From Pseudomonadota bacterium (GTDB lineage: Bacteria > Pseudomonadota > Gammaproteobacteria > Enterobacterales > Alteromonadaceae), in assembly GCA_051750845.1 (NCBI GenBank), contig JBNJKC010000002.1, forward strand, positions 31,910 through 95,909: a stretch of DNA of 64,000 nt. The letters are read 5' to 3'. The notes under the pieces are model-generated. The model worked only from the letters and a program-made list of their open reading frames with translations, was not told the DNA's origin and ran no database searches. Position numbers and translations under genes: made by a program. Below are positions 1 through 64,000 of this stretch, piece by piece (positions within the stretch are counted from its first letter, which is position 1; each line of letters starts with the position of its first letter).

Positions 1-980
1 CACTGCGATGCGTCCGGCAGTAAATCAAAGGCCAACAGTCCATAGTGCATAACTAAGGATGCGGCCACCAGACAGGTGAAAAGCATTAACGCAATATACA
101 GCGCCATTTTCCAGCCATAGTAGCGTGCATTAATTTTTAGCACCGGCAATACAATTAAGTCGGAGAAAATGAAAGCCATAACACCGGCAAAAGCAACGCC
201 CTCGCCAAACAAGACGGCAGCCAATGGAATGTTACCCATAGAGCCAATAAAGGTGAAAAATGCGGCTACCGGGCCCATTACCGCTTGTTGCAGTAACGAC
301 CAGAAGCCCGGCTCACCCTCAGTACCTACACCAATAAACAGCCACTCAAAAAACGCGCTCGGCACAAAAGCGGAAATAGCACCGGCGACAGTAAAGCCGA
401 GAAGTACGTCTTTCCAAACCATCTGCCATTCCATAACGTACTTTTGACCGACTTTTTGCCAGGTATCTGAGCTAAATAAATCCGATAATGTGCTCTCATG
501 TTGATGCTCGTCGTCATCTTCTTCGTCTTCTTTTCGAGCGTTTTTTATCAGGTTCTTGGGGTTGGTTAATGTAATAAACAGCCAGACGAATAAAATCAGC
601 AGCAACCCGCCAACGTATTCACCAACCACAAACTGCCAACCGAGGAAAATAGAAATAACAAAACCCAGTTCAATAACGAGGTTGGTGGAAGCCAGCATAA
701 AGGCCATTGAGGCACTGAATGCCGCACCTTTATTGAACAATGCCCGGGTAGTTGAAAGTGCAGCAAAACTGCAGGAACTGGAAATAAAACCAAAGAAGGT
801 GCCCAGCGACACCGATTTTAGGTCATTGCCGCCCATAGCCTTGCGCATTCGCCGCTTAGTGATAAGCACTTGAATTAGACTACTGATCAAATAACCTAAT
901 ACAAACGCCCATAAAGCCATCCAGAAAAAGCCCAGGCTGGTGTAAGCGGATTCGCCCCATAGTGATAAGAAATTTTCCAT
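1..980 (-). CDS. Predicted permease, DUF318/ArsP-like family (3' end runs off the window)
   Basis: Not in the ORF track. My manual translation from ATG 980 (RBS AAGGAG) is open to base 1: MENFLSLWGESAYTSLGFFWMALWAFVLGYLISS...FGFISSSCSFAALSTTRALFNKGA...ASTNLVIELG...EDEEDDDEHQHES...FIGSMGNIPLAAVLF. It has many TM segments and the SSCSFAA and STNLVIELG motifs I associate with this family. Confidence 0.75.
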   Translation of the reverse strand, partial: MENFLSLWGESAYTSLGFFWMALWAFVLGYLISSLIQVLITKRRMRKAMGGNDLKSVSLGTFFGFISSSCSFAALSTTRALFNKGAAFSASMAFMLASTNLVIELGFVISIFLGWQFVVGEYVGGLLLILFVWLFITLTNPKNLIKNARKEDEEDDDEHQHESTLSDLFSSDTWQKVGQKYVMEWQMVWKDVLLGFTVAGAISAFVPSAFFEWLFIGVGTEGEPGFWSLLQQAVMGPVAAFFTFIGSMGNIPLAAVLFGEGVAFAGVMAFIFSDLIVLPVLKINARYYGWKMALYIALMLFTCLVAASLVMHYGLLAFDLLPDASQ

Positions 981-1119
981 GATAGCTCCTTTTACTTGAA
1001 GCCCACCTTCAGTTCCTGCTCATGTCCATGATGGGCATTTTCTGGTTACTATTTACAGCCTACGTTATTCTCCGAAATTTGATCTCTACCTGAATGGACT
1101 TCTGTATCCGCTTTAAGTT

Positions 1120-1485
1120 CTAACATTGAGCGGTTAAGTAAATAATTAAGTAGTCTAAAAAGACGATTAAAGTGCAGCAAAGCAAGTGAGAAGCGACAAA
1201 GTTAAGTTTCAGAAAAAACTTACAAAAAACAGCGGTTATTACGACGTTAAGTAAAGCGATAAAATTAACAAACAGATAGAAAAACCAAATGAAAAGGCTG
1301 TCACCATAGGACTCGAACCAGCCCTTAATACCCTCTAGTGACTCCGTTTCACAACTTGAAGCCACTATGATTGAGCCTGCAAAAGTCTCTAGAAAAGGGC
1401 TCAGTATAGCCCCAAGAATAACTTGGAAAAGCAGATTCAGCAGTATAAAACCCACTGATTTTCGGTAGTCTTTCATCAGGTTCAC
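1120..1485 (-). CDS. Hypothetical small membrane protein (about 3 hydrophobic segments), AT-rich
   Basis: 121-aa ORF with GTG start (or ATG at 1476), Phe/Leu/Ile-rich. Low G+C: 39 of 120 bases at 1141-1260. No recognisable family. Confidence 0.5.
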   Translation of the reverse strand: MNLMKDYRKSVGFILLNLLFQVILGAILSPFLETFAGSIIVASSCETESLEGIKGWFESYGDSLFIWFFYLFVNFIALLNVVITAVFCKFFLKLNFVASHLLCCTLIVFLDYLIIYLTAQC

Positions 1486-1494
1486 AGAGTGTTA

Positions 1495-1709
1495 CTAATT
1501 CCATCCAACCAGAGTAACAGGTATTTCACCACCGGTGTACTCGAACTCGACTTCAACAAGACCACCGCTATCGGCAATAGCTACCAAGGCGTCGCAATCT
1601 CTGTTGTCAGCGCAAAAGAACTCATATTGATAAAAGCCATAAACTCCAAACTTTGAAAAGGCGTACTTTGAGAATCTACAGACTGTCTAGTGAAAGTTGG
1701 GAAGTCCAT
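1495..1709 (-). pseudogene. Possible frameshifted small gene or C-terminal gene fragment
   Basis: ATG at 1709 with RBS-like AGGA opens 42 codons (MDFPTFTRQSVDSQ...). An overlapping frame at 1686-1495 has 63 stop-free codons without a start (...SKYAFSKFGVYGFYQYEFFCADNRDCDALVAIADSGGLVEVEFEYTGGEIPVTLVGWN) and ends 9 bp before the membrane ORF. Confidence 0.3.
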
Positions 1710-1802
1710 ATAGTCCTGCTTAAACAGTTATCTAATCACATTAATACAAATTCACTGTGTTTACAGGTAAAGATATTGGATAGCTCACAAGCAGCTCAAT
1801 AT

Positions 1803-1846
1803 TTAAGATCTTTAATGTTTATTAAGAACTTTAATGTACGCCGACA
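1803..1846 (-). mobile_element. Tn7-like transposon end inserted at attTn7
   Basis: Minus strand reads TGT-CGGCG-T, then ACATTAAAGTTCTTAA (1837-1822) and ACATTAAAGATCTTAA (1818-1803): 15/16 identical, 19-bp period. The terminal TGT lies 24 bp past the glmS stop. This matches Tn7-family end architecture (TGT plus tandem TnsB sites) and the canonical target position. Confidence 0.75.
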
Positions 1847-1868
1847 AAAAAAGGGCCTTTCGGCCCTT
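1847..1868 (-). terminator. glmS intrinsic terminator
   Basis: Stem AAGGGCC/GGCCCTT with a GAAA loop on the minus strand, followed by a U-run that abuts the transposon TGT. Confidence 0.8.
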
Positions 1869-1870
1869 CC

Positions 1871-3703
1871 TTATTCAACAGTGACTGACTTGGCCAGGTT
1901 TCTGGGCTGGTCCACATCCGTGCCTTTAATTAGGGCAACATAGTAAGATAACAGCTGTAATGGAACGGTATAGACAATAGGTGCTATCACTTCGTCGCAA
2001 TGGCAGACGTTAAGCACATTTAACGACTCATCGCCTTTGAAGCGGGCGTTTTTGTCGGCAAAAACATACATTAAACCGCCACGAGCACGAACCTCTTCAA
2101 CATTCGATTTCAGCTTTTCCAGCAAATCGTTGTTCGGTGCTACGACAATAACCGGCATTTCATCGTCAATAAGTGCCAGTGGGCCGTGTTTTAGTTCACC
2201 AGCCGCGTATGCTTCGGCATGAATGTATGAAATTTCTTTCAGTTTTAACGCACCTTCCATAGCAATAGGGTATTGGTTACCACGCCCCAGGAACAGGCTA
2301 TGCTCCTTGTTCGCAAAGTCCTGCGCTAATTCTTCAATTTCATCGGCTAGTGACACCGCTTCTTCCAGCTTGGCTGGCAACGCCTGTAACGCATGAACAA
2401 CGGCTTGTTGCTGTTGCTCTGGCATGCCGCGGTATTTGCCAATACCTAAGGTCAGCATAAGCAGGCCGGTCAACTGAGTAGTAAAGGCTTTGGTTGATGC
2501 CACACCAATTTCCGCACCAGCACGGGTTAGAAAGGCCAGGTCGGATTCGCGTACCATAGACGAGGAGCCCACGTTACAAATGGTCAGGCTGCCTTTATAA
2601 CCAAGCTTTTTAGATAAACGCAGTGCAGCTAAGGTGTCTGCGGTCTCACCACTTTGGGAAATGGTCACTAACAAGCTGTTCGGGTGAACATAAGACTTAC
2701 GGTAGCGAAACTCTGAGGCAATTTCGACATTGCACGACACATTCCCCATAGACTCCAGCCAGTAGCGCGCCACCATACCTGCATGGTAACTGGTACCACA
2801 GGCAACTATTTGAACGTGTTCAATGTCTTTTAAGATACTCGCGGCATCTTCACCAAAAGCGTTATCCAACACGGTAGTTTCCGACAAGCGGCCTTCCAGT
2901 GTGTTACGAACGGCAATAGGCTGCTCGTAAATTTCTTTTAGCATGAAGTGCCGATACTCGCCTTTACCGCCTGCGTCATAGCTGACGTCGGACTCAATAA
3001 TCTCCCGTTTTACCGCTTTGCCTTCAGAATCGTAAATATCGATTTCAGTCCGGTTAATATCGGCGACATCGCCTTCTTCCAGATAGATAAACTGACGGGT
3101 CACCGGCAATAGAGCTAACTGGTCAGAAGCCACAAAATTCTCTCCAATACCAACACCTATAACCAACGGGCTTCCTGAGCGTGCAACTACTAAACGCTCC
3201 GGGTATTGAGTGTCCATAACCACGGTACCGTAAGCGCCTTCCAGCTGACGTACCGCCGACTTAACTGCAGCCAGTAGATCACCATGCGTTTTCCGCTCGT
3301 GGTGAATTAAGTGAGCGATTACTTCGGTGTCAGTCTGCGAGTTAAAGACATAACCTTCGGCTTTTAGCTCTTCACGCAGGCGTTCGTGGTTTTCAATAAT
3401 ACCGTTATGCACTACGGCAATTTCATCTTCAGAGCGATGGGGGTGGGCATTAGCTTCGGTCACACCTCCGTGCGTAGCCCAACGCGTATGTGCAATACCA
3501 ATAGTTCCGTCTAACGGGCTCTGGTCTATGGCGTCTTTAAGTTCCTGTACTTTACCGGTACGACGCACACTTTTTAAATGCTTATCAGCGTCAATAACAG
3601 CCACACCAGCCGAATCGTAACCCCGGTACTCCAGTCGTTTTAAGCCTTCCAGCAAAATACCTGTTACTCGACGTTCCGACGTCGCACCTACAATACCGCA
3701 CAT
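1871..3703 (-). CDS. glmS: Glutamine--fructose-6-phosphate aminotransferase
   Basis: N-terminal [15 protein letters not shown]-terminal [11 protein letters not shown]. Confidence 0.99.
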
Positions 3704-3706
3704 AAG

Positions 3707-5077
3707 TTAACTTCCTTTTTTCGACTGTGGACGTTGCCATCCGCTGATATTACGCTGCTTGCCGCGGGCTACAGCCAGTTCGTCGTCTGCTACCGCCCGG
3801 GTAATGACCGAGCCGGCACCGACGGTTGCATTTTTACCAATGGAGACAGGCGCAACCAAGGAACTGTTTGAGCCTATAAAGGCGCCGTTGCCAATTTCGG
3901 TTTGCGCTTTATTCACACCATCGTAATTGCAGGTAATGGTACCTGCACCAATGTTCGCATACTCACCCACCTGGGTGTCGCCAAGATAGGTTAAATGGCT
4001 GGCCTTTGAGCCTTTACCTAAACGGCTTTTTTTCATTTCGACAAAGTTTCCGACCTGCGCTTCATCCGCAAGTTCCGCGCCGGGTCGCAACCGCGCAAAA
4101 GGACCGACTTTACAGCCTTTCGCAATTTTTGCATCTTCAATATGAGAGTTCGCACGAATAACCGTGTCGTCACCAATAACAGAGTTTCTTATGACACAGT
4201 TTGGCTCTATGACAACCCGGTCGCCCAGAACGACATTGCCTTCAAAAACCGCATTAATATCAATAGTGACGTCGCTGCCGGCACTCAATTTACCGCGGCA
4301 ATCAAAACGGGCAGGGTCAATTAAGGTCACGCCCTGGGTCATAAGCTCCTCTGCCTGACGCTGCTGCAACGCTCGCTCTAACGAAGCTAACTGTTGGCGG
4401 TTGTTGGCACCTTCCACTTCCTGGGCGTTGTCAGGCTGTGCAGTGGCAATATTCACGCCTTCCTGGGCGGCCATTTCAACAATATCGGTCAGGTAATATT
4501 CTTTCTGCGCGTTGTCATTGCTGAGTTGCTCAAGCCAGGCTTTTAGCTTGTCACTGTCAGCAATCATAATGCCGGTGTTTACTTCGTTTATAGCCAGCTG
4601 CTGGGCATTTGCGTCCTTTTGCTCAACAATACCAGTTACGCTGCGACGTTCATTACGCACAATACGGCCATAACCTGTAGGCTCGGCAAGCGTCATAGTC
4701 AGCAAACCAAGCGAGGTGTTTGCGCTGGCGGTTACCAGTTTAATTAAGGTGGATTCTGTCAGCAGCGGCACGTCACCATACAAAATAATGACTTTTTCAT
4801 TCCTTTTAAGGTGCGGGATAACCTGTTGAACGGCGTGACCAGTACCCAATTGTTCACGTTGCTCTACCCAGGTTAAGTCATCGCCCGCGATAGCTTGCTG
4901 CAGCTGATTTCCACCGTGACCATAAATTAAATTAATGGCATCTGGCTTTAATGACCTGGCAGTATCAATAACGTGCTCTACCATAGGCTTATTAGCCACT
5001 TTATGCAGCACTTTGGGTAAGTCTGAACGCATGCGGGTTCCTTTCCCTGCGGCCAGAATAACAACGCGTAACTTCAT
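3707..5077 (-). CDS. glmU: Bifunctional UDP-GlcNAc pyrophosphorylase / glucosamine-1-P acetyltransferase
   Basis: LAAGKGTRM motif, hexapeptide repeats, GAGTITCNYDG. Confidence 0.99.
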   Translation of the reverse strand: MKLRVVILAAGKGTRMRSDLPKVLHKVANKPMVEHVIDTARSLKPDAINLIYGHGGNQLQQAIAGDDLTWVEQREQLGTGHAVQQVIPHLKRNEKVIILYGDVPLLTESTLIKLVTASANTSLGLLTMTLAEPTGYGRIVRNERRSVTGIVEQKDANAQQLAINEVNTGIMIADSDKLKAWLEQLSNDNAQKEYYLTDIVEMAAQEGVNIATAQPDNAQEVEGANNRQQLASLERALQQRQAEELMTQGVTLIDPARFDCRGKLSAGSDVTIDINAVFEGNVVLGDRVVIEPNCVIRNSVIGDDTVIRANSHIEDAKIAKGCKVGPFARLRPGAELADEAQVGNFVEMKKSRLGKGSKASHLTYLGDTQVGEYANIGAGTITCNYDGVNKAQTEIGNGAFIGSNSSLVAPVSIGKNATVGAGSVITRAVADDELAVARGKQRNISGWQRPQSKKGS

Positions 5078-5142
5078 ATTAATGAGATCCTTAATTCAGT
5101 ATCGCTTGCAGCAGCTTTATTACGTACACCTATTGTAACGAC

Positions 5143-5178
5143 AAAAAAGGCCCTGTTGCACTAACAACAGGGCCTTTT
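5143..5178 (-). terminator. atp operon terminator
   Basis: Perfect 14-bp stem AAAAGGCCCTGTTG/CAACAGGGCCTTTT downstream of atpC, with a U-run on the minus strand. Confidence 0.85.
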
Positions 5179-5199
5179 ACATATTTTAACGCAGAAGTT

Positions 5200-5616
5200 T
5201 TAGCGCTTAAGCTTACGAATAACCTCAAGCTGAGCCAACGCGCGCGATAGCTCGGCGATTGCCTCTGCATAGGTCACATCTGCACTTGAGTCAGCAATGG
5301 CTTCTTCAGCACGTTTCTTCGCCGCTTCAGCTTCTTTCTCATCGAGATCGTCACCACGAACAGCAACGTCTGCTAGTACAATGACATGACCAGGCTGTAC
5401 TTCTAACACTCCACCGGCGACATACATAAGTTCTTCGTCACCCGCTTCGCTGACATACCGAACCATACCTGGTTTGATTTTTGTCAACAGGGGCGCGTGA
5501 CCTGGATAAATACCCAGTTCACCTTCGCTACCAGTGACCTGAACCGTTTGTACAACGCCTGAGAACAATTTGTCTTCAGCGCTAACAACGTCCAGATTTA
5601 ATGTTTGTGTTGCCAT
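5200..5616 (-). CDS. atpC: F0F1 ATP synthase epsilon subunit
   Basis: [17 protein letters not shown] motif; position in the operon. Confidence 0.98.
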
Positions 5617-5633
5617 TCAAACCTCCCGGTCGG

Positions 5634-7037
<1,404 letters not shown>

Positions 7038-7061
7038 TCAATTCTGTTAACCGTTGCCGCG

Positions 7062-7925
7062 TTATACCGCTTCGGCGCCGGACACGATTTCCGAAATTTC
7101 TTGCGTAATTGCTGCCTGACGCGCCTTGTTATATCGCAATTGTAATTGGTCAATAATGTCTTCGGCGTTGTCGGTTGCAGCTTTCATAGCAATCATCCGA
7201 GCGGCTTGCTCACTAGCAAAGTTATCCACTACGCCTTGGTACACTTGCATTTCTACGAAGCGACGAATTAGCGTATCCAGGATACTTTCCGGATTCGGCT
7301 CATACAGGTAATCCCAGCTACCTGTCTGTACTTCTTTTTCCGATCCTGCTTGCGGCAATGGCAACAATTGATGAATGGTCGGCTCCTGGGTCATCGTATT
7401 CACAAATTTATTGAATACAACGTACAAGCGATCGATTTTACCTTCTTCAAAGGCATCCAGCATAACCTGAATAGAACCGGTGATTTCTTTCAGCTCTGGC
7501 TTATCACCCATACCTGAAAATTGCGCCTGCAATTTACCAAAACGCTTGAAATAACCGGTTGCCTTACTGCCTATGGCGGCAAAATCCGCTTCAACATCTT
7601 GCTCTTTCCATTCGCTGGCATGCTTAACGACTTTCTTGAACTCGTTACCGTTCAAGCCGCCACACAAACCACGGTCGGTAGAAACAACGATGTAACCCAC
7701 ACGATTAACCTGACGTTCCTCCATAAATGGATGACGATATTCAAGGTTACCGCGCGCCACATGACCAATCACCTTGCGAATGGTGTCCGCATAAGGGCGA
7801 CTTGCCTCCATACGTTCCTGCGCCTTTTTCATCTTCGACGCAGCGACCATTTCCATAGCACTGGTGATCTTCTGAGTATTACCGATACTCGAGATCTGAG
7901 TTTTTATCTCTTTACCGCTGGCCAT
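7062..7925 (-). CDS. atpG: F0F1 ATP synthase gamma subunit
   Basis: [14 protein letters not shown]; [16 protein letters not shown]. Confidence 0.99.
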
Positions 7926-7979
7926 GACGATTCTCCTGTTAACTCAACGACAAATGGCCGCTACTGCGGCCACGTGCGA

Positions 7980-9521
7980 TTACCATGATTGCGTTTGCTT
8001 GAATTTCTCAAGCGCCGCTTTCAATTGCGCATCGATGTCGTCGTTATAGTTGCCAGTTTTATCAATCTCAGCCATTAGCTCGGCGTATTCGCTCGCCATG
8101 AAAGATTGCAGCGATTCTTCAAAATCCATGATTTTGTCGATTTCTACGTCTTTCAAGAAGCCTTTTTCAACGGCATAAATTGATACAGCCATTTGAGACA
8201 CGCTCATAGGCTTATACTGTTTCTGTTTCATCAGTTCAGTAACACGCTGACCGTGCTCTAACTGTGAACGAGTCGATTCATCAAGGTCAGATGCGAACTG
8301 AGCGAACGCCGCCAATTCACGATACTGAGCCAGGGCAAGACGGATACCGCCACCCAGTTTCTTGATGATTTTGGTTTGTGCTGAACCACCAACACGAGAA
8401 ACCGAAACACCGGCGTTAACCGCAGGACGGATACCTGAGTTAAACAAGTCAGTTTCAAGGAAGATCTGACCATCGGTGATTGAGATAACGTTAGTCGGTA
8501 CGAACGCCGATACATCACCTGCCTGAGTTTCAATGATAGGTAAAGCAGTTAATGAGCCTGTCTGGCCTTTCACTTTACCGTCAGTGTATTTTTCTACGTA
8601 GTCGGCGTTAACACGCGCTGCACGCTCAAGTAAGCGAGAGTGGAGGTAGAAAACGTCACCAGGGAATGCTTCACGACCTGGCGGACGACGCAACAACAGT
8701 GAAATTTGACGGTATGCAACAGCCTGTTTAGACAGGTCATCGTAGACAATCAGAGCGTCTTCACCTCGATCACGGAAGTACTCACCCATGGTACAACCAG
8801 AGTAAGCTGCCAGATATTGCAGGGCTGCCGATTCAGAAGCAGAAGCTGCAACCACAATGGTGTTTTCCATTGCGCCGTGCTCTTCCAGCTTACGTACAAC
8901 AGCAGAGATGGTTGAGTTCTTCTGACCAATAGCTACGTATACACATTTAATACCAGAATCTTTCTGGTTGATAATAGCGTCTACGGCTAAAGCTGTTTTA
9001 CCTGTCTGACGGTCACCGATGATAAGCTCACGCTGACCACGACCTACTGGAATCATTGAGTCAATTGATTTGTAACCAGTTTGTACTGGCTGATCAACCG
9101 ATTGACGTTCAATAACGCCCGGGGCGATTTTTTCAACTGGCTCATAGCCGTCAGCTTCAATTGGACCTTTACCGTCGATAGGCTGACCTAGTGTGTTAAC
9201 CACACGACCCAACAGTTTTTCGCCAACCGGAACTTCCAGAATACGACCTGTAGATTTTACTTTGGTGCCTTCCTGCAAGTCTGCATAAGGACCCATAACA
9301 ACCGCACCAACAGAATCACGTTCAAGGTTTAGTGCGATAGCGTAACGATTACCAGGTAGCTCGACCATTTCACCTTGCAGACAGTCTGCAAGTCCGTGAA
9401 TGCGAATGATACCGTCTTGTACAGACATGATGGTACCTTCGTTGCGGGCTTCGCTGGTGACTTCGAACTTCTCAATTCGCTGTTTGATCAGTTCTGCGAT
9501 TTCATTTGAATTCAATTGCAT
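7980..9521 (-). CDS. atpA: F0F1 ATP synthase alpha subunit
   Basis: GDRQTGKT; [22 protein letters not shown]. Start placed at ATG 9521 (MQLNSNEI), behind GGGGA. Confidence 0.99.
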
Positions 9522-9535
9522 GCTCAAGTCCCCAA

Positions 9536-10069
9536 TTAGGATTGCAGTGCGTAGGCAAGTCTGTCGAGCTTGCCGCGCAAGGTGCCGTCAATAACGGTAT
9601 CACCAGCTTCTATAACAAGTCCGCCAATAATGGACTTGTCGACACTGCAGTTCAGCTTAATTTTGCGTTGCAGGCGCTTCTCAAGTGCTTTACTCAAAGC
9701 CGTTTGTTGTGCTTTCAGCAGTTTAACCGCTGACTTAACATCTACAGTGACTTCTTTGTCATGTTCAGCACGAAGCGTCTGATAGAGCTCACTAACCGCT
9801 GGAAGCACTGGCAGACGTTCATTTTCAGCCAGTACTTTAACGAAGTTCTTAGCGTTATCGTCGAGCTCGTCGCCGCAAACACCCAAGAAAACATCTGTCG
9901 TTTTTCCAACAGTCGAAGAGCTGCTCAAAAATGAGGCAATAGTCTCGTCTTGCGCTACCGCAGCAGCGAAGCTAAGCATTTCTGCCCACTTATCGAGCGC
10001 TCCCTGTTCTAAAGCAAAATCAAAAGCTGCTTTTGCGTAAGGGCGAGCGACCGTAGTCAGTTCTGACAT
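9536..10069 (-). CDS. atpH: F0F1 ATP synthase delta subunit
   Basis: [16 protein letters not shown]; GDTVIDG. Confidence 0.98.
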
Positions 10070-10086
10070 AAGCTCAAACCCCTTTA

Positions 10087-10557
10087 TTAAAGTTCAGCGA
10101 CCAGTTTTTCAACAATGTCGCTATGAGCGTCTTTATCAATTTCACGCTCAATGATTTTTTGAGCCCCAGACACCGCCAATACGGCGACTTGCTTACGCAG
10201 CTCTTCGCGAACGCGGTTACGCTCAGCAGTCACTTCTTCATGCCCAGACGCAACGATTTTTTCACGTTCTTCGTGGCCACGTTGAGTTTCTTCCTCAACA
10301 ATTTTAGCACCACGTTTTTTCGACTGTTCAATAATTTCAGCGGCTTGCTGTTTCGCTTCTTTGAGCTGCTCGGCAATTTCTTGCTGGGCTTTCTCTAAAT
10401 CTTTTTGAGCACGTTCACCGGCATTAAGGCCGTCAGCAATTTTCTTCTGACGTTCCTCAATAGCCTTGATGATCGGTGGCCATACAAATTTCATGCAGAA
10501 CCACACGAACACGGCAAACGCGATCGATTGTCCAATTAGAGTAGCGTTGATATTCAC
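10087..10557 (-). CDS. atpF: F0F1 ATP synthase subunit b
   Basis: [28 protein letters not shown]. Confidence 0.98.
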
Positions 10558-10594
10558 AACGGACCTCCTTCAGTTGGTGACCGTCGAATAACGA

Positions 10595-10876
<282 letters not shown>

Positions 10877-10917
10877 TTAAAGTTAAAAGTAAAGCTAAAA
10901 ACTTTTTGTTTAGAACA

Positions 10918-11727
<810 letters not shown>

Positions 11728-12114
11728 TTAGGTTGATTTTAAAAATAAAACCGGTGCTATCCACTGCATGGTGACGGCTATAACGAAACCAACCAATAAC
11801 CACACAGGATATAAATTTGTTACCAGCAGTGCGAGCATCAGCAGCAATGCTGTTAGCAGAAGCTTAACTCCTTCGCCTAAAAAGAAGCTCTGTACAACTT
11901 TCTGATTAGCGCGTGCACCTGCATGTTTAAAAGCAATAAGTGCAAATAATGCGTTGGGTATTACGGCGGTTAATCCACCACAAAGAATACCTAAAGCCGA
12001 CTGCGTATTTGATATTACTACCGTGACAAGTGCGGCAATTAAGACCACAATAAATTGTGTGCCTACTATTCTTCCTGCCAGCTTTTTACCTACCGCATTA
12101 AGTGCCTGTGTCAC
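11728..12114 (-). CDS. atpI: ATP synthase protein I
   Basis: Four-TM protein at the head of the atp operon; SFFLGEGVKLLL. Confidence 0.9.
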   Translation of the reverse strand: MTQALNAVGKKLAGRIVGTQFIVVLIAALVTVVISNTQSALGILCGGLTAVIPNALFALIAFKHAGARANQKVVQSFFLGEGVKLLLTALLLMLALLVTNLYPVWLLVGFVIAVTMQWIAPVLFLKST

Positions 12115-12181
12115 GACGAAAACCTTTTAACTGGCGGCTATTTTTCTGTGGCATTCACTTAGCCACAACGAAACTCGCGCT

Positions 12182-12209
12182 AGTATAAAGATCTGCCATG
12201 TAATTGCAA
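12182..12209 (-). promoter_or_regulatory. Putative sigma70 promoter of the atp operon
   Basis: TTGCAA-16-TATACT on the minus strand, about 70 bp upstream of atpI. Confidence 0.5.
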
Positions 12210-12283
12210 ACAAATTTGCCTGTAGGCAACGGTTTCTATGCCATTTAACAAAAGTTCTACAACAATCAATACATTGGAAATTA

Positions 12284-13159
12284 TTATTTTATGTGGGTCA
12301 GAATCCCATCCAGTTCGTCCAGGTTGGTATAACTGATAACCAGTTTCCCTTTTCCTTTACGACCATGATTGATGGAAACTTTTGCACCCAGAGTCTCAGA
12401 CAATTTCGTTTCTAAATGTTCAATATTCGCGTCTGGTTCGGGCTTTTCAGTTTGTTTTGGAGGGTCAATAGTACGTCTGACAAGTTTTTCGGCATCACGT
12501 ACGGTCATATCTTTTGCGACAATTTGCTGTGCTACATCGGCTTGTTGTTCACCTTCTAATGCCAGCAACAACTTGGCGTGACCGAGTTCAATGTCACCTC
12601 GTTCAAGCAATACTTTCACGCCGTCCTGTAAATTATTTAAGCGCAGTAAGTTGGTTACCGTAGTACGTGATTTACCGACAGCCTGGGCAACGTCCTGATG
12701 AGTCATTTGAAACTCATCCAATAAGCGTTGCAACGCTGTGGCTTCTTCCATTGCATTAAGGTCTTCTCGTTGGATATTTTCAATTAACGCAATGGCAACA
12801 GCGGCTTCATCAGGCACGTCTTTAATTAGACAGGGAACCAGCTCCAGTTTGGCTAACTGGGCCGCACGCCAACGACGCTCCCCGGCAATAATTTCGTATT
12901 CGTCTTTGCCAACAGGGCGAACCACAATAGGCTGAATAATACCCTGAGCTTTCACTGAAGCGGCTAAATCTTCCAAAGCTTCGGGTGACATGTCTTTACG
13001 AGGCTGATAACGACCGGGTTTTAACTGTTCAACCGGCAGTTTCTGTAATTCGCCTTTAACTTCTTCCGTCACCTGTTCAGATTGACGATCAGAGTTTTGC
13101 TGATTACTGGTCAGTAAGGCATCCAGACCACGACCTAAACCTCGTTTTTTTGCCGACAT
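12284..13159 (-). CDS. parB: Chromosome partitioning protein ParB
   Basis: KRGLGRGLDALL; IIAGERRWRAA arginine patch; IENIQREDLN. Confidence 0.97.
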   Translation of the reverse strand: MSAKKRGLGRGLDALLTSNQQNSDRQSEQVTEEVKGELQKLPVEQLKPGRYQPRKDMSPEALEDLAASVKAQGIIQPIVVRPVGKDEYEIIAGERRWRAAQLAKLELVPCLIKDVPDEAAVAIALIENIQREDLNAMEEATALQRLLDEFQMTHQDVAQAVGKSRTTVTNLLRLNNLQDGVKVLLERGDIELGHAKLLLALEGEQQADVAQQIVAKDMTVRDAEKLVRRTIDPPKQTEKPEPDANIEHLETKLSETLGAKVSINHGRKGKGKLVISYTNLDELDGILTHIK

Positions 13160-13178
13160 GATTCGCTAAATTCCCTTG

Positions 13179-13970
13179 TTATGATTCTTCTGCTACTTCG
13201 TTACGATTTTCAGAACGTCGGATAAGTTCACCCGCTAAGGACAAATAAGCTTTTGAGCCTGTTGATGATTTATCGTAATACATAGCCGGTGCACCAAATG
13301 AAGGCGCTTCAGCTAAACGGACGTTACGCGGAATGACTGTTCGGTAGACTTTGTCACCAAAGTGATTTTTTAGCTGTTCTGAAACATCGTTAGCCAAACG
13401 GTTACGCGGATCGTACATAGTCCGCAAAATGCCTTCTATCTCAAGCCCGGGGTTAACCACATCGGCCAGCTGACGAATGGTTTCCATTAACGCTGTCAAA
13501 CCTTCCAGTGCATAGTACTCGCACTGCATTGGCACCAGAATAGAGTCAGCCGCAGCCATACCATTAACCGTCAGCATATTCAGCGACGGTGGGCAATCAA
13601 TAAAAATGTAATCGTAGGTATCCTGAACAGCTTTTAGCGCGTTACGCAAACGTAACTCCCGCGCAAAAACTTCCATTAATTTAATTTCAGCAGCGGTTGC
13701 ATCAGCATTTGCCGCAATTAAATGGTACTTACCGTTAGTATCTGTTACCGCAACGTCTCTAACCGGTTTTTCTTCAATCAACAATTCGTAAATGCTGTTT
13801 TCAACGTCGTATTTATCAACGCCGCTACCCATGGTTGCATTACCTTGAGGATCTAAATCGATCAACAACACTTTGCGACGGGTAGCAGCCATCGAAGCAG
13901 CCAGGTTGACTGCTGTGGTTGTTTTTCCAACTCCGCCTTTTTGATTCGCAATAGCAATGGTTGTAGCCAC
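13179..13970 (-). CDS. parA: Chromosome partitioning ATPase ParA/Soj
   Basis: NQKGGVGKTTT deviant Walker A; DLDPQGNAT; IDCPPSL. Confidence 0.97.
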   Translation of the reverse strand: MATTIAIANQKGGVGKTTTAVNLAASMAATRRKVLLIDLDPQGNATMGSGVDKYDVENSIYELLIEEKPVRDVAVTDTNGKYHLIAANADATAAEIKLMEVFARELRLRNALKAVQDTYDYIFIDCPPSLNMLTVNGMAAADSILVPMQCEYYALEGLTALMETIRQLADVVNPGLEIEGILRTMYDPRNRLANDVSEQLKNHFGDKVYRTVIPRNVRLAEAPSFGAPAMYYDKSSTGSKAYLSLAGELIRRSENRNEVAEES

Positions 13971-14018
13971 GGGTTTTATAACCTCTTGTTGTTGTCGGAT
14001 ACTCGACTGTCGGTTGTT

Positions 14019-14639
14019 TTATGACCGTTTGCTTATAATGACGATATGTCGGCTCGCGTCAATGCCGGGAACGTTAATTTGCTCAATACTTTCAGTTTTA
14101 TAGTTCTCGGACAGTTCGTCCAGTTCTTCTTGTGGGTATAAACCTTTAAGAGCATAAAACCGACCTTTATCCGAAGGTAAATGCTCACACCAGGAAAGCA
14201 TATCATTAAGCGAGGCAAAGGCTCTACTGATTACACCATCAAACTTTTTTTCGTCCTGATAATCTTCGACCCGGGCCTGTACCGGCGTCACATTGGTTAA
14301 CTTTAACTCGTGACAAACCTGCCGAATAAAACGAATACGCTTACCTAAACTATCGAGCAAAACAAATTCTTTATCAGGTTCTGCTATGGCCAAAGGTAAC
14401 CCAGGTAAACCCGGACCTGTTCCCACGTCAATAAAGCGTTGTCCCTGCAAATACTGACGAACGGCCAGGCTGTCCATAATATGTCTTGTGAGCATATCCT
14501 TAGGGTTTCTCACGCTGGTCAGGTTATAGGCTTTGTTCCATTTATCCAGTAAGCCAACTAACGCCAACTGTTGCTCAATCTGTGCTTCTGACAGGTCTAT
14601 TTGTGCCTGATCTAATAGTCCATTTAACTGCTCTTTCAC
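14019..14639 (-). CDS. rsmG: 16S rRNA m7G527 methyltransferase
   Basis: WNKAYNLTS; [10 protein letters not shown]; SRAFASL. Confidence 0.97.
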
Positions 14640-14648
14640 ATCAATTCC

Positions 14649-16544
14649 CTAAGCACTTTTACGCAATAAACCTTGTTTTTTAAGGTGAACCAGAAGCATA
14701 GAAATTGCCGCGGGTGTTATACCAGAAATACGTGCTGCTTTGCCTACTGTTTCTGGCTGGTGGTCATTTAATTTAGCAATAACTTCGTTCGATAAGCCTT
14801 TAATCTTAGCGTAATCGAAAGGTGAAGGAAGCAAAGTATTTTCATGACGCTGCTGCTTCGCAATTTCATCGTGCTGACGCGAAATATAACCCGCATATTT
14901 AATCTGAATTTCAACTTGTTCAGCTGCTAACGGATCTTCTAAGCCCGGAGCAAAAAAGTCCGTCTTGGCAAGATCCTTATAGTGGATCTCAGGGCGTCTT
15001 AATAACTCTTCGCCACTGACTTCTTTGGTTACAGGACTTTTTACCAAGGCATTAACTTGTTCCACAGAGGCGTGGTCCTTATGCACCCAGGTGGTTTTTA
15101 ACCGTTGTTTTTCCTGCTCAACAGCTTCCATTTTCTTATTGAATGCAGCCCAGCGTTCATCGTCTACTAAACCAAGGTTACGACCAATTTCGGTTAAGCG
15201 AATATCGGCGTTATCTTCACGTAGAAGTAAGCGGTACTCGGCACGTGAAGTGAACATACGGTAAGGTTCCTGAGTGCCCAAGGTTGACAGATCATCAATC
15301 AACACGCCCATGTAGGCTTGATCACGTCGTGGCGACCAGGATTCTTTATCCTGTGCCTGCAACGCGCCATTTAAGCCAGCAATAAGGCCTTGTGCTCCGG
15401 CTTCTTCATAGCCTGTTGTACCGTTTATTTGGCCGGCAAAGAACAAGCCGTTAATGACTTTGGTTTCCAACGATTGTTTAAGATCTCTGGGATCAAAATA
15501 ATCATATTCTATGGCGTAGCCCGGACGCGTAATATGGGCGTTCTCGAAGCCTTTAATTGACTGAACCAGGCGCTGTTGAACATCAAACGGCAAACTGGTT
15601 GAAATACCATTAGGGTAAACTTCAAAGGTGTCTAAACCTTCAGGTTCTACGAATATTTGATGTGAACCCTTTTCAGCAAAACGAACAATTTTATCTTCGA
15701 TAGAAGGGCAATAACGTGGCCCGACACCTTCAATAACACCGGAATACATGGGCGAACGATCAAGCCCGGAACGAATAATTTCGTGAGTGTTTTCATTGGT
15801 ATGCGTAATGTAACAGGGTATTTGCTGTGGATGATCAGCGCGCGAACCCATATAGGAAAATACCGGAGTTGGGTTATCGCCCGGTTGTTCCTGCATAACT
15901 GAAAAATCGACGCTTTGGCTGGCAATACGCGGTGGTGTACCGGTTTTTAAGCGTTCTACTCGTAATGGCAATGAACGCAAGCGTTTAGCTAAAGCATTTG
16001 CAGGAGGATCGCCTGCGCGTCCGCCCTGATAGTTATCCATACCGATGTGAATTTGTCCGCCCAGGAAAGTTCCTACGGTCAAAACAACGGTTTTAGCTGT
16101 AAATTTAAGACCCATTTGGGTAACAACGCCAGTAACGCGATCGTTTTCAACGATAAGATCATCACAACCTTGCTGGAATATAGACAAGTTTGGCTGGGTT
16201 TCTAATGCGTAGCGGATCGCTTGTTTATACAGTTGGCGATCGGCCTGAGCTCTTGTGGCTCGTACTGCAGGGCCTTTGGAAGAATTCAGTGTTCTGAATT
16301 GAATTCCGGCTTTATCTGCAGCTTTTGCCATGAAGCCACCAAGGGCATCAATTTCTTTAACTAAATGGCCTTTTCCTATTCCACCAATGGCTGGATTACA
16401 GGACATTTGCCCTAAAGTATCAATATTATGCGTAAGCAATAGGGTTTTAACACCTAAACGAGCGGCGGCTAACGCAGCTTCTGTTCCGGCGTGTCCTCCA
16501 CCGACAACAATAACATCAAAGTGTTGTTGGCTCTGTTCTGACAT
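14649..16544 (-). CDS. mnmG: tRNA uridine-5-carboxymethylaminomethyl modification enzyme GidA
   Basis: [12 protein letters not shown]; [15 protein letters not shown]; [11 protein letters not shown]. Confidence 0.99.
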
Positions 16545-16619
16545 TCAATGTGACCTTTCGTTGAAGAATAGGAAAATAGCCGATTATTTTAACGCGATTT
16601 TGCATAAATCTAAATGGTT

Positions 16620-16940
16620 AAATTTCGTTCAATGCTGTTAAAGATCTTAAAGAAGATCAGTAAAGGATCTTATTTAGATCTTTTATTGTTATTACTACTA
16701 GTCAGCGGTTTTCTGTGAATAGATCGCTACAGCCCTTTTTTTATATAGCTCATATTAAGATCACTCTCTGTAGATAACCGGGGTTGAACTGGGATCATAG
16801 ATCGTGGATAAGTGGGGTAGTTATGCACAGACCTTTTTATCCCCAGTGTTATACCCACTCCACTGACAATGCTTAAGTGATCTTATTCCAGCTTTAATCA
16901 CAGGCTAAAATTACTGTGTATAAGCATGTGGGTATGATCA
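16620..16940. other. oriC: Chromosomal replication origin oriC
   Basis: Lies between mnmG and mioC. AT-rich DUE with GATC-headed repeats (16643, 16655, 16666, 16677); ten GATC sites in total. DnaA-box-like 9-mers at 16714, 16769, 16803, 16821, 16837, 16849 and 16915. Confidence 0.92.
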
Positions 16941-17387
16941 CAGAGCCTTTACAGAATCAGTGATCGCGGGCAACCAGGTTAATGCTTTTAGTTCCGGATC
17001 GTCTTCTAGCATGTCAATTTCTAAACGATCAGCCAGTTTAATAGCGCCGAGTTCCTGCAAACGGTTATCGCAATGACGACCCGCCTCGCAGAACGTGTCG
17101 TAGCAGGACTCACCAATGGCGACAACTGCGTAGTTTAGTCCTGTCAAATCAGGGCTTTGGGGATCATTTATTTCATCATAAAAATCCAGCATAGAGTCGG
17201 CATAGTCGCCGGCACCGTGGCTGGCCAAAAAAACTAACCAGGGTTGATCGGTCGGCAGTTTTTCAAACTCTGGCTCATAGTGAAGCTCGGTTTCGATACC
17301 TTGTTCGTTTAGTTTTTCGCTGACAGTATCGGCTAAAAACTCGGTATTACCAGAGGTTGTACCCACTAAAAGATGTAAAACGGTCAT
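16938..17387 (-). CDS. mioC: Flavodoxin MioC family
   Basis: GTTSGNTE FMN loop; ASHGAGD; AIGESCYDTFCEAG; adjacent to oriC. Confidence 0.9.
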   Translation of the reverse strand: MTVLHLLVGTTSGNTEFLADTVSEKLNEQGIETELHYEPEFEKLPTDQPWLVFLASHGAGDYADSMLDFYDEINDPQSPDLTGLNYAVVAIGESCYDTFCEAGRHCDNRLQELGAIKLADRLEIDMLEDDPELKALTWLPAITDSVKAL

Positions 17388-17445
17388 AAACTTTTTTGCT
17401 CATTTGCTACTATTAGAAAAACACGAATCATACAGGAGAACCTAA

Positions 17446-17940
17446 ATGGTAAAAGGTCTTATAAAGGTATTAGTGGCTTTAAGTGCCGTAATAGTTTCAT
17501 TCAATGTTTCAGCTGGCATAGAGTCGCCTAAGCAGGTGTCTGAAAACCTTTGGGTTATGGGGACACCCTCAGATGACCAATTAGCAGAGTTTGCGAATAA
17601 CGGCGGTGACCTTGTTATTAATTTGCTTTCGCAAAAAGAAATGACAGAAAGCGAAGAAGCTGCTGTTGTGACCCGTAATGGTATGGCTTATTACCACGTT
17701 CCGGTTAATGGCGCAGACGGTGTTACTTTTGAGAACGCACGTATGGTTGATCGTATACTATTAAAAAATAGCGATAAAACGGTGCTGGTACATTGCGCTT
17801 CGAGTAACCGGGTAGGCGCACTGATGGCTTTACGCGCGGGTTGGCTGGACGGAATGCCAGTGGAAAAGGCGGTAGAAGTTGGTCGTGAACACGGTATGAC
17901 GTCTCTGGAAGAGAAAGTAATGACAATGCTTTCTGATTAG
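17446..17940 (+). CDS. Exported CX5R phosphatase/sulfurtransferase-like protein (DUF442-like)
   Basis: N-terminal signal peptide (...FNVSA); VLVHCASSNRVG P-loop. Confidence 0.75.
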   Translation: MVKGLIKVLVALSAVIVSFNVSAGIESPKQVSENLWVMGTPSDDQLAEFANNGGDLVINLLSQKEMTESEEAAVVTRNGMAYYHVPVNGADGVTFENARMVDRILLKNSDKTVLVHCASSNRVGALMALRAGWLDGMPVEKAVEVGREHGMTSLEEKVMTMLSD

Positions 17941-17945
17941 TAAAA

Positions 17946-17978
17946 GAAAGGCCAGCTCTTATGAACTGGCCGCTTTCT
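17946..17978. terminator. Terminator between convergent genes
   Basis: AGAAAGGCCAG...CTGGCCGCTTTCT hairpin between the phosphatase-like gene and gloA. Confidence 0.55.
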
Positions 17979-18533
17979 TTATTTTAAATGCTCTTTTAAA
18001 AGCTCCGGTTGGCGCTCTGGTGTAAATATCTCAATCCAATAGCCGTCAGGGTCTTTGATAAAGGCAATGCCTTTCATTTTTCCGTCATTAGGGCGTTTTT
18101 GAAATTCCACGCCCATTTTATCGAAACGCTCACAGGCAGCATCGATATCCGGAACAGCGAATCCAATGTGACCAAAGCCTTTAGGCTCTTCATTACCACT
18201 GTGGTAGGAGACCGAATCGTCGTTTTCATCGCCCCAGTTGTGCGTCAGCTCTAACATAGCCGGACGACCAAAGGTTTGTTCAATGCGTTTGTCGTGGTCG
18301 GTTGACCAGTCTTTCCGTTGTTCCGGGGACATGGCTGCCATGAAATAAAGCGTGAATTCCATTTCTGGAAAGTCCAGACGTTTTACCAGAGTCATTCCCA
18401 ACACTTCACTGTAGAACTTTAAGGTGCGTTCCGGATCTTTTATGCGGAACATGGTCTGGTTAAAAACAAAGTTGTGCGTTGCCGGGTCATGTTGTTCCGA
18501 TAACCCCTTGGCTTGATCAAAATGTCTGCTCAT
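17979..18533 (-). CDS. gloA: Lactoylglutathione lyase (glyoxalase I)
   Basis: [33 protein letters not shown]: metal ligands Q/E/H/E. Confidence 0.95.
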
Positions 18534-18608
18534 AATGGCTTCCTTAGTCGGTTCAGTAATTAACTGCTGTTACACTGTGTATTGGGTTTATTACGAGAGA
18601 GTTCAAGC

Positions 18609-18854
18609 GTGGCCTGGTCGGTTTATTTAGTGAAGTGTGCGGATAATACGTTTTATACCGGCGTGACAACGGATGTTGATCGCCGTGTTAATGAGCATAA
18701 TGTGGACGATAAAAAAGGGGCGAAATACACACGTGCCCGCCGTCCGGTTAAGCTTGTCTGGAGTGAGGTGCATCCTAACCGGTCGAAAGCATGCCAGCGT
18801 GAGTACGAAATAAAACGCTGGTCTCGTGGTAGAAAGGCTGAACTAACCGGTTGA
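18609..18854 (+). CDS. GIY-YIG nuclease family protein (UPF0213/YhbQ-like)
   Basis: WSVYLVKCADNTFYTGVTTDVDRRV...GAKYTR...EYEIKR. Start placed at GTG 18609 (the ORF track starts at 18582). Confidence 0.9.
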   Translation: MAWSVYLVKCADNTFYTGVTTDVDRRVNEHNVDDKKGAKYTRARRPVKLVWSEVHPNRSKACQREYEIKRWSRGRKAELTG

Positions 18855-20522
18855 GTTGAGTCGTTTTTGTCCGGTTAAAAGGTGTTCAATAATTGCATCT
18901 TTTTCTTTAAACCCGAGCTTATCGCTGATTTGGGTAAGCTTTATGACTCGATGGTAAAAGCGTGCTTTGCGCCGTTTATATTGACTCTCGGTGAGTTTTT
19001 CGGTGTTGAGCTGATCAATTTCTTCTGTCAGTGTTTGCAGTAAAGTCTGGTAACGCGCTTTTAAGCTTGTCGGATAAATTAGGCGATAAGCAACTAAAGC
19101 AAGCAATGGGGCGGCGACCACGGCCAAAGCAATGGTAATAGAATGGCCAAGATGGAATGAATAAGCTATTGAGGGCTGCATCAGCAATAAGAAGACCAGA
19201 TTAAAATCCATACTGCCATTGGCTGTTTTCTGGTGTGACATAGGGAAACCAGCCAGCAAAATAACGGGCATTAACGCCACTAGCATCCATAAAATGGAAT
19301 CCTGATATTGCCAGACAGCAGCCTGTATTAGTATAGCGGTCAGAGCTCCTGCACACTGTCCAAAAAACACATACTTCATTGTCAGGGCAGGGTTATCGGC
19401 AGTTGAAAATAAGGTGAGCATAACTGACGCACCTAACATTAAATAAGCCAACTGAAACCATTCGGTGTACCACCAGACTGCGCCAATTAAGCTCATAATA
19501 ACCAGGGTTCTAATTGCCGCCTGGCGCGCACCTCGCCAGTCGCGGTGTAAAATGGTTTTGGTCAGCAGGGTTGAGCTGGCAGTTTTGCCTGAATCCCGAA
19601 AAGATAAACGGTCGTTGGTGGCTTCAATAAACTCACTAAACCGTCTTTTTAAAGCATCGTTTTTAATCAGGTTCAGGGCTTGTCTGAGAGGTTCAATAAT
19701 TTCAGAACGTTTAGCGGAAGCGTTTAATTTATTGGAAGATTCAAGTAAGTAATTACTTACTTCTATATTCTTTTCTGGTTCTTGAATATTGAGTTCGGTT
19801 AAAAAACCGAGCTGACTGTTAATGACTAAACGTAAGGTTTTGGCCGACTCATGAGCGCTGACAGAACCGGTACCATGATCAAGTAACTGAGCTTCCAGGG
19901 CAGCTAACCGCGACAACTTTTCAGACAGGTTAAGCGAGACCTTATCCGGTTCAGCAAAATAACGACTGATATCCTGTAAATTTGCAGCAGTTTGTCGGCG
20001 AAGCTGGTTAATTAGAGTTTGTTCCGCGCGTTTATAAGTGAAAGCCCAGCCAATAATTAGCGAGGTCATAATACCTACAAATACCGTAAGTAAACGGTCT
20101 ATACCTAGTGGCATCAGTGCATCCGGGCTTTGTGTCAGAAGAACGACCATAGACGCAGAGTACCCGGCCAGTATGGTGCCGTAGGAAATAAGACCATGCA
20201 GTAAATTGCCAGTGTAAACACAGAGGGTTACCCAGAGTGATAAACCGACTACCAGCCAGATGATCTCGCCGCCGGCAGAAACAACCAGTACCATTCCAAA
20301 CATGGTGCCCAGCAAAGTGCCTAAAGCACGATAGGCGGCTTTTTCTACGAGAAGACCACGGGTTGGTTGCGAAACAGCCCAAACGGTCATAGCGGCCCAC
20401 TGAGGGTGTTCTAATCCTAGTGCCCAGGCAATAACAAGTGACAAGCAGGCAGCAATGCCGGTTCTGAACCCAAACCGGAGCCGGACGTAGTCAAACCCCC
20501 ATTGCGCGAACTTGTCTTTCAC
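18843..20522 (-). CDS. FUSC (fusaric acid resistance / AaeB-like) inner membrane protein
   Basis: FGFRTGIAACLSLVIAWALGLEHPQWAAMTVWAVSQP; duplicated TM bundles. Confidence 0.88.
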   Translation of the reverse strand: MKDKFAQWGFDYVRLRFGFRTGIAACLSLVIAWALGLEHPQWAAMTVWAVSQPTRGLLVEKAAYRALGTLLGTMFGMVLVVSAGGEIIWLVVGLSLWVTLCVYTGNLLHGLISYGTILAGYSASMVVLLTQSPDALMPLGIDRLLTVFVGIMTSLIIGWAFTYKRAEQTLINQLRRQTAANLQDISRYFAEPDKVSLNLSEKLSRLAALEAQLLDHGTGSVSAHESAKTLRLVINSQLGFLTELNIQEPEKNIEVSNYLLESSNKLNASAKRSEIIEPLRQALNLIKNDALKRRFSEFIEATNDRLSFRDSGKTASSTLLTKTILHRDWRGARQAAIRTLVIMSLIGAVWWYTEWFQLAYLMLGASVMLTLFSTADNPALTMKYVFFGQCAGALTAILIQAAVWQYQDSILWMLVALMPVILLAGFPMSHQKTANGSMDFNLVFLLLMQPSIAYSFHLGHSITIALAVVAAPLLALVAYRLIYPTSLKARYQTLLQTLTEEIDQLNTEKLTESQYKRRKARFYHRVIKLTQISDKLGFKEKDAIIEHLLTGQKRLNSTG

Positions 20523-20558
20523 TGTTGCTCCTTAGCGTTTGGTGACTAAGAAATCGCG

Positions 20559-21935
20559 TTATTTGCCGATACAGAATGAACCGAAAATTTGACCTAGGAG
20601 ATCATCGGAAGTGAACTCACCGGTTATTTCATTGAGGTGTTGTTGGGTCAGACGTAGCTCTTCCGCCAGTATTTCACCGGCCATGTTGGCTTCGAGTTGC
20701 TCCTGCCCCTGCAGTAAATGAGTTTTTGCTTTAGCCAGGGCCTCTAAGTGCCGGCGTCTGGCCATAAAACTCCCCTCTGCAGTTGTGTTGTATCCAACAC
20801 AATGTTTTAAGTGCTCGCGCAGTAATTCAATACCATGACCGGTTTTGGCGGATAAATGAATAACCGGAATGCCGTTGTGTTCATCAATGCCGGTAGGCTC
20901 TTCGGATAAATCGACTTTATTGCGGATAACCGTGTAGGGCATATCTTCAGGTAACTGAGCGAAAAACTCCGGCCATATGTCGTCAGGATGAATGGCTGAA
21001 GTCTCCTGACTGTCGACCATAAACAAAACGCGATCTGCCTGGCGAATTTCATCCCAGGCGCGTTCAATACCTATTTTCTCAACGTGGTCCGGGCTTTCAC
21101 GTAAACCGGCGGTATCAATAATATGTAGCGGCATGCCGTCTATTTGAATATGCTCACGCAGAACATCACGGGTGGTTCCGGCTATTTCTGTAACAATGGC
21201 AGATTCGCGACCTGCCAGGGCATTAAGCAAGCTCGACTTACCCGCATTAGGGCGACCGGCAATAACAATGCGCATACCTTCACGCATAAGTGTTCCTTGC
21301 CGGGCCTCTTGTTCTATATGGAACAGTTGATCGACAATTTCAGCTAAATCGCCGGACACTTTACCATCGGAAAGAAAATCGATTTCTTCATCGGGAAAGT
21401 CGATGGCTGCTTCAACGTACATCCGTAGGTGAATAACAGCATCAACCAGCTGGTCAATTTTATGAGAAAACTCACCTTTTAAGCTTTGTAACGCCGCTTT
21501 AGCCGCTTGTTCAGAGTTGGTATCAATGAGGTCAGCAATGGCTTCTGCCTGGGTTAGGTCAAGCTTGTCGTTCAAAAACGCTCGTTCACTAAACTCACCA
21601 GGTCGTGCAGGGCGAATACCGGGAATTTCCAGAATAGCCTTAATGATCATGTCGATAAGAACTGGCCCGCCGTGACCTTGCAGTTCTAATACATCTTCTC
21701 CGGTAAAGGAGTTAGGACCAGGGAAATAAAGCGCGATGCCTTCGTCCAACAGTTGTTTTTGTAAATCGTAAAAAGGCAGGTATTCGGCTTTACGGGGTTT
21801 GGGGCAATGGCCTAGCAGTTTCTCAGCAACATCTTTACAGGCTTTGCCACTAACGCGAACAATACCAACACCACCGCGTCCGGGTGGAGTGGCCTGAGCA
21901 ACAATGGTGTCGTCAAAGTCTGTTTCAGTTGTCAT
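20559..21935 (-). CDS. mnmE: tRNA modification GTPase
   Basis: [25 protein letters not shown]-terminal FCIGK. Start placed at ATG 21935, behind GGAG. Confidence 0.99.
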
Positions 21936-21956
21936 TTTTTCTGCTCCCAAAAGGGC

Positions 21957-21982
21957 TAAAGCCCGGCATTAGCCGGGCTTTA
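21957..21982. terminator. Hairpin / terminator after yidC
   Basis: Perfect 11-bp stem TAAAGCCCGGC/GCCGGGCTTTA; weak U-tail. Confidence 0.6.
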
Positions 21983-21990
21983 ATGCTGGA

Positions 21991-23652
21991 TTACTTCTTA
22001 TTGCGAACGTTAATCCCTTTCTTTTCCAACCCACGGTAAATGATCAGCATTTGCGCAATGGTAATCAAGTTGCTGACCAACCAGTACAGTACCAGACCCG
22101 ATGGGAACCACAGGAAGAAGACAGTAAAGATAACCGGCATATACTGGAACAGCTTCTGTTGCATTGGGTCAGACGTTGGTGTTGGCTGTAGTCGCTGCAT
22201 CAGGAACATACTGGCGCCCATTAATATTGGCAGGATGTAGTATGGATCTTTGGTCGACAAGTCCTGAATCCAGAATACAAATTCTGAATGGCGCAGCTCC
22301 ACACTTTCCAGCAATACCCAGTAAAGCGCCAGAAAGATTGGTAGCTGTAACAGCATTGGCAAACAACCACCAAGAGGATTCACTTTTTCCTCTTTATAGA
22401 GCTTCATCATAGAGCTCGACATTTTCTGTCGGTCATCGCCATAGCGCTCACGAAGGGCGGCCATTTTAGGCTGCAGCATACGCATTTTAGCCATTGATAC
22501 GTATTGTGCTTTGGTCAATGGGAACAGCAATGCTTTGACAATAACGGTGGTCAGAATAATAGCCAGACCCCAGTTAATGACCAGGCTTTGTAAAAATTGG
22601 AGCAGCTTAAATATTGGCTGAGCTAACCACCAAAGGAAACCGTAGTCGACGGTTAAGTCCAGGTGCTCAACAATTTGTGCCATAGCGTCCTGGTCTTTAG
22701 GTCCCAGATAAAGCTGTGACTCAATGACTTTTGAGCTGCCTGCCTGAATTTCTGTCATCGGGTAAATGACACCGATAATAGCCTGACTACCATTCGCAAC
22801 ACGTGAGAACAAGCGGTTAGGCTGGCCTTGTTCAGGTATCCATGCCGAAACAAAGTAGTGCTCAAGCATACTGACCCAACCGGCCTGCGAGGTGACGTTC
22901 AGTTTTTTATCAAGCATGTCGTCAAAGTCATACTTTTCGAACTTGTCATCGTCATGCGAGTACGCTGCACCGAAGTAGGTTGGCATGATCATGCTGCCAC
23001 TTTCGCCAGTACCCATGGAGCGTTTAAGTTGTCCGTAGAACTGAGTATTTAGCGCGTTAGCTGTATTGTTCTCAATCTCAAAACGAACGTCGACGTTGTA
23101 TTTGCCGGGGGTGAAAGTAAATATTTTACGGTAGGTTGCGCCGTTTTCCGTAGTGTAGGTTAACGGAACTTCAATAACTTCAGTTTCGGACTGATAGCTT
23201 TCTTTTTCGTAGTTATAAGACGGACGACCGTCACCGCTTGCATCGATACCATCAGGACCAATTAAGCCAGACTGTGCGACGTAGACGTTATTTGATTTAT
23301 TCTGTAACAGCTGGAAACGTGCTTCGGTTCCTAAGTCTTTAGCGAACTTAAGTAACTCTGTTGAAACAACGTCACCACCGCGAGTATCAATTTCGACATC
23401 AAGTACGTCGGTACGGACGCGGATGGTTGTCTCTGATTGCTGGCTGACAACGGGCTGGTCACCTTCCGGTACATCTGCCGCAGCTGAACCACTTGAAGGC
23501 ACATCGCTGTTTTCAGTGTTATTGCTCGATTGCGTTACTGTCGCGGTTTCGTTTGCTTTTGTTCCGGGTGCGGTCTCCACCATCCAATTTTGGTATAGGA
23601 AGAATGACACCACTAAAAAGGCAATAAATAATATCGTGCGTGGCGAATTCAT
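21991..23652 (-). CDS. yidC: Membrane protein insertase YidC
   Basis: VDYGFLWW; [16 protein letters not shown]; PSGLVLYW. Confidence 0.98.
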
Positions 23653-23960
23653 AGTGATTTCGTCTCTGTTGGCTGTTTTAGTAAAGATTCGGATTCGTTG
23701 CTATTTTCTGGCTTAATTTCTTGCTTACTGGGCGGAACCGGGTCATAACCACCTGCGTGGGCGGGATGACATTTACCAATTCTTACTGCAGCAAGGCCAA
23801 TACCACGGATTGTACCGTGTTTTTGTATAGCCTCACAGGCATAATGCGAGCAAGATGGATAAAATCGACAACGCGGGCCTAACAATGGGCTAATAAACCA
23901 TTGGTAAACCTTTATGAACGCGATTGGTATTGTTCGCAACGCTTTGCTAATTTTCGCCAT
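23649..23960 (-). CDS. yidD: Membrane protein insertion efficiency factor
   Basis: [23 protein letters not shown]; [13 protein letters not shown]. Confidence 0.95.
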
Positions 23961-24289
23961 AAATAATTCAACGTATCCCGTAATGCGGCGTTATCCTGCT
24001 CGACAATACCCTGCTTGGCAATAATTACAATGTCAAAAGCGGGGATTTTGTGCTGTCTTAAACGGAATGTTTCACGTATCTGGCGTTTTATGCGGTTTCG
24101 GTCAACAGCGCGCTTAGCCCGCTTTTTACTGACAGTAACACCTATACGCGGATGCCCTAACTCATTGGGGGTTGCCAACATAGTGACATGAGCAGTAACG
24201 GCTTTTACAGGAGGGTTTGAGAATACAGTCTGGAAATGAGAGGGAGTTAACAGACGTAACTCCCTTCCATATGAGATACTTTTATGCAC
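23912..24289 (-). CDS. rnpA: Ribonuclease P protein component
   Basis: [11 protein letters not shown]; [15 protein letters not shown]. Confidence 0.97.
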
Positions 24290-24416
24290 TCAGTACTTTG
24301 CGACCACGAGCACGGCGACGAGCCAATACTTTACGGCCGTTTTTAGTTGCCATGCGAGCACGGAAGCCGTGAGCACGTTTGCGTTTTAATACGCTTGGTT
24401 GAAATGTTCTTTTCAT
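24282..24416 (-). CDS. rpmH: 50S ribosomal protein L34
   Basis: [44 protein letters not shown]; start is ATG 24416. Confidence 0.99.
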
Positions 24417-24503
24417 AACTAATATTCCATCGGTCAGTTTGCTATTTCCCACGCTGGCCGAAAAAGTTGAAACCAAACGTGAACGGAATTTTTTAGAGCG
24501 CGG

Positions 24504-24532
24504 ATCTTACCGATCTTTTTGCATTGAGTCAA
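24504..24532 (-). promoter_or_regulatory. Putative sigma70 promoter of rpmH
   Basis: TTGACT-17-TAAGAT on the minus strand. Confidence 0.65.
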
Positions 24533-24572
24533 TGATAAGAGGCGGTTTTAGGCAATAAATCCTAAATTAATC

Positions 24573-24633
24573 TCATCCACAATCTTGAGCGATTATAACA
24601 TTAATAATGTGGATAAAATAACAGTTATTCACT
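24573..24633. promoter_or_regulatory. DnaA boxes upstream of dnaA (autoregulation)
   Basis: TCATCCACA at 24573, perfect TGTGGATAA at 24608, TTATTCACT at 24625. Confidence 0.7.
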
Positions 24634-24820
24634 TTTTAGATGATTTTCCTGTTTTGGTAAAATGCCCTGTTACAAGCAAGTTATGCGCCAATTATGCTAT
24701 CGCTGAGGATTTTTTATCTCCTTTATTCATGCCGTTTTCAGGCAGTTTATACTAGCGAAGATTAACTGAGTGAAGTACAATCTTTGGTTATGATAATAAA
24801 AAACGATCCAGGAGAAGAGT

Positions 24821-26185
24821 GTGAATAATTCGCTTTGGCAACAATGTGCAGAGCGACTGCAATCGGAGTTACCGTTACAGCAGTTCAACACGTGGATCAG
24901 ACCGCTACAAGCCAAACTTAATGGCGAGACCTTGACCTTATTTGCACCGAATATCTATTCGGTTGATTGGGTGCGCGATAAATACCTGAAAACCATTAAT
25001 GCCTATTTGGAATCTATGTGCGATGACAAAGTACCGAATGTTGTTTTAAAGGTTGGAGAAGCGTCACCAACACAAAAAGATAATGGCTCGCAACAACGCG
25101 CTGCCCTAACGCGCAGAAAAACGCCGAACTTCTCCTCCAGTAACGCCGATACTGAAGTACCATTTGAGAGTAATATTCACCCCGAGTATACCTTTGATAA
25201 CTTTGTCGAAGGTAAGTCGAACCAGCTAGCCCGCGCGGCAGCTATTCAGGTAGCAGAGAACCCTGGCGGTGTTTACAACCCACTTTTTGTCTATGGTGGT
25301 ACAGGTTTAGGTAAAACACACTTATTGCACGCAGTTGGCAACGGCATCATGGCGCACAAAAAGGACGCCAAGGTGTTTTATATTCGGGCAGAGCGTTTTG
25401 TTCAGGACATGGTCAACTCCATTCGTAACAGTTCGACCAACGAATTTAAACGGTACTACCGCTCTGTTGATGCTTTGCTAATAGATGACATCCATTTCTT
25501 TGCGAATAAAAAAGGCTCTCAGGAAGAATTCTTTCATACTTTCAACGCACTGTTGGAAGGTAATCAGCAAATTATTATGACCAGCGATCTTTATCCGAAA
25601 GAAATAGATGGAGTAGAAGATCGGCTGAAATCCCGTTTCGGCTGGGGCTTGACCATTGCTATTGAGCCGCCGGAATTAGAAACGCGAGTTGCTATTTTAA
25701 TGCGAAAAGCGGACGAACGTGGGTTACATATGCCGCACGAAGTCGCCTTTTTCATTGCCAAAAGGCTGCGTTCAAATGTGCGTGAACTTGAAGGTGCCCT
25801 GAACCGGGTTGTCGCTAATGTACAACTTACCGGCCGACCAATTACTATCGACTTTGTACGTGAAGCATTACGTGACCTAATAGCCGCTCAGGAAAAATTG
25901 GTCACTATTGATAACATTCAGAAGACAGTAGCAGAATATTATAATATTAAGTTAGCTGACATTTTGTCTAAGCGCCGGAGTCGTTCCGTAGCGCGCCCAC
26001 GTCAGTTGGCCATGGCGTTGGCAAAAGAGCTAACCAACCACAGTTTACCGGAAATTGGTGACGCTTTTGGTGGGCGTGACCACACGACGGTTTTACATGC
26101 TTGTCGCAAAATACAAGAATTAAAAGATGCGCAGCACGATATAAAAGAAGACTATAGAAATCTTATTCGAACGTTGTCGTCATAA
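24821..26185 (+). CDS. dnaA: Chromosomal replication initiator DnaA
   Basis: [12 protein letters not shown]; RLKSRFGWG; [12 protein letters not shown]. Confidence 0.99.
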
Positions 26186-26215
26186 GGTATGTCGTTATAA
26201 ACAGGGGACTCAGTC

Positions 26216-27319
26216 ATGAAATTTTCAATTAACCGCGATGCTTTTCTCAAGCCACTGCAGGTTGTGAGTGGTGCTGTTGAAAGGCGGCATACGTTACCAA
26301 TTTTGTCGAATTTGTTATTACAGGTGGATAACGGTCAGCTTAAATTGACCGGAACAGATCTGGAAGTTGAACTGGTCTCCTCGGTACCGCTTGAATCAGC
26401 AGATATGGATGCTGCAGTTACTGTACCAGCTAAGAAACTTCTGGATATTGTGCGGAGCTTACCGGAAGGTTCAACAATTGAATTCACTTCGCAGGAAGAC
26501 AGCGCAACCGTTAAATCAGGCCGCAGTAAGTTTAAGCTTAGCACCCTGTCGTCAGACGACTTCCCAAATATCGATGATTGGAAAAGTGACATTCATTTGG
26601 TGACTGAACAGGCCATATTAAAAGATTTAATGGAAAAGACTCATTTCTCAATGGCGAACCAGGACGTCCGTTATTATTTAAATGGCATGTTGTTTGAAAC
26701 GGACAATGGCATGTTGCGTTCTGTCGCAACCGACGGTCACCGTTTGGCGATGAGTACTTGTGCCATTGACCAGCCTGGCCTTGCTCAACGACAGGTTATT
26801 GTTCCTCGTAAGGGGGTTGTTGAGTTACTTCGTCTTCTGGGCGATGACGATCAGGAAGTGTCAGTATCTATCGGAAATAATCATATTCGCGTTGAGACAC
26901 CAGAGCTGGTGTTTACCAGTAAATTGGTTGATGGTCGTTTTCCAGATTACCGCCGTGTTTTGCCAAGTGGCGGTGATAAAGTTGTGGTCGCGCATCGTGA
27001 TGCTTTACGTCAGTCTTTCGGCCGTGCTTCGATTTTATCAAATGAAAAGTTTCGTGGTGTGCGTTTAAACTTAAGCAGTGGTGAACTTTGTATTACTGCG
27101 ACAAACCCTGAACAAGAACAAGCCGAAGAAGTTATAGAAGTCGATTACCAAGGTGATGATCTTGAAATAGGTTTCAACGTTAGCTATTTGTTAGATGTCT
27201 TAAATAACATTGATGACGAACAAGTTTCCTTTACTCTGTCTGACTCAAACAGTAGTGCATTAATTGAACCTCAGCACGACGAGTCTTGCTGTTACGTTAT
27301 TATGCCGATGCGTTTGTAG
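26216..27319 (+). CDS. dnaN: DNA polymerase III beta clamp
   Basis: RHTLPILSN; ATDGHRLA; YVIMPMRL. Confidence 0.99.
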   Translation: MKFSINRDAFLKPLQVVSGAVERRHTLPILSNLLLQVDNGQLKLTGTDLEVELVSSVPLESADMDAAVTVPAKKLLDIVRSLPEGSTIEFTSQEDSATVKSGRSKFKLSTLSSDDFPNIDDWKSDIHLVTEQAILKDLMEKTHFSMANQDVRYYLNGMLFETDNGMLRSVATDGHRLAMSTCAIDQPGLAQRQVIVPRKGVVELLRLLGDDDQEVSVSIGNNHIRVETPELVFTSKLVDGRFPDYRRVLPSGGDKVVVAHRDALRQSFGRASILSNEKFRGVRLNLSSGELCITATNPEQEQAEEVIEVDYQGDDLEIGFNVSYLLDVLNNIDDEQVSFTLSDSNSSALIEPQHDESCCYVIMPMRL

Positions 27320-27332
27320 CCCTGCCTCATAA

Positions 27333-28397
27333 ATGTTCATTGAGACGTTGAATTTAAGCCACTTCAGAAACTTTTCGGAAGTGGCTCTTTCTCCCAGCCC
27401 CAGAATAAATATCATAACCGGCGATAACGGTTCCGGTAAAACCAGCTTGCTTGAAGCTATCTATTTACTCGGTTTTGGGCGTTCTTTTCGGCCCGGTGGT
27501 TTTCGTCAGTTAATTAAAGAGGGCAATAACGGTTTTACCGTATTTTGCCGTTCTAAGGATTACTCTATTGGCGTTCGACGCAGTAGTGATGGAGAGCAGT
27601 CCTTAAGGTTGAATGGTGCGAATGTCCAGCGGATGTCAGATGTCGCGCGATTGGTGCCGGTACAACTATTAACTCCCGAATCTGTAGATATTCTTTTAGA
27701 GGGACCAGGTCAGAGACGACAGTTTATTGATTGGGGAGTGTTCCACGTGGAACACTCTTTTTATTCAGACTGGGTTGCTTACACCCAACTGCTTAAACAA
27801 CGAAACAGTTTACTTAAGCAACGCTCGCTTCCTGTGCGTGAAGATAAATATTGGAAAGAACAGTTGGCCTATTATGGTGAACGCATTAGTAAAAGTCGCG
27901 AAAAATACCTAGAAGAACTTAATGATTATATACAAGAACTAGCGAAATCTTTTCTCTCCGATGTTACAATGGAGGTTCGATTAAAATCGGGCTGGGATAC
28001 TAGCCAAAGTTTATTTGACGCCTTAGAAAGCCATACAGAGAAAGATAAGAAATACGGCTTCACCTCAGTTGGGGCACATAAGGCAGATATCAAAGTGATA
28101 GCAGATGGTGTGGAAGTTAAGCATCGCTTATCTCGCGGGCAGTTAAAAACCGCGATAACCGCTTTGAAATTAGCGCAAGGGAAGCATTATCAAAAAATTA
28201 AAAAGCAACCCTGCATCTATTTGGTTGATGATTTAACGTCAGAGCTTGATTCAAGAAACCAGGCGTTACTTTGTCGCGAGTTAGAAAATCTAGACGCACA
28301 AGTGTTTATCACCGCAATTACTGGAAAGCAGTTGTCGGATAAATTTCAAAAATCACCTCGAATGTTCCACGTGGAACAAGGGGTAATAAACGAATGA
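27333..28397 (+). CDS. recF: DNA replication/repair protein RecF
   Basis: GDNGSGKTSLLEAI; LSRGQ; LVDDLTSELD. Confidence 0.97.
   Translation: MFIETLNLSHFRNFSEVALSPSPRINIITGDNGSGKTSLLEAIYLLGFGRSFRPGGFRQLIKEGNNGFTVFCRSKDYSIGVRRSSDGEQSLRLNGANVQRMSDVARLVPVQLLTPESVDILLEGPGQRRQFIDWGVFHVEHSFYSDWVAYTQLLKQRNSLLKQRSLPVREDKYWKEQLAYYGERISKSREKYLEELNDYIQELAKSFLSDVTMEVRLKSGWDTSQSLFDALESHTEKDKKYGFTSVGAHKADIKVIADGVEVKHRLSRGQLKTAITALKLAQGKHYQKIKKQPCIYLVDDLTSELDSRNQALLCRELENLDAQVFITAITGKQLSDKFQKSPRMFHVEQGVINE
27739..27754. promoter_or_regulatory. parS: parS centromere site 1 (inside recF)
   Basis: Perfect TGTTCCACGTGGAACA, within a 22-bp palindrome at 27736-27757. Confidence 0.9.
28363..28378. promoter_or_regulatory. 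parS: parS centromere site 2 (recF 3' end)
   Basis: Perfect TGTTCCACGTGGAACA. Confidence 0.9.
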
Positions 28398-30830
<2,433 letters not shown>

Positions 30831-30856
30831 TTAATAGGCAACGAAAAGTAAGCAAT

Positions 30857-30895
30857 AAAAAAAGCCGGCTTCATTTTCCATGAGCCGGCTTTTTA
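30857..30895. terminator. Bidirectional terminator between gyrB and glyS
   Basis: A-run, AGCCGGCT...AGCCGGCT stem, T-run, between convergent genes. Confidence 0.85.
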
Positions 30896-30914
30896 TTATT
30901 TTTAAATCAAATGC

Positions 30915-32981
30915 TTACTGAAGAAGTGAAATGTCTGCTATCTCCAGGAACAACTGACGCAATCTGAATAATAAGTTAAGTCGGTTCACACGAACTTTAT
31001 CGTCTTCCGCATTGACCATTACATGCTCAAAAAACGAATCGACAGGCTCTTTAAGCTCAGATAACTGCGTAAGGGCCTCGCTATAATCACTGTTAGCAAT
31101 AAGTGGCTTAATAGCGCTTTCAGTTTGTGTCACTAAACGATAAAGCGCTGTTTCGGAATCATCTTGTAAAACAGACTCATCAACTTTGCCGGATATTTCT
31201 TCTTTGGACTTTGCGAGAATATTCCCAACCCGCTTATTAGCAGCTGCCAAACTTGCTGCAGAGTCCAGAGATTTAAATGACTGAACAGCCTTAACGCGTT
31301 GGTCAAAGTCGGTTGGCTTTGACGGCGACCGTGCCAGTACTGACTGAATAACATCAACCGAAATACCTTGATCCTGATACCAAGGGCGGAAACGACCAAG
31401 CAAGAATTCAAATACGTCTGCAGCAACCGTTTTATTGGATAACTTATCACCAAAGCCTTCTACTGAGGCTGCCAGTAGCTCATTCAAATCTAGTGTGAGG
31501 TTGCGCTCGACCAGTGTACGCAATAAACCTAAAGCTGCGCGTCGAAGAGCAAAGGGGTCACGATCACCTTTGGGTACCTGACCAATACCGAATATACCGA
31601 CCAGAGTGTCCAATTTGTCAGCTAATGCTACGGCACTGGCTTCTTTGGTTTGAGGTAATTCATCACCTGAAAAGCGAGGCCAGTAATGTTGCTCAATTGC
31701 CTGTGCGACAGTTTCACTTTCACCGTCGTTAAGCGCATAGTGCTTGCCCATAACACCTTGAGTTTCAGGGAACTCTGAAACCATATCGGATACCAGGTCA
31801 GCTTTGCATAGTAAGCCGGCTCTTTCTGAAGCTTTTACGTCAGCGTTTAACTGGCTGGCAATTTTACCGGCCAACACTGAAATACGACGTGCTTTGTCAC
31901 CAATACTTCCAAGTTGCTTTTGGAAAAGTACAGAATCCAGTGCCGAAAGGCGAGATTCCAGTGTCTTTTTCTTATCGGACTCAAAGAAAAACTGTGCGTC
32001 TGCCAGACGAGGGCGGACGACCTTTTCATTACCTTTTACAATTTGTTTCGGGTCGCGACTTTCAATATTGGTAATGAAAATAAATTGAGACAATAAGTTA
32101 CCTTTGCCATCTTCAACCGGGAAGTAACGCTGGTCGTCTTTCATCGTGACAATGAGCGGTTCCTTTGGCACCGCCAGAAAACCCTGATCGAAACTTGCCG
32201 TTAAAGCAACGGGCCATTCCACCAGTGCCGCAACTTCTTCAACCAACTCGTTATCCTGAACAACCTGGCCGCCGATCTCGGAAGCAAGGCGTGATACTTC
32301 TGATTGAATGGCCTCAATACGCTCTTCGAAGTTAGCGATTACTTTCGCTTCACGAAGCTTAGAAAGGTAGCTGTCGACATGGTCAAGCTCAAAACCTTCA
32401 GGAGAATGGAAACGATGACCCTGAATAAAACGAGCGCTCTTAGTTTCCAGAATCTCAGCTGGGATTAGCTCGCTACCCAGCATTACCGTAAGTGTATGAA
32501 CAGGGCGAATGAACTGAGCTGTGCTGTCACCCCAGCGCATCGGTTTAGGAATAGGTAGTGTTTTAATGGCGGCTTCCAGCATACCCTGAACTAAGTCAGC
32601 GAGAGCCTGACCTTTTACTGTCGCCTTATGCAGCAGCCATTCACCTTTTTCTGTCTTTAAACGGTCAGCCTGTTCAACCGTAATACCATTAGAACGAGCC
32701 CAGCCTTCGGCGGCTTTCGTTGGGTTACCTGAATCATCAAAAGCGACATTAACGGCGGGGCCGCGTTTCTCTACTTCTTTATCCTGCTGCTCTGTCTCTA
32801 CTTGTTTTACCAGAACCGCGAGCCTGCGAGGGGTTGCGTAAGCTTCAATGCTATTGAAACTCAACTCTGCATTTTTTAAACCTGACTCAATACCCGACTT
32901 TAAGCTGTCGCGCAGTGATTTTAAGGCTTTTGGAGGCAGCTCTTCGGTACCTAGCTCAATTAATAAGTTTTCTTTTTGCAC
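30915..32981 (-). CDS. glyS: Glycine--tRNA ligase beta subunit
   Basis: [12 protein letters not shown]; MRWG; DPFALRRAA. Confidence 0.98.
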
Positions 32982-32994
32982 GGCTTGGCTCTCC

Positions 32995-33915
32995 TTAGTT
33001 CGCTGCTGGTTTGTTTTTATTGTCGGCTAAAGGGAAGCCCAGAGCTTCGCGCGCCTGATAATAGACTTCGGCAACGGCTTTCGCCATGGTTCTGACACGA
33101 AGTATGTAGCGCTGCCTTTCGGTGACAGAGATAGCATGTCGGGCATCCAGCAAGTTAAATGCGTGAGATGCGCGCATCACTTGTTCATACGCAGGCAAAG
33201 CCAAAGATTTCTCTATGAGCAGTTCGCATTCTTTTTCACAGTCGTCGAAGCGGCGGAAAAGCACATCAACGTCTGCGTATTCAAAGTTGTAAGTCGACTG
33301 TTCAACTTCATTTTGATGAAATACGTCGCGGTACAAGATTTTACCGCGAGGTCCGTCTGTCCAGACCAGGTCGTAGATGCTGTCCACACCCTGAATGTAC
33401 ATCGCTAAACGCTCCAGGCCGTAGGTGATTTCTCCGGCTACGGGACGACACTCTAAACCACCGACTTGTTGGAAGTAGGTAAACTGAGTGACTTCCATAC
33501 CGTTAAGCCAAACTTCCCAGCCAAGACCCCAGGCACCAAGGGTAGGAGACTCCCAGTTGTCTTCAACGAAGCGTATGTCGTGGGTTAGTGTGTCAAAGCC
33601 GAGCATTTCTAAAGAACCCAGGTAAAGCTCCTGAATGTCTTTAGGCGAAGGCTTCATAATGACCTGAAACTGATAATAGTGCTGCAACCGGTTTGGGTTC
33701 TCGCCATAACGGCCATCAGTAGGGCGTCGGCAGGGCTGAACATAAGCAAAACTGGCCGGCTCCGGGCCTAATGAGCGTAAAAAAGTCATTGGGTGGAAAG
33801 TGCCTGCACCCACTTCCATATCTAATGGCTGAACTACGGCACAGCCTTGCTGAGCCCAGTAGTCCTGAAGAGCAAGAATAAGCCCCTGAAAGGTTTTCAC
33901 ATCGTATTTCGACAT
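32995..33915 (-). CDS. glyQ: Glycine--tRNA ligase alpha subunit
   Basis: [13 protein letters not shown]; GAGTFHP; [19 protein letters not shown]. Start placed at ATG 33915 (MSKYDV). Confidence 0.98.
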
Positions 33916-34008
33916 ACGGATTCTCTGCTTTTTTATTTGTGGTTGACCAATGGTCGAAAAATATGCGTAGATTATACCCTCTGAAGCGCCTTGGTTATAG
34001 GGGAAGGC

Positions 34009-34608
34009 ATGACAAATAATCAGCCGGAACGTTGTTCCTGGTGTGAATCTGCTGACGATTACCGTGCGTATCACGACAATGTATGGGGAAGGCCGGTACG
34101 TGATCCGAAAGAGCTCTTCGCCAAACTGTGCCTGGACGGGCAACAAGCGGGTCTTAGCTGGTTAACCATATTGCGCAAACAAGCGGGCTACGAAAAAGCT
34201 TTTTTAGGTTTTGATCCGCAAGCTATTGTGGCAATGAGTGATGCTGATCGAGAATTGTTGTACAGCAACCGTGATATTATTCGTAGCAAGGCGAAAATTG
34301 ACGCTATTTTCACCAATGCTGAAGCCTTTTTAAAGTTAGAAGAAAAGGGCATTAAGTTTGAGCAATGGCTATGGGCGTTTGTTGGCGGTTCACCGATTAT
34401 TAATGCGTATCGGACGCAAAGTGAGATTCCAACAGAAACTGAGGCTTCCCAAAGCATGGCAAAAGCGTTAAAAAAGGAGGGCTTTAAGTTTGTCGGTCCG
34501 ACCATTTGCTATGCTTTTATGGAAGCAGTTGGTATGGTGAACGACCATGTTATTAGCTGTCATTGCTATCAGCCAGTTGCTGACCAAATGAAACAGTTTA
34601 CGTTGTAA
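34009..34608 (+). CDS. tag: DNA-3-methyladenine glycosylase I
   Basis: RCSWC...YHDNVWG; [12 protein letters not shown]; [22 protein letters not shown]. Start placed at ATG 34009. Confidence 0.95.
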
Positions 34609-34609
34609 A

Positions 34610-35116
34610 ATGAGCGAAGAACGAATGATAGAAATTACACTTGCGGATTATAGTAACCCCAAACATCGTAATGCCGTTATAGCCATGTTGGATGCTTACG
34701 CTAAAGACCCAATGGGTGGTGGTGAAGGCATATCAGATGACGTCAAAGAAAGCCTGATAGATGAAATGGCAAAAAGAGACCATGTCTTTTCTTTGCTAGC
34801 TTACGATGGTGACACTCCGGTTGGCGTTGCAAACTGCGTAGAAGGCTTCTCAACCTTCGCTGCAAAACCGTTAATGAATATTCACGACATAGCCGTTATT
34901 CCGGAATATCGGGGTCAGGGCGTTGCTAAAAAGCTTTTAGAAGAAGTGAAAACGCTGGCGGAATTCCGTGGTTGCGTGAAGCTGACTCTGGAAGTGCTTG
35001 AGAACAATGACAGAGCTAAGCAAGCCTACAAAAATTTCGGCTTTGAACCTTACGAACTTGGAGATGTTGGTCAGGCCGAGTTCTGGGAGATGTACTTAAA
35101 TAAAGATAAAACCTGA
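34610..35116 (+). CDS. GNAT family N-acetyltransferase
   Basis: NIHDIAVIPEYRGQGVAKKLL acetyl-CoA motif; LEVLENNDRA. Confidence 0.9.
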   Translation: MSEERMIEITLADYSNPKHRNAVIAMLDAYAKDPMGGGEGISDDVKESLIDEMAKRDHVFSLLAYDGDTPVGVANCVEGFSTFAAKPLMNIHDIAVIPEYRGQGVAKKLLEEVKTLAEFRGCVKLTLEVLENNDRAKQAYKNFGFEPYELGDVGQAEFWEMYLNKDKT

Positions 35117-35134
35117 CGCACGCGCATCAGGTGT

Positions 35135-35374
35135 TTAATGTGACTTCCTAACCCAGTAACGGTAAGGCATACCTTCCGTTTCAGAACCAACCAATTCGTG
35201 TTCCATAAATTCGCAAAAGCCCGGAATATCCCGGGTTGTTGCCGGATCATCCGCAATAATCAGTAAAACCTGACCAACTTCCATTTTACGAATAGCCGCT
35301 CTTACCAGCATGACTGGCTCAGGACATTTAAGGCCTAAGGTATCGAGTTCTTTGTCGCAGTTAATCTGAGTCAT
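35135..35374 (-). CDS. tusA: Sulfurtransferase TusA
   Basis: [13 protein letters not shown]; [14 protein letters not shown]. Start placed at ATG 35374. Confidence 0.95.
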
Positions 35375-35494
35375 TACTTCTTTAAAAGACGTTAAGTGAA
35401 ATTGCCGAGTAGCGAGTAGTTTAACACTTTCGGGCTTAATAGGTGAGGGGGTGTGGCGGATTGCACCGCTGTTTGTTGGCGGGAAATAAAAAGG

Positions 35495-35516
35495 GGCGAG
35501 CCGTCGCTCCCCCTTC
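35495..35516 (-). terminator. fadBA terminator
   Basis: GGGGAGCGA...TCGCCCC hairpin plus U-run on the minus strand after the fadA stop. Confidence 0.6.
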
Positions 35517-35540
35517 CTCATCCTCAGAGCGGTTAAAGTG

Positions 35541-38881
<3,341 letters not shown>

Positions 38882-38995
38882 CTTGGGTCTCCCACGACTT
38901 CCATTAATTTGTTGCTATAAAGAAACTGATTCTGCTATAGCTTTGGGTTAAGGTAGAGAGAGTTTGGCGCGAATACGCCAATTTTTCAACGGTTA

Positions 38996-39013
38996 TTTAA
39001 ACATGCGTTTGAA
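38996..39013. promoter_or_regulatory. PsrA-like (TetR family) operator between fadB and slt
   Basis: TTTAAAC-ATGC-GTTTGAA, one mismatch from the TTCAAAC-N4-GTTTGAA palindrome, upstream of fadBA. Confidence 0.6.
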
Positions 39014-39016
39014 TTA

Positions 39017-40966
39017 ATGAAAAAGCAGTCGTTTATCATACGTTACAGTGCGCCATTATTTTTCGCGTTATCGCTGTTTAGTAGTGGTGCAGCCCCGTCT
39101 GAACCTGTTGATAGTGAACAACGGGAGCAGCAGCGTGAGCTATTCAAAAAAGCAGAATATGCCGCGAAGCGTGGTCGCCTGAATGAATACCGTCAGTTAT
39201 TACAGAAGCTTGAGGGCTATCCACTAGTTCCGTATCTCGAGTTGGCAAGACTGGAGCAGATAGGCTATCTGGCTAATGAAGACCGGGTTCTGGCTTTTCT
39301 GGAAAAGTATGACAACACACCACTCGACTGGCAGCTAAGGCAGCCCTGGCTTACTTACCTAGCGGGGCAGGAAGAGCATACACGCTTTATTCGCGACTTT
39401 CGCCATCCGGGTACTTTGACGCACCGTTGTCAGTTTATTGAAGCACAACGAGAGAAAGGTTTGGATGACGGTCCTTTTCGCCGTCAGGTTGATGCTATTT
39501 GGGAACATGGGTTTTCGCTTCCTTCGGCTTGTGATCCTATTTTGAAAAAATGGGAAGGCCTTGACGGGCGTACCGATGAAAAGATTTGGAATAGGCTGGA
39601 GATGGCAGCTGAGCACGGTAACCCAACTTTACTGCCTTACCTCACAGGTTTGTTACCCGAGTTACAGCAATATCTGGGTGAGTTTTATCATAAAGTGCGA
39701 TATTCGCCGGCGGCCATTGAAGACGGTTCCTGGTTTAAGGGGCGTTACCCTGAAAAAGAAGCCCAAATAACCACTTTTGCACTGACAAAGCTTATTTGGC
39801 GAGATGAAAATATTGCTCTGCGCAGTTATAAAAAGCTGAAGCCAGAGCTGCCTTTTACCGAGGCGCAGGAAGAACGCATAGCGGAAGAGTTTGCGGTTGC
39901 ACTGAGTTTGAAGTCTCACCCGGAAGCGCGCGTCTGGCATGATCGTGTTCCTGTTAATGCACTAAATGAGCGGATTCTTCAGTGGCGCTTAGCAATCTAT
40001 CTTAAAGACAAAGATTATGAAGGCCTGCGTGATTCTATTCAAAGTCTTCCCGTTGCTATTCGGCAAGGGAATCAGTGGCGTTACTGGCTTGCGCGTACGC
40101 AGGAAATAACCGGCAATGCGTTGGTTGCTCAGCAGCTCTACGAGGATTTATCTGACGAACGCCATTATTACGGCTTCCTTGCCTCTGCAAGGTTACAGAA
40201 ACCGGTTAGCCTTGAACACGAAGAACTTGAGGTGAGTGTGGTTCAGCTTGAGCAGATTCGGAACCATCCTAGTGTCCAGCGCGCTTACGAGCTTATCCAG
40301 CTTGAACGCTGGGTGGACGCAAGGAGAGAGTGGAATCACTTATTAACTCAACTTGATGGTGAAGAGCAAAAGGTTGCCGCGTATCTTGCCAGTGAGTGGG
40401 GGTGGCACGATCAAGCCATATGGACATTAGCACAAATTGGTCATTTTGATGCCGTGGGCATTCGTTTTCCGTTAGCCTATAAAGACATATTAGGGCGGGC
40501 GTCACAGGCCGCAGGAATAGATGAAAACTGGGCTCTAGCCATTACCCGGCGAGAGAGTAATTTCCGCCACGATGCTTATTCCAGCGCGGGCGCCAGAGGC
40601 TTAATGCAAATTCTGCCCGGCACCGCCAAACAATTGGATACTAAAAATAACAGTTGGCGCCGTTTAAACGACCCGTCGGTCAATGTGCGATTAGGAACTC
40701 ACTATTTGAGTCGCCTGAAACACCGGTTTGAAAACAACTGGCTATTAGCTACGGCAAGCTATAATGCAGGATACTACCGGGTGAGGGAATGGTTGCCGGA
40801 AGAGCCTGTTTATGCCGATGAGTGGGTTGAAACCATTCCCTACCATGAGACCCGAGATTATGTAAAAGCGGTATTGAGTTACCAACAAATTTATAGGATG
40901 TTAGGTGGTAACGAGAATAATTTGTTTGAGCAAGTTGTTGATATGACCATTGTTGAGACTGAATAA
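39017..40966 (+). CDS. slt: Soluble lytic murein transglycosylase Slt70-like
   Basis: Signal peptide; AITRRESNF catalytic Glu; GARGLMQILP; ASYNAG; ETIPYHETRDYV. Confidence 0.93.
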   Translation: MKKQSFIIRYSAPLFFALSLFSSGAAPSEPVDSEQREQQRELFKKAEYAAKRGRLNEYRQLLQKLEGYPLVPYLELARLEQIGYLANEDRVLAFLEKYDNTPLDWQLRQPWLTYLAGQEEHTRFIRDFRHPGTLTHRCQFIEAQREKGLDDGPFRRQVDAIWEHGFSLPSACDPILKKWEGLDGRTDEKIWNRLEMAAEHGNPTLLPYLTGLLPELQQYLGEFYHKVRYSPAAIEDGSWFKGRYPEKEAQITTFALTKLIWRDENIALRSYKKLKPELPFTEAQEERIAEEFAVALSLKSHPEARVWHDRVPVNALNERILQWRLAIYLKDKDYEGLRDSIQSLPVAIRQGNQWRYWLARTQEITGNALVAQQLYEDLSDERHYYGFLASARLQKPVSLEHEELEVSVVQLEQIRNHPSVQRAYELIQLERWVDARREWNHLLTQLDGEEQKVAAYLASEWGWHDQAIWTLAQIGHFDAVGIRFPLAYKDILGRASQAAGIDENWALAITRRESNFRHDAYSSAGARGLMQILPGTAKQLDTKNNSWRRLNDPSVNVRLGTHYLSRLKHRFENNWLLATASYNAGYYRVREWLPEEPVYADEWVETIPYHETRDYVKAVLSYQQIYRMLGGNENNLFEQVVDMTIVETE

Positions 40967-40977
40967 GGCGATTCAAT

Positions 40978-42336
40978 ATGACTGCGACAGCAGATTTGTG
41001 GCCGTTATTTCCTGACCATATAAAGCAGCTTCAAGTCCGTGCGGAGCGACTCTTCAAACGAGAAAACTTAGATTTGTTAGCAATACATTCAGGCCAGCAA
41101 AAGCGCTGGTTTTTGGATGATATGAATTATCCTTTTCGTGCGAATCCTCATTTCAAGGCTTGGTGCCCGGAAACCCAGCTTCCTAATGCCTGGGTCATTC
41201 TAAAACCAGACACTTGCCCGACTCTCGTTTTGCTTAACGCTCCGGACTTTTGGCATACAAATGCAAATTTAGAAAGTGAACCCTGGCTAGAAGAGTTCCA
41301 CGTGGAACACATCAGTTCGCCCGAGGCCATAGAAAAACTCTTACCTTATGATAAGAAAAACGCTGCATACCTGGGTGAGCATATTGAAGTGGCAAAAGCG
41401 CTAGGCTTTGAGAATATCAACCCGGACCCGGTTCTTCATTTCTTTCACTATCATCGCTTGTTTAAAACAGACTATGAAATAGCCTGCTTAGCGCAAGCCA
41501 ACCATATTGCCGCAGAAGGACATATTGCGGCGGCAGAGGCCTTTTTCAAAGGTGACTCCGAGTTTGATTGCTTGTTGAATTATATGGCGGCAACACGGCA
41601 AGGACAGAATGAAGTTCCGTATAATCATATTATTAGCCAAAATAAAAATGCGAGTGTCTTACACCATTGGTTACCAGATAAAAAACCACAAGGGCCATTA
41701 AATTCTATGCTGGTTGATGCTGGCGCGGAGGTTTGCGGTTACGCTGCCGATATTAGCCGGACCTGGTCGGCAGAGCATAATGAATATGAAGAGCTGATAG
41801 CGGCTCTAGACCAAATTACGTTAGCGCTTATTGATAAAATGAAGCCAGGTATGGAGTTTCCTGTATTGCACCAGTTGGCTCACGAGCAAATTGCTAACGT
41901 GCTTTTTGCCTTTGGCTTTGTTAGTTGCAGTCCCGAGCAAATGATTGAAGATGGCATAACGACAGTATTTTTCCCTCATGGTCTGGGCCACCCACTAGGA
42001 CTGCAAGTGCATGACGTTGGTGCTGCTCAGGCTGACGAGCGGGGAACCCCGATACCGTCTCCGGTCGGCCACCTTACATTAAAAACAACCCGTACTGTCG
42101 AGCCGCGCCAGGTGTATACCATTGAACCCGGCATTTACTTTATTGAACCATTACTTCAAAAGCTGGCTAACTCTCGCAATAAGCACGTTGTTAATTGGAA
42201 GAGGGTGGATGAGTTTCGACCATTTGGCGGTGTACGGATTGAAGATAACATTGTTATCTATCGGGAACGAAATGATAACCTTACGCGACAAACGTCTTTG
42301 GATGCTTACGTGAAAAAGGTTACCCGTCTTGCATGA
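40978..42336 (+). CDS. pepQ: Xaa-Pro dipeptidase (prolidase, OPAA-like)
   Basis: VDAGA...ADISRT; HGLGHPLGLQVHD; TIEPGIYF; GGVRIEDN. Confidence 0.95.
   Translation: MTATADLWPLFPDHIKQLQVRAERLFKRENLDLLAIHSGQQKRWFLDDMNYPFRANPHFKAWCPETQLPNAWVILKPDTCPTLVLLNAPDFWHTNANLESEPWLEEFHVEHISSPEAIEKLLPYDKKNAAYLGEHIEVAKALGFENINPDPVLHFFHYHRLFKTDYEIACLAQANHIAAEGHIAAAEAFFKGDSEFDCLLNYMAATRQGQNEVPYNHIISQNKNASVLHHWLPDKKPQGPLNSMLVDAGAEVCGYAADISRTWSAEHNEYEELIAALDQITLALIDKMKPGMEFPVLHQLAHEQIANVLFAFGFVSCSPEQMIEDGITTVFFPHGLGHPLGLQVHDVGAAQADERGTPIPSPVGHLTLKTTRTVEPRQVYTIEPGIYFIEPLLQKLANSRNKHVVNWKRVDEFRPFGGVRIEDNIVIYRERNDNLTRQTSLDAYVKKVTRLA
41294..41309. promoter_or_regulatory. parS: parS centromere site 3 (inside pepQ)
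   Basis: AGTTCCACGTGGAACA, one mismatch from sites 1 and 2. Confidence 0.75.
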
Positions 42337-42946
42337 TCAAGATTACGATATTCCGCTCTCTGAAGCTGAAGTTGAAATAGAGATAAAAGGCAGTCGTTTT
42401 ATCGCCTGCCTTTCGCATACCGATAATGAAGACAGCGCCGCTGAATTTTTAACTGAAGTACAAAAACGGTGGCCAAAAGCTTCGCACTATTGTTCAGCCT
42501 CCGTGTTCTCCGCTCCGAATAATAGCCAACGCCTCGCCTCCAGTGATGACGGCGAGCCTTCGGGAACGGCAGGCCGCCCCATGCTTATGGCGCTGCAAAG
42601 TAGTGGTGTAGGAGAGATTACGGCGATAGTGGTACGCTACTTTGGCGGTGTAAAGTTAGGAACTGGTGGTCTTCAAAGAGCCTATACGGAAGCGACCGTC
42701 ACTGCATTAGCGGAGCTTGAAAAAGAGCGTCGGGTGTTCAAACAAGGGTTTGAGTTACACTTTGCCTATACCGACCAGGGCGATGTAGAGCCTATTTTAT
42801 TTGAAGCCGACGTTGAAATTGCATCGTCGGAATATGGGGAGAGTGTGTTGCTGACCTTGTTATTAAGACCTATAGAGGTAGAGACGCTGCAGAAAAAATT
42901 GCAGGCCGCTACCCGAGGCAGGGTCCAACTAAAGCCTCTGAATTAA
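42329..42946 (+). CDS. yigZ: IMPACT family protein YigZ
   Basis: IKGSRFIA; [15 protein letters not shown]; [15 protein letters not shown]. Confidence 0.95.
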
Positions 42947-44319
42947 AAGAACATTGCGCTGGGCTGGAAGACTTTCTCAACCTGATCAATATATTTTTTA
43001 TCCAGCAAGAACAGAATAACGTGGTCGTCCGAGTGAATAATGGTTTCGCTGTGTGCCATGAGTACCTCGTGCCCACGAACAACTGCGCCAATCGTGGTGC
43101 CCGGCGGAAGTTTAATGTCTTTAATGGCCTTTCCGACGACTTTAGAGGTGTCTTCATCACCATGTGCAATGGCTTCAATGGCTTCAGCAGCGCCTTTACG
43201 CAGCGAGTAGACGTTCACAATATCACCTCGGCGTACGTGGGTGAGCAAGGCTGAGACCGTAGCGCGTTGCGGTGATATAGCAATATCAATTTCACCGCCC
43301 TGAACCAGGTCAACGTATGCACTGCGTTGAATCAGTACCATGGTCTTGCGGGCACCCATGCGCTTAGCCAGCATAGCCGACATGATGTTTGCTTCGTCGT
43401 CGTTGGTTACCGCAATGAAAACATCGATATCTTCAACGTGCTCTTCTTCCAGCAGTTTTTGATCGGAGGCGTCTCCGCGGAAAATCAATGTGTGCTCAAG
43501 TCTTTGTGACAACTCTTCTGCGCGCGCTTCAGAGCGTTCTATCAGTTTGACCCTGTGGTCAACTTCCAGCTGCTTAGCCAGCCCCGCGCCAATGTTGCCG
43601 CCACCGACAATCATGATGCGTCGGTATTTGTCTTCAAGCTTCTGCAGCTCCTGCATTACTGTGCTGATATGACGTGTATCTGCGATAAAGAATACTTCGT
43701 CATCGGCTTCAATAATGGTGGTTCCTGTAGGGCGGATAGGCTTGCCCTGACGATAAATGGCCGCGACTCGAGTGTCGATATTGGGAATGTGCTCCCGCAG
43801 GGTAGAAATTGCGTGCCCAACGAGCTTGCCGCCATAGTATGCCCGGACCGCAACCAAACTAGCGCGACCGTTAGCAAACTCCATAACCTGCAAAGCGCCG
43901 GGGTAATCAATCAACCGTCTGATGTAGTTAGTAACCAACTGCTCCGGAGAAATAATGTGATCGACCGGCGCGTCCTGGTTATGAAATAGCTGATCTTTAT
44001 AACGGATATACTCTTCAGAACGGATTCGGGCTATCTTTTTCGGTGTATTAAAAATGGAATAAGCGACCTGGCAGGCAATCATATTGGTTTCATCGCTACT
44101 GGTTACGGCTATCAGCAAATCTGCGTCGTCTGCACCTGCTTTGCGCAATACGTCCGGATGAGCGCCATTTCCGACGACAACGCGCAAGTCATACTTGTCC
44201 TGTAAGTCGTCGAGTAAGTCGTTATTGGTATCAACAATGGTGATGTCGTTACGCTCACCAACCAGGTTTTCTGCCAATGTGCCGCCGACCTGGCCAACAC
44301 CGAGTATGATTATTTTCAT
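42943..44319 (-). CDS. trkA: Trk system K+ uptake NAD-binding subunit
   Basis: Two RCK N/C pairs; ILGVGQVG and IVGGGNIG. Confidence 0.97.
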
Positions 44320-45644
44320 TGGGCTTTCTTCAGTCTCGCGTAAAAGAAACCATCCCCGCCATATTCACCGGGAAGCAATTGCAGTGTCTCATGCTCTGCA
44401 GTTATAGGTATCAGACTAGCACCAGATTGCTGCTGTAGAAAAGACTCAATTTGAGTTTGGTTTTCCTGACGCAGAATAGAGCAGGTTGCATACAATAGCT
44501 CACCGCCTGGCTTAAGTAGTGGCCACAGCGAACTGAGTATCTGCTTCTGTAAATTTGCCAGCTCGTTGATGTCCTCAGCACGGCGTAACCATTTAATGTC
44601 CGGATGCCGGCGTATCACGCCTGTGGCAGAGCAGGGTGCATCCAGCAGTATGCGGTCGAACTGCTCGCCGTCCCACCAGTCATCGGTCGTGGCGACGTCT
44701 GCACAGTGAACAACGGCGCTTAAACCAGCACGCTCGAGATTTTCATCTACTCGCTCAAGCCGTTTGGCGTCGATATCAATAGCATGAACCGGTTGCTCAA
44801 AGCTGTGTCGTTCTAATAAATGCAATAACTTACCGCCGGGTGCGGCGCAGCAGTCGAGTACACGATGCGTAGCGTTTACATTTAAAAAGTCTGCTGCCAG
44901 CTGTGCGGATCTGTCCTGAACAGACACATGGCCCCGGGCAAAGCCTGGGAGCTTCTCTACCGGGCAGGGAGAATGCAATTGAATTGCATTGCTTGCGCTG
45001 GCATCAGCCTTTGCTGCAATGCCGCTATCCTGAAGCTGCCGTAAATAGTCATCGCGAGTCGAAAATCGTTGGTTCACACGCAACCACATAGGCGGGTGAG
45101 TATTGTTTTCCGTCAAAATGTTATCTGCATGCTCGGGGTGGTCAGTGTTAATGGCATCAAATAACCAGCGCGGATGATTCTGCATTGAGTCACTGGGTAG
45201 CTCGCGTTGGTGTGAGTCATCGGCTGAGGGAGCTTCGCGCAATAACTGACGTAGTATACCGTTAACTAAGCCTTTATGATTTCGCTTGCCGAGTATACGA
45301 GCGGCTTCTACGGTTGCACTTACGGCTGCGTGATCTTTTATGCGCTGGCAATACAGCTGATAAGCACCAACCAGTAACAAGTAATGCAGTATTTTTAACT
45401 TACCTTTGAGAGGTTTATCCAATTTTGCGCCAACCAAACGATTAAGGCTGGGCAGAACACGCAAAACACCGTAGCTAATAGCACTGGCAAGACGTTTATC
45501 GGCATCGGGTAATTTGCTGGTTGCATAAGGCAGAGCCGCTGAAAGTGATTCGCCTTTCTCTAAAACCTGAAATAGTGCGCTCGCAGCCGCAGCCCGGCTT
45601 TGTGCACCATGACCGCTGCCTTCTGATTTCTTCTGCTGACTCAT
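44316..45644 (-). CDS. rsmB: 16S rRNA m5C967 methyltransferase
   Basis: NusB-like N-terminal domain; DCCAAPGGK; [16 protein letters not shown]; YATCS. Confidence 0.97.
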
Positions 45645-46591
45645 TGTAATTCCAGTCCCGGGCTAAATACGTTGCTGTAGCCGTTAACCAGCGTACTGGC
45701 AGGCTGCACTTTTTTGCCCGGCATTTGTGCCTGGGTAATACGCAAAATACCGTCGCCAGTGACAATGTCTATGCCTTCGTGCGTGCTATTAATAATAGTT
45801 CCGGGCCTTTTGTTGCTGGCACCCTGAACTAATTCAGCGGCATGAATTTTAATCGTATTCTGTTGAGCCTTTAAATTGTCTGACTGACACCAGCTCATGG
45901 GCCAGGGGTTGAATGCCCGTACGCAGCGTTCAATAAATGCCGCCGGTTGCGTCCAGTCTATTTTGCCTTCCTGTTTTGTCAGTTTTTTTGCATAGGTTGC
46001 TTCGCTGTCGCTTTGCGGTTTGGCCTGGCGCTGATAGCTTTCAAGGTCCGCTAATACTGTGATTAACGCTTTTGGACCAAGGCTTTCAAGTTTATGGTAA
46101 AGCGAAGCGGAGGTCTCTTGCCGGCTAATAGCGCATCGTTCTTCATGCAGTACCGGGCCTGTATCCAGACCGGCTTCCATCTGCATAATGCAAACGCCTG
46201 ACTCTGAATCTCCAGCCCAAATGGCACGTTGAATAGGAGCTGCACCTCGCCATCTAGGCAATAAAGAGCCATGGACATTCAGACAACCTTTGGCTGGAAT
46301 ATCCAACACGGCTTGCGGCAGTAATAAACCATAAGCAACAACTACCATTACGTCGGGTTTAAGCTCAGCTAAAGTCGACTGAGCCTCGTCCGATTTTAAC
46401 GACTCTGGCTGGTAAACGGGTAACTGGTGTTCAACAGCAAGTTTCTTAACGGCGCTCGGTTGCGGCTTCTTGCCGCGTCCGGCAGGGCGGTCGGGTTGGG
46501 TGTAAACACCGACTACCTGATGAGATCCATCAAGCAATTGCTGTAAGTGTTGTGCGGCAAAGTCGGGAGTGCCTGCAAAGACTATCCGCAT
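45641..46591 (-). CDS. fmt: Methionyl-tRNA formyltransferase
   Basis: FAGTPDFA; TQPDRPAGRG; NVHGSLLPRWRGAAPI. Confidence 0.98.
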   Translation of the reverse strand: MRIVFAGTPDFAAQHLQQLLDGSHQVVGVYTQPDRPAGRGKKPQPSAVKKLAVEHQLPVYQPESLKSDEAQSTLAELKPDVMVVVAYGLLLPQAVLDIPAKGCLNVHGSLLPRWRGAAPIQRAIWAGDSESGVCIMQMEAGLDTGPVLHEERCAISRQETSASLYHKLESLGPKALITVLADLESYQRQAKPQSDSEATYAKKLTKQEGKIDWTQPAAFIERCVRAFNPWPMSWCQSDNLKAQQNTIKIHAAELVQGASNKRPGTIINSTHEGIDIVTGDGILRITQAQMPGKKVQPASTLVNGYSNVFSPGLELQ

Positions 46592-47115
46592 TACTGTGCT
46601 TCCGCCGCATACTTTTCAGCCAGGCGCTGCTCTTTCTCTAATTTTTTACGAATACGCTCGCGTTTCAGTGGCGATAAATAATCGACAAAGAGCTTGCCCT
46701 CTAAGTGATCAATTTCGTGCTGAATACAAATAGCCAAAAGGCCTTCTGCCGAGCGACTGAAACGCTCACCGTTTTTATCTAAAGCCGTAACCGTGATTTT
46801 TTCAGCACGTTCTACTTTTGCATAAACACCGGGAAAAGACAGGCAACCCTCGTCATTTTTGAAATGACCTTCGGCTTCGGTAATCTCCGGGTTAATAAAC
46901 ACCAGCGGTTCGTTCTGATCTTCGCTGCAGTCAGCAACAAACAAACGCTTGTGCACATCCACCTGAGTTGCAGCAAGACCAACACCTTGCTCTTCATACA
47001 TGGTTTCGAACATATCATCGATAACTGAGCGGATGCTGTCATCCACTTTCTCGATCGGCTGTGCGACTTTGCGTAACCGTTCGTCTGGATATTTCAGAAC
47101 CGTCATTTTTGCCAT
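46591..47115 (-). CDS. def: Peptide deformylase
   Basis: [22 protein letters not shown]. Start placed at ATG 47115. Confidence 0.98.
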
Positions 47116-47177
47116 TAGAACCTCCAAATCTTCATCTACCCTTAGTTTACCTTAAATTGGTAGGTCAAGGACAGTCT

Positions 47178-48215
47178 GTGAACACACAGGAATTATGTGT
47201 ATTAATGGGGATGACACGCGCATCAAACAAGGTACAGAAAGCGGCGCGACAATGTGATAGTTGGCAAATGTTGTTTGAGCGATGGGGGCAATCGCTAAAA
47301 CCGGTAGACTCGCGGTGGCTGAAAGCCGCTGAGAACTGGTGTTTAAGTGATTATCAGGGCGTTATATCGTACTTCAGTGATGATTACCCGGCATCGTTAA
47401 AAGCGATAAGCAATCCACCCTGGTTACTCTACTACAGAGGTCGGAAAGAGTTGCTTCAAGGGGGCTGTGTGGCGGTTGTTGGCAGCCGAAAAGCGAGCCA
47501 TAGCGGTCTGCAGGTTGCTGACTGGATCAGTGAAAAACTGGTTGCGTCGGGTATTGTCGTGGTGAGTGGCCTGGCAATGGGAATTGATGCGCAGGCGCAC
47601 AAAACTGCCGCAGACAAAGGAAAAACCATCGCCGTTTTAGGAACCGGAATCGATCAGTATTACCCCAGACGAAACAAAGCCTTGCAGGATTTCATTGCCC
47701 ATCAGGGTTTGTTGATTTCAGAGTTTCCGCCCGGACAAACCGCGAGGACAGATCATTTTCCCCGCCGTAACCGTATTATTAGTGGTATTAGTCAGGCGGT
47801 TGTTGTAGTTGAAGCTGCACGTAAAAGTGGTTCGCTCTCAACGGCAATACACGCGTTGAATGAGGGGCGTGAAGTCGGTGCTGTTCCCGGGTCGGTTTTG
47901 TTGCCGGAGCATCAGGGGTGTCATTGGCTGATACAACAGGGGGCTAAGCTAATCAACACACCACAGGATATTGTTGAGTGGTTTTCTATTAACCCGGCTC
48001 AAACCACGGTGTCAGAAGAGCGACAATATCTTGATGAAAGCTTGGCAAACAACCGATTGTTCGCTAGTCTGAGTTCAGAGCCACGAACAATTGATGACAT
48101 GGTACAATTGTCCGGACTCGAGGTTGCTGAAGTCATGGAGAAGATAGTGTTACTCGAATTAGAAGGGCTAGTGGCAGCCGTACCAGGCGGTTATATCAAA
48201 GTGGGGAGGCGCTAA
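47178..48215 (+). CDS. dprA: DNA-processing protein DprA/Smf
   Basis: AVVGSRKAS; VSGLAMGID; FPRRNRIISG; SGSLSTA; C-terminal winged helix. Start placed at GTG 47178, behind AAGGA. Confidence 0.93.
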   Translation: MNTQELCVLMGMTRASNKVQKAARQCDSWQMLFERWGQSLKPVDSRWLKAAENWCLSDYQGVISYFSDDYPASLKAISNPPWLLYYRGRKELLQGGCVAVVGSRKASHSGLQVADWISEKLVASGIVVVSGLAMGIDAQAHKTAADKGKTIAVLGTGIDQYYPRRNKALQDFIAHQGLLISEFPPGQTARTDHFPRRNRIISGISQAVVVVEAARKSGSLSTAIHALNEGREVGAVPGSVLLPEHQGCHWLIQQGAKLINTPQDIVEWFSINPAQTTVSEERQYLDESLANNRLFASLSSEPRTIDDMVQLSGLEVAEVMEKIVLLELEGLVAAVPGGYIKVGRR

Positions 48216-48218
48216 AGT

Positions 48219-48692
48219 ATGTTTGATATCCTCATGTACTTGTTTGAAAACTACATTCATTCCGAAATGGAAGTTGTGGTTGATCACGATGAGTTAACCA
48301 ATGAACTTACCCGGGCTGGTTTCCGTCATCAGGAAATCCAGAAGGCTTTGGCGTGGTTAGAGCGCTTGGCCGATTTACAAGAAATGGAAACCAAGTCTTA
48401 TCTGGATGTTGCCCCGCAGCAGTCTACCCGTATTTATACGGCGGCAGAGATGACTCGTTTAGACAGTCAGAGTCGTGGCTTCCTAATGTATTTAGAAAAT
48501 TTAGGTGTGTTAGATTTCGCTACCCGCGAAGTGGTTATTGATCGCGTAATGGAACTGGAAACAGCGAACTTTACTCTGGATGACCTTAAATGGGTTGTAC
48601 TGATGGTTCTGTTTAATGTTCCCGGTCAGGAAGCCGCCTACGACCAGATGGAAGGTTTGTTGTTTGAAGAAGCTGAAGGGCCCTTGCATTAA
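48219..48692 (+). CDS. smg: Smg / DUF494 family protein
   Basis: [12 protein letters not shown]; [11 protein letters not shown]. Confidence 0.95.
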
Positions 48693-49204
48693 TGTCATCA
48701 GATGAGCGCTGCCCGCGTTGTGAGCGACCTCTGGTCATTAAACATGTCGGACATAACAGCTTTTTAGGCTGTACCGGGTATCCCGACTGCGACTATAAAC
48801 GAGGTCTTCGTGAACAATCTGAAATTGAACCCGAGGACCTTGGTGTTGCTTGCCCGGAGTGTGGTAAAGAGCTGCAATTAAAAAGTGGCCGCTATGGTTT
48901 ATTTGTTGGTTGTAGCGGGTTTCCTGACTGTGAGTTTGTGACCGAGCCCAATGCTGACGAAGAGAATGCTATTACTTGCCCGGAATGTGGTAGTGGTCAG
49001 CTTCATCAAAAAACATCACGACGCGGTACCGTATTCTACGCCTGCGATCAGTATCCCAAATGCCAGTTTACGGTTAATCAACCACCGGTTGATGAAGCCT
49101 GCCCTAAATGCCAGTATCCGCTGCTGGTGAAAAAGAAGTCCGCTGCCGGAATTCGGAAAGTCTGCCCGCAAAAGCAATGCGACTATAAGTCGGACGCGCT
49201 ATAA
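48692..49204 (+). CDS. yrdD: Topoisomerase C4 zinc-finger domain protein (YrdD-like)
   Basis: Repeated CPxC...FxGCxGYPxC modules, between smg and tsaC. Confidence 0.85.
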   Translation: MSSDERCPRCERPLVIKHVGHNSFLGCTGYPDCDYKRGLREQSEIEPEDLGVACPECGKELQLKSGRYGLFVGCSGFPDCEFVTEPNADEENAITCPECGSGQLHQKTSRRGTVFYACDQYPKCQFTVNQPPVDEACPKCQYPLLVKKKSAAGIRKVCPQKQCDYKSDAL

Positions 49205-49231
49205 TCTGACTCCTTAAGAGGAGGATATAAT

Positions 49232-49792
49232 ATGGCAGATAAGTGGGAAGCAGCGCATAACGCAGTAAAAACAGGTGTTATTGCCTACCCGACAGAAGCA
49301 GTATTCGGACTGGGCTGTGACCCAACCAATGAAGTTGCTATTCAAAAATTGCTAAGCCTGAAACAGCGGCCTGCTGAAAAAGGGCTCATTTTAATAGCTG
49401 CCGACTACAGCCAATTACTTCCTTTTGTTGAAGACTCTGCTATTCCGCAGGACAAACGTTTCAGTGTTTTGTCTCATTGGCCGGGTCCTGTCACCTTAAT
49501 TCTGCCGGTAAGAAAAAATGTATCACCATTATTAACTGGCGGCAGAGACACGATAGCCGTGCGGGTGAGCGCGCATGAGCCTGTCAGAGAGCTATGCCGT
49601 GCACTGGGTCATGCTTTGGTATCCACCAGTGCGAACTTAACTGGCCAGGAGCCGGCAAGAACGGCAGCCGAAGTGCGCCTGCAATTTGGTGACAGTGTAG
49701 ACTGGATCATGGACGAAGCGACTGGCGGAGCCGCTAATCCAACTCGTATCATTAATCCATTTAATAATCAGGTTGTCAGAGACGATGCATAG
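49232..49792 (+). CDS. tsaC: L-threonylcarbamoyladenylate synthase
   Basis: [15 protein letters not shown]; [11 protein letters not shown]; STSAN. Confidence 0.96.
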
Positions 49793-50699
49793 TGATTATT
49801 TAAAGCCGGTAAAAAGTTACCTGATGTCGTTGCAGGACGCTATTTGTGAACAGTTAGCGCAAGCCGATGGTCAGCAAAGCTTTCATGAAGACAGCTGGGA
49901 TCGCCCCGGTGGCGGAGGCGGTCGTTCCAGAATCATTAAAAACGGCGAGGTTTTTGAGCAGGGCGGTGTTGGCTTTTCGCACGTTTACGGTGAGAAAATG
50001 CCTGCGTCGGCCACGGCGCACCGTCCCGAGCTGGAAGGCCGAGACTTCAATGCCTGCGGTGTTTCTCTGGTAATGCACCCCAAAAACCCCATGGTGCCTA
50101 CGGTACATATGAATGTGCGGTTTTTCATAGCGCAAAAAGAAGGCGAAGAACCGGTCTGGTGGTTTGGCGGCGGTTTTGATTTAACACCGTTTTATCCATT
50201 CGAAGAAGACATTGTCGAATGGCACCAACAGGCAAAAGACGCCCTGGACAGCATTGATGAAAAGCTTTATCCGGAATATAAAGCCTGGTGTGACGATTAC
50301 TTCTATCTTAAACATCGTGATGAAGCCCGCGGCGTGGGCGGCATTTTCTTTGACGACCTTAATGACCGCTCTTTTGAGGAGTGCTTTGCTGTGATAAAAG
50401 CGGTGGGTGATGCGTTTACCAAAGCTTACTTACCTATTGTTGAGCGTCGCAAAAGCCTGACATACACACAGCAGCAGAGAGATTTCCAGCTCTATCGCCG
50501 TGGGCGCTATGTTGAGTTTAACCTTGTCTGGGATCGCGGAACCTTATTCGGGCTGCAAACGGGTGGCAGAACCGAGTCTATTTTGATGTCAATGCCACCG
50601 CTGGCTCGTTGGGAATACGACTGGCATCCGGAACCGGACTCGGCCGAGGAAAAACTCACCAGCTACTATCTGAAACCACGAAACTGGTTAGCCCTATGA
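49785..50699 (+). CDS. hemF: Oxygen-dependent coproporphyrinogen III oxidase
   Basis: GGGGGRSR; [11 protein letters not shown]; [21 protein letters not shown]. Start placed at ATG 49785. Confidence 0.97.
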
Positions 50700-51535
50700 A
50701 GCCTGTTATTCACCTGGGGGTCTTTGGAAACCCAATTGAGCACAGCTTGTCTCCGCGTATTCACTCGTTGTTCGCGAAAGCACAACAGCATCCGGTTGAA
50801 TATCGTCGTTACTTGTCGACCCCCGGGCAATTTTCCCGAAGTATCGCCAGGTTCTTTTGCAGTGGGGGGAAGGGGTTGAATGTTACTCTACCTTTTAAGC
50901 AGCAGGCTGCGGAATTAGCAACCCAACTAACCGAGCGAGCGCAAGAGGCCGGTGCGGTCAACACCTTGGTTGCTATGGGGAATGGTCAATTGTTGGGTGA
51001 CAATACCGATGGAGAAGGTTTAATTAAAGACTTAGGCAAAAGAGGATTTGTCGTAAGTGAGCGCTCACTTGTTGTTTTCGGTTCGGGAGGCTCAGCCCGA
51101 GGAATACTGCCTTTATTATTACAGCAACAGCCTCGCCGTATTTACTTAGTAAACCGGACTGTCGATAAAGCACTGATGCTGAAGTCGCAACTGGAAGCTC
51201 TGGGCGTGTTAGCTGCTGACCGTATTCAGGTGCTTTCGTCGGCTTCGGAAATTAATGAACCGATTGACCTGATGATTAATGCCACCAGCAGTAGTTTAAT
51301 GGGACAGCGTTTAGCTTTGCCACCCCAACTTGCTGAAGGAGCGTCAGGCTATGACTTAATGTACTCTGATGAACCCACTTTATTTATGCAGCAGCTGAGT
51401 CAGGCGGGCTGTGAAAATGTTAGCGATGGACTGGGTATGTTGGTGGAACAGGCGGCTTCTTCTTATCAACTCTGGATGGGTGGCGAACGCCCCGATACCG
51501 CATTTGTTATGGCGCAATTGCGAGGGCGTAGCTAG
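50696..51535 (+). CDS. aroE: Shikimate dehydrogenase
   Basis: [10 protein letters not shown]; NVTLPFK; GAVNT; GDNTDG. Start placed at ATG 50696 (ATGA overlap with the hemF stop). Confidence 0.96.
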
Positions 51536-51845
51536 TTGATTAAAAAAGGTTTTCCTTTGCTTTTTATAAGTAAAGAGAAATGAGGAACAAAAGGTTATAA
51601 AAAAACAGAATTTGGCAGTAGATCATTACTGATTTTGTGGTAATCTGTTTGACCTGTTTGCGATGTACTTCCTTCCATTTCAAGGCGTAAACAGAATAGT
51701 TTCCACAGTGAAGCATAATAATAAAAAGTACTAGGCATTTAGGGATGCCTGCCGTTTTAAATCCCACACTATCAATAACTTAAGTAAACTTTGGACACGG
51801 GGAAATTTTAATTTCCGGCTGTGGAACCGGTCGTTGTTAACAGAC

Positions 51846-51865
51846 TTATTAACAGGTTATACACA
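51846..51865. promoter_or_regulatory. DnaA-box-like sites upstream of polA
   Basis: TTATACACA (51857-51865) preceded by the weaker TTATTAACA (51846-51854). Confidence 0.45.
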
Positions 51866-51934
51866 CTCTGCTCAGTGGTCTGAATTACCGTTCTGTGGCA
51901 TCCTATAGGTAACGCTTAATTTAGGTTTTTAACT

Positions 51935-54700
51935 ATGGCCACATCTGTTCCCGAAAATCCGTTTATTCTCGTTGATGGTTCCTCTTATTTGTTTCGCGCC
52001 TTTCATGCGCCACCGCACTTAACCAATTCCAAAGGCGAGCCAACCGGCGCTGTTTATGGCGTTGTTAATATGCTGAGAAGCTTATTGAAACGCTATAAAC
52101 CCAGCCATATGGCGGTTGTTTTCGATGCGAAAGGTAAAACCTTCCGTAGTGACATCTACCAGGAGTACAAAGCAAACCGTCCGCCAATGCCCGATGACTT
52201 ACGCACACAAATTGAACCTCTGCATGAAATTGTGAAAGCAATGGGGCTGCCGCTGTTATGCATTGACGATGTTGAAGCGGATGATGTTATTGGCACTCTC
52301 GCCCGACAGGCTGGAGAAAAAGGGCGCTTTACGTTAATTAGTACCAGTGACAAAGACATGGCACAGCTGGTAAATGAACATGTCATGCTGATTAACACGA
52401 TGACTGACACTTTGCTGGATCCTGAAGGCGTTGAGAAAAAGTTCGGCGTGAAGCCGGAGCAGATCATTGATTATTTAGCGCTAATGGGCGACAGTTCCGA
52501 TAATATTCCGGGGCTGCCAAAAGTTGGCGAAAAGACTGCACAGGCAATGTTGCAACAAATTCCAAGCATTGATGCCATTTATGAAAATGTCGATGCGGTA
52601 AGCGAGCTGTCATTTCGCGGCGCGAAAACCATGCCGGCGAAACTGAACGAGTATAAAGATCAGTTGCTTATGTCCCGGGAGTTGGCAACCATTAAGCTTG
52701 ATGTGGCTATGGAATTGCAGCCGGACGAGCTGACCATACAAACTGCAGACAGCGAAAAGTTAGCTGAGTTATATAGCCGATGTGAATTCCGCCGTTGGCT
52801 TGGTGAGCTTATGGAAAGCGGGGCGGCAACTGACCAGGCTTTAGGGAAAACAGAAGGCGAAAAGCCAGTCAGCGACATTAACCAGGACGCTTACCGTGTT
52901 TTAATGACGGAAAAGGAAGTAAGTGACTATTTAGCCTCACTTAAGAAATGCGACTACTTTGCCTTTGATACCGAAACAACCAGTTTGAACTATATGCAGG
53001 CGGAACTTGTCGGTGTGTCATTGGCGATGGCACCCGGCGAAGCGGTCTACATTCCAGTTGGCCATGACTATATGGAAGCCCCGGAGCAAGTCGGGCGCGA
53101 CTGGTTGCTAGAGCAGTTGAAGCCTTTACTCGAAGCGGACAAACCGCAGAAGGTAGGGCAAAACCTTAAGTACGACGCACATATTTTGCGTCGTTATAAA
53201 ATTCGTTTAGGCGGTATTTTAAACGACACCATGCTGGCATCTTACGTATTTAACAGTGTCGGCTCCCGCCATGACATGGACACCTTGAGCCTGCATTACC
53301 TGAACCACAAGACGATCAGCTTTGAAGAGATTGCCGGTAAAGGCGCTAAGCAGCTGACCTTTAATCAAATCGATCTTGAACAGGCGGGTCCCTACGCGGC
53401 TGAAGATGCAGACATTACGTTCCGATTGCATGATGTCTTGTGGAATAAGGTCAAAGATGTTGGCAGCGAGCTACATAGTGTACTGACTGATATTGAAGTA
53501 CCGTTAGTTCCCGTACTGTGCGATATGGAACAATATGGTGTCCGTATTGATGCTAATTTACTTGGTAAACAGAGTCAGGAAATTACAGAGAAGCTCGACG
53601 CTTTAGAGAAAAAAGCTTTTGAGATTGCCGGTGAGGAGTTTAACCTAGGTTCAACCAAGCAGTTGCAACGCATTTTCTTCGAGAAGCTGGAGCTTCCGGT
53701 TGTTAAAAAGACTCCGAAAGGGGCACCATCAACGGCGGAGGAAGTTTTGCATGAGTTAGCGCATGACTATCCTTTACCGGATGTTATTTTACAGCACCGA
53801 AGTTTGTCGAAGTTAAAGTCAACTTATACCGATAAGCTGCCGAAGATGATCAACCCGGACACCGGCCGGGTGCACACCTCCTATCAGCAGGCGGTCACGG
53901 CAACCGGACGTTTGTCTTCCACTGATCCGAACTTACAGAATATTCCTATTCGTACCGCCGAAGGTCGCCGGGTGCGTCAGGCCTTTGTTCCGAAGCAAGG
54001 CTATAAAATAGTTGCTATCGATTACAGCCAGATTGAGCTGCGCATTATGGCGCACCTGTCGCAGGATGCGTCTTTATTAAAAGCTTTTGCTGACGGTCTG
54101 GATATTCACCGGGCAACGGCCGGGGAAGTGTTCGGTTGCAAAGCCGATGAGGTAACTGATGACCAACGCCGCCAGGCCAAGGCGGTCAACTTTGGCTTAA
54201 TTTACGGCATGTCTGCTTTTGGCCTTGCGCGTCAGTTGGGTATTGCCCGCCATGAAGCTCAACATTATATGGATAAGTACTTTGAGCGTTTCCCCGGTGT
54301 GCTGCGCTACATGGAAGATACTCGTAAACAGGCAAAAGAGCAGGGATACGTTAAAACCCTATTTGGGCGTCGCCTGCCTTTGCCGGATATAAAAGCCAGC
54401 AACGGAGCTCGCAGAAAAGGTGCGGAACGGGCTGCTATTAATGCGCCGATGCAGGGAACCGCGGCGGATATCATTAAAAAAGCGATGCTGAAAGTTGCTG
54501 ACTGGATTGATAGCAACCAGTGCCAGGATGACGTACGTATGTTAATGCAGGTTCACGATGAGTTGGTCTTTGAGATAAAAGAGGCCAGGTTGGATGATTA
54601 TATTGCACAATTAACAGATGTCATGGAAAAAGCCGCAAGCCTTGATGTGCCGCTTATTGCAGAGGCGGGTAAAGGCAATAATTGGGACGAAGCGCATTAA
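51935..54700 (+). CDS. polA: DNA polymerase I
   Basis: LVDGSSYLFRAFH 5'-3' exonuclease; FDTETT 3'-5' exonuclease; DYSQIELR; QVHDELVFE. Confidence 0.99.
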   Translation: MATSVPENPFILVDGSSYLFRAFHAPPHLTNSKGEPTGAVYGVVNMLRSLLKRYKPSHMAVVFDAKGKTFRSDIYQEYKANRPPMPDDLRTQIEPLHEIVKAMGLPLLCIDDVEADDVIGTLARQAGEKGRFTLISTSDKDMAQLVNEHVMLINTMTDTLLDPEGVEKKFGVKPEQIIDYLALMGDSSDNIPGLPKVGEKTAQAMLQQIPSIDAIYENVDAVSELSFRGAKTMPAKLNEYKDQLLMSRELATIKLDVAMELQPDELTIQTADSEKLAELYSRCEFRRWLGELMESGAATDQALGKTEGEKPVSDINQDAYRVLMTEKEVSDYLASLKKCDYFAFDTETTSLNYMQAELVGVSLAMAPGEAVYIPVGHDYMEAPEQVGRDWLLEQLKPLLEADKPQKVGQNLKYDAHILRRYKIRLGGILNDTMLASYVFNSVGSRHDMDTLSLHYLNHKTISFEEIAGKGAKQLTFNQIDLEQAGPYAAEDADITFRLHDVLWNKVKDVGSELHSVLTDIEVPLVPVLCDMEQYGVRIDANLLGKQSQEITEKLDALEKKAFEIAGEEFNLGSTKQLQRIFFEKLELPVVKKTPKGAPSTAEEVLHELAHDYPLPDVILQHRSLSKLKSTYTDKLPKMINPDTGRVHTSYQQAVTATGRLSSTDPNLQNIPIRTAEGRRVRQAFVPKQGYKIVAIDYSQIELRIMAHLSQDASLLKAFADGLDIHRATAGEVFGCKADEVTDDQRRQAKAVNFGLIYGMSAFGLARQLGIARHEAQHYMDKYFERFPGVLRYMEDTRKQAKEQGYVKTLFGRRLPLPDIKASNGARRKGAERAAINAPMQGTAADIIKKAMLKVADWIDSNQCQDDVRMLMQVHDELVFEIKEARLDDYIAQLTDVMEKAASLDVPLIAEAGKGNNWDEAH

Positions 54701-54715
54701 TTTTACGATTTTTGT

Positions 54716-54742
54716 GAACTTTATAAAAAGGGTCTAGTCACA
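54716..54742 (+). promoter_or_regulatory. Putative sigmaE-type promoter
   Basis: GAACTT (54716-54721), 16 nt, then TCACA (54738-54742). The established sigmaE consensus is GAACTT-N16-TCAAA. Confidence 0.55.
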
Positions 54743-54746
54743 ATAA

Positions 54747-54823
54747 GTGAGGGCATTAATCCTCCCTCACAAAATTGTTCTCCCTGGATTACTTTTGGCC
54801 CGGCTTTTTAGTCGGGCTTTTTT
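54747..54823 (+). ncRNA. Candidate ~77-nt sRNA at the Spot 42/ErsA position downstream of polA
   Basis: Upstream promoter motif; 5' hairpin GTGAGGG/CCCTCAC; pyrimidine-rich single-stranded middle; terminator GCCCGGCT/AGTCGGGC plus 6 U. Confidence 0.6.
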
Positions 54824-55739
54824 ATTGCTCTTTCTGCGGAATGCCGGCCAGGCCGGGACGACCCTTACGGTTGGCAAACCATACGCCAACAAGAATTGCC
54901 AACATACCAATACCTTGTTGTAACCAGAATGCTTCACCGTCAAGTACGCCCAGCAAAACGGCAACCACCGGAATGAGATAAGTGACTGAACTGGTAAACA
55001 CCGTATTGGTTAATTGCACAACGTGGTTAAAAATAACCAAAGCGCCGGCCGTTCCGGCAATACCCAAAGCTAAAACAGAGAACAGCGATAACATAGCGTC
55101 GGGTTGTTGAACCTGTGCTATAAATTCTGTGCCAGCAAACAAATAGACAGTAGCAGGAACCGCAGCCATGAGTAGCGATATACCTGTGATGGTTAACGGT
55201 GATAAGTCACTGATTTTATGTTTAATCAGGTTCAGGTTAAGGCCGTAACAAACCGTTGCTGCCATGACTAACAAAGCATAAAGGTTGAAGTCCCAACTGC
55301 CATTGGCGGAAGCGGTAACTAAAAGCAGAGTACCAAAGAGGCCTATACCGACACCGATAACCTGTGCTACTCGCGCCTTTTGATGGAAGAATAAAGAACC
55401 GATAACCAGAGTGGCTATGGGGGTTAAGGCATTCAGAACCCCAGTGACACCACTGGCCAATTGAGTTTGTGCTATTGCGAACATAAAAGCCGGAATTAGG
55501 CTGCCAACCAGACCAACACTGGCCAATTTCAGCCAATGCTTGCGGGTGATTTTGTTCAGGCGGCGAGCTATAAAGGGGGCTAGCACGATACCGGCCGAAC
55601 TAATGCGTAGAGCCCCAACTTCCATTGGCCCAAAAGCGAGTAGACCCTTTTTAATTAATAAAAAAGAGCTACCCCAAATTAATGCGAGTAACCCTAATAA
55701 TAACCAGGCGCTAAGCGGTGGTGTGTTATTCGTTGTCAT
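54822..55739 (-). CDS. DMT/EamA family transporter
   Basis: Ten hydrophobic segments; [10 protein letters not shown]; two EamA repeats; TYLIPVVAV. Confidence 0.92.
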
Positions 55740-56346
55740 ACTCTTTGCTATACCACTGGTTGAGTTTCTCTTCGACTTGCTCGACGCCGAAGCGTTTTAA
55801 TGAGGAAAATGCTTCGACCTGAACGTCACCATTAAAGGCAATTGCAGCTTGTCTTGCTTTTAACACCGTTGACTTACGAGCGCCCTGTTTAAGTTTGTCG
55901 GCTTTGGTGAGCAATACCAGTACCGGCAACTCACAATCAACAGCCCAGTAAATGAGTTCCTGATCGGTTTCGCGGAAAGGGTGACGGATGTCCATTAGTA
56001 CGACAATACCCTTGAGGCTGTCTCTTTGCTGAAGGTATTCGCTTAAAGAACGCTGCCACTTCTCTTTTACGGCCAGTGGCACCTTGGCAAAGCCATACCC
56101 TGGTAAGTCAATAAGGCGTTGACCGCTGTCGAGTTCGAACACATTAATTAGCTGGGTTCGTCCTGGAGTTTTACTGGTACGAGCCAGTGATTTTTGCCGC
56201 GTTAGTGTATTCAGAGCGCTGGATTTACCGGCATTAGAACGGCCGGCGAACGCAATTTCGATGCCTGTGTCCGGAGGCAGTTTGCTGATATCCGGTGCAC
56301 TGGTCACAAATTTTGCCGATGCGTAATCTAATTGCTGATCTGCCAC
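55726..56346 (-). CDS. engB: Ribosome biogenesis GTPase YihA/EngB
   Basis: [27 protein letters not shown]. Start placed at GTG 56346 (uncertain; the ORF track starts at 56424). Confidence 0.96.
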
Positions 56347-56541
56347 TATTAAGGTCACTTTTATTGATAAAACGGAACGTCTACGTGCATTATGAAGTAT
56401 CCGGACAGTATCTCCAATGATCATTTAGCAATTGATTCGGTTTTAATCGTTTAATCCACACAAGTTTTGTGTAAAATAGCAACCTGCTTAAGGTGATTTA
56501 TTGGGGCGCGTGGCGCCATCCAGAACAGAAGAGAAGCAAAC

Positions 56542-57168
56542 ATGAAAAAATTCGCAATCTTTTTGGGACTTTTCTTCGGTACCGCCGGTATCGCAGTAGC
56601 ACAAAGCGGCGATGCTGAAGCCGGAAAAGAGAAATCGCAAGTTTGTGCGGCTTGCCATGGACCCAATGGTGAATCTCCGACCGATATGTATCCGCATTTG
56701 GCCGGCCAGCACGAAAAATATCTGCTTAAACAGCTGAAGGATTATAAGCTGGCTCAGGAAAGCGGCGGTGAAGAAGGTCGTAACAATCCAATTATGATGG
56801 GTCAGGTTGCGTCATTATCTGAACAAGATATGGCTGACTTAGCGGCTTTCTTCGCATCACAGGAGGAGCCGAAAGGCGAAACGGCTGAAGATATTATTGC
56901 ACAAGGGCGTGACCTTTACCGTCGTGGCAACCCTGAAACGAATATGCCGTCTTGTGCAGGCTGCCATGGTCCTCGGGGAAATGGTATGGGGTTAGCGGCA
57001 TTTCCGGATATCTCCGGTCAGCACGCGGCTTACACTAAGTCTCAACTAGAAATGTTCCGTAGCGGCGAACGTGCTAACGATCCAAACGGAATGATGCAGG
57101 GCGTGACAGAAAAAATGACAGACGACGAAATCGAGTTGCTGTCTAAGTTCTTGAGTGGCTTGTACTAA
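56542..57168 (+). CDS. Diheme cytochrome c4
   Basis: Signal peptide, two CXXCH motifs (CAACH, CAGCH), YPHLAGQH and M ligands; divergent from engB. Confidence 0.93.
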   Translation: MKKFAIFLGLFFGTAGIAVAQSGDAEAGKEKSQVCAACHGPNGESPTDMYPHLAGQHEKYLLKQLKDYKLAQESGGEEGRNNPIMMGQVASLSEQDMADLAAFFASQEEPKGETAEDIIAQGRDLYRRGNPETNMPSCAGCHGPRGNGMGLAAFPDISGQHAAYTKSQLEMFRSGERANDPNGMMQGVTEKMTDDEIELLSKFLSGLY

Positions 57169-57187
57169 ACAGAGCTTAATCAAATAG

Positions 57188-57211
57188 AAAGCGGCTTAGG
57201 CCGCTTTTTTT
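57188..57211 (+). terminator. Cytochrome c4 terminator
   Basis: AAAGCGGC-TTAG-GCCGCTTT plus a T-run. Confidence 0.85.
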
Positions 57212-57311
57212 GTTCTTAATAAGAATAATTTAGAACCTTTCAGAGCTTATTCAGGAGTTTTAGTTCCCCATCGCTCATAGTTCATGCACCGTTTAGTAAA
57301 AGGTGCGAGAT

Positions 57312-60300
57312 ATGAGCGTCATAAAGTCCAGTCATAAAAATCCGTTTGCCACTGTAGTGGTATTTCTCATAGTTATTATTCTCGGTACGACCGCATTAAT
57401 TAATTTACCTATCCAATTGATGCCTAACATCGAGAAACCTGTCATTACTGTCATGAACTTTTGGCGGTCAGCTGCGCCAGAGGAAATGGAATCAGAAATT
57501 GTCGAACCGCAGGAAGAAATCATAAAGAACATTGTTGGGGTTGAATCGATAGAGACCTCCGTGCGCAATGGCTTTTCATTCACTACGATAGAGTTCAATT
57601 TGCAGCAAGATATGCAGCAAGGCTTTATTAATGTGATAAACGCACTGAATCAAGTGCAGGGAATGCCGCTCGAGGCCAGCGAACCAATGACGATTCTTGG
57701 GGAGTACCAAGCTGGCACAGCAACAATGATGATTCGTAAGTTGGGCGAAAACGAGACTAAAGACTTCACTGAGTACCAAGAGCTCATAAAGCACAAAGTC
57801 GCACCAAGGCTTCGCAATATTCCGGGAGTCACCAACGTTAGCTTGGCAAGCTACTTGACCAATCAACTGCAAGTTACTTTTGACCCGTATAAGTTAGCGG
57901 CTTTGGGCATTACTGTGCCTGAGCTAATGGGAAGAGTCACCGAGTCAAAAGACTTCTCTGGCGGTTTTGCTGATGTCGGACGTCGAGAGTATTCGGTAAG
58001 ATACCAAGGGCAGTTTTCTCCCGAAGAGCTTGAGCATTTGGTTGTATCACACAATGATGGGCGGCCAGTGTATCTTGGGGAAGTTGCGGACGTTGTTTTA
58101 GGGTTTGAAAAGCAATACAACTTTATCTATCGAAACTCTCAGCCTGGCTTTTACATCTCTCTGGACGCTTCTAAGCAAGCCAACACAATAGAAATATTTG
58201 AACACTTAAACAAAGTGATTGCTGAGCTTAACGAGCAAGAGTTGAACCCTCGTGGCTTAGATATGGTTTTGAGCTTCGATTCGTCTTCAGTGATCAAGCG
58301 CGCTATAAACTTAGTACAAAACAACTTGAGTATCGGCATTGCCCTCGCGTTGCTAATGCTTTATTGGATGATACGTGGCGCTCGTTCCACGATGCTAATT
58401 AGCATCACAATTCCCGTGTCATTGAGTGCAGCATTGTTGGGTTTGAGCTTCCTGGACCGCTCGTTGAATATTATTTCTCTGGCAGGTTTGGCGTTTTCCA
58501 CTGGCCTGGTATTGGATGCAGCGATTGTTGTTCAAGAAAATATTGTTCGACTTCGACAGCAAGGTCTTGAGTTGAAAAAGGCTGTTATTCAGGGGGCACA
58601 AGAAGTTTCTCGCGCATTGTTTGCTGCGACAGTAACGACCGTTGCTATTTTCTTGCCGGTTATTTTTATGGGAGGCATTGCAGGCCAGTTATTTTATGAC
58701 CTTGCTGTGACAATGAGTATTGCGGTCGTGGCCTCAACGCTAACAGCACTTTTATTGCTACCTGTGGTCGCTGCTTTTGTTCTCAAAGAATCTGAAAAAC
58801 AGACGAAACCCCTCGCTGTTTGGACTAAGTTATCTTCTGTCTATCAACGGTACTGCCGTACACCAAAGCAGATAATGGCATGGGCTGTTGGGTTAGGCCT
58901 TAGTTCTTTACTTTGTATTCTGTTGCTAATGCCAAAAACAGACTTTCTTCCTGAAGCTAAGTTCGAAGGTATTATCGCAGTACTTCAAACGCCTCCGTCA
59001 ACAAACTACCGAATTTTAGAACAGGAGTTAGCTAGAGAGCTTATTGAGCGGTTGGAGCCGTACCGCAACGGTGAGAAGTCTCCTCAAATTAAAGATTTTA
59101 ACCTAACCATGAGCTCTGGAGGTAAAGCGATTTTCATCTACCCCAGGGATCCGTCTAAGTCTGCGGAGCTATTGAGCGCTATTCGGCAGGATGTATTAAC
59201 CGGTCTACCTGACACCAAGGGCTTTGCTTTTAACATGTCGTTGATTAACTCAGTAAAAGTAGGGTCAGGTCGTAGCGTCTATATGGACTTCACCGGGCAA
59301 CTGGATGACACCACTCAGCTCGTTATAGAACGCACTATGAAACTAATAGCTGACCGCATTCCGGAATCATATGTGCGACGAGTGCCTAATGCACAGGCAG
59401 TCCAGGCAGAGCTACAAATCACACCAAATAACTATGCCATAGCAAACTCCGGGCTCACTCGTAATCAAGTTGGCCAAGTCATACGCAGTATGACGGACGG
59501 GCAGTTTGTTGGAGAGCATTACGACGGCATTTTAAGACGTGACGTCATTGTCAAGACCCTTCCATGGAGCACTCCGGAAGAGCTAGCGGCAATGCCAATT
59601 TATACGCCGAACAGTGGCATTCAAACTATTGATCAATTGACTGAGCAAAATAGAACTGTCTCGGCTACCGAGTTGCGTCGAATTGATGGTCAACGAGCGC
59701 TTACCATAGGTGTGACTCCTCCAGACGATTTTTCGCTCGAGGACACCATCAAAATTCTTCGTGAGCTGAAATTAGAAGCTGAGCAGCAATTGTCGAACCA
59801 GACCTTTATAAGCCTAAGCGGGGGGGCTGACGATTTAAAAGAGACTGTTAATACCATGGTCACGAATTTTGCATTTGCGATTTTAATATTGCTGTTAATT
59901 ATGGCGGCAATATTCCGCTCGGTTATCGACAGCCTGTTGGTGTTGCTAACGACTCCTATCGCTATCGCTGGGGGGACATTAGGCCTTTGGGTGTTGAATT
60001 TATTTAAGTTTCAGCCGCTTGACCTACTGACAATGATTGGGTTTGTCATTCTACTTGGTTTGGTGGTTAATAACGCCATTCTAATGATTGAGAAAACTCG
60101 CCAAGCTCAGCGTGAAGGCCTAACCATCGGCGATGCTATCTCTGAAGCAATAGCACAGCGAGTAAGACCCATTTATATGAGTTCATTGACGTCTGTTGTC
60201 GGGATGTTGCCCTTAGCCCTTATTCCTGGTGCTGGTAGTGAATTATACCAAGGGTTAGCGGTGGTTATTTTGAGTGGTATGGCGATAAGTACTTTATTTA

Positions 60301-60422
60301 CGGTATTTGCAATCAGCGCATTGCTCTACATAGCAGAGCGTCTATTCCCTAAACATTTCCTTTTGAATACTAGTGAGCTAGGCGGTTTACCTAAAACGAA
60401 CCCACTGAGAGGTGACTTATGA
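57312..60422 (+). CDS. RND efflux transporter permease subunit (AcrB/AcrD/AcrF family)
   Basis: About 1036 aa with two large periplasmic loops; GLVLDAAIVVQENI (TM4), GLVVNNAILMIE, RVRPIYMSSLT. Start placed at ATG 57312 (GTG 57303 possible). Confidence 0.93.
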   Translation: MSVIKSSHKNPFATVVVFLIVIILGTTALINLPIQLMPNIEKPVITVMNFWRSAAPEEMESEIVEPQEEIIKNIVGVESIETSVRNGFSFTTIEFNLQQDMQQGFINVINALNQVQGMPLEASEPMTILGEYQAGTATMMIRKLGENETKDFTEYQELIKHKVAPRLRNIPGVTNVSLASYLTNQLQVTFDPYKLAALGITVPELMGRVTESKDFSGGFADVGRREYSVRYQGQFSPEELEHLVVSHNDGRPVYLGEVADVVLGFEKQYNFIYRNSQPGFYISLDASKQANTIEIFEHLNKVIAELNEQELNPRGLDMVLSFDSSSVIKRAINLVQNNLSIGIALALLMLYWMIRGARSTMLISITIPVSLSAALLGLSFLDRSLNIISLAGLAFSTGLVLDAAIVVQENIVRLRQQGLELKKAVIQGAQEVSRALFAATVTTVAIFLPVIFMGGIAGQLFYDLAVTMSIAVVASTLTALLLLPVVAAFVLKESEKQTKPLAVWTKLSSVYQRYCRTPKQIMAWAVGLGLSSLLCILLLMPKTDFLPEAKFEGIIAVLQTPPSTNYRILEQELARELIERLEPYRNGEKSPQIKDFNLTMSSGGKAIFIYPRDPSKSAELLSAIRQDVLTGLPDTKGFAFNMSLINSVKVGSGRSVYMDFTGQLDDTTQLVIERTMKLIADRIPESYVRRVPNAQAVQAELQITPNNYAIANSGLTRNQVGQVIRSMTDGQFVGEHYDGILRRDVIVKTLPWSTPEELAAMPIYTPNSGIQTIDQLTEQNRTVSATELRRIDGQRALTIGVTPPDDFSLEDTIKILRELKLEAEQQLSNQTFISLSGGADDLKETVNTMVTNFAFAILILLLIMAAIFRSVIDSLLVLLTTPIAIAGGTLGLWVLNLFKFQPLDLLTMIGFVILLGLVVNNAILMIEKTRQAQREGLTIGDAISEAIAQRVRPIYMSSLTSVVGMLPLALIPGAGSELYQGLAVVILSGMAISTLFTVFAISALLYIAERLFPKHFLLNTSELGGLPKTNPLRGDL

Positions 60423-61492
60423 TTATTACTAAACGTATTACATTCACGGCATTATTAACGGCCTTGTTATTTAGCGTTATTGCGGAAGCGGATAACGCGC
60501 CGGTGGTATCTGTCGCCGCGGTAGAAGAAACTCGGTTGAGTCCGGCTGTTCGTGTTACTGGTCATGTGCAGTCACGATATCAAACCGAACTGTCTAGCGG
60601 TGTTGCAGGAGTTGTAGACTGGACAGCCGAAGAGGGCAAACATGTAAAACAAGGAGACGCTGTTGCAAAACTGGATACTACGCAATTGAAGCTCACCGAG
60701 CAGCGTCTTGCTGTGCAGGTAAAGCGACAAAAGGTAGAGCTGAATCGGCTAATGCAGGAGTATAATCGGTTAACCCGTTTAAAGAGCAGCAACTTAGTAT
60801 CTGAGCAAGTACTTGAAGGAGCAAAAGTGGATAAAGAGTTAGCTGAAGCCGACTTGCAATTATTGATGCTAGAACAACAGCAGGCGCAAGATAGCTTAAA
60901 CAAAGCTCTGGTAAAGGCTCCGTTTTCTGGCATTATCGCTAAGCGCTATGTGCGGGCAGGGCAAGCCGTAGGAAGCACCTCCGAGTTGATAAAGTTAGTC
61001 AGCCTCAAAGAGCTAGAAGTAAAGTTACACGGACCACTAAGCTATAGTCGTTATCTCGATTCTAAATACGCTGTTGAAGTTCACTTTAGTGATGGTCGAA
61101 CGCTATTACCGGTGCGAGCTGTTGTTGCTGTGAGTGACGAGCGTTCGCAGACATTCACAGCTTATCTTGACATTCCTAAACAGCAACTGAGCCGCTTTGA
61201 CATTGGACAAGTTGTCAGTGTCAGTGTTCCTAGTGCTAAGGAAGAAAACTATGTTTCCGTGCCGCGTGACGCTCTTGTTATCAAGTCATCAGGATACTTC
61301 GTGTATAAACTTGATAGCGAGAACAAAGCACATAAAATTTCGGTAGAGGTGACACAAGGCGTGGGTGAGCGCGTGGGAGTCACAGGAAACTTAGATATAG
61401 GAGAGAAAGTTATTGTCCGCGGTGCTGAAACACTTCGCGACGGGACGGTAGTTAAAATACTGACAGCTCATGAGTTTCCTTTGGCGAGCTAA
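60419..61492 (+). CDS. RND efflux periplasmic adaptor (membrane fusion protein)
   Basis: Signal peptide, lipoyl halves around a coiled coil, VKAPFSGII, VPRDAL, GEKVIVRG; ATGA-coupled to the RND gene. Confidence 0.93.
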   Translation: MIITKRITFTALLTALLFSVIAEADNAPVVSVAAVEETRLSPAVRVTGHVQSRYQTELSSGVAGVVDWTAEEGKHVKQGDAVAKLDTTQLKLTEQRLAVQVKRQKVELNRLMQEYNRLTRLKSSNLVSEQVLEGAKVDKELAEADLQLLMLEQQQAQDSLNKALVKAPFSGIIAKRYVRAGQAVGSTSELIKLVSLKELEVKLHGPLSYSRYLDSKYAVEVHFSDGRTLLPVRAVVAVSDERSQTFTAYLDIPKQQLSRFDIGQVVSVSVPSAKEENYVSVPRDALVIKSSGYFVYKLDSENKAHKISVEVTQGVGERVGVTGNLDIGEKVIVRGAETLRDGTVVKILTAHEFPLAS

Positions 61493-62949
61493 TTTTGAAT
61501 ATAATTTTTTACACGGCTCTTTAGTGAGTCAAACTTAGAGTCATTATTCAACGGTTGGTAGTGAGGGTCTATTGGAATGAATATCGCCGCAGGTTGTTTT
61601 GTTTCAATAGCCCTATTAAGCCAATGAATGGCTTGATCAAAATCGCCGGCAACTACTGCGTAACGAGCCCATGACAGAGGAGGAAGGTAATGCCCTAAAT
61701 TGGTATCCACCCGGCGGTCCAATAATTCCTGATAGACTGGACTAAGACCATGGTTATTGAATATGCTCTCATAGTGAGCAATTTGCTTTTCTGGAAAGTG
61801 TTGCTCTTTCATAAGTTGCTTTAGCGTTCGGAAAGCTTCTTCATCATTTCCTGTTAAGATAGCGATTCGGTTAAGGACGCGCTGAGATAGCCTTGACTCA
61901 GCTTCTGAATTTTCAATTCTTTGAACTTCCGCTGCGGCAAGATCATACTGTTCCTTAAATAGGTAAACGTAGGACATATTAAGGAACTTATAGTAATCTG
62001 GATTTTTGCGACGCAACTTGCCGAGAAACTTTTCAGCGTTTTCAAAGTCGCCAATAGAAATAAGAAACTCCGAGTATCCCTGATAAACAAGAGGATCCTC
62101 TGGACTGTATTTTAATGCGTTAAGGTAAGCGGCTTTCGCTGACTCAAACTCCCAATTGGCAATGTGTTTCAGCCACGCCTGTAGCAACCAGGCGTGGCCA
62201 TTTTCAGGCTCCTTTTCGAGTACGAAGTCCACAATTGACTGAACCTCACCTTTATAGATACCTATATCCCTGTAGCTGTTAAGCATGCTCAAATGGATTT
62301 TCGCTTGAGCTACAGTAAGGTAGGCGGGAAGGTAGCCTGGAGTTTGCTGAATAATGTCTCGGGCTATTGATATTGCTTTACGTTGGTGTTCTGGTTCCAT
62401 GACTTCGAGTGAGCTATTCGCTTTATTATGCTGCTCTATTACTGCTTTGGGATAAGCTGTCTCACTGTTGGCTTCAGGTACCCTTTTTAAAAGGTAAAAT
62501 GAACTGGCTCCAACGATAACTGCAACTATGGCTATTAACGCACCATAAATGGCTGGCTTCTTAGGTTTATGTTCTACCGGGGGGTTGGTCGGGAGCTGAT
62601 TGAGCGGTTGAAGCTTTTCCTGTGTTGCCTGCTTGACCTCAACCCTTGGTAGCCACTGATAGCCGTGACCGGAAAGCGTTTTTATAAAAGTAGGGTTATG
62701 GCGACTGTCACCGAGCACTTTTCGTAGTTTACTAATAGCTACTGAGAGACTATCCTCGTTAACGACCCGATCGGGCCACACCGCTTCAATGACTTCCAGT
62801 TTGCTGAGCTTTTCATTGTCGCTTTGGCAAAAGATGAGTAGAAGATCACTAACCCGCTGCTCCAAAATTTCGGAACGAGAGTTTAAAATCAGTAAGTTAG
62901 TCTCTGGTCGGAAGACGTAGTCTGAAAAGTGAAATTCGGTATTTTGCAT
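61489..62949 (-). CDS. ToxR/CadC-like membrane-anchored transcriptional regulator (winged helix, TM, TPR-like domain)
   Basis: VWPDRVVNEDSLSVAISKLRKVLGD...FIKTLSGHGYQ OmpR-type wHTH; one TM (AIYGALIAIVAVIVGASSFYLL); TPR-like helical C-terminus. Confidence 0.88.
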   Translation of the reverse strand: MQNTEFHFSDYVFRPETNLLILNSRSEILEQRVSDLLLIFCQSDNEKLSKLEVIEAVWPDRVVNEDSLSVAISKLRKVLGDSRHNPTFIKTLSGHGYQWLPRVEVKQATQEKLQPLNQLPTNPPVEHKPKKPAIYGALIAIVAVIVGASSFYLLKRVPEANSETAYPKAVIEQHNKANSSLEVMEPEHQRKAISIARDIIQQTPGYLPAYLTVAQAKIHLSMLNSYRDIGIYKGEVQSIVDFVLEKEPENGHAWLLQAWLKHIANWEFESAKAAYLNALKYSPEDPLVYQGYSEFLISIGDFENAEKFLGKLRRKNPDYYKFLNMSYVYLFKEQYDLAAAEVQRIENSEAESRLSQRVLNRIAILTGNDEEAFRTLKQLMKEQHFPEKQIAHYESIFNNHGLSPVYQELLDRRVDTNLGHYLPPLSWARYAVVAGDFDQAIHWLNRAIETKQPAAIFIPIDPHYQPLNNDSKFDSLKSRVKNYIQN

Positions 62950-63056
62950 TTGGTCTTTTATTTCTTACTATAGCTAAAGTTGTGTCCGAGTGGCAAATGA
63001 ATTCACTTTGTTAACGAAAAGTAATAAGAAAGTTGTTTTTTAGATCAATAAAATCA

Positions 63057-63084
63057 TTGAATTAATATTTGGTTCAAGTAGTCT
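63057..63084 (+). promoter_or_regulatory. Putative sigma70 promoter of the long ncRNA candidate
   Basis: TTGAAT (63057-63062), 16 nt, then TAGTCT (63079-63084). Confidence 0.4.
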
Positions 63085-63090
63085 TAACAA

Positions 63091-63427
63091 CGCTCCGGGG
63101 CCGTACGGACAGAAAAAAACAAAAAAAAGATGTTAAAAGCCCTTGAGGAAATAATAAAAAGACTGTAAAAATACAGCTGACTCGACACAAAAAAATAACA
63201 AGAGGTCGGGAGATTATCGAAAAGTCGGATTCCATCTTATTTCTCGATAATCCAGGGAGTAAAGCCAATAGGCTAGAGGTTGCTCCATTTTATAATAACA
63301 ATAATAAAAGAAAGGTTACGGAAAACCGCAATAACAAGTCGGAAGCAGTGACAACCATTCTCATAGTTGCAGTGCGCTGCCGATAATATGAGAGAAGCAG
63401 GCGATGTGTAAAAGCATCGCCTTTTTT
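63091..63427 (+). ncRNA. Candidate ~335-nt protein/sRNA-sponging RNA (CsrB/C-like GGA motifs plus CrcZ-like AANAANAA tracts)
   Basis: No credible ORF. Hairpins alternate with A-rich linkers; 7 GGA motifs; 5 AANAANAA tracts; terminator AGGCGATG/CATCGCCT plus T-run (63399-63427). Lies upstream of yihI, where enterobacterial csrC sits. Confidence 0.65.
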
Positions 63428-63551
63428 CTTATCTGAGCCAAGCCTTTCTTATAGCGTACAGCCTTTTCCTTTTTGTATTTTACCCTCCCACTGACGTCAT
63501 CCCCGTTAATGAGTTACAATAGGTCATATTAGTTTTTATTTAGGAGCGACC

Positions 63552-63965
63552 ATGACTCGCCGCAAAAAAACACGTAAGGCAGGGCCTTTGGCGCCGTCTA
63601 AAACGCCAAAAGAAAAACAGGCGTCAGATGCCGCCTCAAAAGGTAAAAAGAAGGGCAAGGGTCAACCGTCAGGCCAACGACATTCATCGGCTAAAGTTTT
63701 ACAGCAAAGTAGAACAAAAGGTGATGAGAAAGATCCCCGACATGGTAGTCGCCGTAAGGTAGCTTTGGTGATAACACCTGAGCAGGAACTAAAACAGTTG
63801 CAGGAAGACACTAAACTTCAGTTACTGGTTGAACGTTTCGAAAATGATGAGTCTCTGACAGCAGAAGAGCAGCGCTACCTCGATGAAAAATCTGAGCGTT
63901 ATGAGCAGCTGGTTGCCAAACTGGGTTATGAACTCGATGAAGAATGGGATGATGAGGAGCACTAA
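63552..63965 (+). CDS. yihI: Der GTPase-activating protein YihI
   Basis: Basic N-terminus MTRRKKTRK; GKGQPSGQRHS; KDPRHGSRRKVAL; acidic C-terminus. Confidence 0.9.
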   Translation: MTRRKKTRKAGPLAPSKTPKEKQASDAASKGKKKGKGQPSGQRHSSAKVLQQSRTKGDEKDPRHGSRRKVALVITPEQELKQLQEDTKLQLLVERFENDESLTAEEQRYLDEKSERYEQLVAKLGYELDEEWDDEEH

Positions 63966-64000
63966 TGTCCAGCGAACTCTATTGGATTATCGCCATTGTC
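63965..64000 (+). CDS. 5' end of a membrane-anchored protein, possibly DUF2489 family (partial)
   Basis: ATG overlaps the yihI stop (TAATG) and reads MSSELYWIIAIV. The family guess rests only on usual synteny with yihI. Confidence 0.4.
   Translation, partial: MSSELYWIIAIV

Follow-up and report, generated by a model that had tools for sequence, protein, structure and literature searches.

A candidate sigmaE-dependent small RNA downstream of polA in Idiomarina, related to the MicA type

Small RNAs (sRNAs) controlled by sigmaE form the fast arm of the envelope-stress response. To our knowledge, detailed work on them comes almost entirely from E. coli/Salmonella, Vibrio and Pseudomonas.

The interval between polA and engB is a known site of sRNA genes. 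Spot 42 occupies it in enterobacteria and vibrios (PMC3295665). Vibrionaceae carry there a further RNA of ~60 nt, VSsrna24, located 262 nt downstream of spf and reported to be repressed by glucose (PMC3295665). In Pseudomonas, ErsA is a sigma22/AlgU-dependent sRNA (PMC5819304, PMC8395346, PMC13613067).

Here we analyzed this interval in an Idiomarina genome of 2.74 Mb. The window, the whole 64-kb stretch of DNA under study, corresponds to G000:C2:31910-95909. Among named genomes, those with an exact match to the pattern belong nearly all to Idiomarina species. An earlier reading of its sequence (hereafter the original prediction) had placed an sRNA gene behind polA, in the slot of Spot 42 and ErsA. 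An sRNA gene is indeed predicted within the polA-engB interval, which here also holds an EamA gene. We consider it likely that this gene encodes an independently transcribed, trans-acting sRNA of the sigmaE (RpoE) regulon, that it is a MicA-type paralog located after polA, and that it represses outer-membrane protein mRNAs.

Anatomy and conservation of the predicted RNA

Downstream of polA, whose stop codon TAA occupies positions 54698-54700, the gene order is sRNA, EamA(-), engB(-) (Table 1). The original prediction had described a GAACTT-N16-TCACA promoter 15 nt after the polA stop, and each of its coordinates was found correct. The 7-bp 5' hairpin, the anti-Shine-Dalgarno-like stretch and the plus-strand terminator also lie at the positions first assigned to them. 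The arms of the hairpin, GTGAGGG (54747-54753) and CCCTCAC (54764-54770), are followed by UUGUUCUCCCUGGAUUAC (54775-54792). Within it, the seed UUGUUCUCCCUGGAUU is predicted to be unpaired except for one weak 4-bp helix. The 77-nt RNA folds with an energy of -27.6 kcal/mol (z = -3.8), a value equaled by none of 200 shuffles.

Table 1 Positions of the features in the window
Feature	Position	Strand	Basis or remark
polA (DNA polymerase I, 921 aa)	51935..54700	+	ORF list; Pfam DNA_pol_A and two exonuclease domains
-35 element GAACTT	54716..54721	+	15 nt past the polA stop; same form as in the rpoE promoter GCGAACTTT
-10 element GTCACA (TCACA 54738-54742)	54737..54742	+	16 nt past GAACTT
Predicted sRNA, ~77 nt	54747..54823	+	Start inferred at G54747, predicted end in the U-run
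5' hairpin, 7-bp stem GUGAGGG/CCCUCAC, 10-nt loop	54747..54770	+	Predicted fold
Seed UUGUUCUCCCUGGAUU, single-stranded, anti-Shine-Dalgarno-like	54775..54790	+	Invariant columns, predicted fold
Intrinsic terminator, 9-bp stem, 4-nt loop, U6	54797..54823	+	Stem 54797-54818, T-run to 54823
EamA-family transporter gene	54822..55739	-	Convergent; its stop overlaps the end of the U-run
engB/yihA GTPase gene	55726..56424	-	Far side of the classical spf interval (PMC3295665)
TAATCCAGGGAG in the CsrC-like RNA before yihI	63248..63259	+	Complements sRNA 54780-54791 perfectly over 12 nt; candidate partner or sponge

According to the proposed mechanism, released sigmaE would use GAACTT-N16-TCACA, transcription would start near G54747, and termination at 54797-54823 would yield an RNA of ~77 nt in which a single-stranded linker of 26 nt joins the 5' hairpin to a U-tailed terminator. 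Such a terminator is the usual Hfq-binding module. The general features of Hfq-dependent sRNAs are present, namely the Rho-independent terminator with its U-tail, a conserved single-stranded seed and an hfq gene in the genome. The RNA may bind Hfq.

A 58-codon frame opening with GTG (54747-54923) was considered as a possible small protein. It crosses the terminator, and it was rejected because the loop lengths of the orthologs differ by 1 to 17 nt, mostly not by multiples of three, which shifts the frames.

As anticipated, the element is conserved in related genomes. Of 24 further genomes sampled from the genus, 23 have it directly after polA, and polA-linked orthologs were also identified in two sister genera, g44 and g27, by R1, a covariance model of the promoter and the RNA that scores the window locus at 134.5 bits. 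Among 20 distinct Idiomarina sequences aligned, TGAACTTT (54715-54722) and TTGTTCTCCCTGGATT are invariant. The promoter spacer varies, as do the linker that precedes the terminator and the hairpin loop, whose sequences are unrelated and whose length ranges from 9 to 26 nt. In the sister genera g44 and g27, the hairpin stems differ (GAAAGG/CCUUUC and GAGCGC/GCGCUC) and the seeds are slightly different.

The predicted structure is accompanied by covariation. In an alignment of 25 sequences fitted to the model, a procedure that favors the structure somewhat, 89% of the cells are paired and both sides change in 10 of the 17 pairs. None of 500 shuffles matches the observed pairing or covariation score, and slid controls reach 29-58%. 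A plain MAFFT alignment still gives 84% paired cells, with seven pairs changing on both sides; another MAFFT alignment, A2, misaligned the variable 5' hairpin and was left out of model building. Changes on both sides concern four of the nine terminator pairs and, across the 25 orthologs, six of the eight modeled pairs of the 5' hairpin, these being the seven stem pairs plus C54754/U54763, the last of which is unpaired in the window sequence.

Two further elements of the original prediction stand in the window sequence and fade on comparison. TAATCC in the hairpin loop (54757-54762) and GGATTA in the seed region (54786-54791) are indeed complementary and could form a pseudoknot, but the pairing is not conserved. 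It is absent outside one sub-clade, the deeper Idiomarina branches having unrelated loops; in addition, 48 of 500 shuffles pair equally well and the covariation score lies under the shuffle mean. Similarly, TGTGA, regarded as a possible CRP half-site, is present at 54713-54717 but is not conserved across species, where the same position reads GTCTGA, ATATGA, AGCTGA or TTTTGA.

The sigmaE-type promoter

The genome encodes an RpoE that is 71% identical to the E. coli protein (rpoE, C1:337832). At 92 nt upstream of rpoE, a GCGAACTTT-N-GTCACAG promoter is found, and the same 16-nt spacing holds in 21 genomes. A loose regular expression for sigmaE promoters was not enriched genome-wide (58 occurrences found for 75 expected) and was replaced by a matrix derived only from the rpoE upstream promoters of 21 related genomes, with two blocks and the spacer ignored. 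When ~5.5 million positions were scanned with this matrix on both strands, rpoE ranked first, the sRNA second, the upstream region of rpoH third and ybgC-tolQ fourth. In E. coli and V. cholerae, both rpoE and rpoH are classically driven by sigmaE (PMC6694218). No other argument at hand for sigmaE control is as strong as this rank with a matrix trained on rpoE, and the sRNA is very probably sigmaE-dependent, as judged from its promoter sequence. The genome also encodes two further ECF sigma paralogs, which might recognize a promoter of this kind. In the orthologs, the -10 element takes the forms GTCACA, GTCAGA, GTCGTA, GTCGGA and CTCTGA, with a constant spacing and a variable spacer sequence.

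The gap between polA and the sRNA lacks any terminator. Since polA has no other one, its transcripts must pass through the sRNA sequence to 54823; the terminator of the sRNA region is thus also the one that ends polA transcripts. For the same reason, part of the RNA could come from polA read-through and processing. Taken to its limit, this arrangement would mean that no independent gene exists, the region being a polA 3' untranslated region with its terminator and the promoter hexamers being due to chance or a relic. We regard this as very unlikely. It would explain neither the maintenance of the hexamers at a fixed spacing despite a drifting spacer, nor the second rank genome-wide with the rpoE matrix, nor the 16-nt single-stranded stretch that is invariant throughout the genus. 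Moreover, the sigmaE unit of sister genera is 70-450 nt away from polA and follows a Spot 42 gene equipped with a terminator of its own. Overall, conservation, fold and promoter match indicate that an independent gene for a ~77-nt sRNA with a sigmaE-type promoter is very probably present, as initially proposed.

Predicted targets and other possible partners

The seed is complementary to CCAGGGAGAACAA, an extended Shine-Dalgarno consensus. Candidate translation-initiation regions (13,696 start windows) were scanned for duplex energies over 20-nt windows; a scan with long windows was dropped because large loops inflated the energies. ORFs were classed as TonB-receptor-like when they were 600 aa or longer, began like a signal peptide and ended in F or W. 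With this class, the signal-peptide rule and the ORF calls all being crude heuristics, 8 of 27 TonB-receptor-like ORFs belong to the top 2% of duplex energies, as compared to 37 of 2140 others (Fisher 3e-8), although several of the eight receptors are paralogs and hence not independent. A seed that looks like an anti-Shine-Dalgarno sequence will readily yield favorable duplexes with strong ribosome-binding sites. Controls comprised the 16S anti-Shine-Dalgarno sequence, the seed of the paralog described below, 12 seeds in which CUCCC was retained and the flanks were shuffled, and eight full shuffles; they placed 0-3 of the 27 TonB-receptor-like ORFs in the top 2%. A porin-like protein of 390 aa (C3:117549, plus strand) is found at the 1.6th percentile. 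Candidate target genes for receptors lie at C3:382822, C1:1217948 and C1:1214010 on the minus strand and at C5:60907 on the plus strand. The expectation of outer-membrane protein targets is supported in silico, mainly with TonB-dependent receptors.

One receptor could be followed across genera. The gene for an 800-aa receptor (C3:382822) carries AGGGAGAGCAGU before its ATG in most Idiomarina. Its ortholog in g27 (67% identical) carries AGGGAAAACAU, which fits the g27 seed AUGUUUUCCCU perfectly over 11 nt, so that from Idiomarina to g27 two changes are observed on both sides of the duplex. The orthologs of this receptor in g44 have no clear complementarity to the g44 seed, and a reciprocal test of own versus foreign seed in g27 was not significant.

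The seed UUGUUCUCCCUGGAUU would pair with extended Shine-Dalgarno regions (consensus CCAGGGAGAACAA) of outer-membrane protein mRNAs, chiefly those of TonB-dependent receptors plus that of the porin-like protein. Pairing would block translation initiation and lower the load on the outer-membrane assembly machinery. On the basis of complementarity, the sRNA probably represses the synthesis of outer-membrane receptors. This would define a concrete target class, TonB-dependent receptors, in a marine bacterium with a receptor-rich outer membrane.

Two other RNAs were considered as partners, in which case the sRNA would act in cis or on another RNA, by titration with a CsrC-like RNA 8.5 kb away or by feedback on the translation of rpoE, rather than on outer-membrane mRNAs. 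An exact-match scan identified CUCCCUGGAUUA of the sRNA and UAAUCCAGGGAG (63248-63259) as perfect 12-nt complements. The latter belongs to an island of the CsrC-like RNA, CGATAATCCAGGGAGTAAA, that carries AAUCCAGGGAG and is kept across the genus inside an otherwise diverged sequence. However, exact matches of at least 12 nt number four genome-wide, where ~6.5 are expected by chance, and the island is changed without compensation where the sRNA reads GGAUUG. It could also be a CsrA site. As for rpoE, its ribosome-binding region AGGGAGAACA contains a 10-nt seed complement that ranks in the top 20 of the 13,696 windows. This complementarity erodes within the genus, being weaker in several Idiomarina species, and g27 lacks it, so that rpoE is only a secondary possibility as a target. 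Altogether, we consider an action on such RNAs improbable and retain outer-membrane protein mRNAs as the likely targets.

Relationship to MicA, ErsA and Spot 42

The R1 model detected a second match in the same genome (G000:C1:162037-162167, minus strand), located 10 nt beyond the end of gshA and convergent with it. This copy has a TTGAACTTT-N16-CTCTTAG promoter, and its RNA contains AUGUUCAUCCCUGAAC. In other Alteromonadaceae genera, R1 matches were found at eleven loci that are syntenic with the gshA copy and not with polA. In E. coli, micA is likewise convergent with gshA, at a distance of 8 nt.

We built for the present analysis a promoter-less covariance model, R3, from the transcribed parts of 11 gshA-linked sRNAs of other Alteromonadaceae genera. 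In the 64-kb window, R3 has a sole match, at 54744-54823, with 48.6 bits and a roughly estimated E-value of 1e-11. The Idiomarina orthologs all score 40-55 bits, and those of g27 and g44 22-38 bits. R3 also matches E. coli micA (28.3 bits, E of about 3e-7 with the same roughness). Because R3 recognizes both the polA-linked RNA and E. coli micA, the polA-linked RNA is best described, from sequence and structure models, as a paralog of the MicA-type family beyond the reach of the enterobacterial model of Rfam. By descent, it would be a paralog of the gshA-linked MicA-type sigmaE sRNA, placed after polA in the position that ErsA holds in Pseudomonas.

Rfam models at gathering thresholds gave no match in the window or at 17 related loci. 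At E <= 10, the region 54600-54900 has no match to Spot_42, Pseudomon-1/ErsA or MicA, and the MicA model RF00078 (gathering score 41 bits) found nothing above its cut-off in 12 Idiomarina genomes. The comparison with the Spot_42 and ErsA models, suggested at the outset, was thus run and neither matches. The statement that the body of the RNA aligns with neither Spot 42 nor ErsA beyond a TGTTCT word agrees with these models, which detect no sequence relationship. The description as an unannotated sRNA family held in part: no Rfam model covers the sRNA, but it is not an isolated new family, as R3 ties it to the MicA type. Sub-threshold Rfam matches at E <= 10 to the unrelated RNAs anti-hemB (28.7 bits), mmgR (26.5 bits) and SorY (26 bits) were set aside, as we take them to reflect a CUCCCU-type architecture and anti-Shine-Dalgarno likeness and not membership.

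The position after polA raises the possibility that the RNA is a true ortholog of Pseudomonas ErsA, and perhaps of Vibrio VSsrna24, that is, an ancient polA-tied sigmaE sRNA that has diverged, its likeness to MicA being a convergence on the same targets. ErsA (RF01719) is found directly after polA in 20 of the 25 Pseudomonadaceae genomes sampled, with a GAACTT-N16-GTCAGA promoter, and the positional analogy with the Idiomarina sRNA is therefore real. In both, the -10 element stands at an equal distance from a start that reads GUGA, and the opening hairpins are similar (GAAUGGC...GCCCUUC in ErsA, GUGAAGGC...GCCUUCA in I. fontislapidosi). In addition, at least six further genera of the Alteromonadaceae have sRNAs with sigmaE promoters after polA. 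One genome of the same order has a canonical Spot 42 and, ~275 nt after spf, a small RNA behind a sigmaE-like promoter, at the place reported for VSsrna24 (PMC3295665). On the other hand, RF01719 gives 64-134 bits at true ErsA loci (gathering score 50 bits) and nothing here at E <= 10. R2, a promoter-less model of 16 ErsA 5' halves, matches none of the copies in Idiomarina, g44 and g27, whether its filters are left at default or switched off; since it failed twice, the likeness of the 5' hairpin is kept only as a lead. R3 matches no ErsA locus. R1 has no match at E <= 0.001 in 400 class-level genomes (8 candidates scored per genome), and in other genera it scores gshA-linked copies up to 60 bits and polA-linked ones at ~40 bits. 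Orthology with ErsA thus appears unlikely to us, and descent from the MicA type is preferred.

Spot 42 was considered in the same way. A diverged spf whose CRP-controlled promoter was exchanged for a sigmaE promoter would account for the shared interval (PMC3295665), for the common words UGUUCU and, in g44, AGAUGUUCU, and for weak R3 matches (22-24 bits) on short Spot 42 genes, which involve the terminator and the U/C-rich part. However, RF00021 (gathering score 80 bits) is silent at the locus and gives nothing over its cut-off in 12 Idiomarina genomes, its weak matches lying elsewhere than at the polA locus, and TGTGA is not conserved. Other Alteromonadaceae genera have a short Spot 42 gene (GUAGGGUACAGAGGUAAGAUGUUCUAUCUUUCAG) immediately followed by a terminator, which scores 50-61 bits against the cut-off of 80. 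Furthermore, a Spot 42-type gene (GUAGGGUACAGAGG...) and an sRNA with a sigmaE promoter are found side by side after polA, in either order, in at least six genera (g72, g23, g67, g35, g40 and g39). The two are therefore distinct genes that share one interval, which largely refutes a diverged Spot 42, now an extremely unlikely origin in our view. The same coexistence contradicts the idea of a slot filled by one replaceable gene. Idiomarina appears to lack any Spot 42 and to have kept only the sigmaE RNA in this interval. That Spot 42 and the sigmaE sRNA are separate bears on the old label of ErsA as the Pseudomonas 'Spot 42 orthologue'.

A broader scenario would join these observations, with a slim chance, in our opinion, of being right as a whole. 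The polA-engB interval would be an ancient sRNA nursery, and ErsA, the Vibrio RNA beside Spot 42, the Alteromonadaceae copies and the gshA-linked MicA would all come from one envelope-stress sRNA. The UCUCCCUGG-type seed and the ribosome-binding sites of TonB receptors would have evolved together, and the Idiomarina RNA would be titrated by a ribosome-binding-site mimic, AAUCCAGGGAGUAAA, on the abundant CsrC-like RNA. If true, such a titration would tie envelope stress to the Csr/Hfq network.

Under the MicA-type reading that we favor, MicA-type RNAs would reach the Alteromonadaceae, past the Enterobacteriaceae coverage of Rfam, while keeping the gshA position, and the Idiomarina lineage would possess a second copy directly behind polA. 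The value of these results lies in annotation and in the comparative evolution of sRNAs.

Compared to known systems, Spot 42 (spf, RF00021) has in common with the present RNA the polA-engB interval (PMC3295665) and the short word UGUUCU. It differs by its length of 109 nt, its sigma70 promoter repressed by CRP and its role in carbon metabolism; a promoter of this kind with a CRP site is not matched here, as the conserved hexamers are of the sigmaE type and TGTGA is not conserved. VSsrna24 resembles our RNA as a second small RNA in the polA-engB interval, and the ~275-nt unit mentioned above is a candidate counterpart. ErsA (Pseudomon-1) also lies directly 3' of polA behind a GAACTT-N16-TC..A promoter, and has a 5' stem-loop ahead of an unstructured, pyrimidine-rich region through which it pairs to ribosome-binding sites (PMC5819304, PMC8395346, PMC13613067). 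However, it is 132 nt long as compared to ~77 nt, and its second stem-loop is absent here. With RybB, MicV and VrrA, the predicted RNA would share the principle of a sigmaE-induced Hfq sRNA that represses outer-membrane protein mRNAs (PMC6694218, PMC1804206). These RNAs use another seed (the conserved 5' domain of RybB/MicV) and other loci, and none of them has an Rfam match in the window or at the locus.

MicA (SraD, RF00078), a sigmaE-dependent Hfq sRNA of Enterobacteriaceae, is recognized by R3, as is the present RNA. It has a sigmaE-type promoter and a similar size (72 nt), and shares the words UUGUU...UCCCUG(A/G)AUU as well as UUUUGGCC, which opens the terminator; moreover, the MicA position next to gshA is occupied in the Idiomarina genome too, by a convergent copy. 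In contrast to the sRNA located after polA, micA lies between gshA and luxS. MicA has a free 5' pairing region and an internal hairpin, whereas the present RNA has a 5' hairpin and no internal one. The target of MicA is ompA, while the targets predicted here are TonB-dependent receptors. Rather than a new mechanism, this sRNA is a MicA-type relative outside the coverage of Rfam.

RNA units downstream of polA in related genera

In other Alteromonadaceae genera, the region downstream of polA carries short forms of Spot 42, each some 70-75 nt long (loci L175, L176, L177, L180, L183, L187, L190 and L194), in which the 5' half of Spot 42 (GUAGGGUACAGAGGUAAGAUGUUCUAUCUUUCAG) runs straight into a terminator and which are preceded by a TGTAATTAAATTACA-type palindrome. 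Three of them (L175, L177 and L183) were reported by an Rfam scan at E <= 0.001, with scores of 50-61 bits as against the Rfam cut-off of 80.

Another conserved small-RNA-like unit follows polA at L181, L182, L188, L192 and L195 (genera g51, g20, g42 and g18). It has a sigma70-like promoter (TTTACA...TATAAT) and a body, CUUGUUCCU...GAACGCUUGUUGUAAUAAUU...CUAGCUUUCCUCAUAGCU, that leads into a terminator. An Rfam scan of L181, L182 and L188 gave no match.

Receptor gene leaders and the CsrC-like RNA

In many draft assemblies a contig end lies no more than 170-900 nt from the start of the 800-aa TonB-dependent-receptor-like gene (orthologs L233-L253), which suggests that a repeat or an rRNA operon lies upstream. 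These orthologs share a conserved CTGCTATATT about 20-25 nt upstream of the Shine-Dalgarno region; it is likely a -10 element, and the 5' UTR would therefore be very short. The sister genus g27 has a receptor gene (L205, L211) whose leader, AAGUGAUCCAGGGAGAAA, can pair with the Idiomarina seed over 16 positions in a row and pairs more poorly with the seed of g27's own polA-linked sRNA. This g27 gene may be served by the gshA-linked copy of g27.

The island CGATAATCCAGGGAGTAAA of the CsrC-like RNA is conserved genus-wide, while its flanks diverge. Two receptor-gene ribosome-binding sites resemble it: GUUCCAGGGAGUAAU (C1:1217948) and GUUCCAGGGAGUUUU (C1:1214010).

Further sigmaE-type promoters and sRNA copies

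Locations of promoters, RNA features and R1 clusters
Feature	Location	Strand	Remark
Strong sigmaE-type promoter before rpoH	G000:C2:329250	+	third in genome, rpoE-derived matrix
Strong sigmaE-type promoter, start of ybgC-tolQ	G000:C1:1106243	-	fourth in genome, same matrix
Second sigmaE-promoter sRNA	G000:C1:162037-162167	-	outside window; promoter TTGAACTTT-N16-CTCTTAG
Island in CsrC-like RNA	window 63230-63265	+	compared across L111-L136
10 tandem R1 hits	G177:C1:3612943-3638598		
5 tandem R1 hits	G235:C1:1522646-1523828		

The tandem hits of R1, the covariance model of promoter and RNA, in genomes G177 and G235 may represent multi-copy sRNA arrays; an example, L071, has the seed UUUUCCUCCCUGAAAU and is without a GAACTT promoter.

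The second sRNA contains AUGUUCAUCCCUGAAC and has syntenic copies in at least seven further Alteromonadaceae genera. The Rfam MicA model matched none of the gshA-linked copies, in this genome or in the other genera. The sRNA is convergent with gshA and separated from its end by 10 nt, the same arrangement relative to gshA as that of E. coli micA.

Follow-up and report, generated by a model that had tools for sequence, protein, structure and literature searches.

A small RNA (sRNA) encoded beside polA and an abundant long non-coding RNA encoded before yihI were found to carry matching sequences that have been kept, shifted or lost together in relatives, which suggests that on balance the two RNAs are probably paired in the cell, in a real, co-evolving interaction between an sRNA and a Csr-type RNA. 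The evidence consists of gene anatomy, abundance of the long RNA, conservation of the pairing, turnover of its register and co-absence of its partners, all observed by comparative sequence analysis and in contigs of RNA runs, with relatives from several genera. From these we infer the interaction in vivo and its direction. Pairing would begin at UCCCU:GGGA and spread to the flanks, reaching 12 bp in this genome. The segment that would pair includes a CsrA-type CAGGGA motif, so binding of the sRNA and of CsrA at the target site would be mutually exclusive. Given how far the long RNA exceeds its neighbours in abundance, it would most likely buffer (sponge) the sRNA; in the reverse direction, the sRNA would reduce the stability or the CsrA capacity of the Csr RNA. 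Hfq may assist the pairing, as ARN tracts adjoin the site and the sRNA has a U-tail.

Setting and anatomy of the two RNA genes

In the window, the stretch of 64,000 nucleotides that was analysed, the gene order is polA, sRNA slot, yihA/engB and, further on, a second sRNA slot and yihI. Genes for CsrA, Hfq and RpoE are all present in the genome. A 5.8-kb insertion (57212..63007) coding for an RND permease, an RND adaptor and a CadC-like regulator accounts for the distance of 8.5 kb between the two RNA genes, against about 2.7 kb in relatives; the 57211->63008 joint is present in three RNA runs from close relatives. This insertion is no part of the mechanism.

The polA-adjacent sRNA gene (54749..54824, + strand) was delimited by alignment, fold and a contig start in RNA run X12. 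Upstream of it lies a sigmaE-type promoter motif, GAACTT-N16-TCACA (54716..54742, + strand). Of the 27 genomes aligned within the genus, 26 keep it as GAACTT-N16-TCnnA, and its -10 region deviates in G001 and G021. The motif recurs in genus g52, some of whose genomes read TGAACTA. It is also found, as GAACTTTTTACATGCGGTCCTGTCACA, 66-92 nt before the rpoE start codon, and the window holds five matches to it where 1.9 are expected. The sRNA would presumably depend on sigmaE. It is about 75 nt long and consists of a 5' hairpin, an invariant single-stranded/pentaloop block and an intrinsic terminator, with a predicted fold of -24.9 kcal/mol (z = -3.2). The hairpin (GTGAGGG ... CCCTCAC, 54747..54770, + strand) differs in length and sequence by clade and its arms remain complementary, as in the variants GTGAAGGC/GCCTTCA and GAAAGGCGC.../...CCTTTC. 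The block that serves as the seed, TTGTTCTCCCTGGAT (15 nt, 54775..54789, + strand), is unchanged throughout the 27-genome alignment of the genus. A weak GUUC/GGAU stem can present UCCCU in a pentaloop in the predicted fold, and the same seed hairpin in genus g35 has a stem of 8 bp. The terminator (54797..54824, + strand) has a stem of 9 bp and then a T-run. Conservation of promoter type and seed, together with the terminator, makes the sRNA a credible gene, in keeping with the sigmaE-type candidate of the preliminary description; it is probably a terminator-ended, trans-acting RNA of sigmaE type that presents a C-rich UCCCU motif.

The element downstream of polA could instead be read as a bidirectional terminator or 3' UTR of polA and the convergent transporter gene, so that neither an sRNA nor a pair would exist. 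We regard this as very improbable. RNA-run contigs over 54732-55481 are indeed of low depth and continue into the neighbouring gene, and no Rfam family matches the sRNA at threshold. However, a promoter motif of the same type as the one upstream of rpoE is kept across three genera, a covarying hairpin and the terminator enclose an invariant block of 15 nt, and the element is entirely absent from four genomes with polA, the transporter gene and a plain terminator. Run X12 also shows a coverage gap from 54682 to 54748, after which a contig begins at 54749, the predicted +1, and this start hints at discrete sRNA expression.

The long RNA (63092..63430, + strand) occupies the csrC slot before yihI and was defined by RNA runs, alignment, consensus fold and synteny. 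Its sigma70-like promoter, TTGAAT-N16-TAGTCT (63057..63084, + strand), is conserved across the genus, and its 5' end at 63092 is 8 nt past the -10 hexamer. Across eight RNA runs its contigs were covered 40 to more than 400 times as deeply as its neighbours, with depth up to 25000 against tens, and zero-mismatch contig pieces cover 63108/63121-63391/63394. Transcription thus extends from 63092 to about 63400 or further, and the RNA candidate proposed earlier for this position is an abundantly transcribed gene. The RNA of about 340 nt has seven GGA motifs, 11 AAnAAnAA words, a highly conserved 3' domain and a fold z of -4.9. A conserved GGUU-ACGGAA-AACC hairpin with GGA in its loop (63314..63327, + strand) is replaced by GAUCA-AGGAAGA-UGAUC in G021. 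The stem sequence of the intrinsic terminator, AGGCGATG...CATCGCC-U (63399..63430, + strand), is common to the CsrC-slot RNAs of other genera, where GGA-rich CsrB/C-like RNAs end in the same GGCGAT...ATCGCC terminator. Judged by synteny and this common terminator, the long RNA is the continuation of those RNAs. It is probably the clade's GGA-poor, ARN-rich candidate for a sponge RNA of the CsrB/CsrC kind, and would be expected to bind both Hfq and CsrA.

Complementarity and accessibility at the homologous site

The 12 nt of the sRNA, CTCCCTGGATTA (54780..54791), and their exact reverse complement in the long RNA, TAATCCAGGGAG (63248..63259), were both found on the + strand as reported in the preliminary description, and the alignment places the target across the CsrA-type CAGGGA motif. 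Its overlap with a GGA motif and its flanking A-rich, ARN-type tracts were likewise recovered. So was the 9-bp stem between GATTATCGA (63212-63220) and TCGATAATC (63244-63252); in the consensus fold of 27 sequences and in single-sequence folds, the target's UAAUC lies within the 3' arm of this hairpin (63212..63252, + strand). The 5' arm has become CUGGAUUUC, a mimic of the seed, in clade C of the genus, where the target is unchanged. CAGGGAG had been described as free, but GGAGUAA (63256-63262) was found paired with UUGCUCC (63280..63286, + strand) in both kinds of fold, so that only CAG remains between two helices. The proposed toehold is therefore correct in placing UAAUC in the 9-bp stem and incorrect for GGAG, which is predicted to be paired. 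Mean P(unpaired) is 0.23 over the 12-mer against 0.46 for the whole long RNA, and opening the site would cost 11.7 kcal/mol in this genome. The g52 target is open, at a cost of 0.8-4.4 kcal/mol.

Dinucleotide-preserving shuffles of the long RNA gave P = 0.0015 for a Watson-Crick helix of at least 12 and P = 0.007 for one with at most one G.U, values which apply to this RNA pair alone, before correction for the multiple comparisons of the preliminary description. They are 5-20 times weaker than its chance estimate of 3e-4, which was too optimistic. Among perfect matches to the seed of at least 10 nt, the 12-, 11- and 10-mer targets have no second copy in the 2.74-Mb genome. The site is therefore the only perfect match of that length, but about 20 genomic sites on both strands match or beat it by duplex energy, several of them translation-initiation regions such as those of a TonB-dependent receptor, secF and rpoE. 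When internal structure is included, net binding is -9.1 kcal/mol compared with -4.8 +/- 2.2 kcal/mol for random genomic 340-mers, and 5 of 160 of these equalled it (P ~0.03).

A helix of 9-14 bp is kept at the same site in all 29 genomes of the genus and all nine of g52, and the target forms a conserved island within the otherwise variable 5' half of the long RNA. All substitutions in the core target are A->G facing a seed U (G014, G012/G018, G001, G019 and G021); G019 has lost the GGA motif and retains 11 bp. Core pairs are invariant or vary on one side only. As to the conservation and co-variation proposed as a check of the pair, pairing is thus kept in 38 of 38 genomes of two genera, but formal covariation at the 12-mer site is not significant (129 of 500 within-column shuffles reach the observed score).

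These data bear on a second reading, which we consider unlikely though well worth weighing: two independently constrained motifs may be complementary by coincidence, with no functional RNA-RNA interaction. The sRNA would then be an anti-Shine-Dalgarno/anti-GGA regulator of mRNAs, its block kept for its own hairpin and its mRNA targets, and AUCCAGGGA of the long RNA would be kept for its high-affinity binding of CsrA. Some GGA of a CsrA sponge would always match a C-rich loop, and AU-rich flanks would lengthen the match by chance; AU-rich helices of 11-12 bp do arise by chance against unrelated RNAs. The lack of significant covariation and the 20 or so energetically equal sites fit this reading, as does the energy-based P value of ~0.05 in shuffles, obtained for this RNA pair and in most genomes (G373 is not significant). 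Each side may have its own reason for conservation. The internal GUUC/GGAU stem accounts for that of the seed GGAU, and AUCCAGGGA resembles the CsrA SELEX consensus RUACARGGAUGU. In g52 and g35, moreover, the target overlaps CAGGGA beside a GCC-AGGA-GGC hairpin, a typical dual CsrA site.

Register shift and co-absence in genus g35

Complementarity of the two RNAs was observed in all 47 sRNA-bearing genomes, which represent few independent evolutionary events (some two or three registers and a single loss). The register has changed in genus g35, where decay has left 6-8 bp at the homologous site and a different helix joins both RNAs. This helix, between UCCCAAGAUGUUUU and AAAACAUUUUGGGA, has 14 bp with one G.U and was reached by 0 of 1000 shuffles. 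It spans 12-21 bp across genomes, with compensatory changes. In G193 and G304, GCUCUCUCCUAAA(G) faces (U)UUUAGGAGAGGGC and UUUGGGAGAGGGC, while in G333 the helix grows to 21 bp, with an energy reached by 0 of 1000 shuffles. At one position the pair changes from C:G through U.G to U:A. Mean helix length is 10.8-12.5 bp for cognate-type pairs against 8.0-9.5 bp for cross-type pairs, the latter being the shuffle background. U-rich linkers readily form chance helices of 10-12 bp with A-rich RNAs.

Four g35 genomes, those with polA, the transporter gene and a plain terminator, have no sRNA after polA, and the complement is also absent from their long RNAs. The GCC-AGGA-GGC hairpin and plain GGA motifs persist in these RNAs, which form just 7-9 bp against the g35 sRNA types. 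In the outgroups G033 and G036, which have another sigmaE-type sRNA and a GGA-rich CsrC-slot RNA, complementarity was found to be at background.

Coincidence leaves several of these observations unexplained: the second, non-homologous helix of 14-21 bp between the same two RNAs, the C:G to U:A change together with extension on both sides, the pairing in G019 without a GGA motif, the absence of the flanks beyond GGA in exactly the four sRNA-less genomes, and the background level of the two outgroup pairs. A genuine interaction is the reading we favour.

Relation to known RNA regulators

The earlier statement that no such system is recognised needs to be qualified. In E. coli, a single specific contact was reported between CpxQ and CsrB, which is otherwise nearly without RNA partners (TRIC-seq preprint, bioRxiv 10.1101/2025.09.11.675593). 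This contact of an envelope-stress sRNA with a Csr sponge is the closest precedent. The shared feature is specific base-pairing of an envelope-stress sRNA with a Csr-family protein-sponge RNA, putative here and based on comparative evidence. CpxQ belongs to the Cpx response and is derived from a 3' UTR, whereas the present sRNA has a gene of its own, preceded by a sigmaE-type promoter. CsrB is the Csr partner there and the csrC-slot RNA here, the sequences are unrelated, and the present case adds register turnover and co-loss across genera.

The interaction might also be real and run in the opposite direction, with the sRNA as regulator and the Csr-family RNA as its target rather than its sponge, a reading to which we give still less weight than to coincidence. 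The stress-induced sRNA would open two helices and mask one CsrA site or recruit RNase E, and free CsrA would change. All the comparative evidence applies equally to this reading, the pairing site overlaps a GGA motif, and with ARN tracts beside it the long RNA is arranged like an Hfq 'target' RNA. For the CpxQ-CsrB contact, a role in coordinating both regulons was proposed by the authors of that study (10.1101/2025.09.11.675593). However, few transcripts match the long RNA in abundance, a low-abundance sRNA could reach only a small fraction of it, and masking would be limited to one of about seven GGA motifs. Buffering of the sRNA by the long RNA is therefore preferred.

The locus has the same gene order as in E. 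coli, where csrC (RF00084) and spf (Spot 42) flank engB/yihA, and the long RNA is like csrC in being abundant, non-coding, terminator-ended and furnished with GGA motifs. It differs in its many AAnAAnAA tracts and its fewer GGA motifs, these long RNAs carrying 3-8 compared with 9 in CsrC and 18 in CsrB. It did not match the CsrC/CsrB covariance models (best 8.1 bits, threshold 61), and no UvrY/GacA box was found. The polA-downstream slot holds Spot 42 in E. coli and other genera and the sigmaE-type sRNA here. ErsA of Pseudomonas aeruginosa is controlled by the envelope-stress sigma factor sigma22/AlgU and was reportedly placed by Ferrara and colleagues in 2015 in the Spot 42 genomic context, adjoining polA. 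It is thus similar in being of envelope-stress sigma type in a polA-adjacent slot, but no sequence or covariance-model similarity of the sRNA to it was detected, and we know of no link between ErsA and RsmY or RsmZ. The long RNA resembles RsmY/RsmZ of Pseudomonas in having few GGA motifs, some in hairpin loops, and its A-rich AAnAAnAA tracts recall CrcZ and other ligands of the Hfq distal face. None of the RsmY, RsmZ and CrcZ models matched at threshold, CrcZ giving weak sub-threshold matches on the A-rich tracts, and genomic position and promoter type differ, the long RNA being without a sigma54 promoter or a GacA box.

Classical sRNA sponges act in the pairs SroC-GcvB, PspH-Spot 42, QrrX-Qrr and tRNA-spacer 3'ETS-RyhB/RybB, and are fragments derived from mRNAs, tRNA precursors or prophages, or dedicated sRNAs. 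The present pair resembles them in that one RNA has a long stretch complementary to a trans-acting sRNA's seed, with titration possible. In contrast to them, the candidate sponge here belongs to the protein-sponge RNAs, and a single molecule would titrate CsrA and the sRNA at overlapping sites. If real, the pairing would link two global control systems, the envelope stress response and Csr.

The small RNA gene after polA

The small RNA candidate (54749-54824, approximately 75 nt) lies 15 nt past the stop codon of polA, with an EamA-type transporter gene and engB/yihA pointing towards it. Four of its features, a promoter motif, a 5' hairpin, an invariant block and an intrinsic terminator, recur across 29 genomes of the source genus (g1). 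The promoter motif is of the sigmaE type as judged from sequence, reads GAACTT-N16-TCACA at 54716-54742 on the + strand and is kept in three genera; its form across the 29 genomes is GAACTT-N16-TCnnA. The arms of the 5' hairpin remain complementary in these genomes while their sequence and length vary. The seed block TTGTTCTCCCTGGAT (54775-54789, + strand) is invariant over 15 nt in the alignment of the genus, and the terminator is of the Rho-independent type with a U tail. A weak GUUC/GGAU stem is possible when the linker between hairpin and terminator is folded, which would place UCCCU in a pentaloop; the small RNA of another genus, g35, has this hairpin too, with an 8-bp stem.

No Rfam family was matched at the gathering threshold by this RNA, and homology to Spot 42, ErsA, MicA, RybB, VrrA or MicV was not found. 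The best scores were sub-threshold and came from unrelated sRNAs with C-rich motifs (anti-hemB, 28.7 bits against a threshold of 49.5; mmgR, 26.5 against 41). ErsA of Pseudomonas lies beside polA, and the small RNA can be regarded as its analogue, one that lacks detectable homology to it. The RNA data used for both RNAs of this study are assembled contigs, in which depth and contig ends are approximate. In one run (X12), coverage ends at 54681 and resumes with a contig whose first position, 54749, is the predicted +1; contigs continue into the next gene at low depth. Two metatranscriptome sets have only low-depth contigs over the small RNA, and these run into the neighbouring genes. The contigs are at most suggestive of discrete expression of the small RNA.

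RpoE is encoded in the genome, and rpoE carries a matching motif, GAACTTT...GTCACA, 66-92 nt upstream of its start codon (GAACTTTTTACATGCGGTCCTGTCACA, locus L161 1409-1435). This is most likely the autoregulated sigmaE promoter of rpoE and could serve as a local consensus for locating the sigmaE regulon. Predicted sites of the small RNA on translation-initiation regions were observed for a TonB-dependent receptor, secF, a secreted peptidase and rpoE. The rpoE initiation region UUAAGGGAGAACAGGcucggAUG (contig C1:337801-337840; L161 1470-1509) holds a perfect 10-nt complement, AGGGAGAACA, that pairs with the 5' half of the seed, UGUUCUCCCU, which suggests a direct negative feedback of the sigmaE-type sRNA onto rpoE. 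We rejected the rpoE Shine-Dalgarno region as a conserved target, the perfect 10-mer being present in most of g1 and decaying in genera g52 and g35.

Other genera of the family and order carry genuine Spot 42 in the slot after polA, and no Spot 42 was found there in g1. In three genomes (G036, G033 and G031; loci L082, L083 and L085) two small genes follow polA, a genuine Spot 42 first and behind it one that has a terminator of its own and a GAACTT-N16-TC promoter; we know of no description of such a tandem of spf and a sigmaE-type sRNA. Six genera (G030, G029, G035, G034, G028 and G032; L084, L087, L091, L096, L098 and L099) have another conserved small gene in this slot, in which TTTACA-N17-TATAAT precedes ...TTGTTCCTAAGCGAACGCTTGTTGT... 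and a AAATTACA-type motif lies upstream; a terminator follows where the available stretch extends that far. This gene may be a diverged equivalent of Spot 42. In addition, the covariance model of the small RNA matches clusters of 5-12 close copies in genera g2 and g5, some of them approximately 230-250 nt apart (G188:C1:3612943-3638598; G315:C12:455231-482774; G282:C1:1274848-1285855; G426:C1:3402228-3403871; G382:C33:205-1005), which could represent either small terminator-ended elements arrayed in tandem or sRNA genes present in multiple copies.

The long RNA in the csrC slot

The long RNA (63092-63430, + strand) is bounded to approximately 340 nt by a promoter seen in the alignment, TTGAAT-N16-TAGTCT (63057-63084), and a terminator at 63399-63422 followed by a U-run. 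No ORF of at least 60 aa occurs on its own strand; on the minus strand, a single 64-aa frame (63074-63268) overlaps it. Its contig depth in eight RNA runs is 40 to >400 times that of the flanking genes. Zero-mismatch pieces span from 63108 or 63121 to 63391 or 63394, with the 5' end at 63092, and stop at 63391-63400, just short of the terminator.

The 3' half of the long RNA is almost invariant and contains GGA hairpins, and the 5' half is variable except for the island (A)AUCCAGGGAGUAAA. Seven GGA motifs are found in 339 nt in the source genome (G000), with a range of 3-8 in the clade, which is low compared with CsrB or CsrC and typical of RsmY or RsmZ. A GGUU-ACGGAA-AACC hairpin is conserved and takes a compensated form in G021; the long RNAs of g52 and g35 have a GCC-AGGA-GGC hairpin. 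The hairpin on the 3' side of the pairing target (63264-63273) is GCC-AAUA-GGC in g1 but GGCC-AGGA-GGCC in g52 and g35. Since AAUA stands in g1 where the other genera have AGGA, it looks from the sequences as if g1 lost the GGA of an apparently classic CsrA hairpin and kept the single-stranded CAGGGAG beside it. The RNA is also rich in AAnAAnAA tracts.

By gene order, the slot matches that of csrC, which occupies the corresponding position in E. coli. In seven other genera (G028, G033, G035, G036, G039, G053 and G054) the same slot upstream of yihI is occupied by RNAs that are plainly CsrB/C-like: their A(N)GGA motifs are numerous, and they end in a GGCGAT...ATCGCC-U terminator as the long RNA does. 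Downstream, yihI starts 80-150 nt past the terminator in g52 and g35. Because of this position and the CsrB/C-like RNAs with a common terminator in the same slot elsewhere, the long RNA, a positional counterpart of csrC, is read as the Csr-family RNA of the clade. It would be an atypical member, with few GGA motifs, many AAnAAnAA tracts, no Rfam Csr match and no UvrY/GacA box. The Rfam models of CsrB, CsrC, RsmY and RsmZ gave nothing at the gathering score, the best being CsrC with 8.1 bits on the terminator only, and the box TGTAAG-N6-CTTACA had no match with up to 3 mismatches in 62900-63100. Across the whole window no Rfam family was matched at gathering thresholds, permissive scans returning sub-threshold, unrelated models. 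The CsrA gene is present, its product being 86 % identical to E. coli CsrA, and Hfq is also encoded. The presence of a further CsrB of canonical type in the rest of the genome was considered and rejected, as the windows densest in GGA all fall in coding sequence and the long RNA is without a paralogue; no other Csr-like RNA was found in G000.

A 5.8-kb insertion (57212-63007) with genes for an RND permease, an RND adaptor and a CadC-like winged-helix/TPR regulator lies between the two RNA genes and is peculiar to this genome. In three RNA runs, close relatives have an empty insertion site, joining 57211 to 63008 with 42 other letters between, and the two RNA genes are approximately 2.6-2.9 kb apart in other members of the genus.

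Complementarity between the two RNAs

Nucleotides 54780-54791 of the small RNA, CTCCCTGGATTA, are the exact reverse complement of 63248-63259 in the long RNA, TAATCCAGGGAG, both on the + strand, as the preliminary description had claimed. The 9-bp stem between 63212-63220 and 63244-63252 is also present in the sequence and folds, and the A-rich tracts beside the target were found as described. The CAGGGAG segment had been held to be free, but in both predicted folds (one for the single sequence, one a consensus over 27 distinct sequences) GGAGUAA pairs with UUGCUCC (63280-63286). The site in G000 has a predicted mean unpaired probability of 0.23 and an opening cost of 11.7 kcal/mol.

No second copy of the target 12-mer, or of an 11- or 10-mer from it, was found in the 2.74-Mb genome (46.8 % GC). 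Relative to dinucleotide shuffles of the long RNA, the P value is 0.0015 for a Watson-Crick helix of at least 12, 0.007 for such a helix with at most one G.U and approximately 0.05 for the duplex energy. The net energy of dimer binding, -9.1 kcal/mol, compares with -4.8 +/- 2.2 kcal/mol for random genomic 340-mers, 5 of 160 of which equal it. We rejected the site as a uniquely strong duplex, as approximately 20 genomic sites equal or exceed its duplex energy and it ranks about 20th genome-wide. With these P values, the argument from a single genome is weaker than had been put forward, and the match by itself is notable but not compelling.

Across relatives, 9-14 bp are retained at this site in 29/29 genomes of g1. 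All the substitutions in the g1 target core are A to G and face a seed U. The GGA motif is gone in G019 with 11 bp retained, and both sides are altered in G021 (seed GGAUGUU, target AAUGUCC). A search with the covariance model R1, built from the seed and terminator to find the small RNA in other genomes, located it in two further small-genome genera, g52 and g35. In the nine species of g52, UCCCUGGAUU(G) pairs with AAUCCAGGGA at a site that is predicted to be open (opening cost 0.8-4.4 kcal/mol), so that pairing is kept at the unchanged site in all 38 genomes of g1 and g52. Over 19 distinct seed-plus-target combinations, 87 % of the cells are paired at this site; sliding the partner lowers this to 30-53 %. 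The covariation score does not exceed that of within-column shuffles, 129 of 500 reaching the observed value. This site is conserved, but without covariation above shuffles.

The main alternative explanation is convergence, where the anti-GGA loop of the small RNA and the CsrA site of the long RNA are maintained independently of one another and the AU-rich flanks add base pairs by chance. The absence of significant covariation at this site fits this explanation, as do the internal stem that the seed owns, the modest energy-based P values and the small number of independent evolutionary events. We regard convergence as somewhat unlikely.

The small RNA of g35 reads ...CUCUCCCAAGAUGUUUUCCCUGGACAUC..., and its long RNA retains only a decayed homologue of the g1 site, CAUCAGGGAAC or AAAGGGAAU, in which 6-8 bp are left. 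A different helix between the two RNAs can form at a shifted position. Four genomes (G268, G061, G248 and G417) pair UCCCAAGAUGUUUU with AAAACAUUUUGGGA in a 14-bp helix that includes one G.U; the length is 12 bp in G395 and, with two G.U, 15 bp in G373. The helix reaches 21 bp in G333 (GCUCUCUCCUAAGAUGUUUUC with GGAAACAUUUUGGGAGAGGGC) and involves GCUCUCUCCUAAAG with UUUUAGGAGAGGGC in G193 and GCUCUCUCCUAAA with UUUGGGAGAGGGC in G304; its extension in these three genomes required changes in both RNAs. One helix position is C:G, then U.G, then U:A across genomes, as read by eye in few lineages. The shifted pairing is kept in 9/9 g35 genomes that bear the small RNA, the sites are predicted to be accessible (opening cost 1.6-6 kcal/mol) and yihI follows the long RNA terminator in every genome with the shifted helix. 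In an analysis by hand that ignored kinship and used helix-length or energy statistics picked after the data were seen, 0/1000 shuffles reach the G268 helix and 0/1000 the G333 energy, and the G373 helix is not significant. Furthermore, when 19 linkers were combined with 19 long RNAs, combinations of the same type average 10.8-12.5 bp and those of different types 8.0-9.5 bp, the level of the shuffle background.

No small RNA gene follows polA in four other g35 genomes (G286, G360, G319 and G384), the covariance model giving no more than weak matches in G319 and G384 and an unrelated locus in G286 and G360. The RNAs upstream of yihI in these genomes retain plain GGA motifs as well as the GCC-AGGA-GGC hairpin, and they contain neither complement, with 7-9 bp against g35 linkers. 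The unrelated locus (L158 and L159, approximately 300-440) is an sRNA-like gene with a TATAAT-type promoter, a terminator and a look-alike seed, GUUCCCUGGAUUUAUUCCUCC, whose complement was not found in the long RNA. As negative controls, G033 and G036, which have a different sigmaE-type sRNA and a GGA-rich RNA in the csrC slot, show background complementarity only. Complementarity is therefore kept in 47/47 genomes that bear the small RNA, is rebuilt in other registers and is absent where the small RNA is missing and in the outgroup controls, and for these reasons it is hard to reconcile with two RNAs that never meet. We conclude that the small RNA and the long RNA probably pair functionally, and we hold this with modest confidence.

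A possible link between envelope stress and CsrA control

If the two RNAs pair, the abundance of the long RNA favours a direction in which it would buffer the small RNA. As the pairing site overlaps a GGA motif, CsrA and the small RNA should compete at the target, a putative CsrA site. A fuller proposal, which we consider quite unlikely as a whole, is that in this marine clade with small genomes the only Csr-family RNA and a sigmaE-driven sRNA have co-evolved an interface over a CsrA-type GGA. The abundant RNA would titrate CsrA and the small RNA at mutually exclusive sites, so that envelope stress and the availability of CsrA would each adjust the other directly, and the interface would have been re-formed in three or more registers and given up where the small RNA was lost.

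Csr/Rsm sponge RNAs have so far been regarded as pure protein decoys. A link between Spot 42 and CsrC in Salmonella was considered as a pairing precedent and rejected, as the paper reports parallel pathways and not pairing. The closest precedent is the specific contact between CpxQ and CsrB seen by TRIC-seq in E. coli (10.1101/2025.09.11.675593). This is a single recent interactome observation, and it suggests that Csr RNAs are also able to pair with envelope-stress sRNAs.

A Csr-family RNA missed by current covariance models would be identified here, as the Rfam models of CsrB, CsrC, RsmY and RsmZ miss the long RNA and its relatives in three genera; the present alignments would allow a clade-specific model to be made. 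The polA-yihI neighbourhood emerges as a conserved hot spot of regulatory RNA genes. With three pairing registers and lineages lacking the small RNA, the clade offers a natural experiment in which the rules of co-evolution at an sRNA-sponge interface can be tested. If the pairing is real, such crosstalk would not be an oddity of E. coli but a recurring and evolutionarily maintained link from the envelope-stress response to CsrA control.

Follow-up and report, generated by a model that had tools for sequence, protein, structure and literature searches.

The window analysed here is a stretch of 64,000 nucleotides of DNA from a member of the Alteromonadaceae. From 63092 to about 63427 of the + strand it encodes a single-copy RNA of approximately 336 nt, referred to here as the Idiomarina RNA. 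On one side the neighbour of the RNA is cytochrome c4 or a regulator, and on the other side it is yihI, which lies downstream on the same strand and has a YihI Pfam match. The yihA/engB gene (55726-56424, minus strand) is found 6.7 kb upstream, with cytochrome c4 and an inserted efflux-pump/regulator block between it and the RNA. The csrC position that the initial annotation had assigned to this RNA is correct on the side of yihI.

A sigma70-type promoter occupies 63057..63084 of the + strand and consists of the -35 element TTGAAT (63057-63062), a 16-nt spacer and the -10 element TAGTCT (63079-63084), exactly as had been proposed. The TTG and TAnnnT of these elements are invariant within Idiomarina. 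Upstream of the promoter, at 63021..63056 (+ strand, -71 to -36), an A/T-rich element GTAATAAGAAAGTTGTTTTTTAGATCAATAAAATCA contains many columns that are invariant in 19 Idiomarina species; it would be either UP-element-like or else an activator site. No UvrY/GacA box of the form TGTAAGN6CTTACA was found near the promoter with up to 3 mismatches allowed, and inspection of the sequence by eye gave no conserved GG-N10-GC of a sigma54 promoter. The Fur box consensus agrees with the region over the -35 element in only 12 of 19 positions. The opinion that there is no cbrB or sigma54 context is borne out by the promoter type and by the neighbouring genes. At the 3' end, the strong intrinsic terminator AGGCGAUG..CAUCGCCU + U6 (63399..63430, + strand) has a stem at 63399-63422, of invariant sequence, followed by the U tract, and the listing of open reading frames contains none of at least 30 amino acids on the + strand inside the RNA. 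Both features are as originally described.

In two RNA runs a contig at approximately 800x begins exactly at 63092, and the contig upstream of it has a depth of 17x. This rise of about 45-fold, located 8 nt past the -10 element in contigs that carry no strand information (the 5' end being placed by contig boundaries, not by mapped reads), and the promoter are mutually consistent. Contigs from metatranscriptomic runs cover approximately 63106-63400 at 20-100x the depth of yihI, and the depth falls ahead of the terminator. The locus thus produces a discrete, highly abundant non-coding RNA from promoter to terminator, and the original proposal of a discrete structured ncRNA holds, given the depth jump, the promoter, the terminator and the covarying helices presented below. 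It is important to compare this with the possibility that the RNA is not independent, being a long 5' leader of yihI or a set of DNA-level UP or IHF elements for the neighbouring genes. One low-depth contig in one run does read through the terminator into yihI. However, the depth over the RNA is 20-100-fold above that of yihI and drops before a terminator that is both strong and invariant, the helices covary, and in two Idiomarina species (G014 and G021) the gene immediately after the RNA is another one and not yihI. The divergent regulator is absent from most Idiomarina species, and the RNA is still kept there. The A tracts within the RNA are therefore not UP or IHF elements of this regulator, a case that had been named in advance as one against the RNA. 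A leader or DNA-element origin is extremely improbable.

The RNA is strongly folded, with a minimum free energy z-score of -5.95. Covariation on homologues had been suggested as a check of the structure. In the covariation model 92.8% of 930 cells are paired, while the slid-control helices reach only 35-47%. Double changes are found in 15 pairs, compared with 5.8 in shuffles, and none of 500 shuffles reached 15. The helices are supported by covariation, and the G-U pairs support the + strand. The stems CTGT/ACAG (first read as CTGTA/TACAG), AGCC/GGCT and TCTCATA/TATGAGA, and the hairpin GGTT-ACGGAA-AACC at 63314-63327, are all present, and belong to the helices H1, H4, H7/H8 and H5.

All parts of the RNA are given here on the + strand. 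The 5' end and a variable 5' stem-loop domain (63092..63148), which aligns poorly between species, hold an A tract at 63113-63130 and the non-conserved GGA motifs at 63107 and 63147. The next section is a single-stranded linker, 63149..63162, with the second AAN tract AAAUAAUAAAAAGA, in which the A residues are invariant in the register AA.AA.AAG and N varies. Hairpin H1, CUGU-AAAAAU-ACAG (63163..63176), has changes on both sides in 3 of its 4 pairs. Hairpin H2 (63181..63210) carries the third AAN tract as its 18-nt loop (ACAAAAAAAUAACAAGAG, 63187-63204), which is nearly invariant, and 4 of the 6 stem pairs covary. The long hairpin H3, formed by GAUUAUCGA and UCGAUAAUC (63212..63252), has 9 pairs, three of them with double changes, and 89% of its cells are paired; its tip is variable and in other species is again A-rich. 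The conserved GGA site A, CCAGGGAG (63252..63259), in which UCC.GGG is invariant in Idiomarina and Pseudidiomarina, leads to hairpin H4 (63256..63286), GGAG..CUCC with the inner helix AGCC-AAUA-GGCU. Its counterpart in Pseudidiomarina and Aliidiomarina is GCC-AGGA-GGC, so that Idiomarina has lost the GGA of this loop.

The fourth AAN tract, AUAAUAACAAUAAUAAAAGAAAG (63292..63314), is the longest, with approximately 7 ARN triplets, and its AA.AA.AA columns are invariant in two genera. It is followed by hairpin H5, GGUU-ACGGAA-AACC (63314..63327), with GGA site B in the hexaloop; the GGA is invariant, the stem shows 98.7% pairing and a single double change, and the hairpin aligns with the GUCAGGAAGAC hairpin of GGA-rich relatives. 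A linker with the fifth AAN tract, AAUAACAAG (63330..63338, AA.AA invariant), connects H5 to GGA site C, UCGGAAGCAG, and the block GACAACC.UUCUC (63339..63362), both invariant in Idiomarina and Pseudidiomarina. The last hairpin before the terminator, H7/H8, UCUCAUA..GCAG-UGCG-CUGC..UAUGAGA (63359..63393), has 92-95% of its cells paired. A long-range pairing of CCAGGGAGU with GACAACC given by RNAalifold was replaced by covarying local helices, as its columns are all invariant and uninformative.

The seven GGA motifs of the initial annotation are all found, at 63107, 63147, 63209, 63227, 63256, 63320 and 63341. In 2000 dinucleotide-preserving shuffles neither GGA (7 against 5.9 expected, P=0.37) nor ANGGA (3 against 2.3 expected) is enriched, and the RNAs of other Idiomarina, Pseudidiomarina and Aliidiomarina, with 2-8 GGA, are also at expectation. 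Only three of the seven (63256, 63320 and 63341) are conserved. These are invariant across two genera while the flanks vary, in the contexts CCAGGGA, ACGGAA in the hairpin loop, and CGGAAG 21 nt beyond it; site A is partly inside the helices H3/H4. The other four, 63107 and 63147 among them, differ even among close relatives and are chance occurrences. Of two features expected of a Csr sponge, the RNA has the conserved hairpin-loop A(N)GGA, in the form of GGUU-ACGGAA-AACC, and lacks a GGA count above chance.

The situation with the AAN tracts is different. All five that had been reported are present and span 63115-63128, 63150-63160, 63191-63201 (the tract previously placed at 63194), 63294-63307 (AATAACAATAATAA) and 63330-63337. 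In the same type of test (2000 dinucleotide-preserving shuffles), AANAANAA occurs 11 times against 2.35 expected, which is an approximately 5-fold enrichment (P=0.001). The enrichment extends to the clade: 12 of 15 RNAs have 7-19 occurrences against 1-3.5 expected (P at most 0.003), and the remaining three have 4 against 0.5-0.8 (P=0.007-0.017). The A residues of the register are fixed and N is free, and A-runs with a length of exactly 2 are approximately twice as frequent as in the window and in the GGA-rich relatives. The tracts are located in the linkers and in the loop of H2. With four tracts of at least 4 triplets and one of 3 in 336 nt, the RNA has several (A-R-N)n or AAnAAnAA tracts in unpaired regions, as is expected of a CrcZ-type RNA. 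The low GGA density and high ARN content noticed at the outset are thus conserved features of the clade. The GGA-rich relatives have A-rich linkers too, with a weaker enrichment.

A first search found the RNA in all 24 Idiomarina genomes that it covered; no Idiomarina genome searched lacks it, and it is also present in Pseudidiomarina and Aliidiomarina. A BLAST match in another family (L027) was spurious, since it lies within a coding region. Rfam cmscan of 60000-64000 with E up to 10 gave no match to CsrB, CsrC, RsmY, RsmZ (PrrB_RsmZ), rsmX or CrcZ, and only noise was reported there (STnc240, placed over the terminator, and a lncRNA from mouse); the whole genome has no CsrB match. This absence is a weak test, because the Rfam CsrB and CsrC models likewise fail on the RNA with 12 GGA that a sister genus has at this locus. 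Model R1 was built from the Idiomarina RNA. It scores 97-147 bits in Pseudidiomarina, and in 3 of 9 cases in other genera its borderline genome-wide matches fall exactly in front of yihI. When applied to 40 yihI-upstream loci and the E. coli csrC locus, it gives 15 best matches that without exception share the strand of yihI; for the matches in front of yihI, E ranges from 2.5e-4 to 0.07 in 32 kb. This place is occupied, on the same strand, by GGA-rich RNAs (7-13 GGA, P<0.03 in most) in some 15 further genera of Alteromonadaceae, and csrC of E. coli is situated and oriented relative to yihI in the same way. Since the model of the RNA finds GGA-rich RNAs at the same place and on the same strand, the RNA is a descendant of the yihI-linked Csr RNAs. 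It is a diverged member of that lineage and not an orphan. The expectation that a lack of Rfam matches would mean novelty is correct as to the lack of matches, but it does not extend to novelty in kind.

Such descent might suggest that the RNA is simply a slimmed-down CsrA sponge, in which three conserved GGA sites act at very high abundance and the AAN tracts are spacers or elements of stability and turnover. The canonical hairpin-loop GGA is kept and A-rich linkers occur in GGA-rich relatives too. The CsrA encoded in the genome is canonical and the genome has no other candidate sponge: nhmmer with four profiles found no paralogue of the RNA, and an ANGGA-density scan of non-coding windows found no second GGA-dense non-coding region, its matches being limited to a 6S-like RNA and the coding region of clpS. 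However, the GGA frequency is that of chance, the linkers keep a strict AA-N register which mere spacers need not keep, and AAN is enriched 5- to 10-fold in the clade, far beyond the relatives, with none in E. coli CsrC. A pure CsrA sponge of this kind is rather unlikely.

The other possible partner, Hfq, has an identity of 94% to its E. coli counterpart and retains Y25, G29, I30 and K31. No protein named Crc was found among the EEP-family genes scanned (two of five), which are exonuclease III and one unnamed protein. The uvrC-linked UvrY orthologue is only 34% identical to E. coli UvrY and has neither the DD pocket nor the phospho-acceptor Asp, while the genomes of the GGA-rich relatives encode a canonical UvrY that is 68-72% identical to that of E. 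coli. The absence of the phospho-acceptor aspartate from the clade UvrY suggests that the classical Gac/Csr input may have been rewired. This would agree with an RNA centred on Hfq, either a CrcZ-like distal-face decoy or a long Hfq-dependent RNA, whose GGA sites are vestigial or serve base-pairing. The ARN tracts in 336 nt are comparable with the six of the 407-nt CrcZ, the terminator is U-tailed with an invariant stem sequence, and the erosion of GGA includes the AGGA loop still seen in Pseudidiomarina and Aliidiomarina. However, three GGA sites are invariant across genera despite their changing flanks, and neither a Crc among the EEP-family genes scanned nor a CbrB context or a sigma54 promoter was found. 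We consider an RNA devoted to Hfq unlikely.

The reading that we favour, tentatively and at somewhat less than even confidence, is that of a remodelled Csr-type decoy with putative binding of a few CsrA dimers and of the distal face of Hfq. As the Idiomarina version of the Csr-type sponge RNA that Alteromonadaceae, and E. coli in the case of csrC, have immediately before yihI, the RNA has been remodelled together with its counterparts in Pseudidiomarina and Aliidiomarina. Most of the GGA sites in this clade have eroded, and the three invariant ones that are left would suffice to bind one or two CsrA dimers on each RNA molecule. Four or five (AAN)n tracts (n=3-7) are spread over the unpaired linkers and the 18-nt loop of H2. 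We infer both protein interactions: CsrA titration would be kept through the GGA module, and the AAN tracts together with the U-tailed terminator would occupy the distal and proximal faces of Hfq in a CrcZ-like manner. Against this decoy stand the GGA count at the level of chance, the partial location of site A inside H3/H4, the missing Crc-like partner among the EEP-family genes scanned and the lack of matches to the Rfam models. In addition, the A-rich linkers, which the GGA-rich relatives also have in weaker form, could be mere unstructured spacers in an AT-rich genome.

The initial annotation also mentioned GcvB. The only genome match to GcvB has 25.6 bits, below the family cut-off, and continues from a long open reading frame; the duplex of this candidate with the RNA is no better than shuffles, and the link is without support. 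A different small RNA, of sigmaE type and linked to polA, has a seed CUCCCUGGAUUA (54780-54791) that is a perfect 12-nt complement of UAAUCCAGGGAG (63248-63259), a stretch that includes GGA site A. It is possible, though somewhat doubtful, that the Idiomarina RNA is a sponge or a target of this small RNA, which would be compatible with the other readings. A 12-nt complement between two conserved RNAs has a chance of about 1.5e-3 (a rough estimate for 77 x 336 nt), and only 0.3% of shuffled partners give a better duplex. All Idiomarina and Pseudidiomarina have the same seed, and its extension UGGAUU is found only in genera whose long RNA reads AAUCCA, the others having CUCCCUUUG or CUCCCUGAAA. 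However, both 12-mers are invariant within Idiomarina and thus give no covariation, and in Pseudidiomarina an uncompensated A-C mismatch leaves 10 bp. In addition, H3/H4 bury most of the site, complementarity to GGA/SD-like sites is anyway to be expected of an anti-Shine-Dalgarno seed, and the RNA runs contain hardly any trace of the polA-linked small RNA.

It could even be imagined, although we consider it quite improbable, that a Csr sponge has been changing its client: with the decay of BarA-UvrY the GGA array would have been lost and a CrcZ-like phased AAN array gained, so that one RNA would couple CsrA (three GGA sites), Hfq (distal face) and the sigmaE-type small RNA (12-nt site). Csr/Rsm sponges and CrcZ-type Hfq decoys are usually seen as separate solutions to the titration of a global RNA-binding protein. 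Here one RNA lineage at one locus passes from GGA-rich forms (most Alteromonadaceae, E. coli csrC) to GGA-poor, AAN-rich forms (Idiomarina, Pseudidiomarina, Aliidiomarina), and this shift accompanies a UvrY/GacA in which phosphorylation of the usual aspartate is no longer possible. Should Hfq bind to the AAN tracts, the remodelled decoy would be a CrcZ-like one beyond the Crc/CbrB system of the Pseudomonas type. It would exemplify the acquisition of a new protein client by a sponge RNA and would give an insight into the Csr circuit of small-genome marine bacteria. In any case the RNA belongs to an unannotated, highly expressed family, which the present Rfam models overlook throughout an entire family of bacteria. 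Our literature search found no paper on small RNAs, CsrA or Hfq of Idiomarina.

Among the known systems, CsrC of E. coli and Salmonella (RF00084) shares with the Idiomarina RNA its place immediately before yihI, on the strand of that gene, and csrC linked to yihI has been predicted in Vibrio and Photobacterium (Kulkarni et al. 2006, PMC1488887). The two RNAs share the neighbourhood polA - small RNA - yihA - RNA - yihI, their own promoter and terminator, a length of a few hundred nt, a GGA in a hairpin loop, and a kinship through the GGA-rich RNAs of sister genera. However, E. coli CsrC has 14 GGA in 246 nt and no AAN tract, whereas the Idiomarina RNA has 7 GGA, unenriched and with only 3 conserved, and five AAN tracts; it also has no Rfam match and no UvrY/GacA box, and the UvrY of the clade is without the phospho-acceptor Asp. 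The GGA-rich Alteromonadaceae RNAs have the same locus and strand, the same terminator type GCGAUG..CAUCGC-U6, the GUCAGGAAGAC / GUUACGGAAGAC hairpin and A-rich linkers, but their 7-13 GGA are significantly enriched and their AAN enrichment is only moderate.

The 407-nt CrcZ has six (A-R-N)n tracts with n>=4 that are bound by the distal face of Hfq (PMC4063720). The Idiomarina RNA differs from CrcZ and CrcY, the Hfq/Crc decoys of Pseudomonas, in having no sequence or model similarity to them, a sigma70-type promoter instead of CbrB/sigma54 control, a location away from cbrB, conserved GGA sites and Csr ancestry, and in the lack of a Crc-like protein among the EEP-family genes scanned. It is similar to them in being abundant and several hundred nt long, in its repeated AAnAAnAA / (A-R-N)n tracts (n>=4) in single-stranded regions, and in being accompanied by an Hfq with an intact distal face. 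RsmY, a sponge of RsmA, is of approximately 120 nt, GGA-rich and GacA-dependent, has no phased AAN array, and showed no homology to the Idiomarina RNA in the Rfam scan. However, RsmY is, as cited within PMC4063720, also bound and stabilised by Hfq, and this combination of GGA sites and Hfq binding in one RNA is the dual-protein situation that we propose for the Idiomarina RNA.

The yihI-linked RNA is a long RNA of about 336 nt on the plus strand (about 63092-63427), upstream of yihI. Its promoter consists of TTGAAT (63057-63062), a 16-nt spacer and TAGTCT (63079-63084). The plus strand then carries GGA motifs at 63107, 63147, 63209, 63227, 63256, 63320 and 63341, AAN tracts at 63115-63128, 63150-63160, 63191-63201, 63294-63307 and 63330-63337, the hairpin GGTT-ACGGAA-AACC (63314-63327) and a terminator (63399-63422) followed by U's. 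The layout proposed for 63057-63427 in the initial annotation is therefore exact on re-reading of the sequence, and its claim of no credible ORF is borne out, since no plus-strand ORF of at least 30 amino acids was found inside the RNA.

Transcription was assessed from assembled contigs of public RNA runs, which carry neither strand nor read-level information. The region of about 63106-63400 is covered at 17-3600x in contigs of four metatranscriptomic runs, while the flanks and yihI are at 0-35x. In two further runs (one labelled organism), a contig of about 800x starts exactly at 63092, which is 8 nt downstream of the -10 hexamer; in the same two runs a contig at 63008-63121 has a depth of 17x and yihI of 24-40x. 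RNA-seq had been suggested as a check on the candidate, and in these contigs, with their step in depth at 63092, the long RNA is abundantly transcribed as a discrete RNA. A low-depth contig crosses the terminator into yihI in one run, so some read-through exists. In two Idiomarina species (loci L022 in genome G014 and L025 in G021) the downstream neighbour of the terminator is another ORF (MLLLCPLCESHTQFYARDRRRSFYQCEHCQLVF...) and not yihI, which in G014 lies about 700 nt beyond that ORF. The RNA thus keeps its own terminator and identity whatever gene is downstream.

The RNA is single-copy in the genome, and the first search of the genus found it in 24 of 24 genomes. In an alignment of 19 species the promoter is invariant, an A/T-rich element at -71 to -36 is conserved, the 5' domain is variable and the 3' two-thirds are strongly conserved. 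The predicted fold is far more stable than that of shuffled sequences (z=-5.95). We defined ten helices, and 92.8% of their 930 cells in the alignment of the long RNA pair; sliding the partner by 1-3 columns as a control reduces pairing to 35-47%. Covariation among homologues, another proposed check, is present: two-sided changes occur at 15 helix pairs compared with 5.8 in shuffles, and none of 500 shuffles reaches 15. They are found mostly in helices H1 (63163-63176), H2 (63181-63210) and H3 (63212-63252), and the sequence of the terminator stem does not vary. The G-U pairs fit the plus strand; at one pair within H5 (63314-63327), for instance, 12 sequences have UG.

All seven GGA motifs of the initial annotation are present, but only three are conserved, and the GGA total is at chance level (7 against 5.9 expected in 2000 dinucleotide-preserving shuffles, P=0.37). 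Those at 63107, 63147, 63209 and 63227 differ even between close relatives. The other three, CCAGGGA (63252-63258), ACGGAA in the H5 hexaloop (63318-63323) and, 21 nt after the H5 site, CGGAAG (63340-63345), are invariant in Idiomarina and its sister genus despite variable flanks. The motif AANAANAA is above chance in the same shuffles (11 against 2.35 expected, P=0.001). The AAN tracts, located in linkers and the 18-nt H2 loop, keep both A's of each repeat unchanged, with U, C or A at the third position. In a set of eight Idiomarina RNAs, runs of exactly two A's occur about twice as often as a geometric expectation predicts, and the index n2^2/(n1*n3) is 2.8, compared with 1.3 for the whole window and 1.3 for the GGA-rich relatives. 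The low GGA and high ARN content noted earlier is thus a real and selected mixture.

No Rfam match to the long RNA was found, and no CsrB anywhere in the genome. The missing Rfam match had been expected to support novelty, which it does not: the Rfam CsrB and CsrC models also miss the GGA-rich yihI-linked RNAs, so its absence says little. R1, a covariance model built on the 3' domain, reaches 97-147 bits in each of the five Pseudidiomarina genomes searched. Genome-wide in other genera it gives nine borderline matches, three of them directly upstream of yihI: two in Aliidiomarina and one in a genus with a 6.5-Mb genome, where the RNA at this position contains 12 GGA, many of them A(N)GGA within small hairpins. 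A survey of 700 nt upstream of yihI in 40 genomes of 35 genera revealed a GGA-rich RNA-like stretch with a terminal terminator in about 15 genera (7-13 GGA per 340 nt, mostly P<0.03). When R1 was run without filters over these loci and the E. coli csrC locus, the 15 best matches were all on the yihI strand (E 2.5e-4 to 0.07), and the parts aligned were the A-rich tract, the UACGGAAG hairpin, the second GGAAG and the GCGAUG..CAUCGC terminator. According to Kulkarni et al. (PMC1488887), whose table does not contain Idiomarina, predicted csrC genes are always near yihI and yihA. The long RNA is a remodelled, diverged member of the yihI-linked Csr lineage and not an unrelated new class.

The window carries, in order, polA, a small RNA candidate (54735-54826), an EamA transporter (minus), an EngB/YihA-type GTPase (55726-56424, minus), a di-haem cytochrome c, an RND pump with membrane-fusion protein, a CadC/TPR-type regulator (61489-62949, minus; CadC/OmpR-type winged helix with TPR repeats), the long RNA and yihI, whose product is 96% identical to YihI of Idiomarina abyssalis KMM 227. 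E. coli has polA, spf, yihA (minus), csrC and yihI in this order. The pump, fusion protein and regulator (57303-62949) form an insert between cytochrome c and the RNA that is confined to this genome's clade. Most other Idiomarina species have the RNA promoter immediately after the cytochrome c terminator, so the block is a local insertion. The A tracts therefore cannot be UP or IHF-type elements serving the divergent regulator, an option that the initial annotation had raised against its own reading.

The small RNA candidate directly after polA (54716-54826, plus) occupies the slot of Spot 42 in E. coli. It has a sigmaE-like promoter (GAACTT-N16-TCACA), a covarying 5' hairpin, an invariant single-stranded seed UUGUUCUCCCUGGAU and a terminator, and is kept in 28 of 28 Idiomarina genomes searched and in Pseudidiomarina. 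It matches no Rfam family (best match 28.7 bits, below that family's cut-off). As an additional and non-exclusive role, the long RNA may pair with it: UAAUCCAGGGAG (63248-63259) is a perfect 12/12 complement of the seed CUCCCUGGAUUA (54780-54791), all Idiomarina and Pseudidiomarina share an unchanged seed, and only genera with AAUCCA in the long RNA have its UGGAUU extension. However, no clean covariation between the seed and 63248-63259 was found, the site is largely helical, and the RNA runs show hardly any of the small RNA. R2, the model of this small RNA, picks up weaker relatives in 56 of 59 genera of the family; a single genome has 14 matches, of which 13 lie in a 26-kb cluster (G177:C1:3612943-3638598). 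Their seeds read CUCCCUUUG, CUCCCUGAAA and similar; they may belong to an anti-Shine-Dalgarno family of small RNAs that is widespread, or be matches driven in part by the terminator. Elsewhere in this genome, the highest ANGGA count of any non-coding stretch is at G000:C1:670851-671150 (plus), which looks like a long irregular hairpin of 6S RNA type with ends CUGGGGAUGCG...UGCAUCCCGGC.

In most other Alteromonadaceae genera with an RNA at the yihI locus, GGA is enriched and AANAANAA moderately so (1-14). The RNAs of Idiomarina, Pseudidiomarina and Aliidiomarina have 2-8 GGA, at expectation, and 4-19 AANAANAA against 0.5-3.5 expected (P<=0.003 in 12 of 15 RNAs of the clade tested). The hairpin GCC-AGGA-GGC of Pseudidiomarina and Aliidiomarina is AGCC-AAUA-GGCU in Idiomarina, which gives a direct sight of GGA erosion. 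No GacA box was found near the RNA promoter. The response regulator directly upstream of uvrC, in the UvrY/GacA position (G000:C1:476312-476929), has retained a DNA-binding domain like that of UvrY; among NCBIfam models it matches UvrY/SirA/GacA best (129 bits, cut-off 280), and it is only 34% identical to E. coli UvrY. It is without the acidic (DD) pocket and the phospho-acceptor aspartate (VVVLCSQLGG compared with VVLMDMSMPG). This degenerate receiver is common to the three genera (loci L170-L182; 33-37% identity to E. coli UvrY), whereas in six Alteromonadaceae genera whose yihI-linked RNAs are GGA-rich, UvrY is canonical (68-72% identical). RNA remodelling and receiver decay thus coincide, and this is a correlation across one clade, i.e. 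one evolutionary event.

The long RNA is abundant, structured, conserved and Csr-descended; three of its GGA sites are conserved, and its AAN tracts, four or five in number, are phased. From these features we infer its functions. A CsrA dimer binds two GGA sites, with a preference for those in hairpin loops; CsrA of this genome is canonical, and one or two dimers would still be bound by the Idiomarina RNA. A sponge for CsrA only, to which the three GGA sites would point, appears unlikely beside the selected AAN tracts. Hfq is 94% identical to that of E. coli (residues 1-66) and has the distal-face residues Y25, G29, I30 and K31; none of the EEP-family genes scanned encodes a protein named Crc. 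The distal face of Hfq binds (A-R-N)n; CrcZ, of 407 nt with six (A-R-N)n tracts, titrates Hfq, and RsmY is also bound by it (PMC4063720). The AAN tracts suggest that the Idiomarina RNA could additionally occupy Hfq. An Hfq-centred RNA would suit these tracts and the loss of GGA, and seems rather improbable given the three invariant GGA sites. Tentatively, we prefer the dual reading, in which the RNA might bind CsrA dimers and also occupy Hfq. In comparison with E. coli CsrC, which has 14 GGA and no AANAANAA, the long RNA is poor in GGA and rich in AANAANAA.
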